From the NCBI GenBank assembly GCA_024679065.1, contig JAGIQG010000017.1, forward strand, positions 30,504,001-30,568,000: 64,000 bases of DNA, written 5' to 3'. Of this stretch, positions 1 to 64,000 are shown piece by piece. The translations under genes and the position numbers were made by a program. Positions within the stretch are counted from its first letter, which is position 1; the number at the start of each line of letters is the position of its first letter. The notes beneath the pieces are model-generated. The model searched no databases, had not been told where the DNA came from, and saw only the letters and a program-made list of their open reading frames with translations. The DNA is from Sphyrna mokarran. Its lineage: Eukaryota.

Positions 1-409
1 AAAAATCTGTTTAACTTCCACAGTTAATTTCACAGTTGTTCTTCCCTGTCCTCGGGCTTTGCAATTTATTTCCCACTTTGGATCGAACAGCAGTAAGAAA
101 CCCATTGAGTTACTGAGGCCATTTGGTTCAAATGTTGAAACTGAAGGTAAAATCATGTAGCAGAGGCTCAAACAAACTCAGAGAGTAAACCTGGATTTGC
201 ATCCCCCAGGTGGGAAATGTGAGTCAGAACATTTCTCGTTTAGTGTCCGGCGATGCCCGTTCACAATTTTTTCACTGCGGGCACAGGGGAAGGGCTGTAG
301 CCGGGACCATCACCTCTGAAAGTATGCCTGAAGCAGGGACAGACACCAAAGCTGGCAGACCTCACGAGCCCGTTAAATAGCAGAAGTTTGGGGGGAAGAG
401 AGAGAGAGA

Positions 410-702
410 AGCGCACAAAACAGTGGGAGTTCAGAGAGAAAGACAGCACATAAAACATCGAGAGTTTAGAAAGAGAGGTACAGCTCACAAACCAATGGGT
501 GCTTGAAGAAGCAGAGAGACCCTGTAAAGCAGTGGGAATTCAAGTTAGAGAGCCCACAAAGCAGCAGAGAAAGACAGGTCATAATTTAGTGAGAGTTGCA
601 GGAGAGAGCGCGAGCTCATAAAGCAGTGGGAGCTCAGAGTGAAAGAGAGCCCTTAGAGCAGCATGGAGTTCAGAGTGTGAGAGAGAGAGAGAGAGAGAGA
701 GA
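410..702 (+). repeat. Degenerate ~30-38 bp purine-rich tandem units ending in a (GA)n microsatellite
   Basis: About 8 recurring units like CACAAAGCAGTGGGAGTTCAGAGAGA, then (GA)n at ~679-702. Lies just 5' of the CR1 ORF1. Confidence 0.6.
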
Positions 703-868
703 GCCAGGACTTACAGATAAAATCTAAAATTGACATCCCAGAAGCTTGTAAGTTGATTAGTAGGTAATTATAGACACTCCCAGACTCAGCATAGAGGGGA
801 CGATTGGTAAGTGACAGATAGGTTACGTATACCATGCTGTAGTAAACGCTTTACAAAAAGTTCAAGGT

Positions 869-3800
869 ATGTCAGCACAGCTCAGCCATGTGGAACATGC
901 ATTCTGCACGATGTGGGAAATCATACAGGTGCAACGTGTCTTCGAAGACCTCACCTACAGAAAGTGTCATCATCTGCAGAAAGGTGAGCTCCAGGTTGCA
1001 GAACTCAAGTGGTGGCTGGAGTCCCTGGTGGGCATCTATAGGCTGAGAATTTGTGGAGGTACATTTGGAGAGGTGGTCACAACTCAGTTATGAAGTACGT
1101 AGGCAAAGAGGAAATGCAGAAATCCCCACTTGCTCTCTAACCACTTTTCCATTTTGGAGATTGGTCAACGAGGTGATTCCTTAGGACACTGTAGGAAGAG
1201 CCAGGCTTGTGGCAACACAGCTGTCTCAGCTGCACAGAAGGGGAGGGGGAAAGAGTGGAAGAATTATAGTCGTGCGGATTCCACAGTTAGGAGAGTAGAC
1301 AGACTAGACATCAGTTTATCTGACTGCAAAATGTCATGTTGCCTCCCTGGACCAGGGTCAAGAGGTAACAGAGCAGCAGCAGCAGCAGGACATTCTTTTG
1401 GGGGCAGGTACAGAGTCGGACGTTATGGTCCACATTGGAACCAATGACATAGTAGGAAAGGGGATGAGGTACTGAAAGTAGATTTGAGAGAATTAGGAAG
1501 GGAATTAAAAAAGCAGGGCCTCAAGAACAGTAAAGAAGCGTGAATTGATAAGGAGGATAAATAACAAAATAGTTTCAAGGTAAACACAGTAATTGGAGTG
1601 TTTGATAGAATTAGAGTAAGTTCCAGTAAGTTATTAGATGCAGTCACAGTAGAAGGGAATGTAAAAAAGCCTAAATCGGGGTTAATCTGCATGTATGCGA
1701 ATACATAGAGAGTGTGGTTAATAAGATTGATGAACTACAGGTACAAGTTGACAAATGGAATTGTGATATTGCTATAAGACAGCTGGCTTGATAAAGGACA
1801 GGATTTGGTGTTAGATGTTAAAGACAGACAGGAATAGGGGGTTTGGTATGGAGTTGCACTATTGATTAAAACTGACTTTACAGTATTAGAAAGGACGCTT
1901 AAGAGGGGTCAAGGGTGGAATCTCTCTGGCTAGAGGGAAGGAATTAAAAATAACACTGACAAGTTAGCATATAGACCACCAACTAGTGAAAGGGATTTTG
2001 TGACATTAATGTATTTGTAAGAATTTTTTAAAAATCCTTTTCTCTGCAGCTTTCCTGGCCTCAGCTTATGTCATTGTTGCTGAAGAAGCCCTTTCATTGC
2101 TCCTTAATTGGCTTAAATAGGGTTTGTTTATTTTCATTTTGGGCTCTTTTATGACTCTGCATTGTTAGGAGGAGGTTTGGTTGGCAGATCGTGGGTTCTG
2201 GACAGTTTTTTTCCTTCCTGGGAAATTTAAAGTTTCACTTTCTGTTTTGCCAGGCGAAACAGTTTCAGAAGGGACATTAAGGTCAAAAGAAGTGTCTTTC
2301 TCTCTCTCTCCCTGGTTTTGGAAATTTTACTGGTGAGTGGCAAGCAAGGCTTCACATCTTCCTGGAATACAGAATTTGCTGTTAGTGGCTTGACCAGAGT
2401 TGCTCCTTGGTGTTCTGGGGAGCTGTTCTGACTCCAAGCCTGTCTGTGTTTGCCTCAAGAGAACAACACCAAAAGGACTTAGTCCCATCCCAGGGTATTT
2501 GTCTATGGGAAGCTTTTGTTTGATTGGAACATTTTAGATATTTTTGTTAAGGGTTATACATTTTCTTGATTGTTTTGTTTATAATTGATTAATGTTATTG
2601 CTAATTTTCTTTCCACACATGTTAACTGTTTTCTTAAATAAACTTTGATAAAAGCTTCCTAGCGAGTCATTCGAATCATACCTGGGGTGAAACTTATCAT
2701 GCTTATCCTAGCCAAATTCAAAGTGCAAAATGTATGATCCAGGCAGGCTTCATAAAAATTGTAGAGTTTCTGACCTGAACCATAACAATGTTGAGAAACA
2801 AATTTGTAAAATAATTATAGAGATGCAAGAATTATACAGAAATCATAATGGGGGATCTCAATTATCCAAATATAGACTGGGATAGGAATATGCAAAGGAT
2901 CAAGAGGGGCGAGAATTCCTGGAGTGCGTTCAGATAATTTTCTGCAAAGTATTTATCTATTCCAATGAGAGGGCAGGCACTGTTGGACCTAACTCTGGGG
3001 AATCAGATGGACTGAGTGTCTCCTACATGCTTTCCTGCTGATATCTGATCCAGTGATCAATGTATCATATTGTTCAGGTTGGCCATGGAAAAGGAGACGG
3101 GACAGTCCAGAGCAGGGATAATTAATTCGGGAAAAGCCAACTTTAATGGGATGAAAATGCATCTCAGTTGAGTGAGTTGGGATCAAATGTTGGCTGAAAA
3201 GACAGCGGCTGAACAATGTGCCCCTTCAAAGAATAAGTAATCCAGGCAATGACGAGATATATTCCCTTGAAGGGGAAAGGGAGCATACATAAATCCAGAG
3301 CTCCTTGGATGATGAGAGAGATAGAAGTGAAGATCAAAAGATGTGCGTGTACAACAGATGTCAGGTAGAAAATACAATGGAGAATCAGGCTGAGTATAGA
3401 AGGACCAGAAGGGAAGTGCCAAAACTAGTAAGAAAAGCAAGGAGAGAGCGTGAAAAGATACTGGCAGCTAACATAAAGGGAATCACAAGATTTTCTACAA
3501 GCATAGAAATAACAAAAGGTAGCTAAAATAAAGGGTAAGTCCAATTGGGGATTAACAAAAAAGGTGACGCACGTATAGACAAGAGAAATAGCACAGATAT
3601 TACCCGAATACTTTGCACCTGTCTTTACAAAGGAAGAAGATGTTATTCAGACTGAGGTGAGAGAAGAAGTAGTTGGTGCACTATAAGAATCTACAATTGA
3701 GAAGATGTTGTTAGAAGGACTATCCTTACTTAAAGCTAAGATATCAGGACCAGATGAGATGCATCCAAAGGTAATAAGGGAAATGAGAGTAGAAACAGCA

Positions 3801-4510
3801 GAGTATTAGTAATAATCTTCCTGTGCTCCTTGGACACTGGGGTGGTGCCAGGGGACTGGAGAATTGTGAATGTTCCACCCTTGTTCAAAAGGGGTGAAAG
3901 GATAAAGCCGGCAACTACAGACTACTCGGTCTGACTTTAGCAGTGGAGAAGCTTTTACAAACTACAGATCGGGGCAAAATCAATGGTCACTTAGACAAGT
4001 GCGAGATCATTTTAAAAAGCCAGCGTGGATTAATTAAGAGAAAAGCATGTTGAACTAATTTGGAGTTTTTTTCAGGTGCTAACAGTGAAAGCTAATAAAG
4101 GCTATGTTGTCAATGAGGTGTATATGGATTTTCAACAGGTATCTGATTCATGCCACACAACAGACTTGTAAGCAAAGTTCTACCTCATAAATAAATAGGA
4201 AAGTAACACTTGGACAAGAAATTGGCTGAGTTACTGGAAACAGAGAGTTGTTTTTGGCTTCTTTTCAGATTGGTGAAAGGTTTATAATAGAGTTTCAGTA
4301 TTGGGACCCTGATATACATTAGTGATCTAGACTGGTGTTCAGGACAAAATTTCAAAATTTGTATACAACGTGAAGATTGGAAACACTGCCAATTGTGATA
4401 AAGGTCATGTTGGTGGTCTGGCAGGTAAGTGGCAGGTGAAGTTCAAGGCAGAGAAATATGAAATAATCCATTTTGGAAGGAAGCCTATGAAGAGACAGAA
4501 TAAAATGCTG
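869..4510 (+). mobile_element. Near-full-length decayed CR1-clade LINE (ORF1 + ORF2), interrupted by a solo LTR
   Basis: ORF1 remnants: CTMWE...RKC...ELQVAEL (zinc finger/coiled coil) and DSTVR...CCLPG...HIGTNDIGRK (SGNH esterase-like). ORF2 remnants: endonuclease motifs YRPP and IIMGDLNYPNIDW; RT motifs DWRIVNVPPLFK, GNYRL and VYMDFQ. Many stops and frameshifts. Confidence 0.9.
1999..2787 (+). mobile_element. Solo LTR (Gypsy-like), 789 bp, nested in the CR1 endonuclease region
   Basis: Termini TGTGAC...ATAACA, with 4-bp flanks ATTT/ATGT (3 of 4 match) and an internal AATAAA near 2637. CR1 coding sequence (YRPPTSERD|VEKQIC) resumes on the other side. Confidence 0.7.
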
Positions 4511-4553
4511 TCCAATTACTCGAGTAAGTTCCAATGAAGTAAAGCAACTTCAT

Positions 4554-4681
4554 GGGTGGGATTTTCCAGTCACGTTTGCCCCAAGACTGGAAAATCACTA
4601 CCAAGTGCTAGTTTACCTTTGCACGGTCCATGTCCCATCCGCTACAATTCCCATGGCAGGCGGGACAGGAAAATTCTGCCC
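4554..4681. mobile_element. ~128-bp MITE with GGG-type terminal inverted repeats
   Basis: GGGTGGGATTTTCC...GGAAAATTCTGCCC (11 of 14 inverted match), flanks CAT/TAT. Similar to the copy at 31814-31937. Confidence 0.7.
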
Positions 4682-5084
4682 TATGTCTACTCCCAAAAAA
4701 GCTGACACCACTAGCTAATTCCGCATCTTCCTTATTTCTTAAGTAATTTTCATAATGCTAAATGGCATAGAAAATAGTTTTTGATAACTTCAAAAAAAGT
4801 TAGACAAATTTATCTAAATATCCATTCAAAGTGATTGACATGAATTGACAATGCAGTGATGTATATTTATGACTTATTTATCAAGTACACTCCAAAATAA
4901 CAATTCTTTTTCATTACCAGAACACACTGAAAATACCTTATTGCTCTAAATTAACGTAATGGGAGGAATCCAATTGGTTTATAACTATTTTTCAGCTTTG
5001 AGACAGACTACCATGAGTGCATTTGCTAAATGATTCCCGATCAGCTGTGGTCTATCTTTTTAATTCGATGCAATGTTATAAAGT

Positions 5085-5368
5085 AAAGTTAAAGTTTATT
5101 TGTTAGTCATAAGTAAAGCTTTTACATTAACACTGCAATGAAGTTACTGTGAACTTCCTCTAATCACCACACTCTGGCGCCTGTTTGGGTCAATGCATCT
5201 AACAAGCACATCTTTTAGACTGTAGGAGAAAACCAGAGCGCTCAGAGGAAACCAATGCAGACATTGAGAGAATGTGCAAACTCCACACAGTGACCTGACC
5301 TTGGAATCAAACTCGGGTTCCTGGCTCTTTGAGACAGCAGTGCTAACTACTCTGCCACCATGCCGCCC
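5085..5368 (-). mobile_element. HE1/V-SINE-type tRNA-derived SINE, tail type B
   Basis: Reverse complement has head GGGGCGGCATGGTGGCAGAGTAGTTAGCACTGCTG, a B-box-like GGTTC-type motif, the V-domain (GGTTTCCTCTGAGCGCTCTGGTTTTCTCC) and tail CACAGTAACTTCATTGCAGTGTTAATGTAA. Confidence 0.85.
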
Positions 5369-5847
5369 CAGAGAGTCATTTGGAAGACCTTACTGACACG
5401 TTCGTACATACTTATAAGATTAAAAGAAAACCATCATCAAGTTTTAGCTCTGTGAGCTGATAGCTGCAAAGATCTAAATTCTGTGCAATATGGAATCAGA
5501 AGATCAAAAGAAATGTAGGTCAATCAGTCTGTGACATCAAAAGGAAATATTTTGTAAGTAAAGCTTTTCCTAGATCAGTACAACTTCTCTCTCCATGTCT
5601 ATAGGCTGGAAAGCTGCAGTGATAGGAATGCACACTGCCGCTTCTAAACGTCAGCATTTTTATTAGTTCCAGCACAGTTCAACATTCTTTTTGGTCCTCA
5701 ATCTCATACGAGGTCACTGGATGTAACTGTGTAATTCCTTACTGCCAATTTATTCAAGTCTCAATCCTGAAGTGCCCTTTATGCTGTGGATTTGTCTGTT
5801 GATGAGAGTTTCCCAGCTATCTGTTACCATAGTTAACCAATATCATT

Positions 5848-6128
5848 ACAACTCCTACAGTGCAGAAGGGGACCATTCGCTCCGTTGAGTCTGTACTGAC
5901 TTGCCAAAAAAAGCACTTTACTCAGGCCTATCCCTGTAGCCGAGTGCCTTCAACACAACCAATCCAACTAACCTGCACATCTTTGGACTTTGGGAGGAAA
6001 CCGGAGCATCCAGAGAAAACCCACACATATATGGGGAGAACATGCAGACCCCACACAGACAGTGATCCAAGTCTGGAATTGAACCAGGATCCCTTGCGCT
6101 GAGGCGGCTGTACTAACCACTGTGCCAT
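5848..6128 (-). mobile_element. HE1/V-SINE-type SINE, tail type A (CR1-like)
   Basis: Head GGCACAGTGGTTAGTACAGC, V-domain, and tail GAATGGTCCCCTTCTGCACTGTAGG. Confidence 0.85.
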
Positions 6129-6599
6129 TGCTTCTAGTTTTATGAAAAATCAGTCGAAATAGAGTTTATGAAAGAAAAAAGACTGAAAGGTCAATAAATA
6201 TCCTTGTATTACATCCCTGAAATCACTTCTGTCCTCTGAATTGCATTCCTGTTTTAAAAAAACTACCTATAATGATACAAATAATAAAAGTTCTGGGTTT
6301 ATGCCAAGTGAGAGTATCACTACCAAGTGTCAGTTTACTTACTAGATAATATTCATCTGAAAGGTTTAGATATTGCAATTCTGTCACTTCATAATTATGG
6401 AGATGTAATCTGCTTTTGCTGAACAGGAAACTGTAATACAGTAACTTAAAAATTGCATATTGGATACTCATAAGGGTGTGGTTGGAAATACACTCAATTA
6501 TGTCTAAGATTATTTTGGGAAGCATTTGTATGGAACTAACTGGAATAATTGTGGGAAACTGAAGCTCAGAAAACTGCTACACAGAGTCACAAAAATAAT

Positions 6600-6922
6600 G
6601 GCCAGGGTTCTCCAGCCTCGTTTGCCCCACCATCTCTGCCAGCAAGAATGAAGAATTTGGTGCTCAACCAAATCTCCTTTCACAGCCATGAGGCCAGATA
6701 GTTCCAGCCACGGGCAAGGTCAGAGAATACCAGCTATTATTTTGGTAATAATGTAAGTCCAAAGATGATGAGGTTAGGTTCATTGGCCATGTCAAATTGA
6801 CCCTAGTGTCAGGGAGAACAGCAGGGTAAATGTGGAGTTACAGAAATAGGGCCTTGGTGGGATTGTGGTTGGTGCACACTCAATGAGCAGAATGGCCTCC
6901 TTCTGTACTGTCGGGATTCTAT
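6600..6922 (+). mobile_element. Degenerate MITE (~6600-6735) followed by a 5'-truncated HE1-type SINE (~6755-6922)
   Basis: GCCAGGGTTCTCC...AGAGAATACCAGC termini. Then GTCCAAAGATG...GGTTAGG...GAATGGCCTCCTTCTGTACTGTCGGGATTCTAT. Confidence 0.65.
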
Positions 6923-7094
6923 AAGGAGGTGTGATTCACAATGCCAGGACGTGCTTGTGTAGTATAATATGGTGTTCACATTTGTGTTTAATACATTTCT
7001 TTATTTGAATTCCAATTCTCCAAATGGAGAACACCTCTGGCAGCAAGTTCCAGCCCTGGACAGAGTAACAACCAACCCCCTCTTCAAAGCATTA

Positions 7095-7305
7095 TTGGCA
7101 ACCACAGCTAGCTAGTGATGCAGAGTGAGGCCAACAGTACGGTTCATTTCCTGTAACGGCTGAGGTTATTCATTAAGACCCTGCCTTCTCAACCTTGCCC
7201 CTTGTCTGAGGTGCGGTGATCCTCAGGTTAAATCACCACCAGTCAGCTCTCCCAAGAAAAGGAGAGAGCAGTCTGTAGTCATCTGGGACCATGGCGATTC
7301 TACCT
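7095..7305 (+). mobile_element. Other short interspersed repeat (tRNA-like head, distinct body)
   Basis: GTGATGCAGAGTGAGGCCAACAGTACGGTTCATTTCC...CCTCAGGTTAAATCACCACCAGTCAGCTCTC, recognised as a common elasmobranch repeat. Family name not assigned. Confidence 0.5.
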
Positions 7306-8568
7306 TTATTTCAGATCTAAATAGTGTCAGCTGTATTGGAGTTGACTGTTTTGATGCTCATTCTCAATTGACAAAATTATTAAAATGGACTGTATCTATA
7401 TATTACATCAGGGAGTCAAATTCTTTCACTTCAGTTAGCTTACCCAGAATCAATTTCCTGTCATATTGCTTATTTAATACTTCAACCTGAAATAGTATAA
7501 ATTTGGTGTCCTGATTAACATCTTTGAAGATGACTTCCAAATAACTGCACACAAAACAGAAATTGATATGCTTACACAGATTACTTGTCTCTATTTGGCA
7601 GTTTTAGCTCACTGGTTAACACTTTGGAGTTCAATTCCTACCTGTGCTATTTTATCACCATTATTATCCCTGGATTAAGACAGACCTGGCAGGAATTTAA
7701 CACAAGTCCATTAACCAATGTATAAAAATAGCTGAGAGAGAGAATTAAATGTATTACTGTTCTGCTAGATGTTCCTATTCATTATTTTTGTTCATACTGC
7801 ACTCAAAATATCTTTTTATTATGCATTTTATTCAAAATTACAATTTGAAACACAACATTCAATCCTTTCCAATTAAGGATTTTTCTAAATGTTGACTTTA
7901 TCACTGATCGTTACATTAATTCCTTCCTGTTATTCTGCAATTCTGATCTATAACTACAACACAGCAATTTCATAGATTACACAATAAGACAATACTAGCA
8001 GTACTATTGGCATTCTACTGCCTGTCTTGTGAAGAATGATAAGTATCAAAAGACAATAGCAGTCTTTAGGTACCAAAGAGTCGTCATATAGAATATAAAT
8101 CTATATTGTACAAAAAAAATCTTTGTAATTAGAATGATCACTAATTCCACCACAGATCTGACTGTACAATACAATAATATTGTGACTAGAATAACGTTCC
8201 TTTCTCATGTCCTGGTTACAAACAAATTAATTAACAGTAAGGCAACCAACTTAATGCTACTATGATCTGCATAATATCTTTGATCAACTAAGCATGTCCA
8301 GGGAAAACATTTCAGATAATCAGGAGTTTAGACATCAGAACGCAAAAAGGTTTTCAATCCATTAATAATTAAAAATGTTGCGTACCAAAAACAGCAAAGC
8401 AAAAATAATACAATACAAGTTTATAAAGTGCAAAGAGTGATTGCAGCCAACCTCTATGGGGCATTTTTAGAGTCTGTTCACAAGGGACAGTTGTAGTTAA
8501 GGCCGTTCAAATAGTACCCTCACACGCACATATTATACACAAGAGTTAAAAGGTAAAAAATGCATTAC

Positions 8569-10366
8569 TTGGTTCAGGTGACGCCATTGTGGAGACAATG
8601 ATTGGTGGTCCTGTACGTCTGGTCACTTTCTGGTTGGCGGTATGTGCCGATCTGTAAGCTGAGCTTGTAGATACCGGTGTAGATTCCATTTGTCCTCCTG
8701 GTTTCCGAAGAATCTGAGGACTACAGTGAGGGCTGTGTAACGGAGAATGAGCTGTGCTGCGTTCCTTTGTCATTAGTTCTATGGGTACAGTATAGGTGGT
8801 ATTGTAGGCAGTTTTGGGGCCTGGATTTGGAGCAGTTGGCATGGCATTCATTGCTATCCCGGACTGAGAAGTATAGCCAGGCCCTGATCGCAGATTCTGA
8901 AGCCCGATGGGATTACTGTAGCCTGTGAAGCTTGGAAAATGAGTCCCCAGTCTCCCAGGCCCAGGAGAACCATAAGTAGCAGTTTCTAGGAGATGTTGGG
9001 AAGGGGCACTAGATGGGCGGCGGTTCAGTTCAGAAAGCCTGGGTGACATTGGTTGCAAAGCCACCGGTAGCTGATGAACAGCAGAACTATCCATTGTGGA
9101 GACCACTCCTGGCTGGACTCCATAGTCATTACGCATTAGTTCACTTCTGTGGCTGAAGCTGTTTGAACGCGTCCTTGTACGAGCACTGGTGTTCTGCAGC
9201 TCCTGTCGTAATTGCAGGTCCGCTTTGCAACTCTGGACAAGCCTCAACAGTAGCCGGGCCTGACTCAGATTCGGAGCCACAGTCTTAATATCGTTTTCTT
9301 CTAACATGGCGAGGAGGTTTGTTGAATCGAAACCTTGTTGCAATAAGGCAGCAATTGTGCTTTCAGATAAACCCTCTGAACGCAACAGTGCCAGAAATTC
9401 AGACTTGCTCTCATGTCCAGGAATCCCTGCAGCGTGGTGGCCACGCGCTACCATCGCGCTGTCATAACCATCATACAGTGGCTTTGAAATCAAACCATCT
9501 CTGTGTGCGCCATAGTCAGACATCATTCTTGTTGCCATTCCTTGTCTCGGAGCATGGCTTAAAGTGCCAGGAGACATCATTCTATCCAAAGTGCTCTCGC
9601 ATCGAGATCCGGTGGCAGGATCCACAACTAAACATGTCGGGGCAACCTGTCGAGCACCTGTGGAATCCAGTGGCCGACCAGTGGCGTCACTGTACATTTG
9701 CTTATTAGTGAGAGACGGTGGCTCTGCTCCGTAACGAGGAAGAGATGTTTCAGCAGCATACCTAGCAGGAGAAGGATCACGACTACGTATTTTCTGTCCA
9801 TCGTGAATCAGCTTACCAGAAGGATCATGGTACATACGGTTTACCTCAGGTCGGGGAGGAGGTCTCCCTTGTGAGTGGTCCCATGAGATCCTTCCTCCTG
9901 ACATCCCATAATTCTGTGGTGATCTGTTAAGCATATGATCCCTATAAAACCGGGCCTCTTCAGAGGGCCTAATACCCATAGCAGGCTCCGGATAGTAATC
10001 CTGAGGAGGCACAGAGCTACGTCCAGACATTGCGGCCTGCTTCTCGTAGGAATGGGAGAATTCCGGCACAGAACTTTTCCTCACAGGTCTGCGATCATAC
10101 CGACGGGAGTAACCTTGGTCAATCCCCGAATCTGGATAAACGTAACATTCATAATTATGTTCATTTGCCTCTGCAAAGTTGTTGCCGTGCCCTCTGACGC
10201 AGTGCGGGTTGTCGCCAACAATTTCTCCACAGTAGTTCAATGAGTTTCTTCTGAGAGGCCTCTGGTACTCGTAAACACTGTCGCTGTCCCAGTTGTCTTC
10301 GTACCATCCACTAGAGTCCCAGCTCTGAGAGCGGCCAACAGTTGTATGCTTGCTAGGGACAGGCAT
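8569..10366 (-). CDS. CTBP2: RIBEYE A-domain exon of CTBP2 (synaptic ribbon scaffold isoform), 599 codons + 1 nt
   Basis: 606-aa ORF begins MPVPSKHTTVGRSQSWD and ends RRTGPPIIVSTMASPEP, matching vertebrate RIBEYE A-domain termini. In-frame TGA lies 18 nt upstream of the ATG. Donor CCA A|GTAATG at 8568 is phase 1, so the last 7 residues of the ORF track (SNAFFTF) are read-through across the donor. Confidence 0.96.
9224..9403 (-). other. CTBP2: SAM-like helical domain within the RIBEYE A domain (aa ~322-381)
   Basis: SEFLALLRSEGLSESTIAALLQQGFDSTNLLAMLEENDIKTVAPNLSQARLLLRLVQSCK has the W/F-L-xx-x-GL ... F/L-xxx-G/E-F/I-D ... L-xx-L-xxx-D-I/L pattern of SAM domains. It is the only clearly globular segment in an otherwise Ser/Pro/Tyr-rich sequence. 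Confidence 0.7.
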
Positions 10367-11200
10367 TGGAATAAAATGACTTCAGCTTAGTTAAAGAGGC
10401 GGGACCTCTGGTTACAAAAACATGAAACAAAGCAGGTTGGTTTCACCTGAGCCCCCACAGGGACTGCAGAACTAAGCAACTGGAGGTTTCTATTACAAAG
10501 TACTGCCTGAATTATTAATCCAGAGAAACATCAGGAGAAACAAAACACAACGCACCTTGTTATCAATTCTCATTTCACAACGACTGAATGAAAGGTCCTC
10601 TTTGTGTGTCTGCTTGCAGATGGAAAGGGTAGCTTCCTTTAATCCACACATTTATCCTTTCTTGTTTGGGACACTGCTTGTGTGGGCAACCGGTATGGCA
10701 GGACGCAGGGATTAAGTACTAAATTAAACCAGTAAAGCCTTTGCTCTTTGTGACATCAATCAAGCTCATTCGGAGACCATACATTACTCATGTGCTTGAT
10801 CGGACCACTGAGCAATTTGCTGCAAAATTATCTAAGTGGTTTTTTGGATTTTTTAAGTAAGTGTATTTATAAGTGGAAGACCTTTGTGTTGTCTGGTTGT
10901 TGGAGGGGGAGAGGGGGTCGCGGAGAAATTGGAAAGGGAAAAAAACCCTCCTGAAAATCCCTGGCTGTCAGCACAATTCAAATCCATCTTGATGAGATAC
11001 TAATCCAGCGAATACAGCTGCAAACAAATTGCATGCGAGTGGGAATGTTGACAAAATAGAAATTTTAAACTGAATAAGCGAAGAACAAGAACTAAAAGGA
11101 TCCTTTCAGTCAAAACAGTGGCAATGTTCCTGTGCCCTATTGATTTAGTGACGTAACCATGGTATTTATTCTATATGCAAAGTCAAATTTAGCAACCTAA
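10367..11200 (-). promoter_or_regulatory. Putative RIBEYE-specific promoter/5' leader
   Basis: Repeat-free DNA directly upstream of the RIBEYE ATG. TAATCC/GGATTA sites at 10516, 10640, 10709 and 11001; CAGATGG at 10617; TGCTGAC (minus strand) at 10947-10953; CAGCTG at 11015. Confidence 0.55.
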
Positions 11201-13731
11201 ATCATGCTGAGTGAAGATTCAGTGCACATCATTACTATAAGACGTAAATCCTCTCATCATCTCACAAGGGAAAATTGCCAGAACGTAATCTGGAATTTGC
11301 AGCATTTAAGAGCACAGCAGAGGTCAACACACTCCAGGGAAGAAACAAAAGGGACAGAATTCACTCTACTAGGGCACAAACGGACCCGGTGAGCAAAGCA
11401 CTGGTTAGCTAAGTTGACATGATCAATAGATTCATTTTTAAGCTGAAAAATAACCACAATGTTCACTCATTTACAAATGTGAGTTCAGCTCTCCTGTCAG
11501 TGGTGATCATTATTATATTTTGTTTTGTAACCATTTACAATACATGCTGATGCTTTTATTTTGTCATTAATGACCTACTAATGACCATCTCTGTTCCAGC
11601 CTCCCATTGCCAGGTACAACAACTCAGATCCACTCTGACCCTAAAGAAACCCTGCTTCACACCCCTCTGAACCCTCACATCTCCTCTCATGACAGTCGTC
11701 ACTAACTGACCATTCAAGAATATGCAATTTGGGTTCAAGACCCAGTGCTGAGATGTCTTCAGCACAACCCATCATGTAACGTGCAGCTGCATTGGTGCCG
11801 CACTCCTGACAAAGCAGATATGCTACAACACTGTGAGGCCTGAATAGTGCTGACAATGTTGTGTGCATGACAGCCCCTGCTGAAGTTCCATCATCTCACT
11901 CCACAGGAAGGTTAGCATCAGACACATTTAACTAAACATTAAAACTGCTGAGCAAATGGTTTCTTTGTGCCTACAAAGGGCAATTAAGAGAAACCATAAA
12001 GGCTCAGTCAAATGATCAGCTGGCAATATCAGCATTGACCCCGGTGTTTCCAGCCCGTCACTTAGCATTACAGTAAAACACCTAAACCTATTAACTTCAC
12101 TGGGTAAGATTGCTTCCCTGATTTACTGTTGATACCAACTGAGTACTATTAACTATGCTGTACTTGTTAGAAAAATGTTTAACTGTCACCCTGGAGGCCA
12201 TCAAGACGTTAAGCTGGTAAACCTCTCATTGATCACAAAGATAATCTAAGATGGGGCTGCATCACAAATAACATATGGAAGTTATTATCTGAAAGATCAT
12301 GGAAGTAATGTTTTCAAAATAAATTTTAAAAATGGTAAATTGCATGGCACTGTACCATGGGAGTACAAATTAAACCTAGTAAGTTAATGTAGATAAAGGA
12401 ATAACGTACATTTAAAAAACCTATTAATTAAGATGTTAGAGTGTTTAATTGATGCAATATTTATTTTCTTTGACAAAATGCTTTGGCTGAACAGTGAGAA
12501 AATATCAGGATCAATATATTGTAGAGAGTGGAAGACAAAAGGACAATATGAAGAAAAAGGATTGTTCCAAGTACCTCAAGAAGAATTACAGAGTAATGTG
12601 AGACGAGCCCAATCCTACTGACAATAGAAACTATCATATATGGTCAAGAAAGTATCAAAATGTGGACAATTATGCAGGGTTTAAATTACCATTAATTGTT
12701 AATTTGAATAATATACTTACAGCTTTGCTGAATTAAAATGTCTCTTTCCATTTCAGCTAGACCGCCAGTTCAATAGCCAGAAACTAATGGAACAGTCAGG
12801 ATTGCTAGCATTTGATCCAGAGTATCTGACTGTCTAGTTCTTTTTTCCTGGACTATTGCCACTGATGGAAATTTCTATGATTCTCTGTTGTGGAAATTAA
12901 ACCCTGCTTACGTACAGTGGCCTACAGTTTGACAGCTGCACGCCCAAATAGCAAATCTAAATGAATCAATGAACACAAACTGAGGAAAATGTAGATGTTT
13001 CCTGCAGGATGTAACAATAAGGAAAACAGAGCCACAACTGGCACAGACCAAGATAGACATGCTGACAAAAAGTATTACTTTAAAAGGAATTACCAACAGA
13101 AGTTCAAACATTGGCCAGCAGTTATGATGTTCTATTGTAAGCGGTTAAAGAGTCCCAGAGGTAATGAACACTCAAATTCATTAACCACAGAAATGACAGA
13201 TTATATCTGCTCTCAGCCAGATCAATGAATGGGACATTTCATATCTGGAAAAAAAGGCTAACATTACGTTTGCATTCTCTCATAATGACTATACTTCTGA
13301 TTGCGATAGTTAGTCTTAATTTCCCAAAATTTTCTACATTCGCGGAACAATCTATTACACTGGAAAATAGCAAATGTATATTATACAAAGAGGGAGACAG
13401 AAAGCAGAAAACTACAGGTCAATTAGCCTAACATCTGTCATCGGGAAAATGTTAGAAGGCATTATTGCAGTACACTTGGAAAAATTCAAGACAATCAGGC
13501 AGGGTCAACATGGTTTTGTGAAAGGGAAATCACGTTTAACTAATTTATTGGAGTTCTTTGACAGATTCATATGTGAATGGACAAAGGGAAATTGGTGGAT
13601 GTAGTGTATTTAGATTTCCAGCAGCATTTGATAAGATGTCACATCGAAGATTATTGTGGACAATAAACAGCTCATGGTATGGGGGTAATATGTTGGCATG
13701 GACAGAGAATTGGCTGGCTAACAGGAAACAT

Positions 13732-14125
13732 AGTACAGAGTTTTACACTCCCTCAAGGGAGCTTTTGAGGCAGGTGGAGAATGTAAAATTGGATGGATAG
13801 GATTTCAGCCAGTAATCCTCCCGCCCGAACCCAAGCACAATTTCACAGCTGGGCAGGCAGGGCCTTGGGCAGGAATCCCACCCTTTCACCACTCTCCCGC
13901 CTATCCTCAATTTTTAGGTTGACAGCAGTGGGTGTGTGTAAACTGAGAAACTGACAAAGGTATTTTCCCTATTTCGGGTGGAAAGTGTGGGGTGGGGGGA
14001 ATGCCTCAATGTGAAGACTGCCTCAGGATTGGGGTTGCCTTTCTCCCTAAGAGTTGGAACTCTGGGACCACTTCCTTCCCTAGCCTATTCCCCCAACACT
14101 TACTCACCATTCTTCAAGTCCAGAG
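13732..14125 (+). mobile_element. GC-rich DNA-transposon-like fragment nested in CR1
   Basis: Interrupts RT between WLANRKH and the VLQESVLG (PQGSVLG-like) motif. Composition and start resemble the GGGC-terminus family. Confidence 0.5.
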
Positions 14126-14809
14126 AGTTGGCAGGTCGTGATAAGTGATGTGCTACAGGAATCAGTGCTGGGCCTTTTACAATTTGCATAAATTATTTGG
14201 ATGAAAGGATTGAGCATTTGGTTGCTAAATTTGCTGATGACACAAAGATAGGTAGGAAAGTAAATTGTGAAGAGGATGTAAGGAGGCTGAAAAGGGACAG
14301 AGATAGGTTACAGTTGTGATGAAAATCTGGCAAATGCAACATAATATGGGCAAAGGTGAAATTATTCATTTAACAGGAAAAATGAAAAAGAAGCTTATTA
14401 CCTAAATGGTGAGAGATTGCAGAATTGAGTTGCAGAGGGATCTGGTTGTCCTAGCACATGAATCACAAAAGGCCAACATACATGCATAGCGAGTAATTAG
14501 GAAAGTTAATAGAACATTATCATTTGTTTTCAGTGCCCTTCACAATAAAAGTAGGGAGCTTCTACAGGGCAATGATGAAACCACATTTAGAGTGTTGTAT
14601 ACATTATTGGTCTCCTTAATTATGGAAAGATGTAATTGCATTAGAAGCCATTCAGAGAACATTTACTGGGTGGATACCAGGAATGGGCGGATTGTCTTTT
14701 GGTGAATGGTCGCACAAGTTTGGCTTATATCCAGTTGAATTTAGAAGAGGCAAATTGATCAAAACCTTTAAAATCCTGTAGAATATTGACAGGGTAAATG
14801 TGGAGAACA

Positions 14810-15106
14810 TCACAGAATCTACAGTGTAGAAGAAGGCCAATAAGCCCATCGAGTCTACACCAACTACAATCCCACTGAGGCCCTATTCCACTAACCCCCA
14901 CATGTTTACCCTCCTAATCTCCCTGACACTAAGGGTCAATTTAGCGTGGCCAATCAACCTATCCCAAACATCTTTGGACTGTGAGAGGAAACTGGAGCAC
15001 CCAGAGGAAACCCATGCAGACACAGGGAGAATGTGAAAACTCCACACATTGGAATTGAACCCGGGTCTCCAGCATTGTGAGGCAGCAGTGCTAAGACTGT
15101 GCCATG
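14810..15106 (-). mobile_element. HE1-type SINE (tail A) nested in CR1
   Basis: Full head, V-domain and tail on the minus strand, splitting CR1 sequence GTAAATGTGGAGAA|...|TTCCCCTTGTGGGAGAATCTAGAAC. Confidence 0.88.
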
Positions 15107-16829
15107 CAATAATTCCCCTTGTGGGAGAATCTAGAACTAGAGGTCACTGTTTAAAAAGTAAAGGAAGGCTCATTTAAGATGGAGATGAGGAGAATTTTAT
15201 TTTCTCACAGAGTTGAGAGTCTTTGGAACTTTCTTCTTCTAAAGGCAGTGGAAACAGAGTCTTTGAATATTTTTAAGGAAGAGCTAGATAGATTCTTGAT
15301 TAACAAAGGGATGAATGGATATTGGGGATGGGCAGGGACGTGTAGTAGAGGTCACAATCAGATCAGCCATGATCTTATTGAATGACAGAAAAGGCTCAAA
15401 GCACTGAGTGGCCTTCTCCTACTTCTAATTTGGATATTCACATGATCCACGGAACAACTTTAACGTTCGTTTACAAGAGGTTGCAGTTCATTTGGATACT
15501 TTTGTTGCAGTTGAAGGGAGAATTCATGAGGTGAGCTAAGGTAATTAATGATTGAAGAGTAAATGGAGAAAACATACATATTGAATGAGAGTGACAATTG
15601 CATATCTTACTTAAAACAAGTACATGGGCATAGCAACAAAGTAGCCACAGAACATTAACATGCCAGATCCACCTAAACCTAAGACCCTGCTGTTAAAAAT
15701 AAACTTAAGGATCAGGTAGTAGATTAGTGTGATTTATTTTCAATCTGTCAATACTTATTAATGTTAATTTAAAAATGTCCAACTGAGACATCCACCAGGT
15801 CTACTGCGTCAGACCCTGCCAAGATACATCTCAGATATGTGCTGGGAATTTTTGCTGAGCTAATTAATTGACTGCATTTAACAGTTTGCCAAACGTACAC
15901 ATGACGGTCTTCTGGGACTTCGACTTATTGGGACTATCAAACAACCAAAAGACAAACTGCCATCATAAAAGGATTGTAAATAAAACAAATGCATTGATCA
16001 GTTATCACACATGGTACTGAACTCTTGTGGATGACTTTGTAGCAACGTAAAACCAACCAGACATACTATATGTTCTACGATAGGAATACCCTCAGTTATA
16101 CATTTGCCACATTGGTGCACAGATGGGCTGCGATGTAACCGTGCTCTACATTAAACCAGCACATAGAGGCAATCAGCAGAACAGCGTATAGAGCATAATA
16201 CATTAGCAGGGTCTGAAGGAATGGTAGGCATAGGGCTTTTACATCTGTAAGAGCTAATTCCCTGGGGCAATGTTGCACACTTCATGATTCCACAAGCCCA
16301 AATTTTAAACAAAAATCTGAATGCAAGATAAATATTGGGCCAGACAAAATAAGGAAATCCTGTCACTTTAATCAAGTCCTCTATCCGCACCAGTTCTGCC
16401 TCAGTCAGCTTTTTCATTAAGAATGTTTGTCTTTGCAAATGTTTCTGCAGAGGCGACAGCACAACACTGAAAAGCCATCCGCTGAGAAGCTAATGAATAA
16501 TTGTATGGCATGGACGATGATTCACTTTGCTACATGCCGGCAGTGCTTTGCCATTTACTGAGCACGCATCTGCATTAACTAAACTTGCAATGCTCGGTAG
16601 GTGCTGCGTCAAATCAGCTGTTTTTCATGATTAGTTCATGTCTGTTTTCACACCTTCCGATTATTGATCGCTCCTGGGTGCAAAACAAAAAAAAAAATCA
16701 GATTTCTCGAGTATTGGAGTACTTGTATGAGAAAGAGACTTGGTAAAGACATGGAAATGGAATTACTCTCGAATGGCTTTCGTTTAGCTAGGAGTAAAGA
16801 TTCCTCTGGGTACCATGTTTGTCTTTTAT

Positions 16830-17135
16830 TGATGTTTAGTGTGTGAAAGTCGCAGGCAATGCCACATTTCCAGCTGCCTTGAGAAAGTGGTGGTGACAAA
16901 CCTTCAGAGGGCAATGGTCTGAGTGTATGACTTAAGTTACAAAAAGGCCAGAACCTTGAGGGCATTTGTTTGCATTCTTTAAAGGAGATTGATGAACCAG
17001 ATGGGTTTCTTAGCTGCTTCTTCTCTAACAGTGGTATTTTTATTTCTAACTCGGTCCAAGTTCTCAACCTGCCATGGTAGAGTTTGAATTCATGTGCTCT
17101 AGATTATTAGGGTAGGCTTCTAGTTTACTGATGTG
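16830..17135 (-). mobile_element. Degenerate SINE (family also at 20495-20865)
   Basis: GCCTTGAGAAAGTGGTGGTGA...GATGAACCAGATGGGTTT...CTGCCATGGTAGAGTTTGAATTCATG...ATTATTAG. Confidence 0.6.
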
Positions 17136-17774
17136 GTAGCATTCACACAATCTTACTCAGATGTAACTATGCTCTAAATATATGAATGATCAATCTCTCT
17201 TACTGGAATGTCCATGTGTTGACGTGTAATAAAACAGCACTTTGATGTTGAGATGCTGGCGCTGGCACTGGACTGGGGTGGGCATAGTAAGAAGTCTCAC
17301 AGCAAGAAAACAACACTTCCATAGTTTAAGAGAATTCTTCTTTGAACCTTTTTGCTTCAGGGACATTGGGCAGAATGTTCCCATATTTTTTCAGTGCCGG
17401 AAAGAGAAAACTGGGAAGAATTCAACCTGTGCCAATGGGAACGCTCACCAAATATTCAGCCTCCTGAACAATTAATTTTCCCAAGTGGTTCATACTGTGC
17501 TTTTGCTTCTGATTCACTCAACTCAGGAAAACCTAACCTCTGCAATCAGCTCCTTTTAAATACCTCCCTAGCACATGTTCCTGTCCCGTCGGGGCAAAGC
17601 TGCCATGAAGACAGCACCATGTTTCAAACTTCTGGATGGTGTTGAATGGAGGCATGGCATCCTCTACTCATGGTTAGCCAGCAAGCAAAGTCACCAACCC
17701 TGCAGGGAGGCTATGGTCACAATAAAGAGTGTCAACTTGCTCCTCAAGAGGACAGAGCTAGAAAGCCAAAAGTA

Positions 17775-18081
17775 GGGTGACAAGGTGGCACAGTGGCTAG
17801 CACTGTTGCCTCACAGCTCTAGGGACTCGTGTTCAATTCCTGGCCTCGAGTCACTGTCTGTACGGAGCTTGCACATTCTCCCCACATCTGCATGGGTTTT
17901 CTCTGGATGCTCCGGTTTCCTGCCAAAGATATGCAGATTAAATTGACTGGCCATGAAAAATTGCCCCTTAGTGTCAGGGGGTTAGTAGGGTAAATAAATT
18001 ATGGGAATAGGGACTAGATGGGATTGTGGTTGGTGTAAACTCAATGGACTGAATGGCCTTCTTCTGCCCTGTAGGGATTCT
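17775..18081 (+). mobile_element. HE1-type SINE (tail A)
   Basis: GGTGGCACAGTGGCTAGCACTGTTGCCTCACAG...GTTCAATTCC...GAATGGCCTTCTTCTGCCCTGTAGGGATTCT. Confidence 0.9.
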
Positions 18082-19019
18082 AAGAAGATGAGTGACCTTC
18101 ACTGTGCAGTCAGGGTAAGCCTGCCTCCTCACTTCCTTCACCATACAGATCCTCCACAATATCATAACATGGTGCCAATGCTCCATAAACCCCTGGATAA
18201 ACTTGGCACTTCATCCCTGTGCACAGTGAGAATGGCAGAGCAATGTCTTTCCCCCACTGACAATGCAGCAAAGCTGTTCCATGTCTGGCATGGGCCTTCC
18301 AAACCCTCCCACTCAATCTCCCATCCATGGAAGATTCACCCCGCCCCCGCCATACCAACATCAATGCTCAGTCCTGTCATCCTATTCACTGGCAGGCCAT
18401 GTTCATGCCTCTGTCAACAGCAGTCAGACATTTCATAAAGGATAAGAGGACCACTTCTCTGTCCTCACTGCAAGTCATTATCATTTGCTCTCCTACAGCA
18501 TCCAGCCAATCACTTTAATGCCCATCCCATGAATGTAGGCACCATCAGGATCACCTCTCAAAGGCACCACAGTAATGAACAGATATAAGTCTCCCATGTG
18601 GGAGAGCTCTTCACACCCTAGTTCTAGTCATCACCAAACTGAGGGCATTTCTTGCCGTGTACCCATGCATGTCCTAGCCATCACCAGAGGTCCTTTCTCA
18701 TCCTCCACTGTGGGTCACCCCTCGCCGCCCTCTTTGACATCCTCCTTATCAACTGTGACTTTCAGGACCACAGGCAATGAGTGATTTCCCAGTCCATGTG
18801 CTGTCACCTCTTACATCATCTGGCTCAGTGGGTCCATCATTTCCCAGGACAGACAGTCTTCTCCAGCACTGGACTTCTGATATCTGGAGGTAGGAAGTTC
18901 AAGAGTGGTAGACCCAGGGCCAGTAGTGTCTCCTCAGAGGCTCTGACATCTGTGGATTCTGCTCCCAAAAGAACAGCAACCAGCATCCCAGCTGCACATC
19001 TGGATCCCCCCTATCCTCT

Positions 19020-19775
19020 TTTAATTTGATTTATTGTCACATGCATACAGTGAAAAGCATTGTTTCTTGCATGCTGTACAGACAGAGCATACCATTCATA
19101 GAGACAGAAAGGACAGAGTGTAGAATGTAGTATTACAGTCATAGCTAGGATGTAGAGCAAGATCAACTTAATGCAAGTTAAGTGCCATTCAAAAGTCTGA
19201 TGGCTGCAGGGAAGTGTTGGTTGGTACATGTCCTCAGACTTTTGTATCATTTTCCAATGAAAGATGGAACAGAGAATGTCCGGGGCACATGGGGTCCTTA
19301 ATTATGCTGGCTGCTTTGCTGAGGCAGTGGAAAGTGTATACAGACTCTAAGTATGGGGGGCTGGTTTGAATGATGGATTGGGCTACAAACATGACCTTTT
19401 GTAGTTCGTTGTGGTCTTGGACAGAACAGGAGCCATGCTAAGCTGTGATACAATCAGAAAGAATACTTTCTATGGTGCATCTATAAAAGTTAGTGAGAAT
19501 TGTAGCTGACATGCCAAATCTCCTTAGTCTTCTGAGAAAGGTGTTGATGGGTGTCTTAACAATGGGGTCAGTATGGGAGACCTGGATACCTAAAGATATT
19601 AAGCTCTCAACCCTTTTTCTTCATTTCCCTTGATGCAGACGGGGCGTGTTTTCCTTTACACTTCCTGAAGTCGATGACAATCTCCTTCGTTTTGTTGACA
19701 TTGAGGGAAACAAACTGGTGATTGTTGTCGCACCAGTTCACCAAATTCTCTATGGCATGCCTGTACTCTGGTGTC
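19020..19775 (-). mobile_element. Rex1/Babar-type LINE 3' fragment
   Basis: EYRHAIENLVNWCDNN..LNVNKTKEIVIDFRK is the post-YADD RT motif of Rex-Babar/L2-group elements. Ends with a GTGACAATAAATCAAA tail. Confidence 0.8.
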
Positions 19776-20494
19776 CCCTTTGCAATTGGCATTCTGGAGG
19801 GTGGTGGAGGTGAGATTGCCAGGTTCTTGTTTTGATAAAGCTGTTGTAAATTCCGCTGGACTAACGTCTTGCCAGTGCTCAGTGAATATTCGGGGGTGGG
19901 TGTCCCAGCAGGAGGACTTGCTAATAAGATGCTAATGTGTTTAAATTAGGTTCCTGACATTCTGAGGAGGGATTCCAGATCGCACATATTGACACAGACA
20001 TCGAGGGATTCCAAGTCAGTGAGGGCTTTGGAAAGTTCAGAATTGTGATCTCGGCATTAAGAATCATGTTTTCTGATTTTTGCCATTCTTTGCGCCCATG
20101 TTGATGTGTTTGCTGACGGCTAAGGCAGACTGAAAATCACCATCATTAGTTTCCAAACTTTACCTCAGTTATCGTGTTGTCATACTTGAAACCAGTTTGG
20201 TGAATTAGCTTAGGGTATTCTTGCATTTCTCAGCTCCATTCTAAATTACAGCCTGGAAACTTTGAATAACATTGTGCTACACTAATTTCAAAGTGCACTC
20301 ATACACTAATGTTTCCCTTGAGTTAAGTTTTTACGAGTGAATTTTTAGTTTACACTAGTTCTGCTCGTCAGTTATCCCATGTAATAGCTCAAGATGGATT
20401 CAACTCGTTAGGATCCCCAGTTGTAATTTGCTGCAATTTTGTAGAATTAGATACGTAGAGACAGAAATTCATTTCTAGGGTACGCTATCTCGGT

Positions 20495-20865
20495 AGTTAC
20501 GTTACTGGTGTAGCAATCTAGGACGGTCAGGACTAATAATGCAGTAAATGAGAATTCAAATTCTAATGAGGCACAAAAAGTCTGCATTTAATTATCAAAA
20601 TAAAAAGTGGATATCAGTAAAACTGACCATAATAAAGTTGTTGGATTGGTAATAAAGCCGAACTGGTTCACTAAAGTGCTTTTGGAAGGAAACATATTGC
20701 TCTTATCTGACAGACCTGTCTGTCAGGCCAGCTGCACATCAACGTGATTTCTATAACAGCCCTGAGAAGTGGCCTAACAAGCATCAAAACGATGGACCAC
20801 TTCCTCAGGGAACTGGAAAAAAGCAATACCAGCCTTGCCCGCAATACCTATATTCAGAGAATGCA
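20495..20865 (+). mobile_element. Degenerate SINE with LINE-like tail
   Basis: GTTACTGG...TAATAAT...TTCAAATT head, CTGGTTCACTAA...GGAAGGAAA core, and CCAGCCTTGCC...CTATATTC tail. Confidence 0.6.
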
Positions 20866-20907
20866 CGTTAACAACACTGTGACCTTAAAATAATAACAAA
20901 TAAAAGT

Positions 20908-21016
20908 CTCCTCAGTGTACCCAAACAGGCGTTGGAGTGTGGTGACTAGGGGATTTTCACAGTAACTTCACAGCAATGTTAATGTAAGCCTACTTGTGAC
21001 ACTAATAAGTAAACTT
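20908..21016 (+). mobile_element. Isolated tail-B fragment
   Basis: CCTCAGTGTACCCAAACAGGCGTTGGAGTGTGGTGACTAGGGGATTTTCACAGTAACTTC...GCCTACTTGTGACACTAATAA. Confidence 0.8.
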
Positions 21017-21354
21017 AAAAATAAAACTAATGTCAAAGTAATACTCAGCTATCTAGACGTGAGCTCCCAGTTTGTGTTTGACTCCTTCAAATTTTAAGGC
21101 AGAGAATGATTTTCTCAGATTATATTTTCTTGACAAAATTCTTCCTTTTTCTCATGAAGATGGTAGGACATGTTGGGAAAGAGTTTCAAAGCGTGCCTGC
21201 ACCATCTCTCACATAATTCACTCAGGTTTTCAATCACACGGCTTCAACACTATACTTTAGCAGGTAATCTCACAACAGAAGGCCACTGTGGCTGAATCTG
21301 ATCTTATCCCAAAATTAAATCCATAAATCCTTTCTTTTCCTGCTGGAGTCATTT

Positions 21355-23030
21355 GAACATATTAATTAGGAGCCATTCAGCCTCTCGGCCCTGCTCTGTC
21401 AATCAATAAGATCTGCTGGTGGCCTCAATTCCACTTGCCTTCCTACTCCTTAAGACTCCTGTCTTAATCAAAATTTCTCCAACTCAGCCTTAAAAATATT
21501 AATTGACATGGCAAAACACCCTTTCAGCATTCACTTTGTCAAGACTCTGCAGGATCTTTTATGTTTCAATAAGATCCCCTCTTAATCTTCTAAACTTCAA
21601 TGGATACAAGCTCAACCTGTCCAATCTTTCCTCCTTGGATAACCCCCTTATTCCAGGAATCAGTCAATGAACCTTCTCTGAACAGCTTCAAATGCAATTA
21701 TATCCTTTCTTAAATAAGAAGACCAAAACTTTACAGAGGACACCAAACATGGTATCACCAGCATCCTGCAAAACCCCTTCTTTTATATTTCATTCCCCTT
21801 GCAATTAACAACACCATTTCATTTGCCTCCAAAAGAGAAAATGCTGGAAAATCTCAGCAGGTCTGGCCGCATCTGTAGGAGGAGAAAAAAGTCTAAATGA
21901 CCCTTTGTCAAAGCTAGCCATTTGCTTTTCTAATTACTTGCTGTGTCTGCAAACATTCTGTGATTTATATATCAGGATGCCCAGGACACACTGTATCACA
22001 AAATTCTACAATTTCTGTCCATATAAATATATGCTGCTTCTTGCCAAAGTGGGCAAGTTTATATTTTTCCATATATATTCCAACTGCCAAATTGTTGCCA
22101 ATTACTTAATCTGTTTATACTGCTTTGCAGCCTCCTCACGTTCTTGTCACACTTACTTTCCAACATTTAGTAATTCCAACATTTACATTTAGTAACCATG
22201 CACACAGTCCCACGAATTACTTACACAGATTGGAAATAATTGAGGCTCCAACACTGATACCTTTGGCAATCCACTCACTAAGCCTACAACAATTTCATGT
22301 TGGCTCACCAATCCTCTATCCAGACTACTTTGTTACCCCCAACACGTTCCCCACCTCCTCACCCTCTACACACATACCATGTAATCTTAGCTTGTGTGGC
22401 ACCTTATATGTGGCACTTTGTTAAATGTCTTCTGGAAATCTAAGTACACCACATTCACAGGTTCATCTTTATCTATGTTACTTGTTACTTTTTCAAAGAA
22501 CTCTAATAAATTAGTCAAATACAATTTCTCTTTCACAAAACCATGTTGACTCTGCCTGATTGCATTGAGAGGTTTCAAGTGTCCTGCTATAATAGACTGT
22601 CAGATATTAAGCTAACTGGCCTATACTTTCATACTTTCGATTTTGCTTCATTCTAGAATAGAGGAGTTGCATTCATTGTTTTTTCAGTCTGATAGAACCT
22701 TTCCAGAATCTGGGAATTTTGAAAAATTAAAATCAATGCATCTACTTTCTCAACAGCTTCTTTCAAAGCCCAAGGATGAAGAATATTTGGGCCTGGACAC
22801 TTGTCAGTTTTTAACAGTCTCAATTTTCCTCAGTATCTTTTTCCCCTGGTGACTGAAGTTGTTTTAAGTTTCTGCTGCCCCTTCACCTTACAGTGGGACA
22901 GGTGCAGAATATCTGTTCAATTCATTCAGTCACCATTTCCTTATTTTCCATGATGAGTTCCCCAGACTTATTCTGTGGGGGACAAATAATCACTTTACTC
23001 ACTCATTTCCTTTTTAAATACCTGTCGAAA
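21355..23030 (-). mobile_element. Decayed CR1 LINE RT/3' region; Penelope-like half-palindrome inserted at ~21830-21916
   Basis: IRQSQHGFVKEKLYLTNLLEFFEKVTSNIDKDEPVNVVYLDFQKTFNKVPH (22387-22578). CR1 tail near 21355-21420. Confidence 0.88.
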
Positions 23031-23894
23031 CCTTTACAGAAGCAAGAAACCCAGCCAATTCAACCTCCCCTCTACTTTAGCCTCGAACATTCAGAGTAAT
23101 TATGAAACTCTCAGCACAATCCCCAACACAGACTAAAGCTTCCAACTATAGAATTCAGTTGCACATCAGTTGAAGTATTTACTCACAGAGACTCTGCTGG
23201 TGTATTTTTTCTCGTCCATGTTCAGTTAAGTTTTCTCGTTGAAAGTTCTGAATGGCATTAATAGCCAATTTTTGTCACAAAAGCCTGGATTCTACAGTCT
23301 CTGATGCAAGCAGATTTGCGTCAAAAGTAAATTCATTTACTGGCCATCAAGAATAAAATCCTCAAGCTCATAATTTCAAAGGGATAGCCACAGCAGAGTC
23401 ATGGAGGAAAAAGTGAATATTCCAGTTCGAAATATCTGGAATATAGGATTAAACAGAATATTTAATTGCTTTTGGCAAAGTAAAAACTATGCTGCATTGC
23501 AAACTAATTGGTTAGAATTGGACTTGGGACCCTTGAGTTTGCTAACTTTCAAAATGCTTACACAGCATTTATTGTGCTCCATCAGTAGGTTCTTGTTTAT
23601 TTAACAGGGTGAGGTTAGTATAAGCACAGTACATTTCTGCCCAATTAAGCCTTTTTATCTTTTCGTTGACTGCAACCTATTGAACTCAAATCTTTCCTTT
23701 TCACTTTGGTAGCAGGTTAGCATCAACTGAAGGATCGATTTGGGAAAAAAAAAAATCGATTCCCACCAAGGATATCCGTTCCTCACACTCTGGAGAGGAT
23801 GGAGCCCAGCCTCGCCTTGTACTGTTATGATTGAATATCACACATTTGTCATTAGTGGCGTGTTATTCTTCAGGTAACTAGTTATCAATAAAAA

Positions 23895-24135
23895 GAGGTA
23901 CAAATTTATATAGTGCCTTTCACACTCTTGGAATATCTCAAATGCTTCTAAATCGTGAGTTACATGAGTTCACTTCTAAGTCAATGAATCACATTAGAAT
24001 AGTACTTACTCTGATTATGTAGGCAAGTGCAACAGTTAAGAATTCACAAACATCAATGAGATAAATAGTTGCTTTGGTGTTTTTAGAAGAACTTCCTGCT
24101 CTTCTTCCAACAGTGTGACATTATATGTCATCCTA
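23895..24135 (-). mobile_element. Very degenerate Deu-type SINE 3' part
   Basis: ATTTATATAGTGCCTTTCAC...TCTCAAATGCTT...TTCACAAACATCAATGAGATAAAT. Matches the copy at 39583. Confidence 0.5.
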
Positions 24136-24719
24136 AGTGGCCACCAGTCTCCCTTTCATCAACACAGGCAGTGCTGACACTGCACAAAGTGCGTGCATTA
24201 AACCATTCAGAATCTACATTCAATGATCTCATATGGGATAACCAATTATGTGGAATGCAAGTGGAAAACTTCACGTGCTATGTCTTTTGAAGCATTACAA
24301 TGTATTTCAAACTGATTTATTCAGTCTGTTTAATAGTTAGTAAGACCCAGTATTGAATACGCAGTATCCTGTTCAGAATACTGGACCTACCAAACAACAT
24401 GTAACCAGAAGTTCAATAAATTAGCACTCTCTTCTCATGCCTAGTCTACCTCAGGTGAGCTTGAAGACCAAGATGTCTCAAAAGTTTGAGCAACATGTGA
24501 AGCTATTATTATGCAATAGCAACACAAGTGGTATTCCCCACTAACAAAAATCTGCTGTCAAGCGAAACAGATGTTCTGCAGATCACACAAATGTCTAACG
24601 TGGTAGATGAATTTCAGTGACAGTGTGATGTCAGGTATGTAGGCCATACATCCCAAAGACTGGTGGATTGTATCAAATGGCATATCACTTTGGGGATATA
24701 GAATAGACAAAATATTGCA

Positions 24720-24997
24720 CAGCAGCACAGTGGTTAGCACTGTGACCTCACAACACCAGGCATCTGGATTTGATTCCCAGCTTAGGTGACTGTCCATGTG
24801 GAGTTTGTACATTTTCCCGTATATATGTAGGTTTGCTCTGGTTTCCTTCCACAGTCTGAAAGATATACTGGTTAGATGGATTGACCATGCCGAATTCTCC
24901 CTCAGTGTACCTGAACAGGCGCCAGAGTATGGCAACTAGGGATTTTCACAGTAATTTCATTGCAGTGTTAATGGATAATTAATTAATAAACTTTACT
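24720..24997 (+). mobile_element. HE1-type SINE, tail B
   Basis: GCACAGTGGTTAGCACTG...TTTGATTCC...GGCGCCAGAGTATGGCAACTAGGGATTTTCACAGTAATTTCATTGCAGTGTTAATG. Confidence 0.88.
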
Positions 24998-25214
24998 TTT
25001 TTATTTGCAAAACTCAAAAACATAAAACCCAACATTAAATCTGATTCTACGACTGGACAACACTTGTTAAATGATCCCGAATGTGATAAGAATTACACTG
25101 AAAGCCAAATTATCAGTTGGCCTTGCAGCAATGCTCACGTGCACATGTTAGAAACTACATTTATTCAGACCATTCTCTGCAGACAGAAGGAACACGTTTA
25201 CACATTGCATCTTT

Positions 25215-25490
25215 TTAAGTAAACAAAATCTTGAGGGAACAACCATTCCCTGGTATATTCCTTATGGCAACACCTTTACCAGAGTCCATCTGTCTAGTTT
25301 GAATTTGAGTAGTTTGACAGTTAACTGTTCCCCGCTGCATTTGTCATGACTGCACCTCTTTTCATACTACATAAACTGTTGTTCTCATTACTGTTGATAA
25401 TCTTACATTCTGTTCCAATGAGTGCAAGTTTCAAAGCTTAGACAGCATGTCTCTTTTTCCAGCAATACTCAAGTTCTGTACTACCTAAAA
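25215..25490 (+). mobile_element. Possible Penelope-like terminal repeat remnant
   Basis: ...CATAAACTGTTG...AATGAGTGCAAG...AAAGCTTAGACAGCATGTCTCTTTTTCCAGCAATACTCAAGTTCTGTACTACC, recognised by eye only. Confidence 0.35.
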
Positions 25491-28199
25491 CTATTATCAA
25501 CATTGTGATTACTGAATATTCTAATATAAGGCGTAAGCCTTGCCGTCATTTGTCTGTCCATAACCTGGGCACCCCTCAAGCAATCCATCACTACAGCTCA
25601 CCATGTTCTGAACTCTAAGAATGATGTCTGTGCCGAGTGTTGCTGGTGATGTTATTGACCTGATGTGAGAAAATAGGTGCTGAGTCCTCACAGGAGTTAA
25701 GCAGACTTTGTGAGTAGCAAAGGACATTGTAGATGTGTGAAATTCTTCACTGTGGTCTGAACAATGGGAAACCAAAGGCTTCTCTGGATGCTTGAAGAAT
25801 GATGAGGTGCGCACATCCAATCATTCGCTGCTCAAACATAATTTTAAACTACCATTCAAATGAAGGCTGCAAATGAGGAGGCAATGGGCAAGTTGGCCTT
25901 GACTGCAAGAGGGATTGAGACCAAAGAGATGTGTGTGCAGCTGACTGCAGCCTTGATGAGATCTCATGTGGAAGATTATTTGACCTGTCATCTCTCTATC
26001 AAATGTAGCAGTAGACCGAACAGAAAGGGACTGTGACTAAATTCACTGGACACCACTAAAGGACTTCAGTATTATCTTATGAGAAACCAGTAAGTACAAT
26101 GGGCCTGTGTGCTGGACTGTGCAGAGGACTGAGAAACTATATACATAGAGTATCAAGAGCTCTTAAGGGACTCACACAGGGAAGATGTTTAATCTGACTG
26201 GGATGTCCAGAATTCTGCAAAAGAAATTTGGTTCTAGCATGAAAAAATGTTGTATTATTGCAACTTGCACCTTGTTGGGTTTTCTACGTGCTTGTTTCGA
26301 AACAATAAAACAACTCTGCTGCTATTTTTCAAATCTCTGACATCATTATTTCTACTTAGTTTCTCATCAATAGAAAATTCACCAGCAGTTCTGCAGCTGG
26401 AAGTTGGTATGTTGCATTAAGTACATACGTGCAATGCTCTGCTATTCCCTCCACCCTACTCTCTCTGGTTTGAATAGCAAGAGACACAACAAGAGCATCC
26501 TCACTTGCACCGCTGCGCAAATTTGATGCCAGTGTTGCAGAAATGCATCTTGATGACAGAGTCATAGAATTTTACAGCATGGAAACAGGCCCTTCTGTCC
26601 AACTTGTCCATGCCATTCAGTTTTTACCATCAAGCTAGTCCCAATTTCCCACATTTGGCTCATATAATACAGAGACAGCTTTAAGATTGGAGGTTCTTTA
26701 AGAAGGCATTTCACCTATCTACACTGACAACTGGAAGCTGGAAATTTTTATCTCATTTACTATTGCAGGAAAATGTTTAAGAGAACCATACAGTTAAAAC
26801 TGCAGAGTTTTAAAAAATATCACCCATGATTGAACAATGGAGCAGGCTCGATGGGCTGAGTGGCCTAATTCTGTTCCTATGTCTTATGGTCCAATAAGGG
26901 AACCCATTCATTCAGGGTTTCCTGATTTCAAAACAGCCCCAGTGTGAAAGCTCCAAGCTAAGATCTCATCCTCAGTTTGCAGAGAATAAAACTTGGGACC
27001 AAACAGCATTTAACTTTCAACTATTCATACAAATGTATAAAAGCAACAGAATGTTATAAAAGAAGCATCATTAGCAGGTAAACATTTACACGTTGAAGGA
27101 AAGGGAAAACATCTACACAATACTGTTGCATAGTATAGAAAATTAAACATATATAAAATGGGATATAGAATACTGTACATAGGCGTGAATCATGCTCCAG
27201 TTAAGGACTAATTAAGCAGCATTAGGTGAAATGGGTTAATCTTGTATCTGGTTGACACATCAGAAGGAAACAGAAAGATTTTACCAGGAGGTTAAGAGGG
27301 AAAGAAAAATCTCAAAAGCTCCTTAAACTATTGCCATAACTCAGCTTCTCACATTGTGGCCCCCGTGTGCTTCTGGATGGTTTCAGTTCCTGAGAATTAT
27401 TCCACTGGGCATTGAATTTCATCACCCCTGTTGCTGTACATAAACATCACATAATTACTGACAAAACTATGTTATTATCCACAGGCTGCTTCTGCTTTTC
27501 AGATACAGTCTTAATCATGATTAAACACTTATTAATGGAACCTAGGTTAAGCAGCCACCTGTCTTTTGCAGGTAATTGTTGTTAGAACAGAAGATGAAGC
27601 TCCAAGGATTTTACAATATACAGTGCCCTGTCTTCCACAAAATACAGTAATCTCAAGATGTACAATATCCTGTAAGACATAATATTCTACTGTTTCTTAG
27701 TGGATCCAATTCTATATAATACACATGTATTATATATTTCTCTATTCTACACAGCATTCTGCAGTATATACCTTACAATATACAGAATTTAGCTTATAAT
27801 ATACTTTCATCTTGTGATATATATTGTATACAATGTATAAACTGGTAAACTTTTGCCTGGGTATTTTGACTGACACCATTCATGAGAACACCAATAAGAA
27901 AATGCCAACGGACCTACCAAGTCCGATGCTTTCCACAAACCATGCAAACATAATCCAAATCCAAATGAAACATAAATTGACAGATTTTTGGATCTTGGTT
28001 GACTTATATGTGTCAAATTGTTATCGCCCTCTATCTTTCAAATAGAATTTTACCAGGACACAAACTTTATTTTAAATATACATTCTTAAATTTTCTCCCA
28101 TAAATGATCCCGGGCTCAGAATCCCCTGCTGAAAGTGCACAAGTGAAAGTTAACAGTGTAATAGCTAATAGCTTTAACAGCATTGTAACTTGAAATGAG

Positions 28200-28383
28200 T
28201 CAACATGTTCTCCCCATGTGTGTGGCTTTCCTCCCGCAGTCGAAAAGATGTGCTGGTTAGGCGCATTGGTCATGCTAAATTCTCCTTCAGGGTGCCCAAA
28301 CAGGCACCAGAGTGTGGCAACTAGGTGATTTTCATAGTAACTTCACTGCAGTTTTAATGTAAGCCTACTTGTGATACTAATAA
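28200..28383 (+). mobile_element. 5'-truncated HE1-type SINE, tail B
   Basis: CATGTTCTCCCCATGTG...GAAAAGATGTGCTGGTTAGG...GTAACTTCACTGCAG...AAGCCTACTTGTGATACTAATAA. Confidence 0.82.
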
Positions 28384-29739
28384 TAGAACAATGCTATTAT
28401 ACTTCACTTTGCCCTCAGGGTATGAGCAACACTGGCAAAGCCATTACAAGTTGCAAACCTCACGGATTGGGTGTATAATTCTAGTGGTGTGTGGCTTTTT
28501 TGAAGCATTCAGAGTGCAACATGAACTACTTATATAGTTAGCAAAGAATTTTGCATTCTGCATTGAAACTATTGAAATATATGCAATGTTTTCAATTTGA
28601 ACTGAAGCACCGCAGTGTGAATTTTGATCTCTGAAGGAAATATAAATATCATTGTACTTTATTGTTATAATAATTGGACATATTTTGTAGTGTGCCTTTC
28701 GGATTTCATATAAATAAAGTATATTTTTGCAAATAAAAAGCCATTTCAAGTTGCCTTTATAATGTGGTGATGGGTTTTCTTTTCAGATCTCTAAACAGCC
28801 TCAAAGTGGAGTCTGGAGTCAGGAATCAGACTGGAAGTTGGGAAGGAAAGGGATAATGATAATTCAGTCACTGAAGCTTCTACAAGCAAAAGGTATCTTA
28901 CCAAGGTTAGAAAACAAACTTATCACAACTCAAAGAAGGTTGGGGCCAAACAAGTGACTGGGAACATCGAGGTGCCTGTGCTTCTGGACTAGCAGCAGAG
29001 CTTTGTGAGATGATTGACATCTGAAGGGCTGAACTCTTTGAACATCCATTCAGATTGATTGTCAGAACTGAGCAAGTTTCACTGGAAAATAAGGGTATAC
29101 AAGATGGAATTTCCACTTTTCTGTCCTTTGTTGAATTTCCTTAGTATTTCCTTCTATTAATCATTGTAATAGGCATTGTAGAAATATTTTAGCCTCTAGT
29201 ATGTTGCAAGAAACGCACGGCTATTTCCAACAGAGGGAGTCAGTATAGAATTTAGGAATGTAAGGTTACACTAGGTAACCATAGACACATAGACAGATAT
29301 TAGTATTATCAGCTCACATCCAAATTTTCCTCAGAACATAGGAGATATAATCCATCTCTCCAGATACTATTATCAGCACAGAAAAAGAATTTCACCAGGA
29401 GCAGAGGACACTGAAGTGTATAACATCATGCCTTCAGGGGAAGGGGGGGGGGGGAACAACCAGTTCATCCAATCAGTTCAAAGACATAATGTTCATCCAA
29501 GTTTTGGAAACATGGCTAACTACTGAAATTGGACAGCATCTGAAAACAGGCATAAGGATCATAATTCTGCACTGGAGACTTTGGAAAAAGAGGCAGAGGT
29601 GAGGAGATTATTCCATGAGGAGGTTCTCCAGGCAAAGCAATGGCCCATATAGCCATGGTGATCGTTGCCAAGAGTGCAGGCCCCAGTGATGAGCCGAATG
29701 GCCACCTTCTGCACTGTAGGATTCTATGATCTGCTGAAT

Positions 29740-30460
29740 CACATTTTGTGCAGCTGCATAGTCATGGTCACCATCACAACTGCGGGCAATGCCATCCTCG
29801 CCCTGCTGTGAGATTTGGCTGGCAGCAGGTGAAAGATTCCACTGAGCACCTCCTTGATGAGAGCAGAGACACCTGATTCACATTTCCTTGCTGAGGTTCC
29901 AGGGAAGGAAATTGTTCCCTGAATGTCCCTCCTCCCTCTGGTAGCGGCTTTTCCTATACTGTGTATTCCTAATAATTCTCTCTCTCTTCCATGCTGTAAG
30001 AATGCATTCCATGCAACCCCACATCCACAGACTAGTGGACTGTGAAGAATCCTTGAAGTTGGGACAAAGTTGTATGGCGCATGCCTACACCACTCCATGT
30101 AGACTTCAGCAAATTTAAGCAATTCTGAAATCACCAAATCCGAAAGTAGTTAACAATCCTTTTAAATAGCAGTGGTGGAGACTTTTCCTGCTGCTCAACA
30201 CATGGTCAGCTGCATAAGATTCAGAGTGAGGTTCAGTTGGAGCACTGAACCTCAAAATGGCAGCACTGGTGTCAAGGTGGCCTTGTGTGCTAACTGATGC
30301 CATGATCAGCCTATACTTATACTTCCAACACACACATGCCTTCGCCAAAATGACATCTAGCGCAGATTGTACCAAAAATATACAAGGGCCTTGGATGCAT
30401 TTTGGAGGTCAAATGGCATTTGTAGCACTAAAAGGAAAGGTGCTACAGAGCCGAATTTCA
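29740..30460 (-). mobile_element. Second Harbinger-like Myb/SANT remnant
   Basis: ORF 29739-30137 contains ARKCESGVSALIKEVLSGIFHLLP...RARMALPAVVMV, a degenerate form of the motif at 17600. Confidence 0.35.
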
Positions 30461-31764
30461 GGACAATAGACTTCAATCTATTGAATGGAGTGGACACAAT
30501 ATAAACTTTCAAATTTCTAAGGAATCAAATCAAAAATTAATCTCTTCAGTTTATTTCAATCTCACATATTGATCTTGACTGTAAATTTATAATCAGTGAG
30601 TAGTTAAGGCTGATTGCTGTGACATAATGGAGTTGACCTTATAAAGTATTTTAGTTAATGAATTAAACACATCAATTATTTGTGTACTTAACTATTTTAG
30701 TGCTGCTAAGACTTTAACGCTAATAAGTAATTGCTAGTTCATCTTCTTTCATCTTTCGTTGGAACAAAAGGGTTAATTAATTCACTCAATACCTGTGAAA
30801 CTCCCATCAGGATCTGCAACAGTGCAAACGCTAATACGCAAGCAGATTGATGCTGAACAGTTCAGAGAGCCAATTAACTCCAGGGCATTGACTAGGTGGT
30901 TAAACCCCAGACCGTTCCTTGACAAGTTGTTAACACGAAAGAGTTAAGGATATATCTGGTGCCCTTAATGAATTATCCTTGTCAAGAATTTTACATACTC
31001 CCATGACGATCTTGGGTAGGGAACACTAAGATTTTGAACATCAGTGATGAAAGAGTAGTGATAAATGTTCATTTTTGTCTTTGTGCATGCCTTTCAGGTG
31101 ATAGCATTCCTATGGTGTTTTCAGATACATTCACTAAAGCATTCCAGACCTGAAACATCATGCAAAAACCTCTATAATGTAAAATAATTTCCTAAGTATC
31201 ACCACTCTAGTTCCCAGTACTGATCTTTCTGAGTCCTGAACATAATGTCAAAAGTCTTATCATTGGGAGAGGGCTTCAGATGAATCCCATTCTAGTTTTC
31301 TCTTAATATTATGAATATTAATCTCAGCATGGTCACCTACATTTAGCTCATCTCCCTGACCTATATCTTTACATATAGTGAGCGGGAGAACTAAACCCTT
31401 GTAGGTCATCTAACATATCGCTCAGGGAAGGAGTAGTTTACACACATCTGAGGAACTCCCATTCCCCTTTCTTTATAAATAAATAATTAAAATCTCCTTG
31501 AACAATAACTTGATTATCCTAACTCATTTGTTTATTCTGTCTCTTCCATTTCCTTCCCACAATTTTCTGATCTATAATACACCCCAGCTAATGTAGCAAG
31601 AATGTTTCAAAATCTTTGAACACCAACAATGTTGACTCTGTACTCCTTCCATCTTGGCACTGATGATTCTCTCTTGCATCAATATTGCCATTTCACACTC
31701 CTATCTTCCCTTTTCTAACACTCTCATATAAACTATGAGCTAACATGTCCTCACAAGTGCTGAA

Positions 31765-32180
31765 AAATAAAAGCAAAATACTGCGGATGCTGGAGGTCTA
31801 TAAGAAAGACGAAGGATGGGATTTTCTGGCCTCGCTCACCCCAAGACGAGAATCCTGCCTGAGGTGAAAAGGCCTTTATATGGTTCGCCTCCCCCCACTA
31901 TGATTCCTCTGGCAGGCAGGAGGGGAAAATTTAGCCCGAAGTGCTGGAAAAATTCAGTAGGTGTGGCAGCATCTGTGGAGAGAGAAACAGAGGAGACATT
32001 TCAAAGTGGACTTGAAACGTTAACTCTATTTCTCTCACCACCCACACTGGGCAGAATTCTCCAGTCCTACGTGCCATTGGGATCATCTGGTCCCATTGAA
32101 AGGCAATGGAGTTTTTGGCCAGTTCGTTGAATGCCGGCCACTTCTAGAACTGCTGAATTTTTCTAGTACTTCTTGTTTTT
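31765..32180. mobile_element. Penelope-like palindromic repeat interrupted by two MITEs (31814-31937 and ~32049-32146)
   Basis: Left arm GCTGGAAAAATTCAGTAGG...GAGAGAAACAGAG..ACATTTCAA is inverted to right arm TTGAAACGT..CTCTATTTCTCTC...CTGCTGAATTTTTCTAGT. The first MITE has a 3-bp GAA duplication at 31811-31813 and 31938-31940. Confidence 0.7.
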
Positions 32181-33596
32181 ATCTCATTTGTGTTCTCCAA
32201 TTCAGAATGGCACTGCCTCAGCCAGGTCAGCATATGGTGTTCAGTGGTCAACATTTAAAAGGGGAGATTCTCCAGAGCTCCAACCAAGTCTACTGGGTCG
32301 TTTGGGCACAGCGAATATTGGAAAATTGAGCCATTGAGGAATAACCAATCACATTCACAGATAATGTTGCACTTCAATTCACGTAATCTTGCAACATGCA
32401 CTTCACTGAATAATCAGCCAGCCGCAAGTGAACACAAATCCAGGAAAATCTCCCCTTGAATGCCCATGAGTATATGGCTAGATGTATTTTCACTTTAATT
32501 TTACATTTAAATTCACTCAGGTTAATGAGTGAAATCCAACTTTTCACTGGACAGTAATTATGTCACATGCGATGTTAAGTCTAAAGAACGGAAGATTCCT
32601 TGCTTCAGGGATGCACTATCTGCTGCCTTTGGGGCCAGACACAAGTTAAATGCAACATTGGTGCTGCCGTGGAGCAGAAATCATGAAGCAACAACACAAA
32701 GGGAACAGTATAAAGGCACTTTATCTCAAACAGGTCATTCTCTTTGAGCAGCCTCTCCGATGAAAACTATGCTTTCAATCTACGCTTATTTCGAAATGGA
32801 AACATAATGAACATACTTGAATGGGTTCATGGCTTCCTTTGCACCCAACTGTTCATTAGGGTGACCCCTTAACAGTGCCTTCGGGATAAGGTCCATGTGA
32901 TTTTTAAATAGAAATAACGCAGCAGAATTTGACACTTTACAAGCTTTTTTGCATTGTCAAAATTCAACTTTAACTTTAAGCAGAACAGGTAAAGTAAGAT
33001 AATATCTTACACATTAGAAGAAAAATCAATGGCACTAATGTATTGGAGTTGTCAGGAATACAAATCCAGAAAAAGTTATAGTCCTGTCACAAATAAAAGC
33101 CAATAATAATGTCATTACCCCAATAGCGTGGTTGAATGGTTGAAATGTTTGCTTCAGATGGCTAAAGCTTAATTAATTCAGGCTTCACAGAGTCCAAAAT
33201 TCAACACTGAAATTTGGACTAGAACTCAGTTCCAACTTCCTGATTTTCTACGGATTTGAATTTTTGTTGCTTGTTCCCATGGATGACTGTATTTCTTTAA
33301 AGTGTTAGCTTCAAACATGTTCCTTTGTTAAAACTGTGATGCATTTATTAAGTTGTAGACGCAACCATATATTCAATACTAATTATTAACACATTTTGAA
33401 AATGGGCTACAAAGTGTACAGCTGTGGTCATCAATATTCACTTAATTTACTTTGAGCAAGATCTGTTCCTAAACAACAAAAAGCAAAGGAAAAGCTGCAA
33501 AAGCCGGAAAATCAGAACCAAAAACAGAACACACTGAAACACTCAGCCGGTCAGGACAGAACAGATCCGTTAATTTTGTTGGTTTAATGTGTCCAT

Positions 33597-33745
33597 TCAG
33601 AGGACGTGGGCATCACTGAAAAGATCAGCATTTATTGCCTATCCCTAACTGTCCTTGAGTGATGGTAACGAGATGCCTTCTTAAACAGCTACAGTCCACG
33701 TGGTGTTGACACATCCACACCGTGTAGGGAGGGAGCATTTTGGAT
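33597..33745 (-). mobile_element. LINE/SINE 3' tail fragment
   Basis: GGACGTGGGCATCACTG...CAGCATTTATTGCCTATCCCTAACTGTCCTTGAG, the same tail as at 46640-46900. Confidence 0.65.
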
Positions 33746-35085
33746 GCAGTATTACAGTATTTTGTCTTTAGAGATTGTTTGGCACATTTTCTACTACTTT
33801 TATTAATACATTTCTTACAAAAAGTAACATTGCAATATACAAGTAAATCACTATTCAATTCAGTTGTTTAGTTTTTTTTAAAGTTATAAATCATGATATT
33901 GGATAATATGCCAATATATGAATTATTCAACACTCTACACTTTGTATTTCTTCATAATTTATACATGTTTTCTAGATATCATAACTAATTTGCATATCCT
34001 CACTATGTCAAATTTCAATAATTCCATAAATGTGATTTTCTAAAAATATCTTTTAAATTGTTAAAATAATGCACTACTGGAATGACTCCTAAATGCAGTG
34101 AGTACCCTTCTGTCCGCAAGTAAGGGATGGTCAATTGGCACAAAGCTCCATGATCTTAAGGTTCAGCTGCATGACAATGCTCATTATTGGAGTTACTGCA
34201 AGTTATTAGTCTTTACAGCCAATCAGTGAATTGACAACCAGAGTGAATTTTGTATAAATATTGAATGCTAGAAGGAATAACATCACAAAGAATTTAATTC
34301 TCAAACATTATACACCCACCTTCACAAATGTAAGATTTCAACAGACATTTTCAAACATAAATGTTTTCAAAACATTATGAAAAATTAGACATTTTCAAAT
34401 GCACAATTAATGCATTCATAAAAATCTGCATAATGTTTAACAATCTGCACATCCTAAACCCATTTGTAATATTTTTGCACGGTCAAAGCAATCATTAGAT
34501 TCTCTCAGTTTATTTTCCAAATGTTTGTGAAGCTAATAATGTCAGATTGTAAAATATTCAGATCTTTTTGGTCATGAATGCAACAAGGTCCTGCTGCCCA
34601 CTTTGCTGCCAAACTGCAAATCATGAAAATGAATGAAAATTTACATGGACTGCAGTATTTCAAAGCTTTAGATACCATAGAAAAACTAGTCAACCAAAAG
34701 TACAAAGTTATCACCACCTCCACACTCTGCAGCGTTTCCCTTAAACAGTAGAAAACTACAGATACTGATAACCTCAGAATAACCATATTCTAAAGGGAGC
34801 AATTTCACAATTTAAAAACCGTGGCTTGTTATGCCATTTCTTTTGGAAAGCAGACAACTTAATATTGAGATTTCTACTAATTGGAGGAGAGCTGTTTTTA
34901 AATGGCAGCTTCAGATGTTTTGGATCAGATGTACATTTTTTATTAAATTCGTATTTTATTTTGAAAACCAACATAGTGTCAGATGTATGCGTGGTACACA
35001 GTAACCGTGAGCTCCTCTCATTTCACAAAAAGGGATATTGTGTTCTTGCCTCTGACCTTCCTCAGTCTGAAATGTGAGTACATAC

Positions 35086-35163
35086 CTCTCCTTGCTGCTG
35101 CTTTGCCTGCCAGACTGCCGCGTTCCTCTGTAGGCCGCTGTTGGTTTCCCCACCAAGCCCCCG
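35086..35163 (-). CDS. CTBP2: Candidate 78-nt in-frame cassette exon of CTBP2 (AGAWWGNQQRPTEERGSLAGKAAARR)
   Basis: Acceptor tttatgttcttgttattttttaaAG|CGG and donor GAG|GTATGT. Length is a multiple of 3 and it is open in phase 1. It is a GC/CpG-rich island in non-repetitive AT-rich intron. No transcript evidence available. Confidence 0.45.
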
Positions 35164-35288
35164 CTTTAAAAAATAACAAGAACATAAAGGCTCCTACAGT
35201 TTGACAATAGATGCTTTTTTCAATGTAATTAAGGGCAAGGGGAAGTAGTGTTTCTTTAAAACGATTGAATTTTTAGATTGTAATACTA

Positions 35289-35378
35289 ACACACACACAC
35301 ACTAATACACACACACACTAATACACACACACACACACAAATATGGACACAGTAACACACACATACACACACACACAC
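35289..35378. repeat. Interrupted (CA)n microsatellite, read as (UG)n on the CTBP2 pre-mRNA
   Basis: Several (AC)n runs separated by TAATAC. Confidence 0.95.
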
Positions 35379-35629
35379 TTATGTAGTATTCTTGCATGCA
35401 GCAGTTGTAACTTCTCTAAAGCACCAACACTCTCTTAAGTGATCTTCACTGCAGTACATTCAGGCAGGCACTCAGTTTGGCTCAAGAGAATATCACATAA
35501 CAAGAATGTGAAAGCACATTATGGCAATTAAAATTCAAGTAACAAAGCATGTTTATTCAAATGATGAGCTTTTAAACAAATCATGTTTGAACATTTTACT
35601 TTTCTGTCACAATTGTTAAAAGTGGTTAT

Positions 35630-36245
35630 TAAAAGCAGGTTAACCATGCCGTTAAAAAGTACAAACAAAGCACTGGGGTTCATTTCATTAGAGCAGTATT
35701 CAAGCACAGAGAAGCTATATTAAACTTACACAGAATCTCAGTTAAACCAAAAAGTGTGTGGTGCACAAGCGAGTATAGAAACACTGGAGAAAGGTTATAT
35801 CAGAACTGAGAGGGCACAATTATCAATGAAGACTGAATAAGCCAGGTTCTTTCTGCTGGGAAAAAGACTGAGAGGTAGCCTGATAGCAATCTTTACAACT
35901 TCTGAATGGATTGAATCATGCAGATATAGAGAAGATGCTTCCACTTAAGAGGGGGCCCAAAACTAAGATAATCTATAAATATAATAAACTTAATAAGGAA
36001 TTTGAAAGAACTCTATTCACTCAGAGTGGTCAAAATGTGAAACTTGCTACCAATTGGAGTGGCTGAGTTTAATAGCATTGATGCATTTGGTGGGAAACTA
36101 GATATGTGCAAGTACGAAAGGAACAGAAGGATATGTTGACAGGGTGAGAAGTAAATAGATTGGAAAGAGACTTGGGTGAGGTATAAACACTGACATAAAG
36201 TGATTGGGCTACATAGACTGTTTCTTTCTGTGCTGCAAATTCTAA
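35630..36245 (+). mobile_element. Old CR1 3' fragment
   Basis: GAAAAAGACTGAGAGGTAGCCTGATAG...TTCACTCAGAGTGGTCAAAATGTGAAAC...GTATAAACACTGACATA. Confidence 0.7.
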
Positions 36246-37484
36246 GCATCATTATAGAAAGAGGATGTACAATGCCTGATTAGCTGAAGAAAACCCTTAC
36301 TAATAACAGTTAACTCTCCGTGCAAATCTATGTGAGGAATGCCAATTGACACTGTGCAGGCATGCACGAGTTTGCAATCAGAACCAAGTGTCTCAGGGGC
36401 CTAATGGAAAAGCATTATATTTGAGATAGGCTGGGCTGAACATTACGTGGAGGTGACAAAGAGTTTAAAGGCAAGCCCACCTCTTCTTTGTTGGGCCAAG
36501 CTCACTTTACAGCTATTAGGCCATTCAGTGGCTTAAAGAGAGAACATTCTGCAAAGCAGCTGGGAGCAAATCCCTGTCTCCAAGAAGTGCTGGCCAGTAA
36601 CCGGCAGCTCTCAAACCCCAACAGTGCCACCAGAAGCACTGGCCACAGTTGGGATTGCAGTTAGTCCCCCATCAATGACCGTCAATGAGGCCAGAAGATA
36701 AGTTGGCATCTTTGGCTGGGAACAGTCATACAGATCCCAGTGACCTAGGAGGCGGAGGCGGGGGGGGGGGAGGCAGGCACAGCAGGGATTGGAGGTTCTA
36801 CCCAATGAGTCTGAAAACCATTAATAAGCCTTAAAGATCTCAATGGGCCCAATAGTGGGTAGTCCCCATCCCCACCCCACCAAAGCTCATAAAATGCCGC
36901 TGAGGTGGGTAGAGAACAGGCAGGGCACTGCTGCCATAGTCTTCCCCCTTCCAATATCCCTCCAGTCAGTCCACTCGGGAGGGGGTGGGGGGTAGCAGCT
37001 AAAATGGCAACAGATCTTTTATGAAACAGTAAATGACCAGTAGACACTTCCTCTTTTCAGAGATCAAGCTCACCGACAAGCCTCACCTTAATTTCTTCTC
37101 ACCGCATCTGCCTGTCTCTTGAACTTTTTTAAACTGGTGGTTTCAGTGCCTCCTCTGCTATACAACTCCACAGGATAAAAGAGGATCTGATTAAGTTTCC
37201 CGCTTGCTTCTAACCTCCTAATATTTAATTTATGTATCCTTCACCACACTGAACAATTTGCTTCAATCAATTTTGGCAACTCCCTCCTGAGAATTGATGG
37301 AAAAGGAATACATGATTCCCCTTAGGACACCACCCCCCTGCCAAAGTGCTTTATAGTCAAGGGAAACTTTTGAAGTGCAGTCACTTATGTAAATAAATAC
37401 ATAGCCCACCCACAGCTTTATAAAAATATATATTTTTTGTTTTTTCTTTAGCTAAGCCTGTTGCTGCAAAGTGACTGTCCAAGA

Positions 37485-37692
37485 TCATAGAGTTACAGTG
37501 CAGGAGGAGGCTATTCGGTCCATCTAGTTTACTCTGACTCTCCAAAACAACATCTTATCTAGGCACCCTCCCCCAAGCCCCCACCATAATCCTGTGCATT
37601 TACTGTGGCTAATCCACCCAACATACATATCTCGGGACACTAAGGGGGTATTTAGCATGGCCAATCCACCTAATTTACCTACCTTTGGACTT
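37485..37692 (-). mobile_element. 5'-truncated HE1-type SINE (tail A)
   Basis: TTTAGCATGGCCAATCCACCTAA...CTTTGGACT, plus tail ACAGTGCAGGAGGAGGCTATTCGG. Confidence 0.8.
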
Positions 37693-38217
37693 GAAGATGG
37701 TGATGCATATCTGAACTCAGGGACTAGGTGTGGACTCTATTAATGAATTGGAACATCACTTACAACAACACGAGTTTGAACAGTGTTGAAAACGCTCCCA
37801 GTCTGTTTACTGCCCTAGTCAAAAACAGTAAAAGCCTAGCTGTGAGTTTCAGGTTACAACAAGATAATAAAGAAGACTGCAATTACGTAGTTCCTTTTAA
37901 GACCTCACAACACCCAAGGTGCTTTACAACCACCTAATTACTTCCGAAATGTTGCTACTACAGTGGTATAGCTTTTCGCTGTGTCCCGTTCTCTCCTAAT
38001 AAATTCTGGGGCAGCCACAGAAACATCAAGCAGCCTCTTTTATCTCATTCCAAATGGCTGTCCTTCAGGTCCAAATCGAGGAACATTATTATTTCACTGC
38101 AGTAGGTATATCACAGCCAATTCCAATGCTATTGTCACTCAGTATCTGGATGTTCAGGGTTCAATTCCAGGGCTTTCTAGTTGCTATGGCTGAGATAAAT
38201 CACTGCACCAGCTCCGC

Positions 38218-38590
38218 AACATTTTTAAATTCTCACCTTTGCTTTCAAATCCTGTCCCTCCCCATGCCTGTAACCTTCTCCAGCCCAACTTGAAATGTTC
38301 CACCATTGGCAGTCATGTATTTTGCTGCTTAGGCCCTCAGTTCTAGAATTTCCACCTTAAGAACCTAAGAACTAGGAGCAAGAGTAGACCATCTGGCCTC
38401 TTGAACTTGCTCCACCATTCAGTAAATCTCCTCTTTTTCTTCCTTTAAGAATCTCCTTTGGAACTACTCTCTTTGATCAAGCTTTTAGACGCCAATCCCC
38501 ATATCTCCTCATGTAGCCTGACATCAAATTCAGTGTGAAAATATTCCTGTGAACTGCTTTGGGACGAAGCACTGGTATTATAGAAACTAT
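38218..38590 (+). mobile_element. L2-type LINE 3' end, with a small nested CR1 tail (~38360-38425, minus)
   Basis: TTTTAAATTCTCACCTTTGCTTTCAAATCC...CTACTCTCTTTGATCAAGCTTTT...CTGTGAACTGCTTTGGGACG. Confidence 0.6.
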
Positions 38591-39582
38591 TAGCATAGTC
38601 AATCAATCCAACACTGTGTACATACTGAAGCAAATCAGCTGGGATACGGGACACAGCAAAGCAGCAATTACAGTTTTGAAATAACTGTACCAAAAAATAA
38701 TAAAACAACTGTAACATTCATTATAAAGTGAACATTAGGGACTGCAGCCACCTGACTGCCTATCCAGATGGTAAAGTATAATAAAAAATATACTGCTTGA
38801 TGATTAATTGTCTCCAGCCTCTTTTCACCAATTGCCAACAGCAGTTTAAGGACACTCATGATCAGTATACTTTACAATGAAAAAGCAACACAGAATATTA
38901 AAATAAATCTTAAATGGTATATTTCTTAAACATCTCAAACTGTTCTCGAAACAATGAATCCAGATACTATAGAGTGAAATTGTTGGGAGAATTAGTCTAT
39001 CACTGGTGGCACAGACCTAAATTAATATACGTAGTTAAAATGGTGCAATTGCTTTAAATACCCAGTTAATACATGTACCTCAATCACATTAATTCAGAGC
39101 TATCACATTGATGGCCTTCCTAATTCTGGCTAATTACCCTTCCCCAATGATTTCATGAGCGACAAATGTGCAAAGAAAGAAAGAAAGAAAATCAGAGGAA
39201 AAGAACAAAAATTAAATGCAATAATAACTTTTTGAAACTGAGTTTCAAAGAGATAGCAACTAAAAGGCCTCTGTAATTAGTGGGATTCTGGCAGAGATCA
39301 AGGATTGGGTTTCTGCTGTGAAACAGTTCCTGGTGTCTATGCATCTGAGGTCAGTTCAGTTACTTCCTGGACAGGTGCAACTTAATTGGGGCAAATGATT
39401 GCTTTAGCTTTGGACACCGACCTCAGCGGCAGATGTGCATCGCTCAAGAAATTTTCACCCCTAACCTTCAACAAAAATATAAGCACAGTTGGTAACAGAG
39501 CGCAACAAATTTAAAATACAACCACAAGGTGCAATAAAGTCATTTTCTCAAAGCAAGTAAGGTGCAGTCAACATTGAAGAAA

Positions 39583-39915
39583 TACTTGCATTTATATAGC
39601 TCCTTTTCATACTTCTGAAATCTCCCCAGAGATAATGAATTACTTTGAAATGTAGAAGCCAAATACAGCTAAGTGTGGAAACAGGAGCAAGAGGAGTGAT
39701 CAATATGCCAGGACACGGAATCTTTTAGCTGAAACCTGGACGAAAGGAGCAGGCAGATGGAATATATCATCTTGTCTGAAAGACATCATACCTCCAGAGA
39801 TGCAACACCCTCTTCCTACTGCATCAAAATATCTGCTTAAATTACACACTCAAGTTCTCGGGTGGAGTTTGAACCCATAACCTCCTGACTCAGAGGCGAG
39901 ATCTAACATCTGATA
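39583..39915 (-). mobile_element. Deu-type (SacSINE1-like) tRNA-derived SINE
   Basis: Reverse complement has head CTCGCCTCTGAGTCAGGAGGTTATGGGTTCAAACTCCACCCGAGAACTTGAG, a Deu-like core (GGAGGT...TCTTTCAGACAAGAT) and tail GCTATATAAATGCAAGT. Weaker copies at ~37340, ~37870 and ~43560. Confidence 0.7.
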
Positions 39916-40721
39916 GCAGTTGATTTTGACATTACCCACCCAGAAGGAAACAGAGATAAAAATCAGGGAGAGCAGAACATTAAGGGTGGGGGGTACTCAA
40001 CGGTTTCGGTGCTCCTTATGTTATGGGGTTGCACTGGGGGAGTGCACGGGCAGATGGTGGATCAGGCCCCAGTTTTATTCTGTGTGCTTTGCCATTGAAA
40101 ACATGCCCGGCAGGAAGTAACCCACCGACATTCTCCATCATTACCACTATCTCCTATTTTAGTCTGTTTCAGCACAGATAGCAGACACATGCAGCAACCT
40201 AACTGACATCCTCAGGCCCAGCTGGCTGCTTAACTTTGACGTAAACAGAGAGGCTGACGGGCCTTTCACATCAAGAACAGGAATAGCATCCAGGTCCAGA
40301 TTAGGTCTAACCAGGGAAGATTTGCATTGTCCTTGTGTTCCTCAGAGCCCGACAAAGAAAAGTGAAAGCCCGAGGCCCCAGCCTCCCCTGTCTCAAGGTC
40401 TCCAGAAATTCCATCCCAGCAGCGTTCATTGTTGCCAGTTGTAAGCCACCTCCCATCAGAAATCCTTCTCCTGCCAGCTAACTGGCCATTTGGACTAGCA
40501 GCCTGCACATGAGACTTGGGAGTTAAAACAGCTGGACTGGATGCTGCTGAGATCTGTGGGGCACTTGCCTCTTCTTCCATCTCACCTACCCGCCTCCAAC
40601 TGTTTAACTTCATTTCCCTGTTAAAATCAGGGCTTTAATATATTTTTGCATGAATTTCTCAATTTTACATTTTAACAACAATGCTTCTTGTGTACCTTGA
40701 ACTGTTTGCCTCTTCCTTACA

Positions 40722-40875
40722 GTAAGAAGTCTTACAACACTAGGTTCAAGACCAGCAGGCTAATTTGGTATTTTGAGCTTTCGGAGTGCTGATCCTTCAT
40801 CAGGTGAGTCTCTAACTTGGAGTTGTGAGACTCCTGATTGTGCCCACCCCTGTCTAAGCAAGAGTCTCCACATCA
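40722..40875. mobile_element. Penelope-like terminal repeat with internal inverted arms
   Basis: GTAAGAAGTCTTACAACACTAGGTT...AACTTGGAGTTGTGAGACTCCTGA are inverted arms around GAGCTTTCGGAGTGCTGATCCTTCATCAGGTGAG. A related end occurs at ~17262-17305. Confidence 0.65.
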
Positions 40876-43800
40876 AGTCTTTCCTATAGGACTGCTGAAT
40901 CACTTGGCCAACACAAAGAAATGAGAGAAGGTGATCTATTACTGGACCCTACCTGACAGAAGGTAAGTGCCTCAAAAGCACTGTGGGTGTATCACCCTTT
41001 GTATGAGGAAGCACACTGATACCATGAAACTGAAAACTCAATGCAAAATTGCAGAGCAAGAGGGGTGAGGTGATTTGATACAACTTCATTACATGTGTAT
41101 TTAAATTGTAATGTAGCAAGCTAATCTTCAATCAGATTTGACTTCATTACCAGCTATCTAAATGGTCAGAGGTGCTGCAGGTACCTCTGCCCCAGGTTCA
41201 AGCTGCACAACTTGCTGTAATGTGGTTATGTGAACTGGTTCCCCTTTAAGAGGAAATGACAAATTAAAGCATGCAGCTGGAAATAATCTCCAGTCGTAAT
41301 CAAATCCACAAGCGTGGAATTTTTACTGCCATTCCTGTTCCTTCATTCCAGTTATTCACAAATCTGTAGCTATCAGATCTGATGAAAAACATCTGACAGA
41401 AAGGCAAATTTCAAAAAGCCTAGTGTCTGCTTATTTGTTCTCTTTTAAGTTGGCTTCAAAGCCACATTTATAAAACAACAAAGCACGATTACCCTCAAAT
41501 GTAGATGAAACTTACTTTAACATATCATGGGCAAGAGGGACTCTTAAGCTGCTTTAAATATTTTTAATACAAAAGCAAAGAACAAATGAAAGACATGCCA
41601 TGGGAACGCTGCCTTTCTTTCACATCTTGCCACACAGCAGCATTGTTTTCCCCCACAACAATCACTGGGAAGGAAGGGCCTTTGCCAAACTACAAATGAG
41701 TTATGGCTGTAATGTGTATAATACGATTAAATAGAACATGTTTAGCAGTTTGTCTGGGAATTACATTTCTGAGGTACAGTTTTGTGGGGGTAAGTTGCCT
41801 GCCAGCACCTCACCCAAATTCCCGCCTTCTGTTCTTGAACACTATCAAATGTTAATGGGTTACTTGACCAGAAGGAGAGTCATAGTCAAACCTGGTGCAC
41901 TCCTCAGTCATTGTCCATGCAGTGCACTTGCCAGCAGGGGCCACTGCATAACAATGGGAGCAGAAAGCCTGGCTGCTGATTCCTCCTATTCTTGCCCTTA
42001 AGACTTTGCAGCCAACTGTTCCAAACCTACTGCCTATCTTAACAAAGAATAGGGGAGTGAAGCTGGGACATGGTGCTTCTGTGTGATGGTGCACAAAGCC
42101 ACTGAGTAGTTCTTATTATTCTGGTCAAAAAGCTATACAGAAATGGATTCAAATGGCTAAAAGAATTTAACCCAGAGGAGCAATCACAAGTTTAACCCTG
42201 GAATCAAGGGTCCTGCTAAATCAAACCAAAAAGGATGCGAAATAGCATGAATGCAAAATAGGGTTACATAAATCATGATTGATTAATGCCAAAGACTTGC
42301 ATGAAGTGCATTGTAGTTGTCACATACTTAAGTAAAAGTCCAGGCTTGGTCATTAACTGCCCACTGGGAGATCTGTCTGTCACAATTAAACAAAGAAAGC
42401 TAATATCTACAAATGTCTTGATGGAGCAAACATTACTGGAGGCTTCTAAATTACTTCATAGAGGCATGAATACAACATGGAAGTGCTTTAGGAGACCAGA
42501 TAATGATATTTCCTTAACACTGGGGGCACATATTTCTATGTAGTCGTTGAGTGGGTGATTGTGATCTTTCATTAGTGGCTATTCAGAGGCAGAACTAATT
42601 TACACATCTATATACCTGTCTCTGGGCTATTGCCTGGCCTGATTAACTTCTACTCGTCTCAGATGCAGTCGAAATAAGGTCAGATGTGGACACGCAGAAC
42701 ACTCAGGTCAAGCTGATTCTTTTTGCCATCGTAACACAATTGAACCATCTTCCAGTGTAATAATCTGGAACGTGTAGACTCATGAAATTGGCTCAAGTTG
42801 CGGAACATAATATTGGAATAGCTGGCTGGAAGAGAGACAACTATAGATACATCTGTCCTGATTCTACAGAAATCTTACTCATTCCCATTGCTCTAATCGA
42901 CAGAAGTAGAATATCTACTGTAGGTAGAGTTTAAGGATACCCCGTTATAACCAAATAATGTGCAAAGCACACGAAGAATTTCATAGACTGTTTTATGCAG
43001 CTAAAAATACTGTTCACTGAAATTGGAAAATTTACTTTTATTCAATGTGAATAAAGATGTCAAAGTTTTCACTGGCTGGCACTTACTAACTCAATCCACA
43101 ATGGATGGTCATGTTAATATTGTATCTATTACCAGAAATGCCCAGCTTTACCCTTTGCCTGTTCCTCTCCATCAACTCTTGGGGTGTGTCGATTACTATT
43201 ATTGAGCCAACAAAAGGGATAAACATTTTCTCAACTTCAATAGGGATGTGAAACAAGCTAGATCAGGTCAGCTGTCCCATTATATGCCCCTTCACCATTT
43301 TACTCTCCATCTTATTTGGAAAGGAAAGTCAGCGGTCTGTATATTGGGTGGTCTATTTTACTCATCTAATACCTCAACTTCTCTGCCCAAGCACTTCTAC
43401 ATCGCTGCTCCTAGTAAATTATACTGTGGCTGTAGACATTCCACAGTATGGGGTTTGGAAAGGTCCATGCAAACCAGAAACATCCTGTAGAAGTTGAGGC
43501 AACTGCATTATGTTAATAGGGCATTGTTATCCCCGCATTTAAAGTGCAGCACTAAAAGAACTTGCATTATCTGGCACTTTTTAGATGCTCAGAATGTCCC
43601 AAAGGAATGAATAGCCAAATTACTTTGCACTGTAATACGTGTTGCTGTGCACACAGCAGCCAATTTTCAAGACGCAAGTTAACAAACAATGGATTAATGT
43701 GCTTTGGACATGCTGATCGAGGGAGGAATGTTGGCCAGGAAGCCTGGAAAACATTCCTGCTTTCTTCAAATAGATCTTTTACATTTGTTTGAATATACAC

Positions 43801-44081
43801 CAGGATGCAATTTAACATCTCATCCACATGATAGCACTCAGAATGCCATTGAAATGTTGTGTACTCTTGTACCTGATGTGAAGCCTCATGACCATCATTG
43901 AGCCTGCCTGACCCTGCCATTATAGTGGAAACAAATAGAACATAGGATCTAGCCTAGTCTTAAATCGTTCTTCAGCTGAAATTTAGGAAAGCTGCCTGAC
44001 CAATTTATCGGGCAACCTAACATTCTCAGGATTCTTCAATTATCACCCACTAAAGACACAATGACTGTACAATCTGCTTAC

Positions 44082-44139
44082 CTTCACAAATGCGATCCAA
44101 TCGTTGTCGTTTCACTTTGTGCTTGTCCATCAGAGACAT
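44082..44139 (-). CDS. CTBP2: CtBP2-L first coding segment (MSLMDKHKVKRQRLDRICE+G), containing the NLS-like KVKRQR
   Basis: Reverse complement reads ATG TCT CTG ATG GAC AAG CAC AAA GTG AAA CGA CAA CGA TTG GAT CGC ATT TGT GAA G|GTAAGC. This matches the CtBP2 N-terminus MALVDKHKVKRQRLDRICEG. 58 coding nt, phase-1 donor. Too short for the ORF track. Confidence 0.96.
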
Positions 44140-44250
44140 CAGCAGAGTTAATGAATGAATTCCTTTCAATATAACAAGCAAACAGGGATTGAGGTGTTCA
44201 CAATTCAGGTGAATCCACAGGAGTTGACGTGCATAACTCTAATCCAAATC
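44140..44250 (-). other. CTBP2: 5'UTR portion of the CtBP2-L start exon (whole exon 44082-44250, 169 nt)
   Basis: Strong acceptor cttgtgtcttcatctttctttttAG|GATTTG with the AG at 44252-44251. This implies further non-coding exon(s) upstream. Confidence 0.85.
44205..44234 (-). promoter_or_regulatory. 9-codon upstream ORF (MHVNSCGFT*) in the CtBP2-L leader
   Basis: ATG CAC GTC AAC TCC TGT GGA TTC ACC TGA, ending 65 nt before the main ATG. Confidence 0.75.
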
Positions 44251-45892
44251 CTAAAAAGAAAGATGAAGACACAAGAGTAGTCAGTGAAACTGGAACTACA
44301 CAGGTACTTATCCCCTAGAACTTATATCAACATAGTGGAAAAGGATAATCGTATTTTCGTCAGGAAACCCCAATATCCCATAAAAAAATCACAATTCCAA
44401 CATAAACACAAAGCATAATTTATATCAAAAATCTTTTCACCGTTGTATCCTATCACTGATCATCATCCTGAATGTGAAAGGTTCTTGAGCAGCACAGTGA
44501 TGATTTCTCACTTGCTTATGCAATAAAATACTGATTAGGAAAGCAGCATTTCCAGTCATTTAAAGGTTAACCAACCTATTCAGTGTGCAACAAAGCCTTG
44601 TGTCTCATATACACAAAGCCAAGACAACAATAGTTCTCAGCTAGAACACTGGCCAAATCAAGGTCAGAAGCCCTCCTCGTATCTTGTGACCTTTTCTGCT
44701 ACCATAATAATTACATGTCCATAAGACTCTGTGAGACCTTCATTAATAAGCAGCTCAATGGCTCAAGTAGATGCCCAAGAAACCAGTCTGCCATCTGTAC
44801 TCACAGCCAGTCCACCATCACTGCGATGAGGTCAGGGGTTAGAACCTATATTGATTTTGATGCAAAGCTGGAGGTAAACATGTAACTAAATCCCGTGTGT
44901 GCCTCCCTTGTGATGCATTTATTAACTATTCAAGTGATGCACTGACACATTGCAAGAGTAGAATTCAGCTGCACTACATACCACAACATATCATTGCATT
45001 GTGCTGTCACGACAACAATTGGATGTTGTAAGCTCAGGCCAATCAGTACAGATGGGTCTTCTGCCTGATGGATAGTCAAACAATAACCTCCGTTGCTCAA
45101 GAGAAGGTGGAACTCATATGTTGATTAAATGCACTGTTCAGACCAGAGGCCCACATAGGAGATATTGCCATAACTGTCTTGTGGGACAGAAGTTAAAACA
45201 AGATCGCCGAAATTAGAGCTGGAAGTTGAATGATCAGTCGCAAATATTTACCATTATTCCTCATTTTTCTCTTCCTTTATTCTCAGAAGTATTTATGTCG
45301 ACGTTTATAAAGTAACAACTCAGGATTCATTCAGCCTCTGACGCTATCTGTGACAGGGATCACACACAGGACTGGCACAAATTATCACAAAAAACCTAAC
45401 CAATCTGCAGTATTAATATTCTCAAAGCAGGTTACTGCCATTATTTGAAAAAACTCCAATGATAAAAGAAGTGGACTTCACAGAATTTTTTAAAAGTATG
45501 TCGGTGTATAGCAAACAATGTAATTAACAATAATCAACATACTGGGTCATTGGAGGGGGTCTGAAAAGCAATGCTGAACACAACTGCTGAACATATGGCT
45601 TCAATTTTCCTTGGTTTAAGATAACAGAACAAAAAGAAACCACTTCTGGTAAAAAAAAGTTGTTGCTATCATACTGAATAACATGCTCTCAACCGTGTTA
45701 GGAGCTGGGGAAAATCATGCTGCAGTATGGCAGGTTTTCGAATCTGGTTTTCACACAGTATTTTATTGGACTTCATCTACTTTTTATAAGGACACACAAA
45801 ATAATTATTTTAAATACTTGTGGTGATAATCACATCACCACTGGATCACCAATCCTGGTGATTTCTGCATTCAATTCCTGCATTCAAAGTTT

Positions 45893-46183
45893 AAAATTTA
45901 TTTATTAGTGTCATAAGCAGCTTACATTAACACTGCAATGAAGTTACTGTGAAAATTCCCTAGACGCCACGCTCCTAGGCGCCTATTCAGGTACACCGAC
46001 AGCCAATGTACCTAACCGTCTTTCAGAACATGGGAGGACACTGGAGCACCTGGAAGACTCGGACACAAACACGAGGAGAACATGCAGAGTCTGCATAGAC
46101 AATGACCCAAGCTGGGAATCAAATCCCAAGTCCCTGACACTGTGAGGCAGCAATGCTAAGCACTGTATCACCATGCTGCCCCA
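45893..46183 (-). mobile_element. HE1-type SINE, tail B
   Basis: TTTATTTATTAGTGTCATAAG..GCTTACATTAACACTGCAATGAAGTTACTGTGAAAA...GCACTGTATCACCATGCTGCCCC. Confidence 0.88.
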
Positions 46184-46629
46184 CAATCATAAAATCTGCT
46201 GAAAATGAGAACACAGTTGGCAACTTTCAGAAGATTCTCCATTCAGAGAAAGCAGATTTTTTTGAAGTAGCATGCTCAGTGAGATAAGCAAATAGATTTA
46301 AATAATTTGATGAACACATTTAGTAAGATCAAATCAGCATTGCTATCCACTTGCCAATGTAAAGATACAAAGAATTTTAAAATAGATCTACTGATTCAGT
46401 CCACTGTACCTTTGCAAGATCCGAAAAGGGTTTTCTACTCTGTACAGCTACCCTGATCTTTCCATTTTCCAAAATGTTTACCTATTTCCTTTTTAATAGC
46501 AATTGTGAATTCCTCCTCAACCACTACTTCTTGTAGAACATTTCCTGTCCTACTTTACTGTGTGAAAGAAATTCTGTTAATCGGTGCCTTTATTTTTGGT
46601 GATGATCTTAAATTTATGCCTCCTAGTTT

Positions 46630-49120
46630 TTTAAATTCTTTTATGGGACGTGAGCACTGCTGGCTTCTCCAACATTTATTACCCATCCCTAATTGCCCTT
46701 GAGAAGGTGGCGGTGAGCTGCCTTCTTGAAATACTGCAGTTCATTTTTTTAGAAATTATATTTACAGGATGTGGGCGTCGCTGGCCAGACCAGCATTTAT
46801 TGCCCATCTCTAGTTGACTTTCAGAAGGTGGTGGTGAGCTGCCTTTTTGAAGTGCTGCAGTTTCTGTGACATACGTATACCCACAGTGCTATTAGGAAGC
46901 CTATGGGTGTTGATTAAGTGGGTTACTTTGTTGGATAGATGTTTTCCCTGGTTGGAGCATTGAGAACAATGTCTCAGAAAATTGTCTCAGAATAAGGGGC
47001 ACACCATTTAGGATTGCAATCAGGAGAAATTTCTTCAGAGCATCGTGAATCTTTGAAATTCTCTATCTCAGAGGGCCGTGGAAGCTGTTATTGAGTTTGA
47101 GATCGATAGGTTTCTGGACACTAATGGCATCAAGCGACAGTGAGTAGCACAGGAAAATGGTGCTGAGAGGGATGATTGGCCATCAAGTTGAATAATGGAG
47201 CAGGCTCTCAGGGCTAAATGGCCTACATCTGTTCCAATGCTTCTATGTCCTGGATGGTTTTGAACTTCTTGAGTGTTGTTGAAGCTGCATTCGGGCAAGT
47301 GGAGAATATTCCATCATACTTCTGACTTGGCACTGTAGATGGTGAACAAGCTTTGAAGAATTAGGAAGGGAGTTACTCAACACAGGATTCCTAACCTCTG
47401 ACCACTCCTGGAGCCACAATATTTATATAGCTATCCCAGTTCAGTTTCTGCTCAATGGTAATCCCGAGGATGCTCCTAGCTGGGGGATTCAGCAATGATA
47501 ATATCATTGAATGTCAAAGGACAATAGTTAGATTCTCTCTTGTCGGAGATGGTCACTGCCTGGTACTTAAATGGAAAGTAACAATCCCGCTACACACAGG
47601 CCTAAGCTTAAATGTTGTCCACGTCTTGCTACATGTGGACAAGGACTGATTCAGTAACTGAGTTGTCGTAAATAATGCTGAACATTGTTTTCAGCAACCA
47701 TTCCCATTTCAGAGATTATGATGGAGGAAAGGTCACTGATGAAGCAGCCGAAGATGGTTGAGCTGAGGACACTATCCTGAAGAACTCGTGCAATGATGTC
47801 CTGCATCTGATTGGCCTCTAACAAGTAAACCATCTTCCTTTCTGCTAGGTATGACTCCAACTACTGGAGAGGTTCCCCCGATTTCCATTGCTTTCACTTT
47901 TACCAGAGTTTCTTGATGCCACATTCAGTCAAATGCTACCTTGAGGTCAAGGTTACTCTCAAAGGTCCTGAGTTCCATGTTTGAATTAAGTCTGTACTGA
48001 GGTTAAGAGTTGAGTGACAGAATGCAAACTCAGTAGGTTATTGCTGTGTCAGTGCTGCAGCATAGCACTTCCACAACATGTGCCAAAAATTTGCTGATGA
48101 TTGACAGAAGGCTGAAAGGACAATAATTAGCCAGATTGGGATTGTCTGTTTTTTTGTGGACAAGATATACCTCAGTGGAGTTTTCCTTACCCATATATGA
48201 CTTAATGCCATGAGTTTCCAGTCAAGGGGGTGATTTTGCAGCCCCATCTGATGCATGCACAATCCTGTTATGGCCAGAAACTTCAGTGGGAAGGCCATAA
48301 CGATATCTGTGATAGGGAGATTTCAGATTGAAATCTTCCCCACCTGCCAGCTAGCAATGCCATCATGTTCTTCCCCAGTAAGGGCATGAACTTGATTACC
48401 ATACATTTACATCAGCTTATGTTGCCTCTTCCAGGAATATTAGATGTTCCCACCCACCAACATGATGCAACTCTGGCAGGAATCTCTAGTGGTCGTCAAA
48501 AACGGAGACCAGGCATGGTGACCATGCCGGGGACTCAGAGGCCAGTGTAGTCCAAAGGTTCAGGGTCACAGCTGGACAGTAGTCTGACACTGCCCCATAT
48601 GGCAGCAGCAAACTGATAGTGCTATCTTGGGTCAGTGTGCCAGCAATGGGGCTAGGAGATGGAGCAGTGGGAGAGCATCTTTAACAATAATTTGGTATTG
48701 GGGCACACTTTAGAAAGGGCCTTCCGATCTCAGAGGAATGGACTTTCTGGCATCTTTAAACCTGGTCCCTCTCCCTCCCCTTGTAAATAAATTACAAACT
48801 GTTGGAAGATCATGATCAGGATTGCACCACCTGAACAGCGGAAATCACAATAAGTTTCCCGACCAAGATGATATTTTGTCTTTTTTTTGGAAAATTTCAC
48901 CAAATGTTAAGATCTCCCAGGGTAACTATTTCCTGACTGGATACCTCTGTGCCACCACCTCTGCTGGGTCTGTTCTGCAATGACCAGGAATGGTGGTGTT
49001 TGGGACATAGGCTCTAAGGTATGATTTGGTGAATATGATTACCTCAGGCTTGTTTCTGGAACAGCTCTCCCAATTTTGGCACAAGCCCTCAGATATTAGT
49101 AAGGAGCACTTTGCAGTGTT
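46630..49120 (-). mobile_element. Decayed CR1-group LINE (second family) with duplicated tail, nested + strand CR1 (~46900-47245) and nested GC-rich element (~48170-48920)
   Basis: ESYLAERKMV...QDIIARVLQDSVLSSTIFGCFISDLSSIIISEMGMVAENN corresponds to RT PQGSVLGP..F..FINDL...FADD. The tail occurs twice (46640-46740 and 46765-46862). Confidence 0.8.
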
Positions 49121-50609
49121 ATTAGGGTGTGCCTATCAAAAGTTTTTGTCTAATGTTGTTGCCAAGTGATCTGTTTGATTTTATTCCAATAGAAATCCTT
49201 TTTCGCTTACCAAAACTTCTTCTAATTTTAAATATCTTTACCAGATCTCCTTGTAACCTCCTTTGTTTTATATAAATTTAATTGCATATCGCAATGTATG
49301 AAAAAACCAGGTAGACATTGGAAATAAATGCTGTCAGTCTAATTACTTTAACCCATATTAATTAAGCCAGGACCAGTTTGCTGTTGCAACTGATTGGATC
49401 ATTATATGCTATTGTAATACTGTAGTGCAAGCACTTTTATATTCATAATATATTCATAATTTTTTTTACACCCAAGAAATTTGAAGAATTGTTAACATGT
49501 AGGTCTATAACATTACACTGCACTAATGGCCAGGGAAATGGGAAGGCGTACTGAATTATGGCATAGAACTTGTACTAGAACTGTTTTATTGGTATTTAAC
49601 ATCTTTAACATGGTGGAGAAGACAGGCTTCCTGCTAATTCGGAATATAGACATCTGTCAAGGGAGATGAGGGAGATGAACAAGAGGGTTCTCACTTAACT
49701 GCTGGAACAATTAAAGAGATAATCTTTCAGAAGAGGATAGTAATACCCTTCAGTAGGCTTATGCGGCCTATTCCTGACTCCTATGTTCATTTTCAACTTT
49801 AGGTTCAATTAATTCACTTTCTGTCAGTCTTCTGCCAAGCTTGTTCTTAAGTCAGCATTTTAAACTTGTAGATTCAGTTTGGGAGTCCCCCCACCCCCAC
49901 CTCCTGCAAGGCTGCTGTAACATCAATATGTTCAAAACTTTCTCCTGTTCATATGTGTCAATGGTTTTCAATTATGTATCTCTATTGAAATATGTTTATT
50001 TGCAAGGCAGCAAGTACACCGCTGTGAAATATTTTACTGTGGGGATAGTGATATTCCTTGCAGTATGTGAAGGAATTGGCTGCTGACTCAAGAGAACCAA
50101 AGAAATGCTTCCTTAAGGATACCTTAATAAAGACTGTCATGATTTAACACCAACACACTTTTCTGTCATAACATCAATGAATCATCAACCTTGTTCCCCC
50201 CATCTCCCCCATAATTATTGGGCATAATTTTCCTTTTATCATCAAAAGATATAGCTTTTAATTTCCTCTCAGTCCTGTAACTTCTTCCCCACTTTCTTTC
50301 ATGCATTTGCAAATACGCGCAACTTTAATCATTGCTTTCTTGGAGGTCAGATGTGCTGCAACTTATAGTAACAATACTGAGTCACTCATTAACTGTCATA
50401 ACAGGAATACAACTGCTATAAATAGTGTACAGTACATTAATTTAACATTGAACACGTTGTGAAAATGTGACTGCTCATTGAGTCAGCAAGGGGAATCGCA
50501 AAAGCTTGCATCACAAGAGGCCTTTTAGATTATCATCGATAGCAAGAGGGAACAAAAAAACATCTTCTATACTGGTAAAAAAACAATGCACCAATAATGA
50601 GGGTTCTTA

Positions 50610-50943
50610 GAGAATCCTTACAAAGCAGGAGACCAGTTAACCCATCAAGTTTGCACTGACTTTCTAACAGAATATTTTATCCAGGCCCTCTTCCTCACAA
50701 CTCCTCACAATTACCATGGCTAATCTATCCAACATAAAGATCTTGGGACACGAAAGGGCAATTTTACCATAGCCAATCTTTCTAACCCGCACATCTTTTA
50801 AGTGTGGGAGGCAACCGGAACACCCGGACGAAACCAATGCAGACAGTGGGAGAACATGCAAGCTCCAGACAGACACTCAAAGTTGAAATCGAACCCGGAT
50901 CCCTAGCACTGTGAGACAGCAATGCTAACCACTATGCCACCAT
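50610..50943 (-). mobile_element. HE1-type SINE (tail A)
   Basis: GGAGGCAACCGGAACACCCGGACGAAACC...CGAACCCGGATCCCTAGCACTGTGAGACAGCAATGCTAACCACTATGCCACC. Confidence 0.88.
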
Positions 50944-50972
50944 CTTGTTGTTTGCATAGGTCTGAAGAAGGG

Positions 50973-51014
50973 TGTGTGCGTGTGTGTGTGTGCGCGTGTG
51001 CGTGTGTGCGCGCA
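50973..51014. repeat. Mixed (GT)/(GC) alternating purine-pyrimidine tract
   Basis: GTGTGTGCGTGTGTGTGTGTGCGCGTGTGCGTGTGTGCGCGCAC. Confidence 0.9.
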
Positions 51015-51309
51015 CCCCACACTACATGTGAAATGATATATCTGCAACATGCTGTCATATTTGAAGAAAAATACCAAAGTAAGGAAATAAGATCATTCAT
51101 GGTGCTATGAATGCACATGCCTAATTATCGGAGCAGTTAACTACAGGATGTGGGTCCCTTCAACAATGGAGTTTGAAACATGTGGTTCACAAACAAACAT
51201 TTCAGCTCAATCTGACTTTTATTTACCACTCATTATTTTTTTCAAGTTTAAATTTCATCAAACCCAAGCTTTGGAAGCGATTAGGTAAACCATGATTATT
51301 ATCCACAGC

Positions 51310-51628
51310 TGCAGCACCGGTGGTCAGCACTGCTGCCTCACAAGGCCAGGAACCCAGGTTCGATTCCCAGCTTGACTCACTATTTATGCGAAGTTTGGAC
51401 TTTCTCCCTGTGTCTGCGTGGGTTTCCTCAGGATGCTCCGGTTTTCTCTTACAATCCAAAAATGTGTGGGTTAGGTTCATTGGCCATGCTAAATTGCTGC
51501 TGAGTGACAGGGGGGATAGCTAGGGTAAATGCATGGGGTTATGGGGATAAAGCCTTGGTGGGATCATAGTCAGTGCAGACTTGATGGGCTGAATGACCAC
51601 CTTCTGCACCACAGGGTTTCCATGATTA
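51310..51628 (+). mobile_element. HE1-type SINE (tail A)
   Basis: GTGGTCAGCACTGCTGCCTCACAAGGCCAGGAACCCAGGTTCGATTCC...GAATGACCACCTTCTGCACC. Confidence 0.9.
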
Positions 51629-51629
51629 C

Positions 51630-51905
51630 TTAGAGTAAAGAAGGAGAGGATATTCGGTCCATCGAGTCTGCACCAACAACAATCCCATCCATGCCCTATC
51701 CCCGTAATCCTTCTTATCTAGATATCCCAGAACACCAAGGAGCAATTTAGCATGGCCAACGTAACTACCCATCACATCTTTGGACTGAGAGAGGAAACCG
51801 AAGCACCTGGAAGAAAGTCATGCAAATACCACACAGTGACCCAAGCCAGGAATTGAACCCAGGTCACTGGATCAGTGAGGCAGCAATGTTAATCACTATA
51901 CCACC
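51630..51905 (-). mobile_element. HE1-type SINE, tail-to-tail with the previous copy
   Basis: TTTAGCATGGCCAA...CTTTGGACTGAGAGAGGAAACC...GAATTGAACCCAGG...ACTATACCACC. Confidence 0.85.
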
Positions 51906-52053
51906 TCGGATTCTATGATTCTATAAATGCAATACATGGGGAATATTGATTTAAACTTTCTACATGACCCAGAAAGGATCCATACTGTGCACTTGCATTC
52001 TACGAAGAGACATTTTGACCACTTTCTGAGTGATAGAACGGGAGGATATGAGT

Positions 52054-52225
52054 AATTTGATTTGATTTATTATTGTCATATATATTGGGATAGAATGAAA
52101 AGTATTGTTCTTGCATGTTACACAGGCAAAACATATAGTTCATAGAATACATAAGGCAGAAGGAAAAGAGAGGGCACTGCATACGGCATTACAGTCAATG
52201 TTACAGTCAGGTAAGGTTCAAGTGT
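52054..52225 (-). mobile_element. Rex/Babar-type LINE 3' tail (another at ~59368-59500)
   Basis: TTTGATTTGATTTATTATTGTCA...TGAAAAGTATTGTT..., the same tail as at 19020. Confidence 0.7.
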
Positions 52226-53160
52226 GGGTGATTCTCGAGATCTTCTGAGGGTCTGCTTGCTGTTCTGCAGGATTTGTACCTCTGAGTTACTCAACAAGTT
52301 GTTCTGAGATATGTACATGGAGTCAGTGCCCTATTCTAGTTACACCTCACGTGTTTAAGAGTATTTCTAGTCATTTACTTATAGGCTTGTTCTGCTAAAG
52401 GGGTATGGCTTCTGTGTACATGCCACTTTAGAAGAGTGAGCTCCAATAGCAGCTATTGATCTCTGTGACCAGATACCACTATTCAATCTCAGAGATCTCA
52501 GAATTGCTTCTCCCCGGCTTTGCTAGCATTTCCAAGCACCTATGAATAACATACCTTATACTGTGCATTTAACAGAATTGTTACGGCACGGAAGGTGGCC
52601 ATTTGGGCCGTCATGTTTGCATATGTTCTTCAAACGAGCATCATGGCTTAGTGCCATTCCCCTGCCTTTTCCCTGTACCTCTGCACAACATCATACTATC
52701 GACATCAACTGGGAGCTTTCATGATGAATGCTCCAATTCAGTTTGTCTGCAGATGTTACTAACATTACCTACCGCTCACTGGCAGCCTACCGTCCTTATT
52801 ACCAGACAGTTGGACCCACAATTAAAGTAAGATCCAGATTGCATCATCTCATGCAATGAAGCAATAACAATTTGTTCAACTCTTCTCATTCCTGGAGTAA
52901 CCACTACTTGCTCAGTCAAAATTACAAAGCAACCCAGTAAAGCCCCTGCCAGGGTGGACCTTGCTTAGCAAGAGTGAGTCCTCATTCACATTTTCACTCT
53001 TGATCAATGATTCCTGAATATAGTGAACTTTAACCCATCATTAATAACTCCTGCTGACTATGAACTTTGATCTGAGCAAGATTCTAAAGCAAACCCAGAT
53101 CAGACATTTAAGGCATTAGCTGTGAGATTGTCCTACTTGGGTAACAGAACACTATTATCA

Positions 53161-53436
53161 AGGCACAGTGGTTAGCATCACTGCCTCTCAGTGCCGGGGT
53201 CTCAGGTTTGATTCCCAGCTTGGGTCACTGTCTGTGCAGACTCCACACATTCTCCTGGCACGGATTTCCGCTGGGTGCTCCATAGTCGGAAAGACATGCT
53301 GATTAGGTGCATTGACCATACTAAATTCTCCCTCAGTGTACCCGAACAGGTACCAGCATATGATGATTTGGGGATTTTCACAATAACTTCATTGCAGTGT
53401 TAATGTAATCCTACTTATAACATTAATAAATAAATT
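53161..53436 (+). mobile_element. HE1-type SINE, tail B
   Basis: GGCACAGTGGTTAGCATCACTGCCTC...CTCAGTGTACCCGAACAGG...GGGATTTTCACAATAACTTCATTGCAGTGTTAATGTAA. Confidence 0.88.
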
Positions 53437-56400
53437 TTAAAACTGATTAAGAACGAGATGCTTTCTGTACAAATGGAAATCTGTGCAAAAAGCAGAAAAT
53501 GCTGCTGCATTTTATCTAACAGGGAAGGGAAAAAAATAAATGAAATAAGCTGTAAGCAAGTTCAACAATACAGCTCTACACTTTTCAATCAATCTGGATG
53601 CTGCAAAATAACATCAATGCCATTATAATGCTTCTATGTTAGCTGAGCATCTCATCAATATTCTGACTTCTGAGTGTTCCTATACAACACATGTCAATGG
53701 TGCTGGACTTATTGGAGAACTCATTGCAGGTTTACAAATGATAAAGTGATAAATTGTACTGGAAGTCCAATTTCCTTGTGTTCATTCAGTACAAAGGCTG
53801 GATTTGCCCTCTTTCTTATTGCTAATTGAAAGATTCCCTCCATTCAGTACATTACACAATGATAAAACATAAAATCTGGCCAGGAAAGACAAAAGCTTTC
53901 AAAACTGCAGAACCAGAACATTTGCATGCACTTTTAGATAAAGAAGTAATTAGTACTCGAGGAGATAAGGGTCGTTTCAGTTTAAATGTTTTATTTTAGG
54001 CACAAGATAATGATCTTGAGACCTGGTAATTACATCATAATTCTCATATCCCCACCATGCAGTGAGTGTTTTCTTAGTAGGTCATGTTCGAGGCTCTCTT
54101 AATGGCACTTCACACATTCTTATAAATAAATATCTCATAAATGCTCTGTGCTTAGCAAACTCACAGGATTTTATTGGCGTCCATAATCTTGTTTTTAAGA
54201 GTTATTTGAAAGATATCCCTTAAAGAGGATCTGTTGTCTGTTTTAAATTACTCCATAATGACTGATTCGCTCTAGTCAGCTGGCTAATACATGTGAGCGG
54301 TCTACTTTCAACTCTGGCACCTTAGTTCAAACTCAACACAGATGAAACTCTGCCTCTATCCATCTCTCTCTCTCTCTCCCTTCCTCTGACAGCTGCGAGA
54401 AGTCATAAGTAATAATGAGTTTAATGAATTCAGGTTCTATCCAGGACAATGAGATTTTAGCACTAATTCACCAATCTCAAGATTGAAAGCAATGTAAAAT
54501 GGAAATGTCTTGCTGACGCTGTGGACACTTCTCAATGGGTTTCTGCATGAATTCGGAGACTGATGTGTTTCACGCTAATTTACATTTCATTTGACCCAAG
54601 AAGCCTTCGTTCTTTTACCGCCTGTAAGAGAAAAACTTCTGCACCTTCTGTTATTTGTGTATATAACAGCTATTTGTTTTTGTTGAAATGATATTGAAAC
54701 AGGTTACTACAGTTGAGCTCAAGACCATACTGACAATGAGTTCTTGCCAACATAATTATTTAATTAGTCAATATTACTCTGTAAAATCAATAAACCTGAA
54801 AGCGGAACTCCATACAATTCATCAAAACTATCTTATCTGATTGCTTTCCCTATCAGAATTAGAACAACATCTTAGAATGCACAGAGACAGGAAAGGATCA
54901 AGAAATAACTTTTTAAAAACGTACATAATAGGCTTTATTTTAAAACTTTATGCATAAGAGATGGGAGGAAGAGAGTAAGAGAAACCACAAATGTGAAGTT
55001 TTCTTTTAGTGCTCTATAGTGTCTGTTTTACTCCAAAGATTGATTTACCATGCTGCCTTAGCCAAATATTCAGAACTTGAGAGGGGCCCAAATATAAAAC
55101 AATTAGAAATTATGTGCACATTAAACCAGGAGAGGCCTCGAGAGGCAGCCAGGAATGAAGCCTGCACTCGTATAATAACCCAACAGCAAGCTGCTTCAGG
55201 TGCCAAGCCTGATTTGCGGACCTGTCTGTCTCATGCATGATGGAATAAGGCAGGACAGTTCCAAGATAGACACAAATTTCTAACCGTGTTACCTTCCACA
55301 TATCCTCATCAGCAAGTCATAAAATTGTGTAATAAAAGTGGCCCACTTGAATGTATCAAAACAGTGACTAGGCTGGGAATTTTTTTTTCCCCAAATTCAG
55401 TCTGGCTGGATGTTGGTTCTGAGCAAACATGACCAGTTTATACTGGAACTGCTGATGGCTGGGCGGGGTCAACGTTTCAAAAACCAGCCACACAAAAAAA
55501 AACCCCAGCCCATTGACACCAATATAAAAACAGCTAAATAATGGGACAATCACGCCAGACACAGGCTATTTTCAAGACCCCTAAATGGCCTCCACATGAA
55601 GGAACATCTGGCTACTAATTTCTGTCTAGACACTTGTGATTGTAATACCCCATTTCTACCTACATCAAAGAGGGGCTGCTACATTTGCCATATTTAAATG
55701 CCCTGAAGCTTCTGAAAAATTGTTCATTTGAGACCATTTCCATAAAATAGCCTAGGCCATTTGCTGGACATAAAGTAATTAATTTCTTATTTTATTACAA
55801 TAGTTTTCTTAATTACCAGACCCTTATACTTAGAGCCTTATTCTCTTCATGTAGAAACTACTTATTAAACTGGGCTGCTTGGGGTAACTCTACTCAGGAA
55901 TCTTCAATTTACCCCAATAAACAAACTCTCACTCCAGCCAATACCACAAACACACAATCTGGTGAGCTGGAACTGTACCCCCACACATTAGCCAGTTAAG
56001 TTCCTTTTACATTATTCTGCAGCAGGTCCATTCAGTTCAGTTTTATCAGCTCAATAAATAACTTGCTGCTCACGCAGTGCCAATCCTAAGTGTTGCATTA
56101 AAATTCACCAAAGCCCACTTTGTAAAGCGGAATGAACATTGAAACCAATTCACCATCGGGGCTACAGCCGAGCTGGATCCAGCTGTACCAGCAGTGTGTG
56201 TCCTCACGTACCCAACTCACTTCCTTACTTCCAAAGGGCAGGCAGGTGATTCCTGACATGGGTCCACATTCCAAACTAGTTAGGATTTCAGTAAAGGTTG
56301 GTCTGTGCATTCTTTTTTTAAAAAAAAGCTGTAACCCACTTTAATTGTGAAAAGCACTGAATAACACAAGAATAAGAGACTCTTACACCAATGTATATTC

Positions 56401-57891
56401 GGATGCGATCCTGGGACATTTTTTCTCACCCCCCCCCCCCCCGCCCCACCGCCACAACACCCTTCTCCAACTACCCTAATGACAGATTAGCAAGCCTACA
56501 AAAATGAACTGTGTCAACGTTATTACCTCTGGAATCAAGCAGCAGATAGAACTGCGTACAAACAAGCAGTTGGCTCACTAGCACTGCTCTCCAAGAATCT
56601 GAGTTAAAACAAGGTCAATATAAAAGATTAGATGGTGACAACAAATTTATTACTGGCGGGGTTGTTGGTTGGAACAATTTGAGGTGATGGATTGAGAGTA
56701 TCACAACAAAACGAGTATTGTTAGAACATTAAAACGTATTGGCCGAAGCGCGATCTCTCCTACAGTGAAATGGTAACCTCTTCATACACCTATTAACCCA
56801 TTGTTTGTCCCAGCATTTTATTTTTATTGCAGGGTTTCAAACATTCTCGGCTTCTCCTCTCCTTTCAACTGTTAAAATGTAACATCAGGGCTCGAAGGAA
56901 CAGAATCAAAAGCCATTGTGTGTTTTCCAGTCCCACCTCCCACCCCCAATAAAGACTGTAATTTTCCTGCAGCTCCACAGGAGGTAGGGAATGTGCCAAA
57001 ACCCTGCCGACAGTTCCAACACCTATTCACATCACTCTGCTGGCAAGCCGACTGCTGTAAAATTAATTCTGAGTCGAATTAATTTTTGGAGGAGTGAGAT
57101 CATCACTGAGCTTGTGCTCCACATAAAATAATGCAGGACTTTGAGTATAGTGTCCCAAATCGAACAAATTATCGGATGCACTTATCTTGTGTGCGCCTTG
57201 GAAAAAGGTTACTTGTGAGAGACGCAGCCTTTTGCAATGCCTGGCTACGCTCAACCGTTTACCAGAAGTTTTAAATGGGAGCACGAGGTAATAAAAAGTC
57301 TGCTGAAATTTAAAAGCGGAATCCGAATGCAGAATCTGATAGCTGGTTATGAAGGATGTATAAAAATACCCTGCAACGACAAAAGTGTGAATGATAGGTC
57401 AACTAGGAAAGAGGGTGTAAGAATCGGATCCAGATTGACAAACACACTTTCCAACAGCATTAACAGTCAAGGTGCTGGAGCCCCGGCAATTTTTAACTCC
57501 CGAAGCTCTGTGATTGAGGCTGGTTAATTCAGCATGGAGTAGAGACCAACATAGGATTATACCAATTAGTAGCGCTTAATATTATACAGTTAAGATTTAA
57601 AACCAATCCTGGATTTGGTTAAAAGTGTGAAGGAAAAACATAGTTACTAATTTTCAATTAATTATTTATCTTGAAGCCCTTGGTTAACAATACATCGAAG
57701 GGTGAGTATGAATATTGAAGGAACTCTTTTCAGAGACATTTTGCACTGGGGTCTCTGGTGCTGTAAAACTGATTCCAGCTTACAAGTTTCATCTGTGAAC
57801 AAGTGGAACCAGACCTGCACTCCCATTTGCACCAGGACTGATAGTCCAGCAGCAGTTAGAGTAATATTTTAATCAGTCCACTTTCAATTAT

Positions 57892-58202
57892 TGGCACAGT
57901 AGTTAGTACTTCTGCCTCACAGCACCAGGGACCCGGGTTCGATCCCCAACTTGAGTTACTGTCTGTATAGAGTTTGTACATTGCGTGGGTTTCCTCCAGA
58001 TACTCTTATTTCCTCTCACAGTCCAAAGATATGCAGGTTAGGTGGCGCTAAGGGATATGTTAAATTGTCTCTTAGTGCCAGGGGAACTAGCAGGGTAAAT
58101 GTGTGGGGCTAGACGATAGGGCCTATGTGGGATTATGGTTGGTGCAAATTCAATGGGCCAAATGGCCTCCTGCTGCACTGCAGGATTCTGTGATTCTATG
58201 AA
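57892..58202 (+). mobile_element. HE1-type SINE (tail A)
   Basis: GGCACAGTAGTTAGTACTTCTGCCTCACAGCACCAGGGACCCGGGTTCGATCCC...GGCCTCCTGCTGCACTGCAGGATTCTGTGATTCT. Confidence 0.9.
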
Positions 58203-60923
58203 CTATAGTTCACAACCTGAAAATTAGTAAGGTAAAGTCTAAAAATAAGAAGAGAATGTGGAATGTAAAAATGGGTTAAAAAGCATTTAGTATCCTTGTA
58301 TATCTAGATATTTTGTTTATATTGGCACAAATTCACTTGTCTAACACCAGCAAAGAGACAGAGCCAAGGGGTGTATTGGCATAATGACTAGACACTAATA
58401 ATTTAATCAGGAATATTTATTGCAGATATTTAAATATTAATATCAACTTCATGCCAAGATTTCTCATATAAATAGGACAAGTCATTCAATTTCCTGTTTG
58501 ACATACGTTCATATTTCCAACATTCAAACTGCAGAAATACTTGAAGTTAACATTGTCATGTCACAATATGAACTTGGCATCATGGTGGAGTGATGTATAG
58601 TATTTCCCTTCCAATATAATGGACTAAAAACAAGAGCCCATCTAACAGGGAATGGCATCCATGCAGGGACATTTCTCAAAGACACCAAATTTCCCTCCTT
58701 CTTCATCACCAAAGGGGAAATGCTTCTTCCATCATCCCTCACCTTATGGAGTGCTTGCATTTACACACATATGTCTGCGCATTTTTGTGAAAGTGTCCCA
58801 TAACTAATTGGAAGGAATTACAATAAGCAGAAGAAAGGACACCTAATGCTGTGCTATCTGTGCCTATAGTAAATGAATAAATAAAATCATCCTCTCCTTC
58901 TACATTTTTTGTCCTAGATTTAACTGAAACCTTCTTTCCAAACTTTGTAAATTTGATTCAGCATAACCACAATGATAAATGGTAAACTGCAGATCTTAAA
59001 TACAGCCTGGAGGAACAATTTTACACATGCTGTACAGTATATCTCTAACACACAACAAAGACAAGGCTTTTAAGTGTGAAATGTCGTTACGGAAAATATC
59101 TAAGCATTTGCTTCTGGGGCTTGAAATTCAGATAGGACTGGAAACGATTCTCTGGTTCCAGTACAAAGCGAGGAATGAGAAAATTCTCCTCACGACCTTC
59201 AGTATAATTAAAAACTCCCAGGAAAAGCACTGGTATTACTCAAATCACATTCAGCCATAATTTAACAAGAATCAGGTAAAGTGCTGCAAAACACAGATAA
59301 AATGTTCCACAGAAACAAAAACACGCAGTTAAAATGTCTACTGGGTATGCTGCTGCAGATATTTTCATGTTGATTTGGCTTATTGTCACATGTATTAATG
59401 AAAAGTATTGTTTCTCGCACTCTGTACAGACAAAGGTTACCGTTCACAGAGAAGGAGAGGGTGCAGGATGCAGTGTTATAGTCATAACAAGAGTGTAGAG
59501 TTTTAAAAAAATAGAATGGGAATAAAAGATAGTATTAGAGGGTATGCTGGGGCACAGCTTGCAAGAAGTCACCGTGCTCCAGCACCATCTTGGATCCAAT
59601 TTCAAATTGAGGTGACTAGACTGTATAATATAATGATGAGGTTCACTGTAAAACCAATGACACTAGGGATCCAAATTTTATACTGTCAGTTCTCAGTCTC
59701 ATTAATCCATGTTGCATTTGAACATAAGCAGGAATGAATGCAAACTGAGGGGAGATGCACTCTCTGCTGATGCGAAAGATCCAGGGTAGGAAGTTAATGT
59801 CTTTCCCCAAGCCTAGTTTGGTGACAGGGAGAGGGGAGGAGAAATGAGACCGTGCTGTCTTCCCGTTTTTGCCTCAATTAGGTCTGAGGATCAGCACTGA
59901 TATTCATCAAATCACAGGTGGCACACGCACCTCACAGGACACTTGAAAAGCAAATCCTGTCAGAGTTGTTCTGGGAGAGTTGGGGGATGGGGGTCTCATT
60001 GTCAGGGCATTCAGTGTCCAATCTAGGGATTAGCATTTGGGAAGGTGGGGGGCTGTTGCTGCTGACGGGTACTAACTGCCCTGGCAGCCAAATGCTCTCT
60101 CCTCTAACCCACTCCTGTCAGCACGCACCTGTGGCGTGGGTCCCTTGATGAGATCCCAGGCCTCGAGTGGGTGTACCACCTGTAGCAGCCACTGCCACGT
60201 TGGCATTGCACAGCCACCAGCCTCTGACTGGCCAACAGCTGTCAGTAGTGATTGTGGGGTGAGATGGGGAAGGGGGAAGGAGGGTGGTGTGATTGGGTAT
60301 TGGGTTAGTGGGGGGGGTGCAGGGGAGATTCCCATTCCACCCCAAGGTGGCAAGATCGGCCACCACACAGTTAAGTTGCCTGACAAGCAATTATCCCAAC
60401 AACGTTCTTGAAAGTGGTGGCCCTTAATTAGACAGAGAAGCTGTTTCCATGATTACTAAGGGGGCGAGTCATTAGAAGTTCCAACAAGTAACCTTTTCCC
60501 TTGGGACTAGAAAACTGTATCCTGCCCACAAGAGTGAAAACTCAGTCCTGAGTTTCAAGCACTGAATTATAATAGCATCAAGAAATGCATTATGTTGACA
60601 ATAAAAGAAATGACCTTCAAGTTGAATCTCTGAAGTACTTCCAGCTAAGCAGACAATTGTAAACCTTTCACCAAACACCATTAAAACAAGTCCTCAAACT
60701 CTTCATTTCATTCGTAGAAAATGGGCAGTTTACTCCAAATCTGAAATAAATTCCTGCTTCTGTCTGCTTATCACTTTATCGTGGCTATTTATATTTGATT
60801 CTTTAAATACCATCAGACACTGCAGTGCCACATCATGAATACACTACAGTTGTATACAGCAGGATTCTCAATTTTATATGACTGCAGGGACATGGACTGT
60901 GGTTTTCCCCCACAAAAACCTAA

Positions 60924-61531
60924 GGGCAGAATCTTACCGACTCACCATGCTACCTGATTGACCATGATTGGTGACTATGGCTACCGATCATAGCCACCTG
61001 ATTGGTAACTATCTTACCTGATCAGTTGGTAAGACAGGGTGAGAGGCAATAAATCAGGTTCGTGCTCGATTTCTCACCTTTCTGATCTTGCCAGTCCCTT
61101 TCTGCTGGCGAAATCAGTGTCACTTCTGAGATGGCACTGCCATGGTGTCAGGTGAGCATTGTCAGGATGCCACTGCCAGGATGCTTCCTAGCCATGCCCG
61201 TAACTATTCAGGGCTTCAATAGTTTCCAAACTACCCCCCCCCCCCCCCCCCCCCCCCGGACATAATTAGTGAAGGTCTCAATTAGTGGAGAGCAGAAGTG
61301 ATTCATACTGGCCTTGCATTGTGCCCAAAGGTCAGAAGATCCCAGGAGCTGGGAGAATCTGGCTTGGAATTTCTATGCCTATTTAAATGATCCTTTAAAT
61401 ATGCCAATCAGTCTCATAAACAGATGTGGTTTGCTCCATTCAAAGGAGCAAAACTCATTTTTAGGCCTGCATGCTATTTTCTGGGACCGGTGCGATCTGT
61501 GCTGAGCTGGGCGAGGTGGGAAAATCACCTC
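60924..61531. mobile_element. ~600-bp non-autonomous DNA element of the GGGC-terminus family, with an internal poly-C run
   Basis: TAA|GGGCAGAATCTTACC...GGGAAAATCACCTC|CAA. Similar GC-rich blocks at ~36430-37030, ~39920-40630 and ~59780-60470. Confidence 0.55.
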
Positions 61532-62261
61532 CAAGATCTTAAAATGAGCCACCATTTAACATATTGTAAAAAACAAAATTTGGATTCATCTTTATCCATC
61601 CAAAATAACATTATTTTTTTCAGAAAAGTTTGCCAACATAGCACAGCAAACTTTTAATAACTGTTGACCAACTAGGTCTGTGCTGCCATGGCAACTGGGT
61701 CAAACTAAATGGAAAGAAGCAAGCTCGAGTAGATACAAAATTCAGAAATTCAGAAGCATTTCTCTAATTTTATTAATAAAAAAATACCTTTCAGAACAAT
61801 TGCCGTTGAAGATTACTCTCAGTGCAATAGTATTGTATGCCACTTCCAGCAACTGTCACTTGTCATACAACACTCACAATAGATAACTGGGCAGTTTCCT
61901 TAACTGCAAAAGATGTTGACATTGTGCAGCTTCAAGGTTTTGTGTGTACATATGACTATCAAGAGAAGAGCTGTCTAAATTACGTATAATGGAACAAACC
62001 TGTTTTTTTGCGTCAAGCACTCCTAAATACCGTGGTTTAAATATGGAATAAATGAGGCGAGTTTCCTCTTGGGTGAAGGCCCAGAACAGCCATTTTCTTG
62101 CCACTGAACTCAATGGAAAGGAAAAAGCAGTCTGGTGTAATCTGCCGATTCATTATTTCACTCCCCACAAGACAGATGTTCAAAAATCATTCCATCTCCA
62201 TTAAAACTGAAAAGTGGGCAGGTTCCAGGGGCATTAGTTACCTTAAGTAAGGGTGCTATGA

Positions 62262-63080
62262 TGGCACTGTGGTTAGCACTGTTGCCTCACAGTGAAAAGA
62301 ATCCAGGTTCGATTCCAGCCTCAGGTCTCTGCCAGTGGGGAGTTTGCACATTCTCCCAGTGTCTGCATAGGTTTCCTCTGGGGGCTCTGGTTTCCTCCCA
62401 AAGGTGTATGGGTTACGTGGATTAGCCAGGCCAAAAAATTACCCTTAATGTCAGGGAATTTGGAATACTGCGTCCAGTTCTGGTCGCCACACGTGGAAGC
62501 TTTGGAGAGAGTACAGAAAAGGTTTATCAGAATGTTGCCTGGTATGGAGGGTCTTAACTATGACGAGAGATTAGATAAATTGGGGTTATTCTCCCTGTAA
62601 AGACGGAGGATGAGAGGCAACCTAATAGAGGTATATAAAATTGTGAGGGGCACGGATAGGGTGAACAGTGGGAAATCTTTTCCCAGGTCGGAGGTGACGA
62701 ACACAAGAGGTCACAGGTTCAAGATGAGGGGGGCAAGGTTTAACACAGATGTCAGAGGGAAATATTTTACACAAAGGATGGTGCCGGGAATGCACTGTCA
62801 AGCAAGGTGGTAGAGCCGACATGCTGGGATCGTTCAAGACTTATCCGGATAGCCACATGAATAGACTGGGAATGAAGGGATACAAACAAATAGTCTAGGT
62901 GGAAGCATAAGCAGCACAGGCTTGGAGGGCCATAGGGCCTGTTTTTTGTACTGTATTGTTCTTTGTGGGATCAACTGGGCAAATACATGGGGTTATGGGG
63001 ACAGGGCCCTGGGTGGGATTGTTGTCAGTGCAGACTTCATGGATAAATGGCTTCTTTCTGCACTTTAGGGATTCTACGAT
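62262..63080 (+). mobile_element. HE1-type SINE split by a CR1 3' end
   Basis: SINE head and V-domain at 62262-62457. SINE sequence resumes at ~62965 (GGCAAATACATGGGGTTATGGGG...CTGCACTTTAGGGATTCT). Confidence 0.85.
62458..62964 (+). mobile_element. Relatively young 5'-truncated CR1 3' end
   Basis: LEYCVQFWSP..ALERVQKRFIRMLPGMEGLNYDERLDKLGLFSL and RGNLIEVYKIVRG..TRGHRFK..YFTQR, then a tail ending GTACTGTATTGTTCTTT. Confidence 0.92.
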
Positions 63081-64000
63081 CATCCTAAAGCCACTTGCTA
63101 GCCTCCGTGGCACAAATACAGCCTTTCAAACTTTGACCAGCAAGAACGAATGCAAACTGGCAGCAGTCCGCAGCATTAAGGTGGAAGCAGGAGGAGACTT
63201 CCTACTCTTCTCCGCTCCAAATTAACCCCAGAAAAGCAATCTGTCAGTTTGTTCTGCTGTCTCTCCAGCAGTCCTTTAAGGACAGCTGGATATGTCGCTA
63301 CGCAGCCTGGAAAACCTTTCTGAATGAATTCTTCGAGAATAGGTGCACGCCATGTCATTTCAGCACTGCCTACAAAGCACTGCAGCATTTATCTGTGGCT
63401 AACATACATTATTGAGTACAAAATGCTGCACTCAAAGTTGTTGCTGTACCCATCCTATACACGTAAATGGAAGCATCAGTAGGCCCCATGTTTTTAATCC
63501 AACCCTAATCATTTTTTTTATTGTTGAAGTCAGAAAGTACCCATATTTCCGGAGAACTACAATTCCCCTCCAACTCAGCTAAAAACCCCTGCAGCTGTCA
63601 AACAAAGTGGGACTTTTATACTTACATCAAGTACAAATCCAGATTCGACAGGTATAACAATATTGTTTCCAATTACTGCCACACCGAGTCAAAGAAAGAA
63701 ACAACACCAGCCACTATAGATATCCTCAACACATTTAATCGGCTGTCAGCTACACTTGCTGCTTTAACGAGTTGAAGGGAATACGGTGCCAGAAGTGGCT
63801 TATTTGTTACTTAGTCAGATCAGTGAACTTGTCAATAAATGCTGCAACCTCATTCAGAATAGTTAACAGAAAATGGCTGCGAGCGTCGATAAGCTGCTTG
63901 CCGATCCTATCTGTGGCAGACGCTCATTGTTAGATTATTTTTGCCCTTACCAGATGTTGGGAGAACTGCAGAATCACTTTCCATTTGTACATCTGCCAAT

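Follow-up and report, generated by a model that had tools for sequence, protein, structure and literature searches.

Sequence and position of the exon within ctbp2

The ctbp2 locus of Sphyrna mokarran raises the question of whether the CtBP2-L start exon is followed by a further coding exon ahead of the first exon shared among isoforms and, if so, what its residues would contribute to the protein. A preliminary description of the window (the whole 64,000-nt stretch of DNA analysed here), made from the letters alone, had proposed a hidden 78-nt exon at this point. The exon is real and is a cassette exon of ctbp2, with the start exon on its 5′ side and the first shared exon on its 3′ side. The features of the gene within the window are as follows.

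44082..44250, minus strand: CtBP2-L start exon, with the ATG at 44139, the KVKRQR nuclear signal and a phase 1 donor at 44082
35273..35388, minus strand: interrupted (TG)n repeat, 110 to 225 nt upstream of the cassette acceptor; candidate splicing-factor site
35164..35190, minus strand: 3′ splice site of the cassette, a U-rich tract with AAG (35166-35164), from the sequence
35086..35163, minus strand: in-frame ctbp2 cassette exon, 78 nt encoding 26 residues, phase 1 at both ends, from contigs and orthologous isoforms
35080..35085, minus strand: 5′ splice site of the cassette, GTATGT (donor GAG/GTATGT at 35086/35085)
12721..12751, minus strand: coding part of another alternative first exon; 10 of 11 residues match a ray isoform (P0140)
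8569..10366, minus strand: RIBEYE A-domain coding exon, an alternative start downstream of the cassette

Introns of 8,918 and 94,724 nt separate the cassette from the start exon and from the first shared exon. The latter is located outside the window (L007:361-207), and its first two bases complete a glycine codon. The RIBEYE sequence in the window closely resembles that from Mustelus asterias (P0037). The alternative first exon at 12751-12721 is situated ∼2.4 kb upstream of the RIBEYE ATG and has a GTAAGT donor. A further alternative first exon, of 8 residues, was observed ∼53.3 kb below the window start; it is an exact match to P0122 and has near-identical counterparts among isoforms from bichir, gar, sturgeon, teleosts, and birds.

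The coordinates, length, U-rich acceptor and donor given in the preliminary description were exact, and translation in the phase 1 frame set by the 44082 donor yielded the 26 stop-free codons that it had claimed. The claim of a GC- and CpG-rich island was correct for the exon itself, which has 64% GC and 4 CpG in 78 nt, but did not extend to the flanks (35 to 36% GC over 300 nt on each side); the GC richness is ordinary exon composition, without a CpG island. Scoring with approximate splice-site matrices ranked the donor 10th among the 1,966 GT sites in 44081-10500, while the acceptor, which has an A at −3, was mediocre (101st among 2,239 AG sites in the same interval); a branch-point-like motif at 35188 is predicted only. 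Seventeen acceptor/donor pairs were of about the strength of the cassette pair, which alone among them enclosed a stop-free multiple of three. Evidence from the sequence alone is, therefore, suggestive, and the exon is certain because of the junction contigs and orthologous isoforms described below.

The cassette has a single match in the 2.77-Gb genome, both by DNA and by peptide, in a search that skips common words. Related copies that would point to a transposon origin were detected by neither route, although an old element could be beyond recognition. SINE-like repeat families, 60 to 85% alike, are dispersed in the window in both orientations (e.g., at 24725, 51315, 53163, 57894, and 62264); none of those listed overlaps the cassette. 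A scan for splicing-factor motifs detected short common words only, including one TGCATG at 35400 (a candidate site), and the four weak matches to Rfam were all far under the gathering scores.

Transcript evidence for inclusion and skipping

The run search identified 20 public runs, none recorded as RNA, 14 guessed to be RNA and six (X15 to X20) DNA-like, and assembled contigs from six of the runs, representing five organisms, were examined. Runs X1, X2, X5, and X9 (four organisms, four studies) were examined on the cassette and runs X1, X2, X3, and X13 on the start exon. The join from start exon to cassette was detected in all six (as assembled contigs, from runs guessed to be RNA), and the join from cassette to shared exon, 94.7 kb away, was detected in all four runs examined on the cassette. 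Both of the junctions suggested by the preliminary description, 44082 to 35163 and 35086 to the shared exon, were thus present in assembled contigs.

Runs X1, X2, X5, and X9 each had one contig on 35082-35166, with 0 differences; this interval consists of the cassette plus three letters common to the end of the start exon and four common to the beginning of the shared exon. One loose end of each of these contigs matched the start exon and the other matched the shared exon. Contigs from X5 and X9 bridged both joins with 86 to more than 255 letters on each side, and those from X1 and X2 were 136 nt long, with 30 and 28 letters beyond the exon. The start-exon contigs of X2, X3, and X13 continued into the cassette; that of X1 stopped at the donor, where its cassette contig took over. 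Contigs from X3, X5, X9, and X13 were unbroken through the first join, indicating that no path other than inclusion had been assembled in them; as presence of the cassette was the basis on which the runs were chosen, the level of inclusion among them is biased.

The skipped join, from the start exon directly to the shared exon, was observed in one of four runs (X2) as a 58-nt contig with ∼30 and 28 letters per side, which falls short of the 31-letter rule but is as long as a skip bubble should be. Skipping is further indicated by the 10 of 24 elasmobranch start-exon proteins that are without the insert. The depths in X2 of 41.6 (included), 48.5 (skipped), and 49.7 (start exon) do not sum and are no measure of inclusion. 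This run had 0 differences from the window in both the cassette and the start exon, and the other runs are from relatives.

The exon, therefore, has the features of a cassette exon: AG/GT boundaries used on both sides, a skipped form, and a frame kept without a stop. Other classes were considered and rejected. Inclusion generates neither a premature stop nor a frameshift, contrary to a poison (NMD) exon, and 78 nt is too long for a neural microexon, for which the limit is up to 27 nt, or 51 nt in wider use. The features of CtBP2-L are kept with the insert, namely, the KVKRQR start exon and intact 2-hydroxyacid dehydrogenase domains (PF00389 and PF02826 on P0133).

Conservation and distribution of the insert

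The preliminary description had suggested comparing the peptide with known CTBP2 isoforms and looking for conservation of its length and tryptophan pair. The 26-residue insert was found in predicted isoforms of 14 named elasmobranch species, and the Chiloscyllium and Hemiscyllium peptides were identical to that predicted from the window.

Sharks with the insert: Carcharodon carcharias, Scyliorhinus torazame, S. canicula, Chiloscyllium punctatum, Hemiscyllium ocellatum, Pristiophorus japonicus
Rays with the insert: Hypanus sabinus, Hemitrygon akajei, Mobula hypostoma, M. birostris, Pristis pectinata, Amblyraja radiata, Rhinoraja longicauda, Narcine bancroftii

Among elasmobranch start-exon proteins, 14 of 24 carried the insert, and the predicted isoforms typically have 471 or 468 aa with it, beside 445 or 442 aa without it. 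In every ray CtBP2-L model seen, the start lies three residues downstream of that in the shark models (442/468 aa versus 445/471 aa). Each of the 14 insert-bearing proteins begins with the start exon, which fits the proposal that only the nuclear isoform is affected. The insert was 26 residues long in all 14, one of which, a skate isoform (P0160, Amblyraja radiata isoform X2), has an extra in-frame segment of 35 residues in front of it; this segment had no match in the window or in 200 kb of sequence examined. Both junctions and conservation, the absence of which the preliminary description had held to count against the exon, were thus observed.

Seventeen of the 26 columns show no variation; they comprise the first ten, which contain the tryptophan pair, and others scattered in the second half. 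A run of at least 10 invariant columns occurred in 3.7% of shuffles. Between sharks and rays, which split ∼250 to 300 million years ago, identity over 28 pairs was 100% for residues 1 to 10, 62% for residues 11 to 26, and 77% for the whole insert. Elsewhere, identity reached 100% in the start exon, 99% in the core, and 94.5% in the C-terminal tail, all far above the whole-insert value, which is no higher than that of the RIBEYE A domain (77%, 20 pairs). Included forms had three to four accessions versus one for the skipped form in Hypanus, Hemitrygon, Pristis, and Hemiscyllium, and one each was present in Narcine. These counts hint, by inference, that inclusion is common, and the included form may be predominant rather than rare.

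Among the 363 proteins retrieved, the insert motif was restricted to the 14 elasmobranch ones. All 98 start-exon proteins from outside the elasmobranchs (ray-finned fishes, reptiles, birds, and mammals) were without it; 84 had a direct join and 14 had other inserts of 3 to 587 residues, indicating that the junction between start and shared exons tolerates insertions. Large protein clusters were listed in part (15 members each). The insert is likely to be elasmobranch specific on the basis of these sequences, with chimaera, coelacanth, lungfish, and amphibians being outside the sample. No match to the peptide was obtained among cluster representatives; this blank is uninformative, as isoforms sit as cluster members, and one representative search missed even plain CtBP2.

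Proposed role of the insert

On balance, we consider it probable, by a small measure, that the 26 residues form a switchable piece of a predicted disordered N-terminal tail which would tune partner binding or higher-order assembly. With inclusion, the spacing between the KVKRQR signal and the first core strand grows from 20 to 46 residues, and this signal and both dehydrogenase domains are left intact. The invariant decapeptide with its tryptophan pair may be a short binding motif, and the variable but length-fixed residues 11 to 26 a linker. The properties likely to be tuned are nuclear retention, cofactor preference, and higher-order forms, because these are controlled by the N-terminal tail in mammals. 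Residues 4 to 14 of mammalian CtBP2 need a region within residues 1 to 119 for nuclear accumulation (PMC1592084), and deletion of the tail results in fewer higher-order forms and shifted binding among HDAC2, p300, and E1A (PMC2749851).

FoldIndex values for the insert were −0.07 to −0.25, indicative of disorder by charge and hydropathy, as compared to +0.18 for the core, and the best PDB match aligned from query residue 45 onward only. An AlphaFold2 model from a 22-row alignment had a mean pLDDT of 35.6, core included, and so was uninformative on the insert. No match to the insert was obtained in Pfam or with patterns for PXDLS, RRT, LIR, NES-like, basic NLS, and SUMO motifs; an assignment of its basic end as an RRT motif was rejected, as the R-R-T-G-x-P-P pattern is absent.

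Alternative explanations

The main rival explanation, which we regard as possible but on the unlikely side, is that the exon is real but encodes a tolerated spacer, which arose once in a disordered tail in the elasmobranch ancestor. Frame and length would then have been kept so that the protein was unbroken, and the invariant start would consist of exonic splicing enhancers rather than a protein motif. The 30 nt that encode the invariant block adjoin a mediocre acceptor and could owe their conservation to splicing signals; the equality of the overall identity with that of the RIBEYE A domain and the unrelated inserts at this junction in models of other vertebrates also fit a spacer, as does nucleotide-level constraint of the kind suggested by 0 differences in the exon in four of four runs. 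This last comparison, however, is nonsignificant (zero changes in 78 nt versus four in 171 nt of the start exon; P about 0.16, one run), and the term "ultraconserved exon" was dropped for this reason. In run X13, moreover, codon 8 of the cassette, which lies inside the invariant block, differs by a single synonymous change, and neither the fixed length of 26 residues nor the scattered invariant residues of the second half are as expected of a spacer.

The locus may instead be conserved partly for control at the RNA level, with inclusion being set by a spliced antisense RNA, a possibility raised by the following features of the plus strand.

34968..35073, plus strand: antisense RNA exon, in one run (X1), with a GTGAGT donor at 35074
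42663..42691, plus strand: beginning of the next antisense exon, with a pyrimidine tract and AG at 42661-42662

A second contig of X1, 588 nt long with a depth of 5, matched 34968-35072 with 4 differences in 105 nt and continued on the plus strand from 42663. The implied GT-AG intron (35074-42662; 7,589 nt) spans the cassette, and the antisense and cassette donors are back to back in 35074-35085; the antisense orientation was deduced from the splice signals, as contigs carry no strand. Against control of this kind are the single contig of low depth, its presence in one of four runs, and its upstream part, which had no match in the window or in 22 loci, and we consider such control improbable. 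Even less credible is use of the cassette as a first exon, either noncoding, as the preliminary description had alternatively suggested, or extended to an in-frame ATG at 35185, generating a short CtBP2 without the nuclear signal. The cassette contains no ATG, an in-frame one occurs 7 codons upstream, and ctbp2 has several alternative first exons. All four of the cassette contigs, however, enter the start exon at the 5′ edge and none enters the upstream intron, in which the depth was 0 at 35175-35260, and this use is also at odds with the start-exon beginnings of all 14 insert-bearing proteins.

A stronger version of the tail-tuning proposal is that the main nuclear CtBP2 of sharks and rays is the longer form, rather than the 445-residue protein of other vertebrates, and carries an elasmobranch-only binding motif with a tryptophan pair, spliced on and off, possibly under antisense control. 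We view this version as rather doubtful; if it were true, sharks and rays would have a corepressor contact that bony vertebrates lack.

Comparison with known systems

The exon is real, conserved, and already present in automatic annotations, and is undescribed in the literature found. It is, thus, not hidden, as the preliminary description had it: elasmobranch RefSeq/UniRef models XP_072413660.1 (Chiloscyllium punctatum isoform X3, 471 aa), XP_041066270.1 (Carcharodon carcharias isoform X4), and XP_032889609.1 (Amblyraja radiata isoform X3, 468 aa) include the same exon in the same position and phase. These models are automatic, without a description, distribution, or function attached. No published description was found in the literature searched, and the peptide string occurred in 0 papers; the alignment figures of PMC9907507, a paper on CtBP evolution, might show the insert. 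Section 16 of that paper covers N-terminal diversity for RIBEYE only.

The exon is of modest interest, as it is already annotated, its role is a predicted one, and disordered tails often carry cassette exons limited to one lineage. The fixed insert nevertheless constitutes a natural experiment on the distance tolerated between nuclear signal and core and on whether an additional motif can be accommodated in the tail, and studies of shark or skate CtBP2 should be based on the correct isoform.

Inserts at the same junction, likewise in frame between start and shared exons, are present in bony-vertebrate models from macaque (P0308), a salmonid (P0326), and Arapaima (P0227), which contain parts of the RIBEYE exon, from a whale (P0250), and in P0333, P0345, and P0120. 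They are unlike the shark insert: 245 to 1,899 of 2,000 shuffles scored as high, versus 0 of 2,000 for a ray orthologue (7 of the 14 other inserts were tested, the remainder being 3 to 4 residues long or near-duplicates). Predicted isoforms of a ray (P0182), macaque, trout, and Arapaima (P0308, P0326, and P0227) run from a start exon to an internal point of the RIBEYE exon, retaining its 3′ part with an RRT-like motif.

Among the closest known systems are the CtBP2-L, CtBP2-S, and RIBEYE isoforms of mammalian CTBP2, in which, according to PMC2749851, PMC1592084, and PMC9907507, the same gene varies at the same junction before the first shared exon and likewise has a start exon with KVKRQR. The mammalian isoforms in these accounts differ by the presence or absence of a unique N terminus, whereas the shark form keeps the start exon and adds a peptide behind it. 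The VFQ, LNGGYYTG, and VSSQS motifs of Drosophila CtBP, as described in PMC9907507, resemble the shark insert in being short, frame-preserving alternative peptides conserved within a lineage, but belong to a different gene lineage, occupy positions in the core and C-terminal tail, and are far shorter than the 26 residues of the shark insert.

Follow-up and report, generated by a model that had tools for sequence, protein, structure and literature searches.

The CTBP2 locus and its transcripts

The window, i.e., the whole 64,000-nucleotide stretch of DNA analysed here, carries a 606-residue frame that matches RIBEYE-type CtBP2 proteins, the best matches being from sharks: 87% with Cetorhinus, 82% with Heptranchias, and 96% over 41% of the query with Mustelus. 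Thus, the locus is shark CTBP2. The exon containing the start of CtBP2-L (Table 1) is bounded by a pyrimidine tract and AG acceptor and by a GT donor. Its main ATG, at 44139, opens MSLMDKHKVKRQRLDRICE; with C at -3 and T at +4, the context of this ATG is weak. The KVKRQR sequence encoded here functions as a nuclear localisation/retention motif (PMC2995425). There is also an in-frame Met4 at 44130, with G at +4; since both Met1 and Met4 precede KVKRQR, either start would yield the nuclear form.

The leader part of this exon comprises 111 nt and includes a single ATG, which opens this study's upstream open reading frame (uORF): ATG CAC GTC AAC TCC TGT GGA TTC ACC TGA. The original prediction had given its peptide, MHVNSCGFT, its length of nine codons, and its end 65 nt before the main ATG in the same exon, all of which are confirmed by translation; the positions given for it are also correct as plus-strand coordinates, and the feature itself is on the minus strand. 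The attribution of the exon to the CtBP2-L leader is likewise borne out by the RIBEYE-type frame, the CtBP2-L start, and the spliced junction. When the leader part was shuffled, some complete uORF occurred in 68% of shuffles, and a uORF of 8-10 codons starting within the first 30 nt in 6%. Considered alone, the shark uORF could be a product of chance; the argument against chance is that it recurs in both vertebrate loci that were found (see below). No stable fold was found (folding z-scores of +1.57, -0.23, and -0.37), and the Rfam comparison returned one chance-level match, with an E value of 0.3 and 19.6 bits where the cut-off is 55. Two further open frames of the window, at 19607-19945 on the minus strand and at 62277-62600 on the plus strand, have translations that resemble pieces of a LINE-type reverse transcriptase.

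Table 1. Positions of the CTBP2 features in the window
Feature	Positions	Strand	Remarks
uORF encoding MHVNSCGFT, with stop	44205..44234	minus	uATG with G at -3 and C at +4
169-nt exon with uORF and CtBP2-L start	44082..44250	minus	covered by contigs of X2, X18, X21
Spacer, 65 nt, no ATG	44140..44204	minus	divergent
CtBP2-L coding start MSLMDKHKVKRQRLDRICE(G)	44082..44139	minus	
KVKRQR, nuclear localisation/retention motif absent from CtBP2-S	44101..44118	minus	
GCACG, variant Rbfox motif, overlapping the uATG	44228..44232	minus	in L002, not in L001
78-nt in-frame cassette exon GAWWGNQQRPTEERGSLAGKAAARR	35086..35163	minus	joined to the L exon in part of the transcripts
RIBEYE A-domain exon, open frame	8549..10366	minus	end is the frame end, unmapped as a splice site

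Four of the 23 listed sequencing runs were examined, their label as RNA being a guess. Contigs from three of them (X2, X18, and X21) span 44082-44252 alone, and both of their ends continue into other sequence; run X22 gave no contigs over the exon. The contigs derive from organism A, which is the window's own species (0 differences), and from organisms I and K. The organism I contig (X18) differs from the window in 4 letters, none of them among the positions listed, and that of organism K (X21) in 11; 6 of these 11 substitutions are listed, along with 2 indels, and every listed difference falls in the spacer. An upstream exon is common to the contigs and is located outside the window; neither this exon nor the canonical downstream exon is present in the 64 kb.

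Two downstream joins were observed. The first, in RNA-type contigs, is the junction customary for CtBP2-L (G-I-R-P-Q-I-M-N-G); it retains Met26, which has A at -3. One shark mRNA thus has two in-frame starts, Met1 and Met26. The second join, in organisms A and K and also within a 3437-nt contig of K, leads to the cassette exon of Table 1; because it bridges 9 kb at AG/GT boundaries, the contigs represent spliced RNA. The cassette adds approximately 26 residues, GAWWGNQQRPTEERGSLAGKAAARR, directly after the KVKRQR exon and would place Met26 further away from Met1. Its WWG motif was found in none of the 137 proteins compared. Some teleost models (P0132, P0156, and P0157) have unrelated inserts at the same junction.

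The proposal that the uORF is restricted to transcripts with the CtBP2-L start exon is supported, and the RIBEYE transcript would bypass it. Three turtle gene predictions and one from a snake (P0009, P0011, P0014, and P0045) have the RIBEYE A-domain connected to the exon of the CtBP2-L start, and consequently the bypass may not hold everywhere.

Orthologous exons

Orthologues were sought with one degenerate scan of metagenome contigs, which yielded two loci, L002 and L001, both of them vertebrate CtBP exons. Viral contigs, scanned for a pattern, contained no match. The same kind of scan over prokaryote genomes gave 1 bacterial match, which was rejected as chance, the remainder of the exon being missing. 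The comparison set consists of three genomic copies and one partial human sequence.

The protein encoded at L002 begins MALVDKH, like the CtBP2 models of turtles and snakes. Its exon is 160 nt long, the uATG is located at exon base 17, as in the window, and the uORF encodes MHADSWEFP (nine codons) and ends 56 nt 5' of a main ATG whose context, with A at -3 and G at +4, is strong. At L001, the protein begins MSLTDKH, and the uORF encodes MPRGIVLTVH: ten codons, with the uATG at exon base 20 and the stop 97 nt 5' of the main start. A further in-frame ATG at base 5 would extend this frame to 15 codons. The possibility that L001 is a CtBP1-like paralogue was considered, since such paralogues share the N-terminal exon (11 KEYL proteins begin MALMDKH). 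It was rejected by the criterion that separates KEFF (CtBP2) from KEYL (CtBP1-like) proteins (PMC9907507): CtBP2-type KEFF is present in all eight MSLTDKH proteins that include the core end, nine more without that end falling outside the count. The L001 leader resembles Channa and Dissostichus models, and from these sequence features L001 is assigned as a teleost CtBP2-family copy, of either duplicate. Predicted proteins that run through teleost leaders (P0138 and P0140-P0143) are compatible with the uATG, although they do not fix its bases. The teleost CtBP1-like (KEYL) proteins P0125-P0137 share the MALMDKHKVKRQRLDRICEG N-terminus of CtBP2, which indicates that the nuclear-signal exon probably predates the split between CtBP1 and CtBP2.

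For the human gene, 54 leader bases, from 81 nt before the coding start, are printed in supplement 4 of Rodriguez 2019 (PMC6528255). Read by eye in the shark frame, they give a partial codon followed by A-D-S-C-K-F-P and a stop, which leaves 55 nt to the coding start. The original prediction had given the human frame as MHADSCKFP; codons 3-9 and the stop agree with the printed bases, while the ATG is not among them. The same row flags an upstream AUG with a value of 6, in-frame according to the methods, which clashes with an ATG four bases upstream. The human uATG accordingly rests on homology and on the original prediction.

The start, stop, and position of the uORF are retained in both vertebrate loci, and in the human sequence codons 3-9 and the stop. 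The predicted conservation of position and length is thus upheld by an ATG/stop pair in two of two orthologous exons, of 9 and 10 codons. Around the uATG, the window, L001, and L002 all have G at -3 and C at +4. From the uORF stop to the main ATG there are 65 (shark), 56 (L002), and 97 nt (L001), with no ATG in any of the spacers. The stop codon itself differs among the three loci, being TGA (as in the window), TAA, or TAG; following one random change, TGA would still be a stop in only 11-22% of cases. Taken as sequence, the uORF is a real and ancient element of shark, amniote-like, and teleost CTBP2 leaders.

Conservation of bases and of peptide

Between the window and L002, 21 of the 30 bases of the uORF are alike in an ungapped alignment (shuffle P 0.0005). 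The spacer is 44% alike, which is not significant (P 0.21), and synonymous sites of the adjoining coding part have almost reached saturation (pS 0.84-0.89; 0.89 for the window and L002). The contrast indicates that the uORF stretch is under constraint. It also makes it very improbable that the uORF is a neutral leftover, with the match being residual homology: short uORFs are common, as the 68% of shuffles attests, and few species were compared, but the ATG, the stop, and the ungapped length have stayed while their surroundings diverged. The view of an otherwise diverged UTR holds for the comparison with the shark; it does not hold between human and L002, for which counts by eye give 22 of the first 28 spacer bases and 19 of 24 interior uORF bases alike, the first of the latter being assumed. 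The motif CTG-TTTGCT is found in the spacer of the window (approximately 44186-44177) and of L002 (approximately 530-542), and also in the human row of Rodriguez 2019.

The claim that the peptide is conserved was not sustained. The shark and L002 peptides share three of eight residues, as would be expected given eight base changes (P 0.69-0.80), and their BLOSUM score is equally unexceptional (P 0.48-0.60 against a position-blind null). In the neighbouring coding part, which served as a positive control, the same test gave P values of 0.015 or less for each of six overlapping stretches of 8 codons. For shark and human, four of eight residues are identical (P 0.33-0.41; counts read by eye). Cys6 of the shark peptide is replaced with Trp in L002, and the teleost L001 peptide has just the Met in common, such that the peptide is not kept over the range of the uORF.

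It is conceivable that a nascent M-H-x-x-S-x-x-F peptide nevertheless stalls ribosomes or acts as a signal, and that the teleost copy lost it secondarily, L001 perhaps being a relaxed duplicate. M, H, S, and F are common to shark and L002, and the human table shows S and F as well. The interior of the uORF, 16 of 24 bases ungapped between the window and L002, exceeds the prediction from the 44% spacer (P 0.021), and its pN/pS is 0.43. In the comparison of human with L002 by eye, four of five changes fall at third positions (P 0.028), and six of eight residues are kept (P 0.10-0.16). Within amniotes there may be a weak constraint on the peptide, judged by several tests on only 8 codons. Against a stalling or signalling peptide, the shark identities to L002 and human match the null, the substitutions include C/W, G/E/K, and T/P, and the pN/pS over these 8 codons compares with 0.04-0.09 in the neighbouring coding sequence. 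The exit tunnel of the ribosome is longer than nine residues, and the whole peptide would remain within it. Moreover, conserved peptides are reported for fewer than 1% of translated human uORFs (PMC7889888). On balance we consider a peptide-dependent uORF improbable.

Equally improbable, or slightly more so, is a splicing element close to the acceptor of a skippable exon, e.g., of the Rbfox type UGCACG, with the ATG and its frame merely riding along. The longest words shared by the window and L002 form TATGCACG, GCACG is located at exon base 19 in both, and GCACG is a variant of the primary Rbfox motif (bioRxiv 10.1101/840272). Some transcripts of human and mouse lack the exon (PMC2995425), and the likeness of human and L002 reaches into the spacer. 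But L001 has no GCACG and yet keeps the ATG, the GGT context, and the short frame, with a second in-frame ATG in addition, and the stop is retained through three different codons. A single 5-mer is also common by chance, and CTBP2 goes unmentioned in the parts of bioRxiv 10.1101/840272 that were available. In toto, the features that persist in the sequences are the ATG, its context, a short length, and a stop, and not the peptide.

Translation records

No paper on this CTBP2 uORF was found in the literature, subscription journals lying largely outside the search. Among the catalogues of translated frames (PMC4739776, PMC10032668, and PMC4568590), Ji 2015 tabulates five human CTBP2 uORFs of 51, 18, 51, 39, and 12 nt, none of them 30 nt. 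In the portion of the Sandmann 2023 supplements that was searched, the sole CTBP2 uORF is a different, 40-codon primate frame, and in the Mackowiak 2015 files searched, the one zebrafish ctbp2a row is a different ORF of 47 codons. The row of Rodriguez 2019 describes a frame that begins with ACG and covers these bases in another reading frame; it passed the periodicity filter and has a score in one of four libraries. This fits the presence of ribosomes on the uORF stretch, without naming the frame they read.

In tables of Denr depletion and of mouse retina (PMC6547434 and PMC8464051), the translation efficiency of Ctbp2 is unchanged upon Denr depletion (log2 -0.02; adjusted P 0.98), a gene-level value in which L and S are pooled, and Ctbp2 is translationally regulated at one stage pair in the retina, where RIBEYE is inseparable from it.

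CtBP2-L, CtBP2-S, and the proposed mechanism

That CtBP2-S can be made from the L mRNA has been known since 2010, although the text of PMC2995425 that we consulted gives no cis-element and no report of a dependence of the short form on a uORF. In that study (Birts 2010), a human cDNA with a 233-nt leader yielded both forms, CtBP2-L starting at codon 1 and CtBP2-S at codon 26, while the exon-skipped S transcript was too rare to account for the S protein (PMC2995425). As the uORF starts 85 nt from the coding start, we infer that the 233-nt leader would include it. The products reported for inclusion and skipping, 571 and 471 bp, differ by 100 nt, as against 160-207 nt for the orthologous exons compared here (PMC2995425). 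CtBP2-L is nuclear, and CtBP2-S reaches synapses (PMC3382178).

The uORF likely exerts a peptide-independent control over how much CtBP2-L is made, to judge from what the sequences retain, and perhaps over the L:S ratio also. The reading that we favour, tentatively and at just short of an even chance, is that a uORF defined by its start, stop, and position dampens CtBP2-L and diverts some reinitiating ribosomes to Met26, resulting in CtBP2-S. The arrangement itself is observed: the uORF is in a spliced exon, its stop is 56-97 nt before the L start, and Met26 is in the next exon, 131-172 nt 3' of the uORF stop. The strength of a start codon follows from its Kozak context, and with G at -3 and C at +4, the middling uATG would capture part of the scanning ribosomes while the rest leak to Met1. 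After nine codons, the 40S subunit would scan on and would have to reload initiator tRNA. Subunits reloaded within approximately 60 nt would start at Met1 and make L; those reloaded later would start at Met26, 75 nt beyond, and make S, which does not have KVKRQR. When ternary complex is low, the ratio is predicted to move in favour of S. Transcripts without the exon, and RIBEYE transcripts with their own promoter, would escape the uORF.

Reinitiation is possible after a short uORF, with an efficiency that falls within approximately 100 nt of the uORF stop, and vertebrate uORF ends are depleted up to approximately 100 nt from coding starts (PMC4890304). Given this depletion, the retention of the CTBP2 uORF stop in that zone is unusual. 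Because the Met1 context of L002 is strong, plain leaky scanning would pass it poorly. The likely target is the balance of long and short CtBP2, beyond the amount of the nuclear form alone.

A close rival, although we regard it as rather unlikely in itself, is a plain repressive or buffering uORF that lowers CtBP2-L for dosage with little effect on L:S, with S arising from exon skipping and leaky scanning. It would leave the same conservation pattern as the isoform-ratio reading, and exon-skipped S transcripts do exist (PMC2995425). In CEBPA reporters, 14-17 nt of spacer were enough to bring back the long form (PMC11109482), and with 56-97 nt reinitiation at CTBP2 may favour Met1. The weak context of the shark Met1 implies that leaky scanning alone could give S, and Denr depletion had no effect on Ctbp2 at gene level; both of these points weigh against delayed reinitiation and suit plain repression. 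Other uORFs upstream in the human leader dilute the nine-codon frame's role. On the other side, there is more S protein than the rare skipped transcript explains, S is made from an L cDNA (PMC2995425), and the Met1 context of L002 is strong.

Extending the favoured reading, we speculate that a uORF as old as the jawed vertebrates sets the ratio of nuclear L to synaptic or cytoplasmic S by delayed reinitiation, and that the shark cassette exon retunes the spacing of the two starts. This fuller version is possible but doubtful. If true, stress and growth signals to initiation factors would shift a metabolic co-repressor between nucleus and synapse. The uORF offers a one-mutation handle on the nuclear versus non-nuclear balance of an essential, cancer-linked co-repressor. 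In addition, nine codons is below the floors of 10 and 16 codons applied by some catalogues, which may thereby overlook an ancient type of element.

Comparison with known systems

The CTBP2 uORF does not represent a novel mode of control, and excitement over a conserved peptide is unsupported. With animal CPuORFs (PMC7530721) it shares a conserved position and length, and some residues are common to shark, amniote-like, and human sequences, but it differs from them in having no significant peptide constraint and in the loss of the peptide in the teleost copy. CTBP2 is not named in the main text of PMC7530721, and in the available part of PMC9396073 it is named just as an interactor. With the conserved uORFs of vertebrates in general (PMC4890304 and PMC7889888), it has in common that the start codon is conserved above the coding part and that modest repression is expected; it stands apart in that its conservation spans shark, amniote, and teleost and in that its stop is located in the zone depleted of uORF ends. 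The human CTBP2 leader ORFs already catalogued (Ji 2015, Sandmann 2023, and Rodriguez 2019) occupy the same leader, and the Rodriguez entry overlaps the same bases; they are 12-54 nt or 40 codons long, or use another frame or start, and none of the entries examined is the nine-codon frame.

A similar arrangement is that of C/EBP-alpha and C/EBP-beta (PMC11109482), in which a short uORF is likewise conserved in length and position while its sequence varies, and two in-frame starts produce a long and a short regulator with distinct functions. The C/EBP-type uORF stop lies within a few bases of the long start, with spacers of 7 nt in CEBPA and 4 nt in CEBPB, whereas those of CTBP2 are 65, 56, and 97 nt. 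Use of the C/EBP uORF and of the long-form start are mutually exclusive, while the effect in CTBP2 would be graded. The C/EBP switch has been demonstrated functionally, a CTBP2 switch is proposed here from sequence, and CTBP2 also makes S by exon skipping (PMC11109482 for the C/EBP features). The CTBP2 uORF thus resembles the CEBPA arrangement but is not a member of it.
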